Assembly (NCBI RefSeq): GCF_963506605.1
Contig: NC_083292.1
Coordinates: forward strand, 16,368,001 to 16,432,000
Reading direction: 5' to 3'
Length of the DNA: 64,000 bases
From: Zootoca vivipara
Taxonomy: Eukaryota
Numbering within the stretch: position 1 is the first letter of the stretch; every line of letters begins with the position of its first letter. Shown in pieces: positions 1 through 64,000 of this stretch. Made by a program: the position numbers and the translations under genes. Below the pieces are notes generated by a model. That model had not been told where the DNA came from. It did no database searches and was given only the letters and a program-made list of their open reading frames with translations.

Positions 1-1042
1 ACATAAACACGGTTTTTTGCACTGGTGTGTAGTGCAGGCAACACCTGTCCAAAGAGCATTTACTATAAAAGACTACTGCACTGGAAGATTTAGTACACAA
101 ATGGGAGTAACAACAACAGTGGTTAGGAGGCTCAATCCAGATAGCAATGTTCAAGTCAGTCAGTTTCAAACAACTCTTATTCTACAAGAATCAACACAAA
201 GGAAAATTAATTTTACATCAAATTCGATAAATTACAAGCCAAACACCTGAGATCATTACTTCCCACTCAATTGCTAACTTACTTGTAATGCCTATAATAA
301 GCATTACACTTTATAGCATGAAATACCAATTAGTATTGGTACCAATTGGTATTTCAAATAAACAGATTACACTGTCTGCCATATACATTCCAGCTGCAGA
401 AGAGGTCAGGTCAGATATGGAGACACAAATGTACGGTAGATATTTTAACAGTTTCATCCATTCCTTACATAACTTTCTGCTAGTTGTACAAGCAAACTTA
501 ACACACTACAGATTCATCAAAACAAAACACTATTCATGGGAAAATAAAGTACTTTTGGCATGGCATGTCCCATTGTGTATGCATAAAAGAATAAGGGTTT
601 TGATGTTTTTAAAAATGGAATTTCTACCTGAGCTATAACACTAGGGATAAGAACAAGGGTAGACATCCCATGACCTTGCAGATGCTGCTGGACTACAATT
701 CCCATCACCCCTGATCACTGGCTATTCCAACTGAAGTACAACATCTACTGGGTCAGATGTTAGCCACTCCTGGATCAGGGGCAGCAATTGAAGATAGGCT
801 TCCTAACAGGTAAAGGAAATAACTTACGGCACAACACTTTCTAGGTGCTGTTCTGGCTTCCTCCACAGCTGTTGGCACCAATTTAGATTTGAAGATGAGG
901 TAAAAATCACTATACAGGATCCTTTGCCATTTTTCAGAACACAGCAAAAGAGCACAAGCACATTCTACACAGGAAATGTAGCATCACCACGCAATCATCC
1001 CGTCCCAAGAAATGTGGCTGGGCAAACTAGACAGATTCTCAC

Positions 1043-1248
1043 CTCATCTCGTCTTCCACCATTAGAAGAAGAGCTAAAAGGTTTGCTGCCACTGCCATGT
1101 CCACCCCTCTGAGGGGGCATCTTATTAAAAGCTTTGCTTTTCTGTGAAGTGGAGCGACGGGATTGGCTGGCAGAGTTATCATTTTTGGGATATGAAGTTT
1201 CTCGTTTACGATTATAACGCTGTTTGGATCCACCTGCATTTTTTCCAT
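1043..1248 (-). CDS. RNF10: RING finger protein 10, coding exon 2 (gene continues beyond left edge)
   Basis: Encodes (D)[22 protein letters not shown]...NKMPPQRGG...NGGRRDE, matching recalled RNF10; AG acceptor 1250-1249, GTGAG donor at 1042; phase 1 to 0 fits exon 1. Confidence 0.96.
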
Positions 1249-4200
1249 CTAGAAAGAGAGATAAAACAGTGGCTTTTAAAAAAAGCAATGCAAGTTCAGA
1301 GTCTCAGGACTGGAAAATGGAATCTTGACTACAACTAAGCTAATCACCTTCAAGTAACCCCTACTGCAACATGCAGCTTATACCATGTCAAAGCAACAAA
1401 AAGTCAGCAGGATAACCCTGGAGAAGCATTGTTAAGGTGCACCACACCACATGCAACCCAAAAATTCACAGAGGCAACAAAGGCATATTTAGTTATTGCA
1501 AGGATGCATCCAAATTGTTTCATGGGCTTTGTTACTACTCATCCCCAGAAAAAGCTACTTGAATATTTGTCTCCTATTTTAACAGTGCTATTCTAAACAC
1601 GTCCATTGAAAAGCAAGTCCCATTGAATTCAGTGGGGTTTACTACCAGTTAACTTGGTAAAAGACTGCAGTCTCAGTGCTTTGGATTATTCATAGTTTTA
1701 AACTGTGCTGAGAGAAAACTGCTGGTGAACAGATTGTTGGCATTAGACCATGTGATTGAGCCTGTCTATAGTAAATAGATCTGTTTGTAAACAGTTCTAT
1801 AGGAGCAACGTTTGTCTTTTTAAATGTGAATTGTATGCTGAATCTTTCTCCCCTCGAGAGCATTCAGTTCAACATATAGTGGGCATTTGTTGAACAAAAT
1901 CATATCTCTTGCATATATTGCAGTATCATGTTAAAAACTTGTTCCAGGAAGATAAACCTTTGCCTCTATTGCTACTAGTTTTGTAGTGGCTCATGCAGAA
2001 TAATCCCAAAGAAGAAATTACAGCTAGGGTAGAGAATAGTGCTTGCACTTCCCTCACTAGGATCACTTGATCCCGGAGCCCACATGGCTGATACACACTA
2101 TAAAAATAGGGCAAAAAGTCTGATATCCTCATGCCTACCTGTGCTAAGAGCATTTTAGTCAGTCATATATTTTCAGCTACAATCACACAACTTCAGCTAA
2201 ATACAGCTTACATCAGAGGTAGCTAATATGATGCTGTCCAGATGTTATAGACAACAACTTCCATCAGCTCCAAGCAGCATGGCTAATGGTGAAGGATGAT
2301 GGGAATTTTAGCTCACAACATCTGGAGGGTACCATGCTGGCTACCCCGACATGCACATATGGAACTTCAGGATTGTTCTTATCTCCATATAGATATTTTT
2401 CAGCATGCAGAGGCGCTACCATGTTATTGCATTTTGTTATATTGCTTGTTATTTGCCGGAGCGCTGCCCATTATGAATGAGATTTTAGGTCAGACATCTA
2501 CTATTAATTGCCTGTATATGCACATCATGCTAAATTATGGTTAGCTTCCTGTGACATAAACAAACTGAAGGAGCCTTAGCAGTACAGTGGGTTTATGCAC
2601 TCCTTTCTGTGCAGCTAGGAGAGAAAAAAGGTTGAAAGCTTTTGCACTGGATTAAGCACAGCAGCCATACTTTCTGTAACAATAAACTGCACTTACATTA
2701 ATTATGGTTTAGGTTCAACAAGCCAACTTCAAATTGCAGCTTGTTTAAACCAACTATAGAGAAGATTAACTACAGTTCTGAGTCCAGACAGCACACCAAC
2801 CTATTGAATATAGAAAACAGAAGAAAAACCTTCCATACTTTCTCCTGGCTGTGCAGAAAGGTCTGGGCAGCATAAAAACCTAAAGCTTACTGCAACTCAT
2901 CCTCCCAGACTAATAATCAAGTTCTCACTTTACTTTTACCAACATCCAGCTGTTGTGATATCTTAATTATTTCCATAGCACTGACAAGTGAGACTCATGA
3001 GTCTATATATATATATGAGGGATGGGGAACCTCTGGACCTCCAGATGTAACTACAACTCCCATCATCCCAGACATTTGGCTATGCTGATTTATGCTAATA
3101 GGACTTGGAGCCCAACAAATGTCAAAAGTTGCCTCTAAGTCTAAAATAATAATAGACAATCATAGTTTGCTAATTACAACCTTCAGACTCAGCTAAACAG
3201 CTACCTACAAGTAGGGAGGGAGTAATTAAGATTCCTTTACAAGCAATACAGGTGACTTCTACAACTTGAATGACATATGGAAGAAGGGTGATTTTTATGG
3301 AAGACATTTGGTAACTGCCAGCCAAGTAAAAGGTCACAATAATAGTGCAACTGCTTGTTACACTGACCTTACCAGTATTTGAGGATTACGTACTCAGAAT
3401 CAGCCACTTGCACAACTAGCTGTGTAGATTAGAATATAATCAGTGCCAGGACACATGGTCTGTGAAAGTCAGAAGTAGCACTTGCTCCACCCAAACCTTC
3501 TATCTCCACACTACATTCTTTAGCAGCAGCAGCAACCAACCATTAATTCAGTGTATCATCAGTCCGAACACAGCACTGCTTCTAATTTTGGTTTATAAAC
3601 ACAGTGTAAACAAGAACCCCGACTTCATAACAAATACCCTTTGGACTTCAAAGACCATATTCCTGCCAGAGAGGGAACTAATGGAAAATACAGAATACGA
3701 TGAGAGAGACAGGCAGGAGCCAAAGAGCAGCCACAGATGAATTAAAAGAATCCTTGGATGCAATCAGTTTTAGATTAGCATCTTGACCACATAATCAAAG
3801 CCTAAGATTGAGAGCATAAGAAAAGCCCTGTCAGATCAGGCCAATGACACATGTTGTCCAACATCCTGTTCTTGTAATAGCCATCCAGGTGCTCCAAAGG
3901 TAGTGGAACACAAGAACACTCTCCCCTCCTGCAATTCTCAGTAACTGGTACTGTATTCAGATAATGCCTCTTAAAAGTAGAGGCTGAGCACAGCCACTGT
4001 GGCTAGTAGCCACTAATACCTTTCTCCTCCATGAATTTATCTATGCCTCTTCTAAAGCCATCCAAGTTTGCGGCCATCACTACCCCCCTATGGAAGTGAG
4101 TTCCACAGTTTAACTATGGGAGGCACGAACAATTACTTTCTTCTGTCTGTCCTGAATATCTGGCATTTCATCTGTCCCGAACTTATGTTTATGGCTGCAG

Positions 4201-4529
4201 TCCTATATACACCAAGACCGGGAAAATCTGCAAGATGTTGTGGAACTTAAAATCATTCATACCTGCCCAAAAAGCCACTTTCAGGGCATGAGGCACCTGT
4301 GGGGTTTGGTCACACACCAAGAACACTGGAAGAAGAGGACTTTTCACCAGCCCCTCCACCTTCTTGTGGGAAAGTTCCTATAGGGCACTGAAGAGCAGAA
4401 CTGGTGTGCTACCCTGTATTTTAACGATGGCTTGCATTATAGCCCACCTTTACCTCTAAGAAGCTAAAGATAATACACATGGGCTCTATTCCTCCAATAC
4501 CCGCAAAAACCCGGCTAGCTTGTTCAGAC

Positions 4530-4640
4530 TGTGACTGGTCCCAGGGTCACCCAGCGAGCTTCCTGACCCGAGTGGGGATTCGAACCCTGGTCTCCCAGGT
4601 CCTAGCCCGGCACTCTAACCACCGCACCACCGGCTCTCAC
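4530..4640 (-). mobile_element. tRNA-derived SINE 5' fragment
   Basis: Reverse-complement B-box (GGGGATTCGAACCC) and A-box (CTCTAACCAC) arrangement. Confidence 0.55.
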
Positions 4641-4691
4641 TGGCACCTACCACACACACAAACTGGAAGCCTGCCCAACTAACTCCCTTAC

Positions 4692-4872
4692 CGCCTTTGG
4701 GCTTGGACTCTCCCCCGGCCGGGCCGGCCGAGTTAGAGCGGGGCTGCTGCCCTTTGCCTGCCGACGCCGAGGAAGAGGAGCCGGCGCCGAGGCCGGAGCC
4801 GCAGGGGTTGCTCTTGTCCATCACGTCGTGGGCTGGAGCTGCTGTTGCTGCGACGGGCGTGCTCTGGAGCAT
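4692..4872 (-). CDS. RNF10: RING finger protein 10, coding exon 1
   Basis: MLQSTP...MDKSN...SSSSASAGKGQQPRSNSAGPAGGESKPKG matches RNF10 N-terminus; GTAAGG donor at 4691; 181 nt, phase 1; second in-frame ATG at 4821 has better Kozak context. Confidence 0.93.
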
Positions 4873-4999
4873 TCACGGGCGCCGCGGAGGCGCTCTTGCG
4901 GGTACTGCGAAGGAGGCGGCGGCTGGGGCTGGGGCCGAGGCCCAGGCTCATGGCCCGGCGGCGGGGTCGGCGCAGCGCAGTCGTCTCGGCCACCTTCAT
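4733..4999 (-). other. Out-of-frame upstream ORF (88 aa) overlapping the RNF10 start
   Basis: GCCATGA at 4999, second in-frame GCCATGA at 4951, TAA at 4735-4733; overlaps the main CDS by 140 nt. Confidence 0.7.
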
Positions 5000-5007
5000 G
5001 GCGACAT
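4996..5007 (-). other. 3-codon uORF (M-S-P-stop) in the RNF10 5' leader
   Basis: AAA ATG TCG CCA TGA; its TGA overlaps the ATG of the 88-aa uORF. Confidence 0.65.
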
Positions 5008-5860
5008 TTTCCTCAATGCTTCCTGAAGAGGGAAACGGAGACAGGTAGGCCTCAAGAGCCGAGTCAGAGGCGGAGGCGGAGGAGCCGGCCGGGCCTGCGG
5101 GGCCCCGCGGACGGAGCAGCGGCGGCGGCCGAGAGAGAGGAGGCGGCGAGGAGGGACGGAGCCCCGCGAGGCCCGGCCCGGCCTTGGCTCGAGGGCGTCG
5201 GGAAGGCCGCAGTGTCGCCGCCCAAGGGAAGCCCCCCGGGCCGCCTCAGCCTCTCTCTCTCTCCGCACGACCGTTGCCGCCGCTGCCCTGTAATGGCGAC
5301 GAATCGCCGACCACAGTGACGGCCAAAGGCCCGGATGTGGCTCTTTTGGGGAGGTGGGAGGGACCAGCCTCGGCTCGTCGCAAGGCACGCCGGGCGTTGT
5401 CGTTTCTCCCTCTACGGACGGAACATAATTGGAACGCTGGGAAACTACAGTTCCCGGCATGCTCTCTTCGTCCCTGAGTCGGGCCTCGCCTTTTATTGAG
5501 AGGACCAAGGAGGACAAAAATAAAAACAACGCTTCTGGTTTGCAGCTGGACCTTGCCGCATCGCCTCATGGGATTTGTAGTAGAATAATGTCTCTTGGTG
5601 CCAAAGCCGCGATAGGATACGTAGCACAATAGTCTTCTGGAGTCTTGAAAAGTAACAAATTTACAGTATTGTGGCGTAACCTTTCGTGGACTGTTAAGAC
5701 AGCTCATCAGATACATTGCTATGCAGTACTGTACTGAATTACAGGTAGATATTTAAAAACACTTATAAACTGCTATGAATCTCATAGGGTTTTTTATGGG
5801 AGACAGTGAAGCAATCTCCCTCTTAGAAACAGAATTATCAGTGAGCGTTAGCCCATAAAC

Positions 5861-5994
5861 CAGGCATCCCCAAACTGCGGCCCTCCAGATGTTTTGGCCT
5901 AAAACTCCCATGATCCCTAGCTCAGGACCAGTGGTCAGGGATGATGGGAATTGTAGTCCAAAACATCTGGAGGGCCGAAGTTTGGGGATGCCTG
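5861..5994. mobile_element. ~135-bp palindromic hAT-type MITE between RNF10 and COQ5 promoters
   Basis: CAGGCATCCCCAAACT...AGTTTGGGGATGCCTG long terminal inverted repeats; multiple copies in window. Confidence 0.85.
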
Positions 5995-6559
5995 CTAAAC
6001 GATTGTGCCACAGTAGATTTTTTAGTCTTTAATACGCCACAGAACTCTTCTGTTTTTGCAGTACAAGGAGAGTTGTTTCTTGAGATTGCATTGCGGTACT
6101 AACGATCGTGATGCACAAACTTTCATTTCACCCCGCAGTTGTGCTGAAGAGTCCTCCATGATGTGGTATAGCTAGGTACCACATCATACTGTGTCTCATC
6201 ATGAGAAGTTGGTAAGATGATCACGATGCATTTACATCATCCGAAGTAGGCATAATTTAGCATTTTCAGTGTGAACGTATATGTATCTATTCAGAAACAA
6301 GCCCAAATGAATTCAGCCTTTTGTTTCTTTTACACCCTATTCTTTACACTTGCAAGTAAGTTCCTCTGACAGCCATAGAATTTAGCCCCAAGAAACTGAA
6401 CATGGAATTTTGGCCTTAAACAAATTCACATATCGTTTGCATAAGAGGAGACACCTAATTTTACATCCACGTCTGAACAGTGGCTATCATTATTATACAG
6501 CTATGGCAATTCACAGCGGTTGTTAGACCAGTCTTGAAAACTCCCCAACAATTCTCTCC

Positions 6560-6920
6560 GATGTTGACGATGCCCGTGACGTCGGCGTCTAAGGAAGAAT
6601 GAGCCCTTGCGAGTGGTTCACGCTTTGAGAATGGGCGGAGCTACAATGAAAGACGCGGCGAGGTGACGTAAAACCATTGCGACACCTGACAAGATGGCGG
6701 CCTCCATGGTTGTTGTCTCCCGCAGGGTTTGGGACGGCTGCCGCCGCGGGCAAAGAGTGCTTCGCCTCCTTCGGGGCCTGTGCAGCGGGGGACAGCGCCC
6801 GGCCACCGACGGAGAGACACATTTCGGGTTCCAGACCGTGTCTGAGTCGGAGAAAAGCGAGAAGGGTGAGCTAGGCGGAAGGGAGTAGCCAGGCCTCGCC
6901 TGAGTGGAGGCGTGGAGGCG
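6560..6920 (+). promoter_or_regulatory. COQ5 CpG island promoter
   Basis: CpG-rich; GTGACGT CRE-like sites (~6577, ~6663), GC box GGGCGGAG (~6633), YY1 motif AAGATGGCGGC over the ATG. Confidence 0.75.
6694..6865 (+). CDS. COQ5: 2-methoxy-6-polyprenyl-1,4-benzoquinol methylase, mitochondrial, exon 1
   Basis: Arg-rich presequence followed by ETHFGFQTVSESEK; G|GTGAG donor; 172 nt. Confidence 0.95.
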
Positions 6921-7080
6921 GAGTTTATTTGTTTTGTTTAAAATTGTCGGTTTTTTGGCTTTTTTAAAACAAAAGTAACTCAAAGCGACTTACAACAGTA
7001 AATAAATAACACATACATTAAAGGTAGCATGAAACTACAATAGAATAAATATCATTTTGTTTTTATTTATTATAACATAT

Positions 7081-7360
7081 AAAGGTAAAGGGACCCCTGA
7101 CCATTAGGTCCAGTCGTGACCAACTCTGGAGTTGCGGCGCTCAGCTTTCATTATTGGCCAAGGGAGCTGGTGTACAGCTTCCAGGTCATGTGGCCAGCAT
7201 GACGAAGCCGCTTCTGGCGAACCAGAACAGCACACGGAAACGCCGTTTACCTTCCCTCTGTAGTGGTACCTATTTATCTACTTGCACTTTGACGTGCTTT
7301 TGAACTGCTAGGCTGGCAAGAGCTGGGACCGAGCAACGGGAGCTCACCCCGTCGTTGGAT
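7081..7360 (-). mobile_element. Sauria (Squam1) SINE, 5'-truncated
   Basis: Begins AAAGGTAAAGGGACCCCTGACCATTAGG (reverse of the ACCTTT tail); matches the full copy at 19842-20189. Confidence 0.9.
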
Positions 7361-7419
7361 ACAAGCCTGTGAGAGGTCCAAGGGTCACCTAGTGCTGAAT
7401 GGGAATTTGAGCTCTGGTA

Positions 7420-7647
7420 TAGCATGTCAAAATGCAAGTAGATAAATAGGAACCGCTACAGTGGGAAGGTAAACGGCGTTTCCATGTGCTGCTTCTGGTT
7501 TGCCAGAAGCGGCTTTGTCATGCTGGCCACATGACCTGGAAGCTATACGCCGGCTCCCTCGGCCAATAATGCGAGATGAGCGCGCAACCCCAGAGTCGGT
7601 CACGACTGGACCTAATGGTCAGGGGTCCCTTTACCCTTTACCTTTAT
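7420..7647 (+). mobile_element. Sauria SINE 3' half, inverted relative to 7081-7360
   Basis: Ends GGGGTCCCTTTACCCTTTACCTTTA; reverse complement of the upstream copy. Confidence 0.9.
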
Positions 7648-7649
7648 TA

Positions 7650-7840
7650 CAGTGGTACCTCGGGTTACAGACACTTCAGGTTACAGACTCCGCTAACCCA
7701 GAAATAGTACCTCAGGTTAAGAACTTTGCTTCAGGATGAGAACAGAAATTGTTCTTAACTTGGTACCTCAGGTTAAGAACAATTTCAGGTTAAGAACTGA
7801 CCTCCGGAATGAATTAAGTTCTTAACCCGAGGTACCACTG
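7650..7840. mobile_element. Tc1/mariner(pogo-like) MITE
   Basis: TA|CAGTGGTACCTCGGGTT...AACCCGAGGTACCACTG|TA: TIRs with TA TSD. Confidence 0.88.
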
Positions 7841-7847
7841 TATAACT

Positions 7848-7981
7848 CATGCATCCCCAAACTTCGGCCCTCCAGATGTTTTGGACTACAATTCCCATCT
7901 TTCCCAACCACTGGTCCTGTTAGCTAGGGATCATGGGAGTTGTAGGCCAAAACATCTGGAGGGCCAGTTTGAGGATACCTG
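7848..7981. mobile_element. hAT-type palindromic MITE
   Basis: Same family as 5861-5994; 8-bp TSD GTATAACT. Confidence 0.85.
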
Positions 7982-8625
7982 GTATAACTATTAACATTAT
8001 GGTTTTATTTTGCCCTTTATCACATTTGTGACCCTGCATAAATGCATAAAAATTTAAAGTTACCTGAACATTCAGTGACATACAAAATGTATAAAATTAT
8101 AATCGGAATTTAACATAAACTGAATATTCAGTGGCGCAACAGTGTTGTGGCAAACTAAAGACTAACAAATTGGTTTTACACCATGCAGGAACTGAGTTTT
8201 CCAGGCAGATAGCCAATGATGGCTCCAGTTGACAGGAGGCAGGGAATGCTGTAGTTTGACTGTCAACACAGAAAAGGTCTTGTCCTAGATCATCACACAG
8301 TGTACCTCACCTATAAGTGGGTCCATGAGAAGGGCACAAGCAGACTTATATTGGGAGAGGTGCTCTTTCAAAGATCCAGGTCTCAAGTCATTTAGGACTT
8401 TATTTGTTAAAGGTAACACCTTAAATTGGGGCAAGAAAAGTAACTGGGGAAAGCTTTCAGGAATTGTGTGAGCCTATTCGAGAAAATGGCATCTGCCAGA
8501 GCTACATTTAGCTACCATTGAGCTACAGCCCTTCCCTGAAAGAAAAAAAGAAGTATCTTACAATATGTGGCAATGTAATCAACACATTATTTGATCATGA
8601 TCAGTGATGCAGCTATCATTTGCAG

Positions 8626-8775
8626 TTTACCAAGTTTTTGAAAATGTGGCTAAGAAGTATGATTTAATGAATGATTCAATGAGTCTGGGAATCCATCGTC
8701 TTTGGAAGGACAACCTGCTGCATCAAATGAACCCTTACCCTGGAAGCCAGTTGCTTGATGTTGCTGGAGGGACAG
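8626..8775 (+). CDS. COQ5: COQ5 exon 2
   Basis: [29 protein letters not shown]...LLDVAGGTG (SAM motif I); AG/GT; 150 nt. Confidence 0.97.
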
Positions 8776-10113
8776 GTGAGACTCATGTTGTTCATAGGGA
8801 TATTTTAATGAGCTTTAGCTCCACGTGTGAGACAATGTGTACAATATTTATTTTTTAGGAACTTAATAAGCTGCCTTATACAGAGTCAGAGCCTTGGTCC
8901 ACCTAGCTCAGATTTGTCAACCCTGACTGGTAGCAGCCTCTGGGAAGTGAGCAATCTCCAACAATCTGTATTGTGAAGAGATTAATGCTATTCAACTTGT
9001 TGCTCTGGAGTTGCGGGTGAGCAATGAATTAGGATTATAGGAAGCTGCATTTTGCCGGGTCAGACCACTAGTCATAACAGCAATGGCTTTCCAGGGTTTC
9101 AAGTATTGTCTCTCCCACCCCACCAGGAGATGTCAGGGATTGAATTTGGGATTGTCTGCATTAAAAAGAGATGCTCTACCACTGAGCTACAACCCTTCCT
9201 GTTCACTTTTTAGTCTTTCAGGTTATTAGTTTTTGTGTTTTGTTAAGCTTATTTGTTGGTTTCTAAATTGTATTTATATGTTGTGTGCGAATCAGGGTTT
9301 ATTCTAGCCTTCCAAAACCTGCTGGCCTCCAGATTTCATTGGACTACAACACCTATTAGCCCTAGCCAGCATGACCAATGGTCAAGGATGACAGTAGCAG
9401 TGATCCAAATCACTTGAAGAGCACCAGGTTGGGAAAACTGGTTTATTCACACTTCTGTATACATTCCTGGGAGCTTCTGATGAAGGGGTGTTAATGACTG
9501 AAACAAGTAATTAACGGTAGTACAATCCTCTGCAGATCTATTTGTCGCCAAGTCACACAATCTCAAAAGGGAATGACCCTCAGGAAAGTGGGTGGATGTG
9601 GTGCTTTCCATCAAGTGGTTCTCAACATGGTTTTGCACAATTTTGCAATAATACAAGATACTGAACAGACACATGCTTTACCCAGCAACTTTTAGTCCTC
9701 TGGTTGTTTGGGAAAGGGCCTTGACTCAGTGCTCAAGCATCTGCTTTGCATTCAAAAGGTTCCAGCTAGGACTGGTAGAGACTCCCTGCTTGAAACCCCG
9801 GAGAGCCATTGTCAGAACAGTGTAGGGAGCATTGAACTAGATGGGCCAATGGGCTGATTCAGCATAAGGCAGCTTCCTATGCACAACCTTTCTTGGGTGC
9901 TGCTGAAATTGTACTGTGCTTCCCTCTGGACAATCTCGGGACAGTTGGCATTTGGAGTTGAATGTTCTTCCTAGGTTGAATAAATGAATGCAGCTTGAGA
10001 ATGAATAAATACGGAAACTCCTAATGCAATACGTTAGCGCACTTACAATGCTTAAGCATTAAATTTTAGGGAAGAATCCCACATTGTGAGTCTTCCTTTC
10101 AAAACTAACGCAG

Positions 10114-10338
10114 GAGACATCGCCTTTCGGTTTATCAATTACGTGCGTTCCCAGCGGGAGCGACGAGTCCAGCAGCAGCTGAGATCCCATCAGAATTTAT
10201 CGTATGAGGAGATTACCAAGCTTTACCATGAAGAGGAGCATCAGTCCCTGGGAGGATCCCACGTGGTGGTTTGTGACATTAACAAGGAGATGCTGAAGGT
10301 TGGGAAGAAGAAATCACAACGCCTTGGTTATTCTCAAG
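10114..10338 (+). CDS. COQ5: COQ5 exon 3
   Basis: DIAFRFINY...VVVCDINKEMLKVGK; AG/GT; 225 nt. Confidence 0.96.
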
Positions 10339-11332
10339 GTAATAGACTGTTACTTCAGCAAAGGGATGGAAAACGTGTATGGATAGCCTAGTTCAACATC
10401 TAAGCCCCACCTTTTTGACTAGAAAAAAGTTTAACTTGCATTACTCAGATTACCCCATTACTTGTACAGTACGGTATATGTCAACCTAGTACACTTCCGT
10501 TATGTTGGACTACAATTCCCATCAGCCACAGCCAGCAAAGGCTGCTCTTAAGCATCCTGCCCATAAGCACTCAGCATACTGAATCATGTCTATCTATAAT
10601 TGGCAACAATGAGTTATTCTTTGAAGGTATGGAGAAGAGGTGAGTGACTGGCGACATGATAGTTTATAAAATTATGCATGGCATAAAGAAAATGGATAGA
10701 GAAATAGTTTTCTCCCTCTCTCACATTTAGTTGAGATTCCTGCATTGCAGGGAGTAGATGACACTTGGGGTCCCTTCCAACTCTTTTATTTTATTACTAA
10801 AACTTAACGGGCACCCAATGAAGCTGTATATTGGAAGATTCAGGGCAGATAAAGGACTTATTCACACAGCACATAGTTAAACTGTGGAACTCACTCCTAC
10901 ACGAGGCAGTGATAGCCATCTACCAGATGGCTTTAAAAGAGAATTAGACAAATTCATGGAGGAGAAACTAGCCACGAAGGTTGTGCTCAGCTCTATGATT
11001 GGAGACAGCAATGCTTCTGAGTACCAGTTTCTTGAAACCACAAAAGGGAAGAGTGCTTGTGTGCTTGAATCCTGCTTGCTGGTTTTCCACAGGCATCTGA
11101 TTGACCAGATCCAGCAGGCTTTTCTTATATTCGTATGGAATACTACAGCTACAGCGGTGTCTTTTTTAAGCTTTACTCCATACACGTATGCCATCTTGTG
11201 CTGGTTCGCTTTAAGTTGACTTTTGCCTGTAAATGATGGTGGATACTCTCCTAGCAGTCTGATGACACAGCCTTCCTGAAAGTTGCTTAGGGTGTGCCAC
11301 TGAGCAGTTTCCCTTTACATTCTCTTTCAAAG

Positions 11333-11439
11333 GATTATCCTGGGTGCTTGGAGATGCTGAAGAGTTGCCCTTCAACAATGACAGTTTCGACATATACACA
11401 ATTGCCTTTGGTATCCGGAATGTCACTCATATAGACCAG
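11333..11439 (+). CDS. COQ5: COQ5 exon 4
   Basis: [35 protein letters not shown]; AG/GT; 107 nt. Confidence 0.96.
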
Positions 11440-11535
11440 GTGAGCATGGGGGGCATTGGTTAGATCTTGCTGGATTTTACTCTTTGAAGAACACAACAGC
11501 TTGTTCTGCTGGATCAGAGCGAGGTCCATATAGTC

Positions 11536-11786
11536 CATGGGTAAGCAAACTAAGGCCCGGGGGCTGGATCCAGCCCAATCGCCTTCTAAATCCAGCCCAC
11601 GGAAGGTCCGGGAATCAGCATGTTTTTACATGAGTAGAATGTGTACCTTTATTTAAAATGCATCTCTGGGTTATTTGTGGGGCATAGGAATTCGTTCATT
11701 TCCCCCCCAAAAAATATAGTTTGGCCCCCTCCAGGGTCTGAGGGACAGTGGGCCGCCCCCCCCCCTGTGGAAAAAGCTGGCCCCTG
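11536..11786. mobile_element. Non-autonomous hAT (OposCharlie1/OC1-like)
   Basis: Near-identical to 57964-58213; degenerate CAGGGG...CCCCTG ends. Confidence 0.75.
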
Positions 11787-11951
11787 TGTAGTCAACCATT
11801 CTGTTTCCAATGCTAGCTAGTCATTTGCCTCTGGAAGAGAAGGGTATGGCTTTCCTGTGTTTATTATTATTGAGACGGGTAGCAGCACAAGAGCCCTACT
11901 GAATCAGACAATCTAGCCTACTATCCTGGCCTCATAGTGTCCAACCACATA

Positions 11952-12141
11952 CAGTGGTACCTCGACTTACGAAGGGGATCCGTTCTTCGGAAGTCGAATC
12001 GTCCATTTTGCGCATGTGCAAAGCGCGATTTTGCGCTTTGCGCACTCACAGACCATGCGCCCCGCTTCTGCGCATGCACAGATCGCTCACGCGGCGAAAA
12101 TACTTCCGGGTTTGTGGACTTCGTAAGTCGAGGTACCACTG
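11952..12141. mobile_element. Tc1/mariner MITE
   Basis: TA|CAGTGGTACCTCGACTTACG...CGTAAGTCGAGGTACCACTG|TA. Confidence 0.88.
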
Positions 12142-12268
12142 TACATGCCTATGGGAATTCAGCAAGCAGGACCTCAGCACAACAGCGCATATGCTCTCCA
12201 GCAGCTGGTATTGAGAGGCATAATGCCTCTAATGCTGGAAGTAGTACATGGTCATTATCTGCCTATGC

Positions 12269-12403
12269 CAGGCATCCCCAAACTTCGGCCCTCCAGATTT
12301 TGGGACTACAATTCCCATCATCCCTGACCACTGGCCCTGTTAGCTAGGGATCATGGGAGTTGTAGGCCAAAACATCTGGAGGGCCGCAGTTTGGGGATGC
12401 CTG
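12269..12403. mobile_element. hAT-type palindromic MITE
   Basis: TIRs with perfect 8-bp TSD GCCTATGC. Confidence 0.9.
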
Positions 12404-12978
12404 GCCTATGCATTTGCCTAGTCAGCTTCTAAAATCATCCTAGTTGTTAGATTCATTGAGCTTCTTTACTTGAGAACTTGGGATTTACGAGAACGAGTCA
12501 ATATAATGCTGAGATTATGATCAGCTTCAGGAGGGGAAAAAGGCAAAAGGAGAGAGTAGTCTGCCTGGGTCTCTTTGTCCTGTTACCAAACTTGCACAGG
12601 TGCCTAACTTGCTTGGTACCTTGATGCTTTGTCAGGTGGGGCTCCCCCCTCCCTTTCTCATAGTTTGAGTTTCCACTATTTTATTTTTACATTCCCAGCT
12701 AGCTTCTTCCAGCTGCTACCTGGAGAATCCATTTAACTACTGTATATTAATTTCTCTTGATTTTATTTATCTTGCTGCAAAAATAAAGCTTTTAGGTGGA
12801 CATCATTAAATTGAGAGGGAAGGCAGTGGAGGCCTGGAAAACAGGGACTAGCAAAAGGAATAGCAGCCTAGGATTCAGCTGCTGTCATCCCTCACACAGC
12901 AGCTTGCTTCTAACTTGCTCAAAACTGGCAGTCACCGTCTCTAAAGGCAGCTGGTATATATTGAGTTTGCAACGGTTC

Positions 12979-13023
<45 letters not shown>

Positions 13024-13155
13024 TTATTATTTATACCCCGTCCATCTAGCCGGGTTCCCCCAGCCACTCTGGGCGGCTTCCAACAAAACATTAAAATACA
13101 GAAATTCATCAAACATTAAAAGCTTCCCTAAACAGGGCTGCCTTGAGATGCCTCA
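12979..13155 (-). mobile_element. L2 LINE 3' end with (AAT)n tail
   Basis: (AAT)n at 12979-13023 followed by reverse complement of the L2 3' end seen at 59050-59122. Confidence 0.75.
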
Positions 13156-13280
13156 AGTGTTTAGTGTTTATTAACATGAACACAGCTTGCCTTGCCAAAT
13201 CCATGTTCTGGATCTCAGAATAGCACCGTGAAGCATCATAAATATGCTTACTTTATTCTTCATTCCACCTTTTTTCCCAG

Positions 13281-13369
13281 GCTCTTCAGGAGGCATATCG
13301 AGTCCTGAAACCAGGAGGGAGATTCCTCTGCCTAGAATTCAGTCATGTGAACAACTCCTTCATTTCCAG
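13281..13369 (+). CDS. COQ5: COQ5 exon 5
   Basis: [23 protein letters not shown]; AG/GT; 89 nt. Confidence 0.96.
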
Positions 13370-13749
13370 GTTGGGTTAGGGATTCTCTTTTTTTCATCCC
13401 CTTAAGCAAATGATGTTTACCTCCAGATGTTTTGAATTAGAACTCCCATCACCCCCGTTTGCCGGGACATAGGATTCTGGGGCTTGCAGGAGGATGGCTG
13501 TGCAGGCAGGGGCTGATGGGAGTTAGGGTTGGCAGATGAGGGGCCCCCCCCAACCCCCATCTTCCTCTTATCATAGCACTGGAGAAGACAGTCACTGTCT
13601 TTTCTCCTGTGCACTCTCCATTGCAGCACTGGGTTAGGAAGAGAGGTTTAAACCTTCTTAGTCCAGCACTGTAATGGGGAGGAGTGTGGTGTGGTCTATG
13701 TGCATGTGTGCGTGTTTGGTGGCATGTGGCCCCTGAAGGGCTGGCCAGC

Positions 13750-14070
13750 CTTGAAGTACCACTCTGTTCTGCCTTGGTCAGACCCTACCTGGAGTATTTT
13801 GTACAGTTCTGGGCAGTTTAAAATGGATATTGACAAGATGTTGGAAGATGTGCAGAAGGCAACCAAGAAGATAAAGGGTCTGGAAACCAAGCCTTGTGGG
13901 GAAGGTTTGAGGGAGCTGGATATTTTTAGCCTGACGATTGAGAGGTCATATGATAGCCATCTTCAAATATCTAAAGGGTTTGTCACATGGAAGATGGAGC
14001 AAGATTGTTTTATGTTGCTTCAGAGGGTAGGACTCGAATCAAAGGTTTCAAGTGGCAAGAAAGGAGATTG
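13750..14070 (+). mobile_element. CR1 LINE ORF2 C-terminal remnant
   Basis: TTGGTCAGACCCTACCTGGAGTATTTTGTACAGTTCTGG encodes LVRPYLEYFVQFW, a CR1 hallmark; frameshifted. Confidence 0.75.
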
Positions 14071-14071
14071 A

Positions 14072-14314
<243 letters not shown>

Positions 14315-14389
14315 TGAGGTGCACTGTGAAATGTTCAGGAATCCCAGAGTTTCATCACTTATTGAAGTATCGCCATTGTTGCATTTCAG

Positions 14390-14491
14390 GTAGAATTCAA
14401 GGAGATGATTGAAGATGCAGGCTTTCTGAAGGTGGACTATCAGAACCTGGGTTCAGGCATTGTGGCTATTCACTCTGGCTTCAAGTTATGA
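14390..14491 (+). CDS. COQ5: COQ5 exon 7 (terminal coding)
   Basis: VEFKEMIEDAGFLKVDYQNLGSGIVAIHSGFKL-stop; total CDS 957 nt; ATTAAA at ~14966. Confidence 0.96.
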   Translation, partial: VEFKEMIEDAGFLKVDYQNLGSGIVAIHSGFKL

Positions 14492-15653
14492 CTTTCGTCT
14501 TATAGTGTACAAGTTTCAAAATGAAAGGGTGGACTGAACTCTGATGGCCAAATTCAAATGGCTAGGCCTTGCAACACACTTGGCATCATGCCATCAAAGC
14601 ACACTAATCCCTTGGGGAATTATATTTCAGTTATCAGTCAGCTGCTGTATTCTGCTGCTGTAGTCATGTGACAGCTGGGTAAGCATCTGCCTCATCTTGC
14701 TATGGAACAACACATGAACCACTGGAAGATGCGACTTTTATTTCAGTGAGAATTTTTTAAAAAATATGATGGGTTTAGGCAGTTCTGTTCATGAGGGCAG
14801 CTGCATTTTAAGACTCAAGTAATTTCAATCATGTCAACCACCTTTTGTGTAGCCATGTGTGGCACCCACTAGCCTCAAAAAAAGGGTGTGCACTTACTGG
14901 GTAAAAGTCAGTGAAGCACCAGTCTGTCATCAGAGGTGCCAGTTGTGAGATTTCTTGCTGTATTTATTAAATATATATCTAAATTTTCAAATTTCTTTAA
15001 TTGAAATAAGACTTGTAGTTTGTTTGAACCTCAAAATGGATGTAGCCTCTGTGTAGAGGACAACCAATGGTACATACCCTAATTATGCTAGCTCTATTCT
15101 TCACAAATTCTTAATCCAAGATGGAGGTCCTCATCTACAAACTCTATTATTATTTCTTGAATTTATATACTGCCCTATACCCAGAGGTTTATGGCAACAC
15201 ACTCATAATCCTCATCTCCTGCTGTAATGTAAGCATGTGTAACTACAGTAACGACCATGTTATTTCTTCTCAAGAAAACTCTACCATATGAGGTTATGGA
15301 GCTGCCCCCCCCATCCTTTAAATAGTAGCATCATGTATGTGGTACTGCATGATTACAATATATTCATGTGAGGAGTTACATAAATATTGTTCCCGTGTGT
15401 GAAGAAAGCTTGGGCACTGCCATTCTTGGTGTAGTGCTGCATCTCCTGAACCCAAGCCCCTGGATACTGTTGAGTGGCAGTAGGTCTTCATGGACTGCCT
15501 GCCCTTCATAATCACCACTTTAGGCAGGATTGAATATCTACATTAGAAAGAAGAGTAACTAGCACAGAGGAGGAGCAAGCATTTGCACAAACTACATATT
15601 TAAAGTTTGATGAAGATGCAAATTGGGTCTCTGTACTACACCCTACAGTGAAA

Positions 15654-16127
15654 GCTAGATAGCTCAGTTGGTTAGAGCATGATGCTGATAAAGCCAAGGT
15701 TGCAGGTTCAATCACCATATAGGACAGCTGCATATTCCTGCATTGCAAGGGTTGCACTAGAATCCTCAGGCATGTCCAACAGGTAGATCGTGATCTACCG
15801 GTAGATCATTGGACGTCTGCAGTAGATCACTGGTAGATCATTGTCTCCCCACAAAGAAGCTGAACAACTGTGGCTCCCCTAAAAAAAGCTCTAAATTTTA
15901 CCTCCTCCCTGAAAAAACACAACAACTTTGGCCTGAAACCCCCCCCCCAAAATGGGCCTTCCTCCTTCCTCAAAAAAGCTCAACAACTTTTGACCTGAAC
16001 CCAAAAAAGTGGGTAGATCACTGCCAGTTTTTAACTCTGAGTAGATTGCAGTCTCTTGGGAGTTGGCCACCCCTGGACTAAATGATTCTCAGGGTCCCTT
16101 CCAACTCAACTCTGCAATTCTATGATT
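15654..16127 (+). mobile_element. tRNA-head/CR1-tail SINE interrupted by a hAT-type MITE (~15767-16075)
   Basis: TAGCTCAGTTGGTTAGAGC A-box, GGTTCAATC B-box, GGTCCCTTCCAAC...TTCTATGATT tail; CAGG...CCCCTG insert. Confidence 0.7.
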
Positions 16128-17641
16128 TTCTGGGCTGGCCTTTACTTCAACACCAAAATATGCAAATAATGTTCTAGTCTGGATGCTATTGACCTCCTAT
16201 CTACCCCCCTAAAAAGAGCAGGAGAGGAACTTGCAGGACTACCATCAGGTGATATATTTGCAATGAAAAGTAGTAGCAGCCACTGCAAAAAATTCTTAAC
16301 TACCAAAGAACTACCAACTCATTACAAATTAATGTTGCATTCTCCAAAGTTGCAAACATTTTCAAATGAAATGTTGAGCATGCACTCCAGTGTACAAAAC
16401 AGTAGGTCTTTGTAAAATGCTTGGTTTGGATTGTGGGAAAAGGAGATCTGACATATCAGTGAAACAAGCAGGAGCTGCACATCCTGCTAAGCTAGGTGAC
16501 ATTCTTTTTCCAAGCAGTGGTATGTTTTATTCTTTGGGCTTTAGACAGGCATTCTACCACTGTTCCTTACATCAAGATGCCCTATCAAAAATGAGATGCC
16601 AAAAAAAACAGGGCATGTATGCTACTGGGAACAAGTATTGTACGTAAATGCTTTTGATTACATTAGGCTAGAATGTTATGTATTAAAATATTCCATATTG
16701 GAATTTAAATAACCAGGCATCACTAAACATTTTTAGAGGCGACAATAAGTCTGGCACATATTTCTAACTAAAGAATCACACTGACCAGAATGTAATTTAA
16801 GTTCAGTTGTTCCTTTTGTGCACTGCATTAATCATCAAAACATGCATACTGGTAAGTAAAGATCATCCTTAGATACATCTTTGCAGGCATTAGATACACC
16901 CTAGATTGCAGTTCATGCAAAATTACTTGTAAAGACAATGAACACACTGGGATCCCTTCCAATTTATGCATAAACTTGTGCAACCTTGTACATACTTGCT
17001 TGAAAGTCCCACTGGATGAGTCAGTTATGTCATTTTACAAGTAAATATGCTTAAGAATCAGATGCAATACAGGGAATAGTTTACAGGTCCTATTGGCTCC
17101 AATGCTAGCGCTGTTTTGCCAAAGGCAAATCCAGTTCATTCAGTAGACTTAGAAAACTATGGCTCTCCAGATGTTTTTGGATTTGAACTCACACCAGTCT
17201 CAAGCAACATGGCTAATGGGTAATGGGGGTTGTAATCTTAAACATCCAGAAGGCCACAAGTTAGTCACCCCTGATTTAGGCAATTAATTTGCTATTTCAA
17301 GTCTGCAGTGCAAAGCTGGTAGTCGTAGGAGAGTTGGCCAAATATGGAAGTATTAGAACAAGCTCTTAAAGATTGAATGTATGCCCAAATGTTTTATTAG
17401 AAAATTAGGACTTGTGGGTTGCTTTTTGTAAAGAAAATACATACAAGATTACTTTTTTGCTATTTTTTTATGGCCACAACAAAAACACAAAATGGTACAG
17501 AGGAGTACCTGTCCATTAAAACAACAAAAGGCTTGAAGATCAAGGTATGTTCCCTGGGGAAGGCTGAAGACTTCAGTCTATTTGGAATTAGCGTGCAGTC
17601 CTGTAACCAAATGCATGTTTGGGGTGGAACAGTCCCATGTT

Positions 17642-17794
<153 letters not shown>

Positions 17795-19841
17795 TTAATA
17801 GCTTAGCTTCTCAAGAGAACAGCTTCACTCATGTGTTTGGAAAGAATATGCAATGCAGTCTTATAACCTCTTGAGCTATACATACAAGGAAAATGCAACA
17901 ACATAGTCCACTTTTGTTCTTGCCATGTATGAGACAATGAAAGACTGCTGTCCAGAAATTGAAACCAAAATAAAATACTGACATTAACTGGACTATTTTG
18001 GAGCAAGTAGCTTTAGAAGTGCTGCAGGGATATTCTATGCAACCCATACAGATGTTCAGGCAGTCTGGGTTTAGGAAGAGAAGTTACACACAGGTCCTAC
18101 TTTTGTAACGAAGTCCACCATTCCATCATTTCCTATGAAAATATTTCTAATCTGGGATTTCTCCAACCTCTCCCCCCACCCCCAAGTTCCTGAAATGTAT
18201 GCAGATAATCCGCAAGAGAACAGAGGAAAAAACAGATTTGCCTAACCCAGGGTTTCCAAAACTTAGATCTCCAGCTGTTTCTGGACTACAGTTCCAATCA
18301 TCCCTGACTAGTGGTCCTGCTATATAGGAATGATGAGAGTTGCAGTCCAAAACCAGCTGGAGACCCAAGTTTGGGAAACCCATGTCTTATCTCCCCTGCT
18401 CCGATTCCTTTGTTCTTGGCTCCCCACTTCCTCTCTCTCTCTCTGGTTTCTTCCCAAAAATGGCTGTTGCCAACTAGCAAAGCACAAACCAGCAAGGAAG
18501 TCAGTTGTTCGGATATCTGAGTCTGCAGTGCTCATAGCAAGGTTTTGGCAGAACTCTTTAAGGATAAGTGAATTTTTGCATCGCAAGCATGTGGATAAGC
18601 AGGACCTGCATGTACTGTATACAACTAATAATTAGTTGTATAATTCTACTTCACTTTGTACCTCACAAGATTTGGTAAGCATTTTATTCATAACTTGTCA
18701 TTTGGAAACCTCATCCAAAGCAACTATGACAGTATCAGCCAATCCTAAAGTTTTGGGGGGACAGTGTGACCAGGATATGGTGTGCTTAAAAAGGGCCAGT
18801 TATACATTGTTAGCACTGTAATTTCTTGTCTATATTTATTCTGAAAAATAATGTGAAAGAAATTGAGGGTTTATTATGGTAATGTTTTACTAAATCTTGG
18901 AAATACGGATTTTCTTTTAGAGGCTTGGAGCAGTTGATACTCAACCAATTTATATTAATACTGTATATTGCTTAGCAAATTTCAGAGTACTGATTTTTAT
19001 AGATATTAATCCCATCCTTGTAGCAGACTATGCATTTAATACACTACTATATCAGCTAATATTAAATCACTTGTGTCCCTCCCTGTACTTGAGTAGGATT
19101 CAATCCAGGGGTTTGCAAAGTTTTTGTGGCTTATTTCCGGCGTCCACAGCTTTCTGCAACCAATGGGAAGCCGGCCAGGTCCCTGTTCTGCTGTGCTGGT
19201 TTAGCATGGAGCACGGGAGCCGACCAAGTGGGCAATGGGGGTCCATGGGCCGGTTAAACGACCTCCTTGGGCCGCTTGTGGCCCACGGGTCTTAGGTTGC
19301 TGACCCCTGAATCAGACCAATCCTAAACATATAGTGGCTTATGCAGCAAGTCTTGAGTGTCTACCACATTTCCCCACCCCCACCCCATATGCATAACAGT
19401 CTGAGTGGCTAGGTTTGCACACTATTAAACTGTAAGTTAGTGCCTCTTCCAGTGTGACCACAAGCTGATTTTGCACTCAAACCATGAATTGTGGTTAATG
19501 AAAAAAGCCTACTTTGATTTGAAACCAACTTGCTTCCACTAATCATAATTATAACTAAAACTACACAGTATTTCCAAGTTATCATCATAACAAATTGAGG
19601 CTAGGTTAAAATAGAAGCAAAGGCTAACAAACTCTTCAAAGTCATGCTGAAGAAGATGGTAGCAACCAACCATGAGGCTTGCTGTGACCTGCCTTCGTAA
19701 TGCTGAATTGTTGCATAGCACTGTTGCAAATACAGGGTGTATCTTGCTACAACTTGTTAAAAGCTATGCTAAGGAATGTTTTAAGGTTCTGCACTTTTCT
19801 CATCTTCAAGGAACAAATATGTATGCTTCCACACTGTCTTA

Positions 19842-20189
19842 AGGTAAAGGGACCCCTGACGATTAGGTCCAGTCGTGACCGACTCTGGGGTTGCGTGCTC
19901 ATCTCGCGTTATTGGCCGAGGGAGCCGGCGTACAGCTTCCAGATCATGTGGCCAGCATGACTAAACTGCTTCTGGCGAACCAGAGCAGCGCACAGAAACG
20001 CTGTTTACCTTCCCGCTGTAGCGGTACCTATTTATCTACTTGCACTTTGACGTGCTTTCGAACTGCTAGGTTGGCAGGAGCTGGGACCGAGCAACGGGAG
20101 CTCACCCCGTCGCGGGGATTTGAACCGCCGACCTTCTGATCAGCAAGCCCTAGGCTCTGTGGTTTAACCCACAGCACCACCTGCGTTCC
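19842..20189 (-). mobile_element. Full-length Sauria SINE in DYNLL1 intron
   Basis: tRNA-related head and ACCTTT tail; TSD ACACTGTCTTA (19831-19841 and 20190-20200). Confidence 0.93.
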
Positions 20190-20512
20190 ACACTGTCTTA
20201 CTCATGCAGATATATGCCTGCCCACTGTCACTGCAGATCTGGCAAGCTTCTTGCAAGCTCTGCCAAAGTCAGAAGATCACAGATGCTTGACAACCCTCTA
20301 GGAACACAGACATGCAGTTAGACCACCCACATAGACTAGGCTGTAAAGGAAATGGAGGAAAATGTCCAACTATTCCCTGGCAGGCCAGAACACTCCTACA
20401 CATACAAAATCAGCTTTACCAGTTAAGAAATCTGTGGACACATGTTTAGTTAGAAATAATTTTAACTGTTCCCTCCCTCAGTCTGAATTTTCCTCTTGCT
20501 CTAAGAATTCTA

Positions 20513-20683
<171 letters not shown>

Positions 20684-22444
20684 CTACAAAGCACAATGGA
20701 CAATGATTCAAAATGATAACTGGTGCTGGTAGATCCATACACTACACCAGCTAAAAGTCTTTATAATGACTTAATTTCCAGAACCATCCAACCAATCTCT
20801 TAAACACACCCCAGAATTTGTTCTGGAGACACAAAGCTAATAAATATACATGCAGTTTATCTCCTCCCACCGTTTTAACAAATCAAGCATGTAAGATCAA
20901 ACATATAATTTATTTCTGCAAGAAGAGACCAATATGCTCAACACTTTGTGTGCCAGATGTACTTCAGTAAAACACAGACCCCACCTTGGGGGTTGAGCTG
21001 AACAACCTACACGCTACTTAAATTAGACTGAACAAATGCAGTGTGTTGCAGGCACCTTTTGCTGAGCTTGGATCATTATAGGAGGACCTAATTGGCCACA
21101 GATGTCTGAGTTGCCCCACCCACTGATGGGAATGCAGACAAAGGTATTCTCATCACTATACCCACAGACTTAACTGTCTTCACCCTCAAGCAGGAATTCC
21201 ACATTTTCTTACATCCTAGAACTACTTGCCCACAAGATACCCTTTGTACAGCTCACAAGAGGTCTCCCTCCCATCATACAAGATTCCTAACGCCTTCTAA
21301 ATTATTTTGATTCCTTTCTTCTCCAAACTTTTTCTGTATTGCTTCAAGTCACACAACATCTAGCACATTATTTTAAGATTACTTCAGAGATTAAATGACG
21401 CAATTAAGGGACTTGTTCTATTTTTTAAAAATACAAAATTGCAGGGATGGACATGGGGACTAGTTTAAAGAAGTTGTACAATGCTTTGCAAAGTTACAAA
21501 CAATCTGATAATGTCTTCATCAGAAACTTTCCCACCATCACCCCTCCCAACATCATCATTAGACATTTAACATCCTCCCTAATTTGCCTATTTTACCCAC
21601 AAGGCTTCAGGGATTCCTTGCCACACCCACACAATCATACTATGCCTTTTAAGTAAGCCTTTTCTCTCCCATACACACTCTACAAACTGAAGTGTCAGTG
21701 TCTTGAGAAAGTAGGAATTACACAATACCTAACACACTAGATAATACAGTGCAATCCACCACAAATCCTACCCCTCCTGAAAAATATATGCCCAACATAT
21801 TCAGAAAACATACTCCTGTTACCTCCCTTCCTATTTATTCCCTTCCCTAGTTATTCATTGCAAACCAAAGAGGAGCTGGCTGTGGTTTCCTCAATAGTTG
21901 GACCCCACATGGCACAAAACTAAGAATACTTTCAAGCATTTCTTTTTAAATTTCTCTCTGAAGTCTAAAAATTATGCTGCAAAAACAAAAAAAGGTGCAA
22001 CAGCAGCATACCATCAAATAATTAAAAAGAAACGCTGCCTTGCAAAATCTTCCTCCTCCTCCATCAGGTGACCCTCAAACACACTACGGGGCTCCCCAGT
22101 TTGAGTCTTCATTCAAAATAATTAAGATAATCAGAAGCAGCAAAATCAGCCAACTGTACGGGTTCACATGAGGTGGGGAAGAGAGGATAACTGTCCAAAA
22201 TGCAGTTGGCCAAAACACTTATTTAAAAGGTTGCAAAATAAGCTTGCAAGCATCCAAGTTCTCCAGAACCCTTCATGATGCCAACACTTTATGAACTGTG
22301 CTTAAAAGTCATTTCTATACCACTTTCTAATTCCACCCCTCTCCCTCTAATTTAGATTGCACAGACTTAAGGAATTCATTTATTTTAAAAACTTTTTTAA
22401 AGTTTTGCATTGTTATGTCTTTTAATGGTCTGTAAAACTGCCTG

Positions 22445-23160
22445 GAGAACCCAACTTTACAAGAAAAAATCTATAATAAATGAAATGGAGGAACAACGAT
22501 TACCCATGATTCCGATTCAGTTGCGCAGATTTATTTATAACTCCTCCCAAGGGGTTTCCCCCCACCCCAAAAAAGTTTACATTTTACATATTCTGAGAGC
22601 CCAACTTATATATGAGCAGAACACAAACGTCTTCGATAAATCTAATAACCAACTGATAATAATCCCACACCATGACCTGCTTTAATGGATTTTTAAAACG
22701 CCATTTAAATTTTGTACCGTATTAGAATTATTCAAACGGCCTGTGAACATTCCAGAGAACCCAACTTTTATAGGATCAGAATTGCAAGCTATACTAATAA
22801 TAATAATACCGTTTCTTCTCCTCCTCCCCCCCCCACGCCCCTCACACTCCCATCGCCTTCTGCACTTCAGCAGTCCTTGTACCGCACCAATATGTATCTG
22901 TATTTTCAAACGGCCTCTGGGCAGCTCGCAGAACCCAACTTTTTGAAGGCCAGAATTACATACCAAACTACTGTATTGCTACTAATGATAATAATAATGT
23001 CATCTCCCCCTCACACACACCCCCATCGTCTCCTCCTCGACAGTTCAAGTAATCGTAATGTCACTTTATATATCATTTTCTAACGGCCTCTGGACTGTCC
23101 CACAGAACCCAACCGACACATGGCCGGAATCACACTATAACTCTCCTAATATTAATAATG
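22445..23160. repeat. Degenerate ~150-174 bp tandem repeat in DYNLL1 intron 1
   Basis: (G/C)AGA(A/G)CCCAAC(T) recurs at 22445, 22595, 22755, 22929, 23103; TTC(A/T)AACGGCCT at 22731, 22905, 23078. Confidence 0.7.
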
Positions 23161-23720
23161 TCCCCCAACCGCCCCCTTCCATCATCTCTGCCGACGCCAT
23201 TATAATTTCCGCGCTTAAAAACCTCGCCGCCGCGCCTCACCGTGTGCTTCTGGTTAGCGGCGGCTCCTGCGGCTGCTTCCTCCGAGAACGACGGCGGCGG
23301 CGGGCAGGGACGTTGGTGGAGCGGACGAGCAAGTTGTCACCTCGGCGCTCCTCCGGAGGCTGCCCCCGTCGCGTAACGAGCTGAGGAAACCCGCGCGCGC
23401 CTCGCCTCTGCCTTCGCCCGCGAACAAGCCTCGAGTGCTGCCTGGCAGCGGCCACGCCCAGCCCAGCTCGCCGCCAGCCGCCATTGGCCACGACAACAAT
23501 ACTCCTCTGAGACTATTGGCCGCCTCTCCTGAGCCTCCCGTAGAGTTTTATTGTTGCATTTTGTTGCGGGCCGGCATGCACCGCGCCGGCGTCCGTTGCT
23601 GTGGCGACGGGGCCTGGTCAGCCAGGCGGGCCACGAGGCGGAGAGCAAGGAGGCGGCGCTGCTGTGGGCTCCCTTGCAGGATCAGGCAAGCCGCAAATCG
23701 GTGGGTGCGCCAGCAAACAG
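23160..23720. promoter_or_regulatory. DYNLL1 CpG island promoter
   Basis: CpG-rich; two CCAAT boxes (ATTGG ~23483, ~23515); X-box-like GTTGCTGTGGCGAC 23595-23608. Confidence 0.8.
23241..23330 (-). other. DYNLL1: DYNLL1 non-coding exon 1 (5' end approximate)
   Basis: ACG|GTGAGG donor at 23240 inside CpG island. Confidence 0.7.
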
Positions 23721-24777
23721 CAAGATTCCTCTGAAGAACTGGGAGAGAGACGTTCTGGATGGCACTTCTGCAAGCTTAATGCTTCTGAGCATATGCATGT
23801 ATAAAATCAGAGAGAACAGTGTTCCTGAGCATGTGCAGAATGTAATTACTTTGTGATTCGGGGTGCTCCTTCAACTGTTAGCTGTACGTTGTTGCTTTTA
23901 GATACTGTTATCTCTCTTTTTTGTTGTATTGCATACAGTCCAATATGGACTAATATGGTAGGAGGTATAGAAATGTTTTAATAAAAAGTAAGTAAACTGT
24001 TCAGAGGCTCCCTGCCTTGTGGAGTTAGGTGGTGCCCTCTCTTACCTGGAAGGAGATCGCAGGTAAGTCTCATGAGCGCGTGAGGCTTGGCCCCTACCCT
24101 TGGGCTGTAGGACTAGCAGGGCAGCTGGGGAAACTTAACTGCCTGGCGCATTGGGACACTTTCCTGGCCCAGCATCACACTCGCCTCAAAAAAAATTGCC
24201 CAGCTAGAATATGACCTTGATCAATTATCATACTTATTGCTTGCCTTAATGGAGAACAGAGGGTGTATGGTTGTGAAGAAGCTAGCCTAGAGTACAAAAG
24301 TAAAATTCCCATTCCTTGCTCAGCCAAATGTTTGCTTCTGATCATGCCCACCTTTGCCTCTGGCCCTACCCAACAAAGGCCCCTGGAAGCTTACCCATAA
24401 TTGAATGCAGCTGTCTACTGAAAAATATTTCCCTGCTTCTGCTGTAAAATTGTTCTACGATAAGCTCCTCTCTGAGATAATCTTTTCAAGTCCAGAACAT
24501 CATGTGGCTTTGCACAGTGTGCATTACAGCACAGCCACACACCCATGTGACACATAAGTGTGGTATGACTGCAAATAACATACACATCAATAACTGCTTG
24601 AGTGGAACTTTTTAATATACTGTACCAGCAACTGGCTCAAGAATGGAAAGCAGAACGTAGGAGTGAACTGACAGTTCTCACACTGTCTGGGAATTAAGCA
24701 TAAGAAGAGCTCTGCTGGATCAGGCCAATGGCCCATCTAATCCAGCATCCTGTTCTCACAATGATCCACCAGATGCC

Positions 24778-25301
24778 TGTTATAATAATTTTAAGGTCTT
24801 ATATACCGTATATATTAATGTTCATAAATGTACCAAGCAAACACATACAAATATGTAAACCACATGTCTGAAAACCCACAGAAAAGTCCTGAAACCATTT
24901 TCTCTCTCCCAAAATGACCTCAAATATTTCTCTGCAAGGTCAAAGGAAATGGGAAGTCTCCCCATTGTCTCTTTCACAAATCCTTTCAAAGGCACATTTA
25001 AGATATGAATAGGGTATGTGACCAGGTCCTCCAATCAAGCAACCTAGCAGACAATATAAAAAAACAACCCACTTAGATTTCTGTTGCGTGCATGGCTCGG
25101 GGGTCCCCCCCCTTGTGTGTGGGGGGGGAGCACCCTGTTGCAACAGCTTTAATAAAGATCAGGCTTACTAGCTGCTTTGCTTCTCAATATTCTCTGGTTG
25201 ATCTCTGTTATTTTCTCCTACCGATAGAGAACCTACAAAGGACTCTATATGGGCTCTTGGGTACCCCATAATGGAATAGGAGCAGCTTTTTTCTCATAAC
25301 A
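24778..25301 (+). mobile_element. Solo LTR
   Basis: TGTTAT...ATAACA termini, AATAAA at ~25151, 4-bp TSD TGCC; homologous to 29242-30094 and 60446-61579. Confidence 0.85.
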
Positions 25302-25789
25302 TGCCCATTATGGAAAAATGGCCAGCAAGACCTGAGCACTCTCCCCATCTGCAGTTTCCAGCAGCTGGTATTGAGAAGCATTACTGTCTCCATCTTTGGA
25401 AGCAGAATGTAGCCATGAATTTGTCTAATCCTCTCTTAAAGCCATTGAAGTGGTCATCACTGTCTCCTGCTGGAGCAAGTTCAATAGTTTAACTGTGCAA
25501 TCAAGCGAATATCAACAATCTGTGTTGGTAAGGGATTAATGCTGTTAAATGCTCTGAAGTCAAGGGTCAGCTGGTGGGCATCCATCTGTCTTTGGAAACA
25601 ATGGAAGAGAGCACCTTCAGGACTGAAGTCAAACTGTTAGAGATTTACGGTGCCTGCTGTGGCTGTAGAGATGGATACAGGAGAGACATGTTTTGTTGCA
25701 GCTGGAGCAGATGAAGGCATCCGGTTTTGCTGGTACAGATGCACCATGGCCTTTCTTATTGCTGCATTCCTCCCAGCGGTCATGCATGT

Positions 25790-26090
25790 GTATTAAGAGT
25801 TAAAATGGGTCCTTCTCTGGGAGGGAGCCCGGACCTCAGGCAGAGCACTATTGTAAGCCCTTACTGGCTAGTAAAATGACAGGATTCCAGTGAAAAGTAA
25901 GGTGGCTAGTTAAGCCTGATCTTTATTAAAAAGCTGTTGCAACAGGGTGCTCCCCCACACGCAGGAGAGAGGAGGAGAACCCAGAACAAAGGTGGGCCCG
26001 CCCATATATAGACATTTTAAATTGCCCACCCTGCAGTCCAAGACCACCCCCAGAAACATCATACATACATCACAGAAAAGGCGGTCTACA
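25790..26090 (-). mobile_element. Partial LTR of the same family
   Basis: Shares AAGCCTGATCTTTATT...TGTTGCAACAGGGTGC...CATCACAGAAAAGGCGGTCTACA with 29370-29600. Confidence 0.7.
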
Positions 26091-26099
26091 CCTGGTACA

Positions 26100-27957
26100 C
26101 AGGCTGAAACCCTACCTGCCCGCGGACTGTCTTGCCAGAGTGGTGCATGCTCTAGTTATCTCACGCTTGGGCTACTGCAATGCGCTCTACGTGAAGGTGA
26201 CCCAGGAACTACAACTAACCCAGAATGCGGCAGCTAGACTGGTGACTGGAGGTGGCTGCTGAGACCGTATGATACCGTTCCTGAAAGACCTACATCGGCT
26301 CCCAGTACGTTTCCAAGCACAATTCAAAAGTGTTGGTGTTGACCTTTAAAGCCCTAAATGGCCTCAGCCCAGTATACATGAAGGAGCCTCTCCACCCCCA
26401 TCGTTCAGCCCGCCCCAGACACTGAGGTTCAGCACCAAGGGCCTTCTGGCAGTTCCCTCACTGCGAGAAGCAAAAGATAAGATAAGATATCTTTATTGTC
26501 ATTGTCCCCTTGTGGGAACAACGAAATTACTCGGTTGCTACATCCACTCTGATAAAGCATTCCGCATAATCCAAAATTACAAAAACCTAATTAAAAACAG
26601 TAAATATAACACAAAATAACAAGTAAAATAAGATGACTTCAAAGTCCAGGCTTTCCATTTAAGGCCAAAATCGCTCTAGATAAGAAACTGTTCCTGAGAC
26701 GGCTCGTTCTTGCCTGCATTGTTCTATATCTCCGTCCCGATGGCAGGAGCTGAAAGAAATGGTGACCAGGGTGCGTTGGATCTCTTGATATATCTAGTGC
26801 TTTTCTATGGCACCTGGTGGTGTAAATTTGTTCTAAGGTGGTGAGTGAGCAGCCAATAATGCTCTCTGCTGTTTTAATAATTCTACACAGCCCTGCTCTG
26901 TCCTGGGAAGTACAGCTTCCGTACCACACACATAAACCGTACGTGAGCACACTCTGTATGGCACAGTGATAGAAGGCAAGCAGCAGCTTTTGTGGAAGAT
27001 GGTTTTTCCTTAAAATTCTAAAAAAAATACAGTCTCTGCTGCGCCTTCTTCACAAGCCCAATTGTATTAACACTCCAGGACAGATCCTCCTGTAACTCAA
27101 TGCCTAGAAATCTAAACATTGTTACCCTCTCCACACAAATTCTGTCAATCAAAAGTGGCTGGACCTCGTTCTTCTGTCTCCTAAAGTCCACCACAAGCTC
27201 ATTAGTTTTCTTTGTATTTATGAGCAAGTTGTTGACTCTGCACCACTCTGTCAGCCGCTCCACCTCATCTCTATACTGTACTCAGTTTCACCCTCCTTAT
27301 CAGAGATGAGCCCGATCATGGTTGTGTCATCTGCAAATTTGACGACCCTATTTCTAGGGTGGGCAGCGACACAATCATACGTATAAAGAGTATAAAGGAG
27401 CGGACTAAGCACGCATCCTTGTGGTGTTCCTGTGTTAGTCCTAAGCATGTTAGACATATAAGGGCCCAACCGGACCCTCTGGGAGCGATCTGAGAGAAAG
27501 TCCAGTATCCACCCACAGAGTGATAGCGGGAGCCCCAGATTTCCCAATTTAGTTATCAGACGTCGCGGTAGAATGGTATTGAATGCTGAGCTGAAATCTA
27601 CAAAAAGCAGTCTGGCCTAGCTCCCCCGCTGCTCCAAATGTGCAAGAACAGCTTGGAGGGCAATCTCCACGGTATCCTCTGTTGATCGTTTCATTTTGTA
27701 GGCAAAAAACTACAGGAAACCAGGCAGAGGGCCTTCTCGGTAGTGGCACCCACGCTGTGGAACGCCGGCCCATCAGACGTCAAAGAGATAAATAACTACC
27801 TGACATTTAGAAGACATCTGAAGGCATCCTTGTTCAGGGAAGTTTTTAATGTGTGTTCAGGGAAGTTTTACACATTTTAATATATTTTAAATCTTTGTTG
27901 AAAGCTGCCCAGAGTGGCTGGGGAAACCCAGCCAGATGGGCGGGGTACAAAAAAACA

Positions 27958-28000
<43 letters not shown>

Positions 28001-28001
28001 T
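26100..28001 (+). mobile_element. L2 LINE 3' fragment (26100-26475 and 27701-28001) split by a Rex1 insertion
   Basis: Encodes HALVISRLGYCNALY (L2 SRLDYCN motif); continues as the intact copy at 58712-59122; (TAT)n tail. Confidence 0.85.
26476..27700 (-). mobile_element. Rex1/Babar LINE, 5'-truncated, frameshifted RT
   Basis: [67 protein letters not shown]; AATAAA plus (TCTTA)n tail; approximate TSD GCAAAA. Confidence 0.9.
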
Positions 28002-28114
28002 TGTCACGCTGGAGGAAAAGTGCTGACCTAGCTTTCCCTCCTGCGTGAGTCTGGCGGTTAGAGCTCTTAGAATGTTGGGATCCCAGTTTTCAAAAACAAA
28101 ACAAAAACCTAATA

Positions 28115-28290
28115 AAAAAATTCCTTCCAGCAGCACCTTAAAGACCAACTAAGTTTTTTATTTTGGTATGAGCTTTCATGTGCATGCAAAAATAAAAAAC
28201 TTAGTTGGTCTCTAAGGTGCTGCTGGAAGGAAAAAGTTTTATTTTATTTTACATCAGACCAACACGGCTACCTACCTGTAACTAAAACAA
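28115..28290. mobile_element. Penelope-like remnant with inverted structure
   Basis: CCTTCCAGCAGCACCTTAAAGACCAACTAAG...CTTAGTTGGTCTCTAAGGTGCTGCTGGAAGG; related copy at ~54262-54425. Confidence 0.55.
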
Positions 28291-28399
28291 AAACGTGCTA
28301 GCCTTTTCCCAGGTCTTTCCTGACCTGACAGTCGTTCCGTCTTCTCTACTGACTACTAAACTGTATGAGTGGCATGAAGTGGCATGAAGTCCTTCTCCC

Positions 28400-29241
28400 T
28401 TCCTTTACCATAGGGGTCCCATCAACCTTTCCTGTGTTTTACACACTATGGGGAAAAACTAGTCCCTTTTGCTGGACACCTGGCAGCCCAGTGCCAACTC
28501 AGGGTGCTCCAGATAGAACAGAAAGGAATTGTAAACACACTTGCGTTCTCACACTCACAGGTCATCCCCAACAAGAGTCGCCATGAGGGAGGGGCGTCTT
28601 CATTTACAAAATAAAGGGAAATTTGAAACAGAACCCAAGTCACTTGCTATCAAATCTAGCCGCCTGGACCAGTCTTGGGGCATCTTACTTGGGAAGGAGA
28701 AAAAGTTTTAGGTCTCAGGTTCCCTTGTTGTCAGAGTGACAGGGAATGAGAGGTTTGATTGGTGTTCTCCCCTTGCAGTTAATTGCCTCTCTAAGGGCAA
28801 TTAGGGCAGCTGGAGAACCCCAATTCTCCCATTCTCCACTCCCCCTCCTAGTTACTGGTACCTACTGCCAGGAAGGCTTGGAGTGAAGACTGTAAGCAAA
28901 AGATACAGCAAAGGATAGAAAAGTTAAGTTTGAGAATCTTGGTTGCTGGGTGTTTCAGAGAATCCCGCCCACTATTTCCCCCTTAAGCTGTCCTTAAACT
29001 GTCACTTCAGCATGAGTTGCTCTTGCAGATCCCGGGATCTTTACTAGATTAATTTATGGCCGACCTGATCAAGCATTGTTTCCTCTGGTTAGCCCTGCTG
29101 GAACTCCAGTTATTTCCAGACCCTGGGATCGCTGGAGGACTGGTGGTTCCTCCTGGCAAATAGCCTGGTGCGCACTGGATCACTAGTCCTTCCTCGCCCC
29201 CAGAATCCGGGCAACCGAAGGTCCCTTCATGAGTCGCCATC
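28400..29241 (-). mobile_element. LTR-element internal leader with primer-binding site
   Basis: Immediately 3' of the LTR on minus strand: TGGCGACTCATGAAGGGAC (29239-29221), tRNA-Arg-type PBS; left boundary approximate. Confidence 0.6.
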
Positions 29242-29879
29242 TGTTGTAAACAAAATCTGCCCTTATTCCCTTATTGGGTGTACAAGAGCCCTTATAGAGT
29301 CCTTTGTAGGTTCTCCATTGGTAGGAGAAAATAACAGAGTCCAAGCAGAGAATATTGAGAAGCAAAGCAGCTAGTAAGCCTGGCATTTATTGAACTGTTG
29401 CAACAGGGTGCTTCCTCTCATGCAGGAGAAAGGAGGAGGAGGACCCGGAACAAAGGTGTGCCTGCAGTATAGACATTTTAAATTGCGCACCCTGGAGCCC
29501 AAGACCACCCCCAGAAATCTCATACATAGATCACAGAAAGGGTGTAACTCAAGATCACCCCCCAGATACATCATACCTACATCACAGAAAAGGCGGTCTA
29601 CAACAGAAATTCGAATGTTGTTGTTTTTCCTGTCTGCCAGGTTGTCTGATAATGCCTTATCTGATTGCCTTTTCAGGTAGTCTGGCCATTACTTTGAGTC
29701 GGTAATCACTTAATTCCTGAGACAATGGGAAGGTTCCCTCATCCCTTCCCTCCTTGCAGAGAAACATTTGGTCAGTTTGGGAGTCAAAATGGTTTCAGGA
29801 CTGTGCTGCTCCAGACATGTGGTTTATATTTTTATGTACGTGTTTGCTTGGTGCATTTATGAACATTTATTATATATAA

Positions 29880-29926
<47 letters not shown>

Positions 29927-30094
29927 CTTTTTTTTATTCCATAGAGAAATATTTGAGGTGACTGAAAGTCAAAATGGCTTTAGGACTTTTCCTATGGGTT
30001 TCAGACATGTGGTTTATATATTTATATATGTGTTTGGTTGGTACATTTGTGAACATTTATTATATATTTATAAGACCTAAAAATTATTATAACA
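29242..30094 (-). mobile_element. 5' LTR with internal duplication and (GT)n at 29886-29925
   Basis: TGTTATAAT...TACAACA termini on minus strand; homologous to other LTR copies. Confidence 0.85.
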
Positions 30095-31849
30095 CATGCA
30101 AAGCAGATGGCTGCCCTGCCATTGTCTACTGCCCATCCCCAGCTGCAGCACAAGGAACTGTTAAAGCTGCAAATGTGGCTCAGCGAAAGTAATTTTAAAA
30201 TGATGCCTATAGAGGCAAAGCTTCACATTCATTAAATTTGAGCCCAAACAAAACATACAACATAAAAAATAACAAGGCAGGCAAATCAGCAATAAAAGCT
30301 AAAATCAAGTTGGAACATATTTAAAAGGTTGTTTATGGGGGCCACCTTGATCTCATCTGCCTTGAGTAAATGCTGTCTACCAAGGCTTCAACCAGACTTG
30401 CTGGATAAACAGGATTGTGTACATAACAGAAAGCATCCCCAACAGGGCCTGAAGCAAGTGTTGCTGGAAATGTTTACTTTTGATCATGGATGTTCTACTC
30501 TGTCTTGAGATTTCAATTATGTTACTTAAGGGCAGCTCATTAGCAGGCATCCTTATTGGAAATGTGCAACACACTAGGCCCCAAAGGGGCGCGCACACGC
30601 ACTACAGGCTTGCCTTTTTATTTTTATGTAGAGCATTTGTACCCCGCTTTTCAGCCCAAAAAGGCTCCCAGAGCAGCTTATATGAAATCAAGACAAGACA
30701 CTACCTGCAGGCTTACATGAACAAACGAACATGAACAAACGAACAAAAATACAACACACAAGAGAAAAAGAGCAAGGAGGGAAGAGGAAAATAAAGCTCA
30801 AAAACTCAGGCCCCAATGTTTGGACAGCTGTTCCTATCTCTCCCACTGAAACAGCCTTTTCCTTAATGTGGTTTTGCTGACGTTTTGGTGGGCAGAAAGG
30901 AAGACAAAAGTCCAGCAATAAATCAATGATGGACAATGCAGACACCAAGTGTGATAGCTAAGCTGGCTTTCCATGCACAGGAAGGTACTGTGATTCCGCT
31001 TTTAAGCAGTCATGGCTTCCCCCAAAGAATCCTGGGAAGTGCAGTTTGTTAAAGGTGCTGAAACATATTGCTCCGATTTCCTTTGGACCACATCAGCGAG
31101 GCGGGAGAGGGGTGGTTCCTGTCTGGGCAGCTCAGTGTTGGTAAATGCCAAGATCTGTCCAGGTCTTCTTAGGCCCCTATGCCTGGGCAGGACGTCTGGA
31201 ACACCTTTCAGCATACACCCGGGAATCATGGACTCATAACTGGGCTTTATGAGCACCAAATCAGCAGTAAACAGCAGAAGCATTTGTAGAGGTTTCAAAA
31301 CATTCCTCATTTATTTCTATTAACTACTGCATACTGTATTTACAGATCTGGCTTTGCGAGTGTTATAGCCTCTCACTTAGCCATCTTATCTACAGCAGAT
31401 ATTAAGCTGCACACAGCACACGGCAGAGAGCAGAGTCAGGAATGAAAAACAACAAAGTAACAATTCCTAACTGTTCCCTCCCAACAGCAGATATCACCAG
31501 ATTTTCAGAACGGGAGGGGTGAAAATGCTCACACCCAGTACCTCCATACAGACTGCCCAAGCTCGTGCCCGGAGGTCACTTTGGTGCTGCTAAAACAGCG
31601 GTTTGACTTCATCCCCGGAGGCGCACTCTCGAGACAGAGGATGCCCACAAGATCCCTATACAGTACTGTATTCCCTTTTCCCAGAGCTACAATTTCAGAG
31701 AGGTTTAACGGTCAATCCTTCCCTTTCCAGGGAACTCTGAAGAGTTGAAGCCAGTCTGGCATCTACCGTATGGTTATTTATTCCAGCACCTTTAACAAAT
31801 TACACTTCCTAGGATCCTTTGGGGCTGAAGCCCTGACAAGTGGCATCAC

Positions 31850-32560
31850 CGTATTTAACTGTGCGCATCCGCTAAAATATCCCCGCCCACCCCGCTGGAG
31901 GCACCCTTGGCGGACAAAACCTGAGCATGCGCAAACTGCAGCCGCAGCCGCCGCATGCGCATCCAGTGGCTCTTTCGTGCTCCCCCCTCCCTCCCTCGGA
32001 GTGAGGGCTTGCATAGGAGCCGTTCCTTCTACCCCCACCCCACTTCCCCATCTCTTCTCGGTGGCGCTCCGCTTCTCTCTCCTCCTCCCCTTTAAGCTGC
32101 GGTTCCCCCCCTCCCTGCTCCTCATTTTTTGTCCTCCGTCACGTTGCTCCTTGCGGTGTGTTAAGGCCTGAGGGGGCGGGGGCCGAGGCCGAATCGGCTG
32201 ACTGACTTGGCTGGCTGGCTGACTAACTATAGGCCCCGGAGGCGTTTGCAGCGGCCTGTGAGGGATTCGGAAGGATGTCTGGGGGCTGGGGCCGGGATAT
32301 GATGGACTACGGAGGCGGCGGGGCCGGCATGTCCGGAGGGGGCGGCCGGGGCGGCGGGAGCGGCGGTAGCGACGGCCGCATCTACGTGGGGAACCTGCCG
32401 GCCGACGTGCGCGAGAAGGACCTGGAGGAGCTTTTCTACAAGTACGGCCGCATCCGCGACATCGAGCTGAAGAGCAAGCGCGGGCTCGCCCCCTTCGCCT
32501 TCGTCCGCTTCGAGGACCCCCGGTGGGTGATGGGGAGCGGGTCGGGTGGGTTCCCGGTTT
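31850..32560 (+). promoter_or_regulatory. SRSF9 CpG island promoter
   Basis: CpG-rich; NRF1-like GCATGCGCA at ~31925 and ~31953; GC box GGGGCGGGG ~32173. Confidence 0.78.
32275..32522 (+). CDS. SRSF9: Serine/arginine-rich splicing factor 9, exon 1
   Basis: MSGGW...[45 protein letters not shown] (RRM1); CG|GTGGG donor. Confidence 0.95.
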
Positions 32561-34516
32561 CCCTCAGGCGGGAGGTGGAGAGAACCCCTCCCCCCCACAT
32601 TATCTCTCATATTTGAGAATGGGGGGGGCTTTTGGGGGGGCTTTCCCAAGCATGCCTGGATGATGGGGGGGGAGAAAGAAGAGGACCCCCCAACCCCAAT
32701 TTTTGGCATTTTGTGAATGTGGGGGTCTCCATCTTGCTGGCAGGGTGAGGTGCAAGCCCCGCCTCACCCCCTTCTCCTTCTTTCCCGCCTTTTTAAAATT
32801 TATTTTTATTTGGTTCGTTTTGGCGCGTCACATGTCGGCTTTCTGCTATAAGGCAAACCCACCCGCATCCACCCACCCAGACGGTTTTCAGATTTATTTT
32901 TTTAAAATAACTGCTATAAGGGGGTTGCTATCCAGCATTCGCTATGTTCCAGAGAGTAGACTCGTTGAAATGGGTGAGCCCAAGATAGTTTGCGTTAATT
33001 TCAGCGGGTCTAGAGTACTGTTGTGTAGGATTGACATTGGATATGATCCTGAAATTGATAGATATTTTATTTTGGAATGGTTTCAGCCTCACTAATAAAA
33101 ATAAACATTGCCTTACAGTGTCACATTATCTTTTTTATGATAATAATTTTTATTAGTTTTCAAATACAATCCAATTATAGCCTCATAATAACAATACCAA
33201 TTTATAATACAATTACTAATACCAATTGTTCAAATACCGAATAACATTATCATTACCCACCCTTCCCCCTAAGGTTCCAGCAATTGAAATAGTATTAAAA
33301 ACAGCTTAAAACAATTTAGTTACAGAAATGAGACTGCCCTACAGTCCGTTAATTTCAATGGGTCTGCTATTCTTGAGTAGCACTAAGATAAAATGTGACC
33401 CATTAACAGACATAACTTGTATGGGGTCCATCAGTTTCAGTGGGTCTGCTATTGAGTTTGGCAATGGATAAAATCCATTAAAATTGATATGCGTGATTAG
33501 CATTGGGTCCATCCGTTTCAAAGGGTTTCCCTAAGTAGAACTCAGTTGCCTACAATCCTAAAATAATCTATATGAAATGTATTGTGTTTATTTCCCACCT
33601 TGCTTCCTTCATGGAAGCCAAGGTGGCACACATTGTTATTATTATTATTATTATTGGAATTTATATACCGCCCTATACACCTGGTGGTGTTTTCTCAGGC
33701 AGCCTCCCATCTAGGCAGTGAGCAGACCCTGTATTGTATCCAATGCAGCCTACAGCCTTCACCAAAACACATGTTGTTGGACTAGATTGTGTAGAGATGG
33801 CAAACTGTTGGAAGGTAACTTGCTGCGTGTCTACTTTTGCATCTGTCACATGAAAAGTTGTTCACCAGGGAATGTGGCTCTTGGTGTGAAAAAGGTTTCT
33901 CAGCCCCAGCTTGTGTTGATTGGCAGCATCCAGGGATTCAGACAGGACATACTGGATATGTCAAGGACTGAACTAGGGATCTTCTGCATACAAATCAGGT
34001 GTTCTGCCTCTGAGGTATGACCCTTCCCCAACATAGGCGGATCAGATGCACCTAGACCAATATTATTTGCAAGACCAATATTATTTGCAAGAATACCAGC
34101 CACTAGTTCAAGGGTGGGAACTGTGGCCCTCCAGATATTGTTGGACTACAACTTCCACCATCCTTGGCTGCTGCGTCTTGCAACTAGGACTGTCCAATAA
34201 CAGCAGTGGAGGAGCCACAGATTCCCCACCTCTGCTTCAAACCACACCTTGGGTTCAGTTTATTTGTATTCTGCCTTTCAGGATACAAATCCTGCCTAAT
34301 TCAAAGTGACATGGTTTTTTTAAAATCAATTATATTTAAAAACACGCACAGAAACAAGATGGAGGATAAGATAGTGCCTTTTCCCAATTCATAAATGATT
34401 ATTCGGGGGGGGGGAGTAGTAAAATGGACTGTGGAATGGCTCATCTGCTGTTAATATTATACAGTGAGAGATCTAGATGTTGTAAAGATCACTGCATCTT
34501 TAGTAGGTTGCCAGTC

Positions 34517-34517
<1 letters not shown>

Positions 34518-34586
<69 letters not shown>
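34518..34586. repeat. (TTTC)n microsatellite
   Basis: Direct observation. Confidence 0.95.
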
Positions 34587-34587
<1 letters not shown>

Positions 34588-35178
34588 AAATCCTGGAATG
34601 GAGTCTTTATGTTTATGAATTAATTTTTAATTCATTAATTTCCATACTGCTTTTCAAGAATAAAATTCTTCACAATGTGGTTCACATTAAATATAACAAC
34701 AAAATGCAATATATAATATTTTAAAACATCAATAAATCCTATGGAAGGGGTGTTTCCTTCATTTTTGCAGAACTGTGTATATATTAAATCTGCTTTACAA
34801 ATATGTACTGTTCTGATTCTGGCAAATTCTTGTTAGTATGTTTTAGTCATTTTCTTCAAATATAGAAGTTTATGCAATGCGTAGCTCAACACCACAGCAT
34901 ACATGACTGACAACAGACCATTAATCCTTAATCTGAGGAATGTAGGATTGGACTGCATCAGAAATTAGTCCAGTTACACAAAAGTCACAACCACGACCCC
35001 TTAGTGGTGTAGTGAAGGGATTTTTTGGGTGACCACATCAGAGATGATGATTAACTACAAAAAAAATATGCTGGCATAAGAAGCAGGCTGCAGGGGTTCC
35101 TAAAGTAGTGTTTGGTACATTGCTAATTGATCTGTAGAAAGTAGTCTGCTGATGGCATTCTTGTTCATCAGAAGCATA

Positions 35179-35405
35179 CAGTGGTACCTCTACTTACGAA
35201 TGTTTCTACTTACGAATGGAGCTCCGTCCGCCATCTTGGATGCAGTTTAGATAGGATTTTTTCTACTTACGAATTTTTGGATAGGGTTGCTTCGACTTAC
35301 GAATTTTTTCTCCCAATGCATTCCTATGGGATTCGACTTACAAATTTTTTCGACTTACAAATGTGCGTTTGGAACGCATTAAATTCGTAAGTAGAGGTAC
35401 CACTG
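35179..35405. mobile_element. Tc1/mariner MITE
   Basis: TA|CAGTGGTACCTCTACTTACG...CGTAAGTAGAGGTACCACTG|TA. Confidence 0.88.
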
Positions 35406-36063
35406 TATAGAGAAACTTCTTCATTTTGCTGTATCTCTTGAAAGTAGCCTTTTTTGCGTAACTGACAATGGCTTTTTGAAACAGCTGGAGCAACAGTGCC
35501 TAGGGCACTAATGTTTTTTAACCTGATTGCCACCTTCTTGATTTTACTCCAGGGAGACTGGCAAGTCAACATAGTAATTGGCATTCGGAAAATAAATATG
35601 AACTCCCTGGTGCTATGATATGCTAACTGTTGTTGTAAGTGTAAGGCAGAAATGTTCTGAATTCTTTTTATTGTTTGTAACATTTTGAATCCTGATGGTG
35701 AATACTGTGTCCAGTCAGTATGTTTCATCCTGTGACTTTTGTCCAAAGCTAGAAACAACTTTATCACTCATAAATGTCAAGTGCTAACATCTTCCAGCTT
35801 AGAAACTGGGAACCTCTCCACTCTTTCCAGCCTACTATATATAAATATTTCTATAGTTAAGTTTCAAAGTACAATAGTTCCGAGGACTACTCATTTTCCA
35901 GAGCGTTAATCTATTGCAACAAACACAGCAAAGTACCTCTTCGCACCTTAAGGAGCAACAAAATGTTAGTCTTTAAGATACCAAAAGACTCTTCTCTTGT
36001 TTTCATACCTTTCCTGTGTTGTCTGGGCAATGCTAAATTCATGCATATATTATTTGTTCACAG

Positions 36064-36233
36064 AGATGCAGAAGATGCAATTTATGGGAGGAATGGCTAC
36101 GATTATGGTCACTGTCGCCTACGCGTTGAGTTTCCCAAACCTTCCAGAGGACGGGGTGGAGGCTTTGGTGGGGGGCCTCGTGGGAGGAATGGCCCTCCTA
36201 CACGGCGTTCTGAATTCCGAGTCCTTGTTTCAG
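36064..36233 (+). CDS. SRSF9: SRSF9 exon 2
   Basis: [24 protein letters not shown]...[17 protein letters not shown]; AG/GT; 170 nt. Confidence 0.97.
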
Positions 36234-37761
36234 GTATGTTGCCTTCCATACTTCATACTGGCTGGGAGCCATCCTGATGCCATGCCACATGTTTTGTTAT
36301 ATTGGGGAGAAGGAGCTTCTTGCTTCCGTAATACAGGGTTTCTTCTTTAATAAGAAAACTGTTCCTGTGAAGGAGTTTTTTCAGAGCTGCGAGAGGAGAA
36401 GACAGCTTTCTGGTTCAATTAACGGAGGAAGCCTATTGTAATTTGCTTTTGGAGTTCAACTTCGTGAATGAATGGTGAGCAAAAGATAAATCTCATCTCC
36501 ACCTGTAGGCAGGCATGAACTCAATGGACTTGGAAATGGGCAACTGGGAGGGTGAAGGGAAAGAAGAAGATCCTTGTAGTGTGCAGGGCCAGGAGGACTG
36601 GGTCTCAAAAGCAAATGATTCTCTGAGACAAAAAAAATGAGTATTACAGAGCTGCCTGAGCTGCTGCTGCTGTGCAGTATTTCTGCTTATTATGAGAGAA
36701 AATAACCTGAATTAGATCCCTCAGTTAATAACCTTGTGGATCCCTCAGGAACATTACCATATCTGAAGTAGGTGTCTTGTTTAGTGAGTTGGGCGAGACA
36801 GGTGGAAAGTACCTCTTACTGGAGAGAAGTGGATGTATTTTGGAGGTTTTGCCATGGCGATCAAATCTCTGGAGAAAACTCAGCACTCCCTGACCAATTT
36901 TATGGAATGGTCCACTTAAAACAAAACTTTTTTTAAAAAACCAACATGTTTATTCCCATGTACTGCTTAAATAAAGTACAGTGACCTATCTTGGTGCTTC
37001 TCTGCATGCTACTGTGGCATCCTGGCTAAAAATGTGATTGCTCCCTGTGAGGAAACTACTGAATTGCAATCTCCTCAGCTTTGCATCAGGACCTGAAAAC
37101 AAAAGTGTTGAACCACAGAAGCCTGGGAGGGCAGGGAGGATATCTGGAGGAATCTCTTTGACGTTTGGCATGAATGGGAGAACATGAATTGCTAGAGAGT
37201 ATTGTGAAGCGTTCTTGAAAACTGCTAGGAGCAGCAGTGTTCTAGTATCTCCAGAATGCAATATGGAACAGGGGAGCCACTTACCTTTGCCTTTACTTAA
37301 TGATCATGCTGATAGTTAAACACAGGTATCCTTGCTTCGCTGCCCAAGGACACAAATTGGAATCCAAACTCATACTGTTAGAAGGGGACTATCATTCTTG
37401 GATGGGAATCTGATCCTGAGTATCTTAAGTCGTACATGGAGTACAAGCTGTCCAGGCAGAGTTAGGGGTGATGTTAAGTTTACCTTGGACCAACAGGAGG
37501 AGGATTCCTTTCAATGCCCAGAACTCTGAATCCTACCTAGGGGACCACCTTGCTGACAATGAAAGGCTCATCCACTCAGGAATGGAACTTAACTGCTGTT
37601 CTTTGGATCCTTAATAAGCAGGAAGTCTGTGGAAGTGGTGGATGGAGTCTCAGACCCACTGGAGGTACCATTCCAGGGTGTGCAGCTTTTCCCGGCCCAG
37701 CCTAAGCCGCAAGTGCCATCTCTTTACGTAGTCTCTTATGTTTTGTGTTCTCACTGCTCAG

Positions 37762-37934
37762 GGCTTCCTCCATCAGGCAGCTGGCAGGACCTGAAGGATC
37801 ATATGCGTGAAGCTGGTGATGTATGTTATGCAGATGTACAGAAAGATGGAATGGGGGTGGTAGAGTTTCTCCGCAAGGAAGACATGGAATACGCACTGCG
37901 TAAACTGGATGACACCAAATTCCGATCTCATGAG
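37762..37934 (+). CDS. SRSF9: SRSF9 exon 3
   Basis: [30 protein letters not shown]...KFRSHE (pseudo-RRM SWQDLKD); 173 nt. Confidence 0.97.
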
Positions 37935-39059
37935 GTGGGTCCCTGCCTGTGGGTGAAGAGCATGTGCGTTGTGCCAGTCATGGAGGAACATGCGTTAACG
38001 TGTCCTGTTGTGATGCTCTCAAGAGGCTCCGGGGGCACAGTCTAGCACTAGTCTCGGAATTGGTGGCTAATGGTAATCCTTATAGCATGTTAGGAATCCA
38101 GCTTAAGAGTGGTCAAGGCCTTGTGAAACCTGCCCCATGATGGCGTGGTGTGAGCCCTGACAGCCAAGGCCAGGTTTTCTGGGGTTCATTCCTAAGTTAC
38201 ATGGAAAAAAAATAAGCATTTGGATTTACTTGCCTCTGTCTTCGTCTAGGTAAGTCGAGTTGACTTGCTTTGCCATTCTCCCTTTAACAGACCAAGAGTT
38301 GAACAGAGATTGCTAGTGGTTGGCTGTTGAATAAGCTTAGCTCACCTTTGCCTTGGCAGCCAGAGCTTGCATCCACAAACTGCAGCGCTTCTCCCCAGAG
38401 ATGCTGATGAGTAACCATAGTGGTTACAATAGCAGTCTTTCCCACCTATGCATGGAACCTCTTCCTATGGTGGTCTCATGATGTCTCTGCCATAAACCAG
38501 TTTTTTCCTAGTCTTGGGGCATTGCTACCTCTCTTGCAACCACCTTCTTCCATCTGCTGCAACCACCCTCTCTGTCACAGCTGGAGGCTGCTTGCTGTGG
38601 GATTTCCCTTCAGAACCTGAGCTGCTGAGATACAATTAAATTAAGATGAGCTGGTGAGACTGTTCACCAAGGCATCTCCCAAGTATGCTGAAGGACTCCA
38701 CTAGATTACATCTCTTTCCCTCTGGCAGTTAAAAGTTGGAAACTACCGACATCTTCACCCTTCTCTTAGTTAGATGAGGACAGAACGTGGCTGTGTTTGC
38801 CTTACTAATACCTGCACCGTACTAGCTGTTATGTAACACATGGCCTTCATCTGTAGACCCTCAAGGGCCAGATCAGAGCTGGCCCAAGGCAGCAGCAGTA
38901 AACGGACTCCTACTTGCGTGTATATGGAAAAAAAGCTATCTCCAGCCTCGAGCCACTTGTACATTGGTTCCTGATCTTCATTTTTGGCATTCATTCATTC
39001 ATAACGTTGACCACAGGATGTTATGCCAATGTTTGGGTTTTCTCTGTTTTAAATTCCAG

Positions 39060-39203
39060 GGTGAAACATCCTATATCAGAGTTTGTCCTGAAAGAAGCAT
39101 CAGCTATGGCTACTCGCGCTCCCGTTCTGGTTCAAGGAGTCGCGATTCTCCATACCAAAGCAGGGGATCGCCACGCTACTCTTCTCCCTTCAGGCCATAC
39201 TGA
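39060..39203 (+). CDS. SRSF9: SRSF9 exon 4 (terminal coding)
   Basis: GETSYIRV...[32 protein letters not shown]-stop, SRSF9-specific short RS tail; AATAAA at 39327 and 40190. Confidence 0.97.
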
Positions 39204-40659
39204 TTGCACCCAACAGGGACTCCTAAAAATGTGAACTGAGCTCTTTATTTCTGCTCAGAGTTTACATTCCAAAATGGATGGATATAGTCTTTCGTAGGAA
39301 GCCTTGTTACCCCCCCTTTCTTATTCAATAAAATCTTTTTTTATGACTTACAGTTTTTACTAGGGAAGTGTTGGTAATGAAATACTGTAAAACATTGCCA
39401 CTTGAACTTCTTTTGTTTGGAAAATGTACATTGTTTTTGTTTCTCCTTCTGAATGAAGGGATATGAGCTTGAGAACTAGTATGCGTTAATGGTTGTCTGC
39501 AGGAAGGTGCTGTAAAGGAGTGGAGCAACCTGTATGGCTCAGCCTGTTGTGTTGTTTTGAAATATACTTAAATGTTTCTGTAACTCATCAGTGGGTGACT
39601 GTCTTTTGTGCAGGTGGGAAGCTGGTGTAAAATACAGCTTTTAAATTCCTTTCTGTTCCTGGGTTTATCAAAGCCTACTGGTCAAGCCGGGTATTGTAGT
39701 GGAAGAAAAATCAACAGAATATTTACACTACAGTAATATAAAAGTTGCTCAGATACTGTATAATATCCCTGAGTGCTTTCAGATGGGAGCGTATTGTGGA
39801 ATTGGGTGTTGCTTACACAATTTTTTTTTGGCAGCATCTACACATTGTTTTCATAAAAATGCCAATCCAGATAAAAACTGATAAGTGAAAATAACCCATT
39901 AGTCATCCACAGTGACCACTGGAGTAGAAACTTGTTTGCAGCATGTGGGGGGAGTTTGTCACATCTGTTGATGTTCTAGTGAACGTTCCTGATTGCCACA
40001 CCCCTACTTCCGTTTGCTCCTCACCCGAGCGTAGCCTAGCTGTTTCATTTCTGGCAGCAAAAATGACATGAGGCTGCCTATTTCCACTGGCTGCCACATG
40101 CAGTGGGCGTGTCTGAAACCATTTCAGCAGAGGGCACATGTGGAACTATCTTGGAGACCCAAATTGCAATTGCACACATTTGACTTTTAAATAAAACCAA
40201 TAGAACTCTAGCAGAACACCTCTCATACTACTCTCTGTTACATGTCAAGTAAATATCACTCTTGCAAAACACCAGAGTATTAATTAAAATATGAAACCTA
40301 CAATTGTCCCTATGAAAAACCCACAATCCTCTGTTTTACCCTTTGTTAAACATAACTAAAGCTGGTAACATTTGCTCTCATGCACTTCCTGGGTTTTCTC
40401 TCCCTCCCCCTGCAAAAAAAGCTACAGAAATACTTGTGCACCTTCCAGATTAGAAAAATTGGGGAGATGGGTGGAGCAGAAAAATACAGCACAGGTGTAT
40501 CCATACAGTCAAACTCCAGTATGGATGATGGAATAGCAGTGACTGCCCACAACTGGGAGAACAGACCTCGTAGTTCTTCACATGACATAAATTGGTTATG
40601 AAGTCCCAGTTGTTTTAAGGGCCTTTTCTAGAGGCCCCTGTAACTTCATGACTCCCAGC

Positions 40660-40925
40660 ACAAGATGCTGATCTATAAAGCCCTAAACAGCCTTGGCTCT
40701 GTATACCTGAAGGAGCCCTATCATCCAGCTCTGAGGGCCTTCTGGCAGTTCACTCACTGAAAAGCGAAGTTACAGGGAATCAGGCAGAGGGCCTTCTCAG
40801 CAGTGGTGCCCCTCCCTGTGGAATACCCTCCCATAAGATGTCAAGATAAAGAACAACACAAGCTGCTCAGAGTGGCTGGGGAAACCCAGCCAGATGGGTG
40901 AGGTGAGGTATAAAGAATAAATTAT
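40660..40925 (+). mobile_element. Degenerate L2 3' fragment
   Basis: Similar to 58712-59122 with deletions. Confidence 0.65.
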
Positions 40926-41671
40926 GAGGAAACATCAAAGAAAGATAACAGGTGAGGCAACAGAATTAGTGAAGGGGCTGCTGGAATAGGAAGCACAGCT
41001 CCAGAGCACAACTAATGGGACAGGTGGTTTCTCTGGCCAAAGACTTGATAAACAAGGGCATTTCCTGTGCATCTAGCCAACTGCTAAATCTGTCCAATTA
41101 TTATTAATTTCATTTCTATACCACCCTATACCCAAAGGTCTAAGGGCAGTTCACATGAAAAATAAAATACATAAATACATAAAATGCAATGCAAACATTT
41201 GCTCCTTTGGGAGGCAGGGCGGAATATAAATTCAGTTAATAAAGCTGTATTAAAGCCCCATTGCTACTTGACTTGTAAACCTTTGAAATTAAAGTTTTGT
41301 TGTAGTTGACATGTAAAACGAGATGTTCCATTTCATACCTATGAAGTTGTAGTTGCCTCAAGCCTAGAGGGCTTCCTGGCAAAGACACTATTGCATGCTT
41401 AGAGGCTCACTTTTCTATCTTGCCTGCAACCACAGAGAAAGCATTCCCTGATTATGTGATAGTTTATTTAAGTGCTGGCCTGGATAATATTTGTTAAGCC
41501 TTGTAACTGCTGTAAAGAAGGTCTAACTTCAGGTTTGGAGCTAAGTTAAACTATTAAGTGTGCTGTATCATGTTAAGGCTGCAATCCAATCCATGCTTAC
41601 AATAGAGTTGTGCTACTGGTGTCCATGGGATTTTTATATAAATAAAAGGTCAGACTGCATATGTTATACAT

Positions 41672-41792
41672 CAAGCATCCCCAAACTTCGGCCCTCCAGA
41701 TGTTTTGGACTACAATTCCCATCTTCCCTGACCACTGGTCCTGTTAGCTACGGATCATGGGAGTTGTAGGCCAAAACATCTGGAGGGCTGCA
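41672..41792. mobile_element. hAT-type palindromic MITE (one end eroded)
   Basis: Same family as 12269-12403. Confidence 0.75.
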
Positions 41793-42925
41793 GATGAGGA
41801 AATGCACTTCAGATCAGCAAATTATTTATTACATACAGCTCAACAGTATCTTAAAAACTACTGTTTCCTTTTCTGAAGCAGAAATTCATATGCCAATTTG
41901 AAAATGACAAATCTAGTTGAGGATAATGTGCTACACTGCGTTTTGATTCCCATTCTAAACCAAATATTGCTATTCTGTGCTCTCAGGTTTTGTAAGTACC
42001 CAACCATGAGCCAATCTCATGAATTAACTCTACAGCAACATTCTGTTAGAATAGCATCACAAATACCATTGAGCAACATGCTTGTTCCAAAGGTCTACCA
42101 TATGTTTCCCAGGAAAACAAAGATCCTATTGTCTATTTCTCACAACTTTTTATGTGTGTGGTTTTTTTAAATAATGGTTCCTTTATGCATTTATCTATCT
42201 GTGAAACACTTGATACAACTTGTTCCCTGAATCTGGTACCATTAAACATCACACCTATACTTCTCCCATGTTTTGAGAGATGTAGGCTAGCCCAGAATCT
42301 CTCTGGGGCTGGGTAGGAAGAAACTGCCAGAAGTCTCCGTCTTCCCTCTTTCATCTCGTATCATTCTGCGCATCACAGACAGCCACTCCATCCTTGGGCA
42401 CCTTTGACAGCTGGATATCCTTGAGATTCTGCTCCCCAAATATGTCAGTCTGCTTATCCAGACACAGAACACTGGACAATGACACATCGGTCCTTGCTGT
42501 GATCACTCTCCTTTCAATATACAGAGCTCAGAAATCTGCTACATTCTGCTATCTGGTTTCTCGGTCATTTTTCTAAAACCATTTCCCCTTCAGAAGTAGA
42601 AAGTTTGGTTTTGGGTGTTTTGTTTTTGAAGGGGCAAAAGGGTTACGGTCGTGAAAATATTTTGGCCATATAACGAAAAATTGTGTTGGGTACACCCGAA
42701 ACCAATTGAAATAACAAGGATTAAGGACACTTAACTGGGTTGGATTGTTGTCCTCATTGTTGGATTTATACACAATTTAAAAATGCCAGTGTCAATAATA
42801 ACTTAGGCCTAAGCAGTACAGAAACAGCAGTCATTTCAGAGAGAACGGTCAAGTTGCACAAGGGATGTGGTGAAGGTTTATCCAGGATGCAGTTTCATGG
42901 AGTAGATGCTGGCTGCTGAAGAAGT

Positions 42926-43008
42926 CTATTGTGGCTTCTGTTGTAGAGCATAGGACTCTTCTTTATACAGAAAACTCCTGTCTTCCAGCTGTGGTAAAGG
43001 GATGTTAC
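42926..43008 (-). CDS. GATC: Glutamyl-tRNA(Gln) amidotransferase subunit C, exon 4
   Basis: (G)NIPLPQLEDRSFLYKEESYALQQKPQ-stop; TTAG acceptor; phase 1. Confidence 0.88.
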
Positions 43009-43732
43009 CTAACACAGAATAAAATTGGCTGGAATTAAGTGCTTGTTTGTATAGGTTTGCTTTGACAGCGTAAGCCATTCCCTCTTACACCCAGAGTAAA
43101 CGTTTGTACCATCTAATACATAGTAAAACTAGCAGTGGTATAAAACCTGTATGCCTTAGTTACTGATTGTTAAGCAAAATGGGCTGACTAATGCTTCTTT
43201 AGGGGTTATCGGAGCAACTCTGTTTCTTGGTAATTCCACAATTAGGTGTGTACATTATGCATGCCTGGGATGCATGCAGCGTTCTGCTTCCTGGGAATCT
43301 CAGCTTTAAAATCTAGTCCTCGTGTTGGCAAAACTGTGCTTGGGATGTAAGCAAGGCATTGTAAATCTACAAAAGCTAGAAGGGTTTCTGAGTAAGTTTT
43401 CCACAGTGGCAAGGGGACACTCTACTGCCCTGCACAGTTGCTTATCCAAATCAAGGACTAGCAAAATTACTGTGCAGAACATCAAAAGCTGTGAAATTCA
43501 GCTGTTTATTTGCATAATTCAGGGTTGCTTGGAGGACCCCACCTTAAAAGACAGACCTTATCTTAATCTCTCTTGTACATTAGCTGAATTGGAGATTGTC
43601 ATTATTTAACTGAAGTTAGTTAGGAGGCGATCGTTAATAAACTGTCTAACACATGTTCTTAAACTTGGAAGAGGTCTAGAAATGTCAAAACTACAGCAAA
43701 GCCTTGACTGCATATCTGATGCAAGATAATAC

Positions 43733-43836
43733 CTGGTGGAGCTACAAAATAGTCTTCAATGGTCTCCTTGGCTTTCTCCAGTAGCTCCTCTGCACAGTTG
43801 CCTTCTGTGACTTCATCTTCCCTGAGGTACAGATAC
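43733..43836 (-). CDS. GATC: GATC exon 3
   Basis: [34 protein letters not shown]; AG/GT; 104 nt. Confidence 0.95.
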
Positions 43837-44174
43837 CTGAGGAGAACAAATAATTATTCAGCCTTGTGGAGGTAGTTGGGATAAATACAGAATTGAAGCA
43901 GCTTACCACCTTGTCACCTAAGGATCAGGCTACTCCACCTGACCCCCCAAGGATTCAAGTGTGTTATTCTTCAAAAGCAATCAACATGATTTGTGGCAAC
44001 AAGCCTTATGGGCTATTTTCTACACATGTATTCTCTGGTTATGATGATGAGTAATAAGTGTTCACAGACTCTTACAAAAACAGCACAGGAATATCCTGTA
44101 CCAATTTCAGAAGAATTCAAGACTCCCTGCTGGACCAATAGAGAAAATTTTAACAGCTGATATGCAAGTGATAC

Positions 44175-44344
44175 CTGTCTTCCAGTACTGAATCCATCGG
44201 CTCTACTCCATCTGTATTAACTGCATGAAGTTTTTCAGCAAATTCAATGGCTTTTTCTAAACGCTCCACACCTTCCTGATTGCGGAAATCGACAAGCGCT
44301 AGGCGCTCCAGGTGATTGAGCAATTCCAAAGTTACTTTTTTATT
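44175..44344 (-). CDS. GATC: GATC exon 2
   Basis: [36 protein letters not shown]...[14 protein letters not shown]; 170 nt. Confidence 0.96.
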
Positions 44345-45486
44345 CTGAAAGAGGAAAAGTAATGCAATTAGATCCTGCAAAGAGATCCTCAGTAAATGAT
44401 AACAAAGCAACTTGTACAGAATCAAATCTCTCTTTAAAAAAACATTTAGAAGGAAATTTGTATTGCAGTTTCTCTTGGCTTTATATACTTGTTGCTCTTT
44501 CTGTTTCGAAGTATACATGTTTAGAGCTGCAGTGTTGATTGCATAAACTTGTTAAAAACCCACAGCTGAAATACTTAAACAAGCCAAACTTTCCTGAATT
44601 CAGTAATAATTGGAACAGAGGACAACAGTTATATAAACAGTGAATACCAGAGAATATAGATCCTACTGGAAGGACAGTAAGGTATATTCCAACCATGCAC
44701 AAGCCATAGGTTTATGATATATACACACACCCTCCACTCAGGTTCTGCTGAGAGCAAAAACTGCAAGGTTTTTAGCAGGGGAAATTAGAATAAGATCTAT
44801 TATTTGATTATTGATGTAATCCTCCAAAATGTATTTTGTATACTTAGGTTTTTACCTCTACAGTACTTTTTATTTTATTCCTATGGCTAGTGGCCGATGC
44901 TGATTCTTCTGATCTGACCTGATCCTCCACCCAGGTAAGGAAGAGGCATGATCACAGTTTAATGGCATATTCCAGCCAGAAAAGGCACTCGAGCAGAGCC
45001 TGTGAGAGGCATGACATGGGCAGAATCTTGACATGATAGATCCAGAAGCCTGCAATCAGCCCCAGGGCCTGAGGTTTTCCACCCTCTGGTGTACGTGGAA
45101 CATAGGTAGCGGATTTACACACCCTTGGGCCGTCTAGCTCAGTATTGCTTACACTAACAGGCAAGGCAATGACTCTCCAGGGTTTCAGACAAGGAGTCTC
45201 ACCCAGCCCTACCTGGAGATGCCATTGGTGGTCGAACCTGTGACCTTCATGCAATGCAGCTGCTATAGTCACTGAGCCATGGCTGCATGCTAATTATATG
45301 AAATAGGAAGAACCTTGTAAATCACCTTGAGCTCCTTGGAGGAAAGGTGGCCAACAAATGTAATTAATGCATCACTGTCATCACAATTTGAGAGCCCTTA
45401 AGCTAGATGCCCAAGAACCCACCAGTGACTGCTGTTTTTTGTTGTTTATTAAAGACCTACACGCGCTAAGAAGTACTCTCTCCTGA

Positions 45487-46023
<537 letters not shown>

Positions 46024-47161
46024 TAAAGCGCTATTTATTGCCTTTCTGTCTCACTTTATTTCCTCCAAGGAGCTGGAACACAGTCGCCTCTCCCCAATCT
46101 CAATCCTCGTAGGTGAGGTTGCGAGGCTGCGACTTCCTCAGGGTCACCCAGTAAGCTCGATGGTCCAGTAGTGATTTGAACCCTGGTGTCCCAGGCCCTG
46201 GTCCAGCACTCTTGAACACAACGCCTCGCCATCTCGCAAAACACATATTTGAACCACTTAAAAGCTGCAATAACACTGATGGTCACAGCTCAAAGAACTC
46301 TAGAAACCTCAGTATGTTCAGGGTGCTGTGGGCTGTTAGGAGATGCTTTTGCTTGCCTCATGTAGCTGCCATTCCCAGAGTCCCCTGTGATGGTGAAGCC
46401 ATTCTGGGAATTGTAGCTCCGGAAGGGGAATTCAGTGGTCTCTTAACAAATCTGAGAGTCAGTGTGGTTTAGTGGTTAGCAAATCAGACTACCAGGACCT
46501 GGGAGAAAAAGGTTCAAATCCCCACTGGGACGAAGGTCATTGGATGTACCTTGTCACTCCCTCTCAGCCTAACCTACCTCATAGGGTTGTTGTGTGGATT
46601 AAATGAGGAAGGGGAGAATTCTGTGCGCCACTTAGAGCTCCTTTGAGAAATAGGTGGGGTAGAAATGCAATTTTTAAAATAAAAAATCCAGCACCCTTGA
46701 CACACTACAGTTCCCAGGATTCTTTGGGGGAGGTCATGGTCCTCTAAAGTGGTATGATACTTCTTTAAATGCAAGATGTGGCTCTCATCTCTACTAAGGG
46801 ACCTCAGGTGGGGTGTGCTTGGTGGTGGTCAGTGGGGGAGGGCATGCAGGTCTTCCTTTAAGTGAAGCCAGACAAGAACATAGGTCAGCAACGCCCGGCC
46901 CATGGGCCGGATGTGGCCCACAGAGGACATTTATCCAGCCCACGGACCGCCTGTGAACCGAGCCACCCCCAAATTTTGCAATTCTCCCTGTACAAATAGG
47001 GAAACCACTGACCTGAGCATAATACGGAATTTGGGGGCTTTATCAGATGTAGTTCTATGTTAAGGTCACTTAGAAGTACAGTATACTAGTTTCACTGGTG
47101 AAATGTTTTGCAGCAGTGGATCATTGTGGAGCGTGAGAATGCAAAATTAGGTGGTTGGTAA

Positions 47162-47425
<264 letters not shown>

Positions 47426-48268
47426 CCATGATGGTCACACACACACAAAAAAAATTCTGAACACACACCAGCATGCTAAATCTAGTTGGCTGCTGGACAA
47501 GGACTCTAGCTATGTTGTCCATGGGTATGGAGAAATTCAAGGACTGTTCAGCCCATGAGCAGTAACATCTGCCTCATTAATCTAGTAGCAAGCTTCATAT
47601 CTACTGACGTATTGTGGGTTTTATCATGTGCACAGTGGGATTCTTCCGATTTACAACTGAATGTATTTCTAACAAAGGAGTTGGGGATAAATTAATGCCT
47701 GGTTTTTGATCATCCAGTTGTTTTTATTTATGTAAATCTTAACTGCAACTGTTAAAATGAATGTCAAGGTCAATCTCGTACATTATTCAATGTGTTCTGT
47801 TGGGATTTTATTTTCTGTTTGTCAATTCCACTTCAAGTGGTAGCAGAGAATTCCACTTGGGCTGTAAGTTAACCTAACGTTAAAGTATACCATATTCAGT
47901 GAAATAGTGCTGGAGAAATACTGTGCCTTCCTCTGAGGAAGTTGGCCTCGTTCTATGTCTGCTTGTTCAGCTATTCCATGAAGCCCAGGCCAGATGTAGA
48001 AGTTTCAGGGGTACAATGCTTTTTATTTAACAAAGGAAAGAAAGGTTTCAACTTTAGCAGTGTTGTTGGGATTGACCTCAAAAACTTTAAATTTGTCTAC
48101 AGCATAAGATGGATGTGTAAAAGGTGGGTCTCCATTTCACTCTGCCAAAGTCAGATTATTAAAATGAGCCCGCATTGTTTTAAGTTGTTGCCTGGTTTAT
48201 AAACCTGTAGGAGGAAATCTAGAATTGAAACAAGTTGGTAGCTGATATCAACAATCATCTATCTAGAG

Positions 48269-48404
48269 CAGGCACCCCCAAACTGCGGCCCTCCAGATGT
48301 TTTGGCCTACAACTCCCATGATCCCTAGCTAAGAGGACCAGTGGTCAGGGATGATGGGAATTGTAGTCCAAAACATCTGGAGGGCCGCAGTTTGTGGATG
48401 CCTG
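48269..48404. mobile_element. hAT-type palindromic MITE
   Basis: Perfect 8-bp TSD ATCTAGAG. Confidence 0.9.
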
Positions 48405-48651
48405 ATCTAGAGTCATACAATCTTACTATAGTAGCTAAAATGCATTTGTGTTCGTTCAGAGGCAGCTGGATCAAAACCCAAAACTAGGAAACGGACAGCT
48501 CTGTATATGAAGCTTTTTAAAGTTTGTTATGTGAGAGGTTGGCCTGACACCCGTCTCTTGACAAGACTAGTTTCTTGAGCAAAAGGATTTCAGTATAACA
48601 ATAAGAAGTGTAGACCTCCCCCCACATGCACATTGTTAATAGATTTTAGGG

Positions 48652-48787
48652 CAGGCATCCCCAAACTGTGGCCCTCCAGATGTTTTGGTCTACAACTCCC
48701 ATGATCCCTAGCTAACAGGATCAGTGGTCGAGGAAGATGGGAATTGTAGTCCAAAACATCTGGAGGGCTGAAGTTTGGGGGTGCCTG
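48652..48787. mobile_element. hAT-type palindromic MITE
   Basis: TSD TTTTAGGG/CTTTAGGG (7 of 8). Confidence 0.88.
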
Positions 48788-50185
48788 CTTTAGGGGCATA
48801 GCAAATGGGGGGGCTTCTTCTCAACCCCATTAAAAAATCTGTATTTATTTTATTTTTTTCTAAATCAGCATTTTTAAAAAGAAAAATGCTGTTTGTTTCA
48901 TATTAAAAGGACTGAATTCAATAGTTGGGTCACCTGCACAATCCCACAGAGAATTTTACAACCAACTTCTTGCAGCCCTGTTGTCAGTGTTGGAAATGTT
49001 CTTGCAACAGAAAGTGCCTTCTGATATGATGAATCGGCTGTATGCATTCTGCTGTGTGCAATAACAGAATTAAACAAGATTAATATATATATAAGACTGT
49101 AGTGGCCTTTACATTGTGTAGCACTGCTTCGGAGCATCGTAGGTGAACAGCTTACACCACTGGTGCTCTTCCCTGAACTAGGGAAGATACTTACCATACA
49201 AGTTGCTAAAATGACAGCTGTGAATGTCAGAGCGTAAGTCTTGGCTGCCTCTGCCATCCGTTCAGTTCAATGGCCTCACCCAAATCTCCATCTCAGTCAA
49301 CGCAGCAGCAACAGAGCTACTGGTCTGTCTTAATAGGTATGTACATAGAGCACTATGTAAAATTCCACTAATTGCCAATTCATTTCATTAAATAATCTTA
49401 AGTATTTAGCCCTCCTCATTATTGAAGGTTGTGATTAGTGCATAAATCCACCATTAGGAGAACCCTGGGCTCATTCACCGGAGGTACTAGGCCTCCCCTA
49501 ACACCCACACATGCCAAATATATATGTAGATATAAGCTGGATAAGAATGTGTTTTGGGTTGCAAAAATAAAAAGGTTCACTTCCATGAAAATTATACAGT
49601 GGTTAAGAATCAGAATGCAAGCAACAGATGTCTTTGATAAAGTTGAAAAAATGAAGCTGTTACTGCAATTCATTTGTTTTAAAATCACTGGTTGACTAGT
49701 TCAGCGCTGGCTGAGCACTGTAGCCAAAAGTTGCGATGGCACCAGATTGGGGGAGGCTGTTCTCTGCTTTTGTCATCCCTTTGCATACTACAGAGAAAAT
49801 TTATCACTTCATTTCAGAATATAATCTGCTCAAACATGAAATACAGTATAAGAAAACCATACAGTGCTTCATGTTCCCATTTCCCCTCCCCTCCCCAAAG
49901 AACCTTTAATCACTGCTTTCTTGTACAGACACTGCTGTTTTAAGTTGTCTTAAACCAAAAGTGTAGCCTCTCCAGGATAGTTAAGAAAAACCACAGAAAA
50001 ATTTGGTTGAAAGTGTTTTCTTTTTCTTTTTAATGTGACCTCTGGAACAAACAATACATTCTGCTAGAGGTCAGAACTTCATCATTTCATAGTACTGTAT
50101 AAGGAATGGAGAGCATTGCTGGTCCCAACGTGGGTCTTGGTACAGCTACCTTAAATGGTCCCCATGGCTGGCATGATGCAGTTGC

Positions 50186-50272
50186 TTAATGGTCATCTTC
50201 ATAGCCAGTTGGCAGAGCGTTAACATGGGGGTTGTGGAAGAAACTGTGGTTTCCATCACCCCATGGGAAGGG
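50186..50272 (-). CDS. COX6A1: Cytochrome c oxidase subunit 6A1, exon 3
   Basis: PFPWGDGNHSFFHNPHVNALPTGYEDDH-stop; ATTAAA on minus strand ~50029-50034. Confidence 0.97.
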   Translation of the reverse strand, partial: PFPWGDGNHSFFHNPHVNALPTGYEDDH

Positions 50273-50786
50273 CTATAGAAAGAAGAGATTGAAGTTTTTA
50301 GCAAATTACAGAGCAGCAATTCAACTACTTATATTATTTAAAAAAGCAGTTATTCTGAAAATGATGCTTGAAAAGCACTACAGTAATTGGCATCAAAGAG
50401 CAGGCTAGATCAGAAGTCACTGCTACAGAGCAGGGACAACTTGGAAATAGTAGTTTCAGTTACTGGTGACTCAAAGCAGGTTACAATTAAATACAAACTA
50501 CCAGCAAAACTGAGAGACAAAAGACAGAGCTGACACTAAATTATAAAAGAGAGCAGCTCTTTCAAACAGTCAACACCACTCCCTATATTGGCCACAGTTA
50601 ACATGGTATCCCAGAGCTTGGGAGCCACTCCTGTAAGATTGCTCATACTCATGGTCATTAGACCATCTGGAGGGCAACAGGTTGGGGATGACTAGGTTAA
50701 ACTAAAGGCTTAAAATGACAGCTGTATAGAATTGTAGATTTATAGAATCATGGAGCTGGAAGAGACTCTAAGGGTCATCTTTCTAG

Positions 50787-50902
50787 CCCTCCAGAAGTTT
50801 TGGACTACAGTTCCCATCATCCCTGACCACTGGTCCTCTTAGCTGGGGATCATGGGAGTTGTAGACCAAAACATCTGTAGGGCCGCAGTTTGGTGGTGCC
50901 TG
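50787..50902. mobile_element. hAT-type palindromic MITE (left end deleted) within a CR1-tailed repeat
   Basis: Same family as 12269-12403. Confidence 0.7.
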
Positions 50903-51734
50903 TTCTAGCCCAACCTCCTGCAATGCAGGAATCTCAACTAAAGCAGCCACGATGGAAATTAGAGCTCTTTATCTTTAGGTATGTACATCCCACCCTGTTC
51001 CATTCACACCAGTGGTTGGGACAAAGTCACATGGGTGGGCCACAGGCAATGACCCAACAGGGCCATTTTAGTAGCTATTGGGACATTTAGAAAAAAAACA
51101 AAGTGCACATATATTTCAAATGGTATGTTAAAATGTTTTAGTGTAAAATAAAAAATGGATAATAAAATAAAGTGGGACTAAAATGGCACTGGCTGTGGGG
51201 TGAAGGGCAGTGTAGGGCTGGGCACATCTCAGGCTGGTGGGACCCACTTCATTTTTCATTGGGCACCCCAAGATCAACAGGCCAGAGCTGGGTGCAAAAT
51301 CAAACAATGCAGTTTTTTAGGGGGAAACAGACTGTTTTTGCTTTTTAAGTTGATCTTTAACATTACCGTTTTATCAGCTACTTCTTTTTTAATGAAATAC
51401 AGTTTTTGCACTAACATTTACTACCTTCCTCTACTATATAATTTTGGAAAGTGGCTTCTCTGTATGTTCTTTATGCATTTGGTTACCTCTTCAGATCGCA
51501 TCATCAGCCTATCTGGCATGACGGATCCCGAGATGGGGGAATAGCATGTTTAGATACCATGGGATGCTGCTTTGCATCCAGATGAAGGGCTGAACCTTTC
51601 CAAACTGCACTGATTTGGAAACCTCTTCAGACATCATCACCCAGTTTGGTGTAGCACTACGAGCCATCTCCTTGTTAAGTGGTCCAAGTAAATAAAGAAC
51701 AAGACTTGCTTGTGGTCAGGTTTGAGTCCAATAC

Positions 51735-51874
51735 CTTGGTCCGGATGCGCAGATGGGCATAAGGAATGAACTCTGGCCTTTCATGTTCGTGCTGAGACTT
51801 CAGGTAGCAGTTCAGCATACACACAGCAACTCCAGGCAAAGCAACCACGAAGGACAGGATCTTCCACATGCGAG
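51735..51874 (-). CDS. COX6A1: COX6A1 exon 2
   Basis: [46 protein letters not shown]; 140 nt. Confidence 0.97.
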
Positions 51875-51972
51875 CTAATGGAAAGAATTTGCACACAAGC
51901 AGAAACTGATTGGTTGCCCTGTTTTTTGCAAAGGGGGAAAAGCACAGCACTGATACAATTAATCCCTGAATA

Positions 51973-52191
51973 CAGTGGTACCTCGGTTTGCAAATGCAAT
52001 CCGTTCCGCGGAGGCGTTCGCTCGCCGAGGTATTCGCTCGCCGAAGGCACGCTTCTATGCATGCGCGAGCTGCGCAGATCGCGTCTGTGCATCCAATGCC
52101 GCGGAACCTGGATATAAACACTTCCGGGTCTGCGGCGTTCATAAACTGAGGTTTTCGTAAGCGGAGGTAGTCGTAAACCAAGGTTCCACTG
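51973..52191. mobile_element. Tc1/mariner MITE
   Basis: TA|CAGTGGTACCTCGGTTT...AAACCAAGGTTCCACTG|TA. Confidence 0.85.
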
Positions 52192-53478
52192 TATCAGCTT
52201 CTTTATAGTGGGATCCCTCCTCTCAAATGGCCAATAACTGGCCAATAACTTCAGCAGTGTGTTTCAGAACAGTTTGCAGGCACTTACGGTTGGCAGGGGT
52301 GGGAAGTAAGGAAAAATAAAAGAACCTCCGCTTAAGTTGTGCTCTTTTTAGAGTATGAATGTAAGAACCTAGCTGAATAAGACCACAGACATTGTGTTCT
52401 CAAAGTAACCAACCAGATTTTTCTGGGAAGCCTGAAAGCAGGACCAGAGTACAATGCTCACCCCCAGCAATCATCATTCAGAGCTATTATTGACTCCAAT
52501 AATGGGGAACAGCCACCAGAGCTGGTAGTCATTAAAGCCTTATCCTTCACTGACTTGCCTGAACCAGACTCCTCAACCTTGTGCCCCCCAGATGTTGCTG
52601 GGAAGGGTGGGCCTTTGGTCTGATCTAGCAGCTAGGACTGGGCAATATATCAATATATAATCCAAAACTGGCTTGAAGTCTATATTGTGATATTGGTTTC
52701 ATAATTTCTGACCTGGCAAAATATCGCAAATCATTATGAGTGTGTGTGTGCACTATGCAAAAATCACAATATGGGGAAAACCATGAAGCCAGCCAATGCT
52801 CTTGATTCTTGCAGCCGTTAACTCTGCTGACTCAGCTCTCCCCTGCCTCCTACAAGGAGCAGCGAATCACAAGATCAGTCCTTCTCCATTGCCAGTACTA
52901 AGCAACTGGTAGACTGCTTCTGTTCTGACCATGGAGGTCCTATTTAGTGGCCACCAGAAAGAATGTAGGCCAGTGGCAGGGCAACAGCTTTACATACAAA
53001 AGGTCCTAGGTTTCATCCCAGACAGGGATTGAATCCTATCTCCAGATATGGCTGGGAAAGACTCCCTTCTTGAAACCCTGGGGAGATGCTGCCAGTCCGT
53101 TTAGGCAATGCTGGGCTAGATGGACCAACGGCCCGACTTGGTATAAGGCAGCTTCCTATGTTACTTTTGGGGAAGCGCTGTCACTCAGTGGTCGAGCACT
53201 TGCTTTGCATGCAGAAAGCTCCAGGTTCCATCCCCAATGACATCTCTGCATAAGGTTGGGAATAGATTCCCACCCTGGAACCCACGAGAGCTGCTGCCAG
53301 TACGTGTAGACAGTACCAAACCAAAGGGACCAAACGGACCTGGCTCGGCATAAGGCAGCATCCTTTGTTTGGTGCCCAGAGGCGGCCTGTCCCCCGTCCC
53401 CCCACGCTCTGCTCCTTGCCGGCGCCGGCAGGACCGCCCTCTTCCCCGCAAGGTCACCCGGTCACAGGCCCCACTTAC

Positions 53479-53599
53479 TGGACCCGCCCTCGCCATGGCC
53501 CGACGCCGCTGCCGCAGAGAGGAGCCGCTTCAGCCCGGCCCGCGGAGTTGGAGCTACCAGTTGCCGGGAGGCCTTCCCGAGCACGACCGCTGCCGCCAT
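53479..53599 (-). CDS. COX6A1: COX6A1 exon 1
   Basis: MAAAVVLGKASRQL...LKRLLSAAAASGHGEGGS; A|GTAAGT donor; 121 nt. Confidence 0.94.
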
Positions 53600-53800
53600 G
53601 TCGCCACCGCTTCTCGATTGGAAGGCTTCAGTCGCTCTCTCGGTACCGGAAGCGGATGTAAGGAGACGGAGAGCGGGCGCTTGCTAATGACGTCAGCTCC
53701 AGGGGGAGCGGTGGGAGACATAGCGCAGAGGGCGTGCCCCAAACATAGACTTGTAAGAAATAGAGTCACGCACACGAGACTCACTTCCGGGCTGCTTGGG
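53600..53800 (-). promoter_or_regulatory. COX6A1 CpG promoter
   Basis: CCAAT (ATTGG ~53617), GABP sites CCGGAAG ~53646 and CACTTCCGG ~53782, perfect CRE TGACGTCA 53688-53695. Confidence 0.8.
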
Positions 53801-54439
53801 GCAGACATGGGAGCTGTTGGTTAAAGCAATTGAAGGAATCTAGCAGTTTAGACTGTCATCCTAAATCCGCTTGAATTCCCCATTTAATTTAATAGATTGT
53901 TTAGGGTTGTGTTTGCTGCCTGTTGTTTCTGATTCAGTTGGTATCTAATATGTGTGGGGAGGAAAGAGTTTTGTTGTTTTGTTTGGAGAATTTAACTTTA
54001 AAAAGTTCAAGCCAGCCAACTGGGCAGAAGAAGGCTTATGATTGCTATTGGGAGCTAGATCTGACCTGGTGGCCTTGCTTCAGCCACAGGGGTACTTTTG
54101 AATGGGGGATTTGTGGGTGGCACACTGATGTTCCTGGGGATCAGGCGAACAATTTGCCATTAGTTCTGTTCAGAATTATCCATACAGCTTAATGAGCACC
54201 TAGGATATCATATAACCAAATGGAAAACCAAATTACCAAATGAGATAAGTAAAAAAAAAGTCCAGTAGCACCTTAGAGACCAACTAAGTTTGTATCTGAA
54301 GAAGTGTGCATACACACAAAAACTTATACCCAGAACAAACCTAGCTGATCTCTTAAGGTGTTACTGGACAATTTTATTTATTTATTTCGACTGTGTCAGG
54401 CCAACACGGCTACCTACCTGAATCTCAAATGAGATATGG

Positions 54440-54865
54440 TTATTTACTGTGCCCCATGTTTTGTTAGCCCCCAAATGGAAAACGAGCGAGGTCCCAACCA
54501 AAGAAGAATGGCAACTTAAGTTGACAGAATATGCACAACTTGCAGGCTTAACATATAGAAAAAGAGAACAAGAACATACGTTTAAAGAAGATTGGAAAAT
54601 GTTTATTTACTATATGGAAATTAATTGTACACAGCTGAAAACGCTGGCAGCATTAAGATAAATTCAACAGTGTAAATGAGTTTTGAAGGATGCAATAATG
54701 GAAAGCTGATTGGTATTGTTTTTGTAAAATATACAGGTGTTTAAGATATGTAAAATGAACCATGGAAAGAGAAGAAAGGGAAGTCACTGATACTTGAAGG
54801 ATGTAAAATGAGTATTTGAAATTGTAAAACAGAAAATTTAATAAAATTTATTTTTAAAAAGAAAA
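54440..54865 (+). mobile_element. L1/Tx1-clade LINE 3' fragment
   Basis: LAPKWKTSEVPTKEEWQ...FKEDWKMF resembles L1 ORF2 C-terminus; AATAAA and A-rich tail. Confidence 0.65.
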
Positions 54866-56911
54866 CCAAATTACCCCAAAAGCTTGCTGGAGGTGCTATT
54901 GAGGTCACTGAATATATTAATTTAATTATCCTGGGAACTGTAGTTTGATAAAGCTGCTGAGAATTGCAGCTCTGTGAGACTACAGTTCCCAGGATTCTTG
55001 GGGAGAGGAAGTCATGTGCTTTAGGTGTGGAGCTGCTGTGTAAACCTAGTTTCCTGGATATTTACTGCTGGTGTGACCCCTGACCAAAGAACACGGAGAA
55101 GAGCTCCTCCTAGCATATAGCAGTAATATATCCTGGGTTTTGAGAGCCCAGAAAGGTTACAGCGGATCCTCAAGAAAGACCTGGAGCATGGCTTGTGAGT
55201 AGAAGAGGAAAAACCGGCTTGTGGAAAATAAAATATACATTGGGCTCTGGAAACCATTTCAGCAGCGGAGGCTTGTCTGTTAGACTGAATGTAGTTAGTG
55301 ACGCTTACTTTCTAGCCATGCTTACCTAGGTATATAAACCCCATTGGATTAGGCAGGAAGACCACTTATTTCTGAGTATAAATGATTATAGTTAGGCTAT
55401 TAAAATCACCTGTAGGATGGGCATAGGTAGGAGGGATCCCCATCTGTGCACATCTCTTATTTTCTCCTCTCTTGGGGCTGGCAGTTCCCACTCGACAACA
55501 GCAGTATGATGGCCACCAATTTGGTTAATTTTTAAAGGGGGTTAGACAAATTCCTGTAAGGGAGGGTAAAACAGAAGGCAGAAGACTCCACGTTTGATCC
55601 CCAGTGGCACCTCCAGGTAGGATGGGGAGAGACTATTCTCATCTGAAACTCTGAAGAGCCACTGCCAGACAGTACTGAGCTAGGTGATCCATTGGTCTGA
55701 CTCAGGAAAAAGCAGTTTCTTGCATGTCCACATACAAACAGGTGCATCCCAGTTTGGCCAGGCTTTCCTTTAAATGATCAGGCCTCCCACCCTGTTGTCC
55801 AGCGGCCAAAGCTCACTGCTGGGCCTGGTACTGTATTCTTCAAATTAAAAAATGGTGTAGGTCTGATCCTCTGGTCTGATCCAGCAGAGATCTTGTGCTC
55901 AAAAGTGGGTAGAGCCACAGAGGTGGCTTTTACAAGGATCTCACATTCCATCCACACAAAAGCCAGGGTTTTCTTCCACTTCACCAGGCAAGCAGGAGCG
56001 ATAACGTCACTCGAGGAAGGCGTAGAGCAGGGTCAATGAGGGGTTTGGCTGGGGAGAGTGCAGCGGGCAAGACAGAGAGGCGTGGAGGGCCACATTCCAT
56101 GCTCAATGGCTTCCCTCCGCTGGCCTAACATAACAAACAAGGCATTACTAACATTTTAGGCAAACAGCTCTGGAGAAACCCCCATCAAGTCCTGAAAGGT
56201 GGATAAATCATTGGTAGTACTTGACAGTTCCACGGGGCGGCAGGCTGAGCTTTCTACTGGTGGCTGACCTTGGAGATGGGATGTCCAGGCGACTGTTTCA
56301 CATCTCAAAATATGCATTTTCTAGTAGATCCGCTCTAATCATGTAATTTACAGGGTCATTGTGTGGATAAAATGGGATAGACGCCATGAATACCACCCTG
56401 ATCTCCTTGGAGACATGCCAATGTCATAAAAGGAATAAATAAAACCCCTTCCCTGCAAATCCACCACAAATTAGGCCCTGGGACCCCAAAGGACTTCAGA
56501 TGCATTTTATTAATTAAGATGTTTTGCAAACAAACTATACCTTTTAAAGCACATTGCTTTCCAGCCAAGAATTCTGGGAACTGTAGTTCCTTAAGGCTTG
56601 CTGGGAATTGAGAAGCAGTGGAGGCTGGTCTCGTGAGGCACTGCCCCCACCAACCTCAGCCTTTTACTTGTCTGCCTTCTTACTGATGAAGCAGGTGCCA
56701 CTAGCGACCAGCTTCCTCCTCCTTAGTCTCTGTGTTGCCCTTGCAGAACTCAGCAGTGATGGAGAGGAAACCAGAACTGAGTTGGCTCTGGTGCCACCTA
56801 CTGTTGGGCTCCCAGTTGGCACGAGCTACCAGCGGTGAGAGATAAACTTACAGCATGCAGAATCTTTGAGGGAAAGAAGGTGGCTCTGAATGCATTTCAT
56901 AGCCTGTGGAA

Positions 56912-57235
56912 ACAGAGAATGGTAGAGTTAGAAGGGACCCCTAGGGTCATCTAGTCCAACCCCCTGCAATGCAGGAATCACAGCTAAAGATTCCCTGATA
57001 GATGGTCATCCTTCCTCTGTTTAAAAACCTCCAATGAAGGAGATTCCACCACCTTCCAAGGTGGTCCATTCTGCTGTCCAACAGCTCTTAGAAAGTTCTT
57101 CCTAGCGTTTAGTTGGAATCTCCTTTCTTGTCACTTGAATCCACTGGTTCAGGTCCTGTTCTCTGGAACAGCAGCGAAAACAAGCTTGCTCCATCTTCCA
57201 TGTGGCATTCCTTCAACTATTTGAAGGTGGCCCCT
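56912..57235 (-). mobile_element. CR1 LINE 3' end
   Basis: AGAATGGTAGAGTTAGAAGGGACC...GGTCATCTAGTCCAACCCCCTG, typical reverse CR1 tail. Confidence 0.75.
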
Positions 57236-57245
57236 CCAGAAGAGG

Positions 57246-57246
<1 letters not shown>

Positions 57247-57306
<60 letters not shown>

Positions 57307-57602
57307 GGTCCCCCGACTTACGAAGTACTCGACTTACGAAATTTCGAGTTACGAATGAAAAAAAATGGCCGCACGCTTACGTTTCCCCCCGACATCCGAA
57401 CGGAAAACCGTTGCGGTTTAGATGGGCTTTTCTTGACTTACGAATTTTAGATGCGGTTTACTCGACTTACAAATTTTTCCATTTCCAATGCATTCCTATG
57501 GGGAACCGCTTTTTTCGACTTGCAAATTTTTCAACCTACGAATGTGCATTCGGAATGGATTAAATTCGTAAGTCGAGGGACCACTGTATATATATATATA
57601 TA
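57247..57602. mobile_element. Tc1/mariner MITE (57303-57586) flanked by (TA)n(CA)n and (TA)n microsatellite
   Basis: CAGTGGTCCCCCGACTTACG...CGTAAGTCGAGGGACCACTG TIRs. Confidence 0.85.
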
Positions 57603-57963
57603 GTCTGTATACACACTATACCTTTAAATTATTAACATTCATTCCTTTTCTATACCACTTTATATTTTTAAGGGAGGGGGGATCTCAAAGCAGTTTACGT
57701 TAAAACATCAACTAAAACAACCCCGAATAAAACATTATTGAAGAAAGTTAAATATAAATCATACATTCAAAGCCACAGGAAACTAAAACATCATCTTAAA
57801 GTTTTCAGCATATAACATTACAAAGGAGGTCAGCTACAGAATGCACATTTTAACGCAGCAAAGTTAACCCACATATGGGAAACATTACTAAACAAAGTTA
57901 AATATAAAATGCACATTTAAAGCAGCATAATTATCAAGCGAATAACATATCATAAGCATAGAA

Positions 57964-58213
57964 CAGGGGTTCCCAAACTAAGGCCCGGGGGCTGGATGCG
58001 GCCCAATCACCTTCTAAATCTGGCCCGCGTACTGTCCAGGAATCAGCTTGTTTTTACATGAGTAGAATGTGTTCTTTTATTTAAAATGCATCTCTGGGTT
58101 ATTTGTGGGGCATATGAATTCATTCATATATTTTTTCAAAATATAGTCCGGCCCCCCACAACGTCCGAAGGACAGTGGACCTGCCCCCTGCTGAAAAGTT
58201 TTGCTGACCCCTG
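57964..58213. mobile_element. Non-autonomous hAT (OposCharlie1/OC1-like)
   Basis: CAGGGGTTCCCAAACT...TTTGCTGACCCCTG; perfect 8-bp TSD GCATAGAA. Confidence 0.88.
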
Positions 58214-58711
58214 GCATAGAACATACAGGTACATGCTTCTGTTGGGAGGGCTGTGTCTGTAGAAGCTCAGGCTCAATGACTTGAGTCTGTGCTAAGAGAC
58301 AAGGTGGTCTCTGGCCTCTTCAGCAGCCTCAGCTTTCGTAGCTGGAGTCAGTCAGGGCCCTGCCCTCCCAGCGCAGTTGGGGAAAGGCCTGCAAGGCAGG
58401 GAGCAGGTCCTCCGGAACTCACAGCCAAGAGGGTATATACCCAATTCCACCCACTGCATGCCCTGATAGGCATCAGGTTGGCTACTGTGAGAACAGGATG
58501 CTGGACTAGATGGGTCTGTGGCCTGATCCAGCTGAAGGGCTCTTCTTGTGGTCTTGCGTTCCTCTGTTTCTGAACTTGCTTGCGAATCTGAACACAGCTC
58601 CCACTTGGAATGAGGCCCTTTATGGTTTCTGAAAAGTCCTATCTTATATAAGAAGATGCCTATGAAACATGTATTATGAATGCATTGAGAAGTGCCTGTT
58701 TTTCATGTTTT

Positions 58712-59122
58712 AAAGCACAATTCAAAGTGTTGGTGCTGACCTTTAAATCCCTAAACGGCCTTGGTGTCCTGTATACCTGAAGGACCGTCTCCACCCCCAT
58801 CGTTCAGCCCGGACACTGAGATCCAGCACCGAGGTCCTTCTGGTGGTTCCCTCGCTGCGAGAAGTGAGGTTACAGGGAACCAGGCAGAGGGCCTTCTCGG
58901 TAGTGGTGCCCGCCCTGTGGAACGCCCTCCCAGCAGATGTCAAGGCAATAAGCAACTACAGTATTTTACTTTTAAAAGACAACTGAAGGCGGCCCTGTTT
59001 AGGGAAGTTTTTAATGTTTGATGCTGTATTGTTTTTAATATTTGGTTGGAAGCCGCCCAGAGTGGCTGGGGAAACCCAGCCAGATGGGTGGGGTATAAAT
59101 AATAAATTATTCTTTTATTATT
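58712..59122 (+). mobile_element. L2 LINE 3' fragment
   Basis: Uninterrupted version of the element split at 26475/27701. Confidence 0.85.
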
Positions 59123-60445
59123 AAAGGGTGCGTTTTAATTGCGTAGAATGTGGATTTTATCTGTGCGCAGTTCTTTTCCCCCTTCTTTTTAAGTATCTGC
59201 CCAGAAGGTGAGACGGAAGGGACCTATGCCTTGGTGCCCATGAGAAATGGGACAAATTCTGGGCCATTCCGTCCACCCTTGGATGCTGCAAACTCTTGCA
59301 TCACTTCCAACACTGAAACCCCCCCTGCTTGCCTCCTGTCCACAGACGTTCACTGGCCAGCAGCGGAGACAATGATAGGACAAAAGAGAAGATTTGCCCC
59401 ATTCTTTTCTCGCCTGTCTCCAGCCTCCTCCATCCCTTCAGATATTGCCCTGCCCCTCCCCTTCTTTTTTTCAGGGACCCCCATCCATCTACACTGCAAG
59501 GCGGAGGGCAGGGGGTTGGGGAGGAATGCCATTGTCCTGTCTTCTAGGAGTGATCTGGAAGCACTATGCAAATCTTCAGTTGAAGACCCTGGGAACTGGG
59601 CCTCTGGGGGATGGGTTTAGCTATGGGGGCTGGGGGAGGGGGAGATGTTTGGTGATCTCTTAGCAGCCCAATGTGGTATCAGTTCAGTAGGCAGGGAATT
59701 CCTTCTCCTTCCTCTTGTTTCCTTGGAAGGAAGGACAGCATTATACCATATGTTGTGTGTGCATCTTCCGACATGTATAGCTGCCATGTCTTCTGAGCAT
59801 CTGGGATGTTCATTCAGTTGGTCTGATGAGAGTAACTACCCAGGTGCCTTTTCTCTCCCTTTATAGATCACATTATCCTGAATTTTGTGGTGTAAAAGCA
59901 GCAGCTTGCGCACCTTCCCCTTCCAGGGAGCCCTTTCTGAACTGCCTTGCTGGCCATGTTGCCCCTTTGGGTCGCAAAGAATCTTGGGAGATCATACATA
60001 TCCACGCAGAGCAGGGTCTGTTACAGTCTTTCCCAACGTGGCACCCTCCAAATGTTGTTGGACTACAACTCCCATCAGCCCCAACATCATCCAGATGTGC
60101 TGGCGGGGGTTGATGGGACTTGCAGTCCAACAACATCTGGTCTTTTAGGCCGCACTGCTGCTCCTGCTGCTCCATGGGGATTAAGAAACCAATATTATCC
60201 TCAGGCTGTGTCTTGCAGGTTAAGTGGTTTGCAAGCTGTCTTAACAGGTAAGCTGGCCTGCAGTTACTGAGGTCATTCCAATGCTTTCTAGAGTACCTGC
60301 AGTTTGATAGTCAGGTGCATAACTCAAGATGAAGCGGTGGCATAGCGTGGGTTGTCAGGGCCCGTGGCAAGGCAAGTGCAAAATGCACCTGGCTGATTTT
60401 GAACAATGCACAGAAGGCAGTGATGATCACCAACCTCAATGACTT

Positions 60446-61579
60446 TGTTATAAGAATGTTAACGTCTCAAATATAGAATAAATATTCCATAAATGCACAC
60501 ATATCTAAATATATGAACCATGAAGCCATTTTGACTCTCCCAATGACCTCAAATATTCATCTGCAGTAAGGGAGACAAATGGAGAAAGCCTTCCCATTGC
60601 CTTTTTGCTTGCAAATCCTGTCTTAAGGGCATATCTGTGTATGAATAGGGTGAACCTGTGACCTGGATTCAGGAACTAAAGTATTAACCATCACAAAAGA
60701 ATGCCCAGACTGCCAGGTAATGCAATCAGTGACCATTATTACGGTAGGTATCCTGGCAGACACCTCCTCTGTGGTAGACAGCCTCCTTCTGTGATGTATG
60801 TATGCTGTTTTAGGGGGGTGGTCTTGGGCAACAGGGTGGGCAATTTCAAAAGTCTATATAAGGGCTTGCGCACCATTGTTCAATGTTCTCCTCCTTCCTG
60901 CGTGTGGTGAGTGGGGACCCTGTTGCAACAGTTCCTTTAATAAAGATCAGGCTTACTAGTTGCTTTGCTTCTCAATATTATCTGGTTCAGTGGTTCCCAA
61001 CAGGTGGTCCGGGGACCCCCAGGGGTCCACGAGCTATGCCAGAGGGGTCCGCAAGATGCTATTAGAATAAAAAATATATTAAATATATTTCGTATGATAA
61101 CAGATTTTTTGTTTTGGCCGCTTCCTGCATGAGCAGAGTCTAGTGCAAAACTAGAATTAGATAGAGGCAGTAGTTCTGCTGTATGCCGTTAGGTGGCGCT
61201 TTACAAACACTACTGTTTTGCAAAGAGGCAGCGCGCGCATTCTACTAACGCTCACCTCCCCAAGATGCTTTGCGCGTGTCGGCTTCATTTGTGCGCTACT
61301 GCGCAGGTACCCTGTCTTCTCCATTCCCCTCCCTCCTCTCTGGACTCTTATAAAAAGACTCTTAATTTGGCTCTCACTTTTTAATTTTAGGATTAGGAAT
61401 TAATGGGGGTCCTTGTCACAATAGCGGCTCGATGAGGGGTCCTCGAGAAAATTTTGTTGGGAACCCCTGATCTGGTTGGCCTCTGTTATTTTCTCCTACC
61501 GATAGGGAACCCACTTAAGGACTCTATATAGGCTCCAGAATACCCCATAAGTGAAAAAGGAGCAGTTTTTCTTATAACA
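60446..61579 (+). mobile_element. Solo LTR with nested hAT element
   Basis: TGTTATAAGAA...TTCTTATAACA 11-bp inverted termini; 4-bp TSD ACTT; TATA (~60856) and AATAAA (~60939). Confidence 0.9.
60988..61469. mobile_element. Non-autonomous hAT (Charlie/SPIN-like termini)
   Basis: CAGTGGTTCCCAAC...GTTGGGAACCCCTG; perfect 8-bp TSD ATCTGGTT. Confidence 0.9.
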
Positions 61580-62496
61580 ACTTTAAAACAGAGTCGACAA
61601 ATGCATGGAGGAGAGGGCTATCAATGACTACTATCGGTACCAGCCACAATTGACTATACTCTGCTTCTATGGTCGGAGACAGAAAAGTTTTTTAATACCA
61701 GCTGCTGGTAGCCACAGGAGAGGAGGGTGCCCTCATGTTCGGGTCCTGTTTGCCGGTTTCCCACAGGCAACTGGGTAACCACTTTGAGAACAGGGCTGCT
61801 GAGCTAGATGGGTACCCTTTGGCCTGATTGATTGGGCTCTTGTGCTGTTCTTACGACAATGACCACTTATCTGCATTCATCCAGATTTGCTTGCAGGGTG
61901 TTTACACATCTTCCTGTTCATCATTCATTCATTCATCCCACATTTTTCAATGCCATTTCCCCGCTGCTTTCCAAACTGCAATTAAAAAACAAAAAAAAAA
62001 CCAGTTTTGTCGCGCTAGGGTGAGACAAAGTGCTTCAACCCACTTTAAATGCACAACCCCGAAGTTCTGGTATGCACTTGATTCCCTCCTGTGCAATACG
62101 GACAGTCCCTCGGATGCTACTGCCAGCTCTCATACAAAGGCGCTGTTGACATGCGGCCATCCAAATCGCGTTCCAGGGTTTTCTTCTCTCTCCTCTGATT
62201 ACCCCTCTGACAGATAAGGAGAACAAGCTGTTCTTTTCCTCTTCGCCTTTTGTGGAAAGGTAACATCACACGGCCTTGCCTGCTCAACAGAAAACAATTC
62301 CTTCCCTTCTCTCTCCCGCTTCTCGTCGTACATTTCTCTCTGCTTCAGGAACACCGGCCAAAGTGAGCAGTGTGCACATGAACTCTTGAGGGCAGAGGTG
62401 TGTGGGAGAGAAACTCTTGCACGATTTCCCAGCGAGATCTAACAAGTGGTTGAAGTGCCCCAGACCTGAATGCTGGTTTAAAGTTTAGGGCCCACC

Positions 62497-63121
62497 TTAT
62501 CGTCTTCCAAAGCAACTACATAGGAATGCATTGAATTTTTTTGATTTTTTTTCCCCCCATAGGAACGCATTAATTGAATTTCAATGCATTCCTATGGGAA
62601 ACCGCGATTCGCTAGACGAATTTTTCATAAAACGAATTCGTCTAGCGAGGCAACCTCCGCTCGAAAAATCCTTTTGTTAAGCGGAAATTTCGTTAAGCAG
62701 GGCATTCGTTAAGCGAGGCACCACTGTACTCTATTCCAAACTTAAAAATGGAAAGCGTAATGCTGGTGGGTCAACAAAAGAGGTTTAAAGACACTCTCAA
62801 GGCAAATCTAAAAAAATGTAGTATAAACATTGACAACTGGGAAACACTGGCTTGCGAGTGCCCCAACTGGAGAACAGCCTTTACCAAAGGTGTCATGGAC
62901 TTTGAAGATACTCAAAATCAGAACGAAAGGGAGAAACATGCTAAGAGGAAGGCACTCTTGGCAAATCCACATCGTGCTCAACTCCCGCCCGGAAACCAAT
63001 GTCCCCACTGTGGAAGGACATGTGGATCCTAATTGGCCTCCACAGTCATTTACGGACTCATTGTTAAAACTGTTTATGGAAGACAATCTTACTCGGCTAC
63101 GAGTGATTGCCAAGAAGAAGA
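62497..63121 (+). mobile_element. RTE-clade LINE 3' fragment, interrupted by a partial Tc1/mariner MITE (~62519-62726)
   Basis: GQQKRFKDTLKANLKKC.I..WETLA...WR...CPHCGRTCGS; GAAGAAGA tail. Confidence 0.85.
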
Positions 63122-63161
63122 CTGCTGTCAGCTGTGCTAAGATAAGCAACGTTGGGCTCCA

Positions 63162-63247
63162 TAGCTGCCAAGTTTTCCCTTTTCTCAAGAGGAAGCCTAT
63201 TCAGCATAAGGGAATTTCCCTTTAAAAAAGAGAGAACTTGGCAGCTA
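63162..63247. mobile_element. Short MITE
   Basis: TAGCTGCCAAGTT...AACTTGGCAGCTA terminal inverted repeats. Confidence 0.7.
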
Positions 63248-63851
63248 TGTTGGGCTCACACTTATCTGCAGCAGCAGTGGCTGTCTGAGCCCCTAAAGCA
63301 CCAGCAAGAATGAAGAGGGTGCGGGTGGGTGCGATTGGGATTGAAGAGGAACTGGGAAGACCGAAGAAGACCTTGAATGGACTGCTTGTATTTGAAGCGG
63401 ATATTATCACCAGCTTCAGCTATCATAGGATGATGGGAGTTGTAGTCCAAAACACCTGGAGGGCTCCAGGTTGGAGAAGGCTGCCTTACTGTATGCTTTT
63501 TAATTGTTTGTAAGTCGCCACAGATAAAGAGGTGTGTATATCACATGATTTTAAACAGTTTTTTTCTCTCACAGCAAGGTTCTACTAACATACCAGTCAC
63601 TTTATGTTCTCCTCCAACTGTTTCCATCCCAGTTAGTCATTATAATTGGTCACTGAAAACCAGTGCCTGTGTTTGTTTTTCTCCCTCCCAGTAGCCCTTT
63701 CCTTTTATGCTGTGCCTTTTAGATCACAAGCAGGAACTGACTTTTAAATCTGTTCCTTGGAAGTCTTTTTAAGGTAAAAAGGAAAGTACACCAAGTTTTT
63801 TACTCTTTAATGATTTTCTTATATGGCTTTAAACCACTTTGATATACAGTA

Positions 63852-64000
63852 CAGTGGTACCTCGCAAGACGAATGCCTCGCACAACGAAAAACTCGCAAG
63901 ACGAATGACTTTTGCATTGCATGAGGCATTCGCAAGACGAAGGGGTTTTCTATGACCGCCGCTTTGTCTTGCGAAGCGCGGCCATAGAATGTAGCGCGGG
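63852..64000. mobile_element. Tc1/mariner MITE, truncated by window edge
   Basis: TA|CAGTGGTACCTCGCAAGACG left TIR. Confidence 0.75.

Follow-up and report, generated by a model that had tools for sequence, protein, structure and literature searches.

The minus strand of the 64,000-nucleotide stretch of Zootoca vivipara DNA analyzed here (the window) carries an RNF10 leader with three upstream AUGs (uAUGs), which open a 3-codon upstream open reading frame (uORF1) and an 88-codon overlapping one (uORF2). This leader is most probably the squamate orthologue of the conserved vertebrate RNF10 uORF cluster, acting as a constitutive translational brake. The feature itself is already known: its published conservation spans human to frog, and the lizard orthologue falls phylogenetically within that span. 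Below, we describe the gene, its transcript and the anatomy of the uORFs, compare them with their mammalian counterparts, and weigh this reading against four others.

Results

The RNF10 gene and its surroundings

Homology searches with the RNF10 model were run exon by exon, and stranded raw RNA-seq reads were placed on the window from two runs, X24, which comes from a close relative (organism D), and X21, which is probably from the window's own species; the Logan contig run X1 covered repeats only and not the RNF10 exon. Exon 1 is closed on the minus strand by a gtaagg donor directly after 4693, and its CDS frame reads MLQST...DVMDKSNPCGSG...GESKPKG (Table 1). RNA reads were found in one orientation only, consistent with minus-strand RNA, and 66 reads with loose ends at 4692 matched, beyond 4693, the start of exon 2 at 1248. 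The reads joining the two exons differ by one base from exon 2 of the window in that species. In a full-library HMMER search, exon 2 was 78-84% identical to the best RNF10-like proteins, and weaker matches bear the name "RING finger protein 10" (clusters of Protopterus annectens and Larimichthys crocea). Lizard exon 1 was 88% identical to a Crotalus horridus model found among the RNF10 clusters. This model (KAL7983157.1) is labelled "hypothetical protein," begins at the second Met (MDK), is without internal parts including the RING region and looks like an incomplete gene model. No Pfam family was matched by exon 1, exon 2 or the first exon of the neighboring gene COQ5, all of which are short pieces. 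By the exon 2 homology and the reads joining exons 1 and 2, the gene bearing the leader uORFs is identified as RNF10. The original prediction had made the same assignment from the sequence, and the role in 40S quality control that it ascribed to RNF10 was also judged right.

Table 1. Features of the RNF10 leader and its neighborhood, in window coordinates
Feature	Position	Strand	Description
RNF10 exon 1	4693..5320	-	Leader of ~390-450 nt plus first 180 nt of the CDS; 5' end approximate (broad TSS)
RNF10 exon 2	1043..1248	-	ag/ATGGAAAA ... GATGAG/gtgaga
uORF1	4996..5007	-	ATG TCG CCA TGA (Met-Ser-Pro-stop); aggaaaATGt, A at -3; first AUG of the leader
uORF2	4733..4999	-	88 codons; gtcgccATGa; ends with TAA at 4735-4733
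Third uAUG	4949..4951	-	In frame within uORF2; cgggccATGa; counterpart of the human peptide's second Met (..AMSLG..)
RNF10 upstream start candidate (MLQST..)	4870..4872	-	ccgtgaATGc; weak context, T at -3 and C at +4
RNF10 second start (MDK..)	4819..4821	-	gacgtgATGg; strong context, G at -3 and G at +4
COQ5 exon 1	6694-6867	+	Head to head with RNF10; MAASMVVVSRRVW...ETHFGFQTVSESEKSEKG
MITE-like palindromic element	5861-5994; second copy 7842-7965, 2 kb away		58-nt arms, 91% complementary, 18 nt apart

Two in-frame starts are available for the RNF10 protein. The Met at 4821 (MDK/MEK; alignment position M18) is invariant in the aligned RNF10 proteins of snake, mouse-like, lungfish and fish origin, whereas the Met at 4872 is common only to a mouse-like N-terminal fragment (MPQSS..), with MPQSSPSAAATASD aligned against MLQSTPVAATAAPAHDV.

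On the opposite strand, the first exon of COQ5 translates as MAAS...ETHFGFQTVSESEK. The human COQ5 and RNF10 genes are presumably arranged head to head as well. About 1.4 kb lies between the first exons of RNF10 and COQ5 in the window. Plus-strand RNA was lacking at 5318-5827, which suggests two separate promoters and not a single tight bidirectional one.

Two repeat-like segments flank exon 1. Just upstream of the RNF10 promoter, the MITE-like element is a high-copy squamate repeat; it is covered at depths in the thousands in RNA runs and contigs, with many joints of the "opposite strands" type. Within RNF10 intron 1, a short SINE-like segment at 4553-4620 (..ggtggttagagtgccgggct..ggttcgaatcccc..) appears by eye to be tRNA-derived, is matched by many contigs and has high read depth in both orientations; ARAGORN called no tRNA at this segment.

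The leader and its transcript

Stranded coverage was unbroken from 4655 to ~5317 and essentially nil over 5318-5827. As coverage stops at ~5317, we place the transcription start site (TSS) at ~5261-5320, i.e., ~250-310 nt upstream of the first uAUG, rather than downstream of 4951, a position that would have been fatal to the original prediction; all of the uAUGs are accordingly transcribed. Read depth in X24 was ~65 over 4961-5011, compared to 40-78 over 4706-4960 and 52-70 over 5114-5266. With the uAUGs covered as deeply as the CDS part of exon 1 and the far leader, essentially all exon-1 transcripts appear to carry all three of them. An internal TSS or a leader intron as the major form was rejected, with equal depth on both sides and no joint or loose end listed.

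A strong acceptor-like motif, tttccctcttcag/g, is present at 5033-5021 on the minus strand, 14 nt before the first uAUG. A dip in RNA depth over 5012-5113 coincides with indels of organism D and extreme GC content, and no splice joint was listed there. A minor leader-intron isoform using this acceptor-like motif may nonetheless exist.

The 448 nt upstream of 4872 have a GC content of 73% and contain exactly three AUGs, at 5007, 4999 and 4951. The predicted fold of the leader RNA reaches -228 kcal/mol, yet this corresponds to a z-score of only -0.23 against shuffled sequences, and the comparison with shuffles gave no indication of structure in the leader beyond its GC content. A search of Rfam over 3500-7000 returned no match.

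Anatomy of the uORFs

The three uAUGs sit within 57 nt of each other on the dominant transcript, and each has an adequate context, with A or G at -3. uORF1 shares the frame of the RNF10 CDS, but three in-frame stops, the first of them its own, lie between the two. Its stop is overlapped by the ATG of uORF2 (ATGA, with two bases in common). uORF2 is out of frame with RNF10 (+1 frame), spans both 4872 and 4821 and overlaps the CDS by 140 nt. From the uORF1 stop, the distance is 42 nt to the AUG at 4951 and 124 and 175 nt to the RNF10 starts at 4872 and 4821, respectively. All of the coordinates that had been predicted for uORF1, uORF2, the ATG at 4951 and both RNF10 starts checked on the minus strand, and the predicted distances after the uORF1 stop (45, 124 and 175 nt, the first being the 42 nt above by another count) were correct on recount.

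Shuffles of the 448-nt leader contained a mean of 2.6 ATGs, with a probability of 0.49 for three or more. An ATG-started ORF of at least 88 codons occurred in 17% of the shuffles, and one reaching past 4872 in 44%. The pattern of three ATGs and a long ORF alone is thus within chance expectation for a leader of 73% GC, and the weight of the feature comes from its conservation. Organism D retains all three uATGs; the divergence of its leader from that of the window is only ~2%, so this retention is without statistical power.

The RNF10 uORFs of human and mouse

Much of what the lizard leader suggests has been published for mammals. According to the available text of Ford et al. (2025, Cell Rep, PMC12008924), the human RNF10 5' UTR has three AUGs whose conservation extends from human to frog; for the 3-codon uORF1 specifically, conservation is taken from that text. 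The same text reports that ribosome profiling of human RNF10 placed few footprints on the CDS and revealed translation of at least four uORFs, that the two human AUG uORFs lie in a frame distinct from that of the CDS, and that mutating all five uORF starts raised reporter output more than 9-fold, with single and combined mutants pointing to what the authors call a "complex regulatory structure" (PMC12008924). Knockdown of GTPBP4, which causes a shortage of 60S subunits, is described there as increasing RNF10 protein and the wild-type reporter with RNF10 mRNA unchanged (PMC12008924). The overlapping ORF is itself on record: Sandmann et al. (2023, PMC10032668) list a human ORF of 86 amino acids (nt 347-605 of ENST00000325954) as "annotated," protein-coding (ENSG00000288623 / AC063943.3) and "conserved," and the RNF10 microprotein appears among those affecting viability in their CRISPR screen. 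A "RNF10 uPeptide" of ~10 kDa has been detected in mouse and human cells by tagging, mass spectrometry and an antibody (Zeng et al. 2023, PMC10654591). Control of RNF10 by uORFs, the conservation of the three AUGs, the response to initiation stress and the annotated microprotein ORF are thus already published. The expectation that the feature would be amniote-wide and partly known in mammals proved right.

We compared the lizard uORF2 peptide by eye with the published human peptide and the N-terminus of the mouse peptide. The human and lizard peptides are similar in length (86 and 88 amino acids, respectively), the human one being expressed and the lizard one predicted from the sequence. Both start with MK, followed by RRP and a second Met in ..AMSLG..; because the human peptide also begins with MK (encoded with ATGA), the stop-start overlap is possible in human, too. 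Further downstream, both have APV(D/N)A at the position of the CDS ATG, (H/D)GQEQ over the MDK of RNF10, and a common tail, R(L)LF..Q(Q)RA.AAPL. The lizard ORF ends right after AAPL, whereas the human ORF continues for 10 codons. In contrast, the stretch between AMSLG and APV is unrelated in the two species and five residues longer in the lizard. A similar overlapping uORF in human RNF10 had been described in the original prediction, and the published peptide indeed contains MK.., RRP, AMSLG, APV and GQEQ.

The spacing of the start codons differs modestly. The distance from the second uAUG to the CDS AUG is 127 nt in the lizard versus 115 nt in human, and that from the third uAUG is 79 nt versus 64 nt, the human values being taken from the peptide length; the lizard spacers are thus 12-15 nt longer. 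Both leaders are long and GC rich, with the human uORF2 starting at ~nt 347 of ENST00000325954 and the lizard one ~260-320 nt from the TSS.

The human leader has two further, non-AUG uORFs located more 5'. In the lizard leader, the uORF2 frame is open upstream to ~5245 and has an in-frame CTG at 5212, with A at -3 (minus strand). The third frame holds a 62-codon ORF that begins with a further CTG, at 5249 (also with A at -3), and ends at 5064. The CTGs at 5212 and 5249 are candidates for the lizard equivalents of the two non-AUG uORFs of the human leader described by Ford et al.

The lizard cluster agrees with the human RNF10 cluster of Ford et al. in lying in the leader of the same gene, in having three leader AUGs and in an AUG uORF that overlaps the CDS out of frame. 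To these is added the correspondence with the mammalian peptides, which consists, by eye, of both Mets and five short motifs in common. The middle of the peptide is not kept, while the two Mets, their surroundings and the reach of the ORF are, which points to selection on the start codons and their geometry rather than on the peptide. Squamates and mammals are separated by an estimated ~320 million years.

Discussion

The reading that we consider most probable is that the lizard leader belongs to the conserved vertebrate RNF10 uORF cluster and brakes RNF10 translation constitutively. In this mechanism, 43S complexes would scan ~310 nt of AUG-free, GC-rich leader before reaching the 57-nt cluster of three AUGs. 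Initiation at 4999 or 4951 would commit a ribosome to uORF2, which would carry it past both RNF10 starts to termination 140 nt into the CDS, so that it would be lost for RNF10. Only two kinds of ribosomes would make RNF10: those that bypass each of the three uAUGs by leaky scanning, and those that translate uORF1, resume scanning and regain ternary complex too late for 4951. Of the ribosomes that arrive, some would start at 4872, in its weak context, and others at 4821, whose AUG is strong and universally conserved. The brake on RNF10 would be relieved under conditions that disturb initiation. Function has been demonstrated in human cells only, and the lizard copy is an orthologue by its sequence; from this correspondence we infer that the lizard copy would act like the mammalian brake, and likewise what share leaky scanning and reinitiation would have in it. 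RNF10 marks 40S subunits stalled during initiation, and a brake responsive to initiation stress would for that reason be a neat feed-forward design. A model of this feed-forward kind, with RNF10 rising under the very conditions that stall preinitiation complexes, is proposed in the available text of Ford et al. (PMC12008924).

The original prediction went further and saw in the leader the design of ATF4. Under a strict form of this model, the AUG at 4951 would be used when ternary complex is plentiful and bypassed when eIF2-alpha is phosphorylated, making RNF10 a target of the integrated stress response. We regard this as possible but doubtful. ATF4 is reportedly controlled by delayed reinitiation through its uORF1 and uORF2, which are said to be separated by a spacer of ~90 nt. 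The parts list of this design was borne out in the lizard leader: a 3-codon, 5'-proximal uORF1, after which scanning would be resumed, is followed by a long inhibitory uORF2 that extends into the main CDS in another frame, the main AUG being downstream of the inhibitory AUG, and the two in-frame CDS AUGs lie at distances from the uORF1 stop at which they could catch late reinitiators. The spacing fits less well. Instead of lying ~90 nt apart, the two uORFs of RNF10 overlap, and the first AUG of uORF2, being part of the uORF1 stop, would compete by leaky scanning and not by reinitiation. The 42-nt spacer to the second AUG of uORF2 is about half that of ATF4, short but not impossible for this class, so most ribosomes that have translated uORF1 may bypass 4951 even in unstressed cells. 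With three uAUGs within 57 nt, leaky scanning must also matter. Lizard RNF10 further differs from ATF4 in having two alternative main starts.

Published data bear on the ATF4-type model in both directions. Knockdown of eIF3d, eIF3e or eIF3h lowers the translation efficiency of RNF10 along with those of ATF4 and MDM2 (Herrmannova et al. 2024, PMC11534336), which fits a reinitiation-dependent component, although it is only suggestive. The available text of Ford et al. takes the integrated stress response as the frame of its uORF search and states that the pathway is activated by amino-acid starvation (PMC12008924). Against this stand the published inducer, which is a shortage of 60S subunits, the authors' description of the uORF logic as "complex," and the fact that RNF10 translation is not reported to depend on eIF2-alpha phosphorylation or to respond to ISRIB in the available text of Ford et al. 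(PMC12008924).

It is improbable, in our judgment, that the feature is explained by selection on the 88-amino-acid product of uORF2 as a functional microprotein acting in trans. The case for such a product comes from mammals, in which the orthologous ORF is annotated as protein-coding and conserved, its knockout is among those affecting viability (PMC10032668), and its ~10-kDa band and mass-spectrometric peptides have been found in mouse and human cells (PMC10654591); the length and end point of the ORF are also similar in human and lizard. The viability effect, however, could act in cis via RNF10, and the likeness between the human and lizard peptides is limited to the surroundings of the AUGs and the CDS-overlapping part, the AMSLG-APV stretch being unrelated. 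The peptide matched no Pfam family, and no homologue of 48-154 amino acids was found among 5.8 billion proteins, a blank that means little because same-strand overlapping ORFs are rarely called as genes.

Variation within and between close relatives bears on the same question. The leader indels that separate the window from organism D all have lengths that are multiples of 3 nt (3, 3, 3 and 6), a point in favor of such a product; however, they lie at 4910-4932, 5021, 5066 and 5118, inside GCC/GCG/AGG repeats. Every covering read of X21 departs from the window at 4777 and 4920. The CDS-free part of uORF2 (126 nt) contained five differences (at 4902, 4917, 4920, 4930 and 4932), and all five change an amino acid; such an outcome has a probability of 0.19 under neutrality and 0.004 at an omega of 0.2, with the reservation that the numbers are small and the five differences include minor alleles and within-species polymorphisms. 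The original prediction had noted the Arg richness of the peptide and suggested that it could be functional. Its Arg content (20 of 88 residues) is near the expectation from GC content (15.5% from base composition; P = 0.047), and, like the five amino-acid-altering changes, this lends no support to a peptide under selection. The lizard data show no sign of selection on the uORF2 peptide itself.

We also considered a more elaborate version of the brake, in which slow termination at the Pro-UGA of uORF1 would hold a ribosome exactly on the uORF2 AUG, with scanning 43S complexes piling up behind. The leader would then directly read the load on initiation quality control and would close an autoregulatory loop of RNF10 conserved across amniotes. 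Collisions at stalled initiation are thought to be cleared by RNF10. The idea draws on the ATGA overlap, the Pro-stop ending of uORF1 and a remark on stalled preinitiation complexes in the available text of Ford et al. (PMC12008924), and we hold it to be very unlikely. Finally, that the lizard uATGs are neutral chance occurrences in a GC-rich leader, with no regulatory effect, is scarcely tenable: the ATG count, the ORF length and the stability of the leader fold (z = -0.23) are what shuffled sequences give, but human and mouse share these AUGs and this ORF, with local identity around the AUGs, and AUGs in adequate contexts on the dominant transcript are expected to capture scanning ribosomes.

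A conserved uORF cluster that brakes RNF10 translation thus remains the reading we prefer, and the lizard copy adds to what is known of it in several ways. It independently shows that the uORF2 Mets and the reach of uORF2 into the CDS have been kept between squamates and mammals. It also shows that the universally conserved start of RNF10 is the second one (MDK), which has the strong context. Whichever route ribosomes take to the RNF10 start, the lizard copy supplies the geometry, an ATGA overlap followed by a 42-nt spacer, that any delayed-reinitiation model of this gene must explain.
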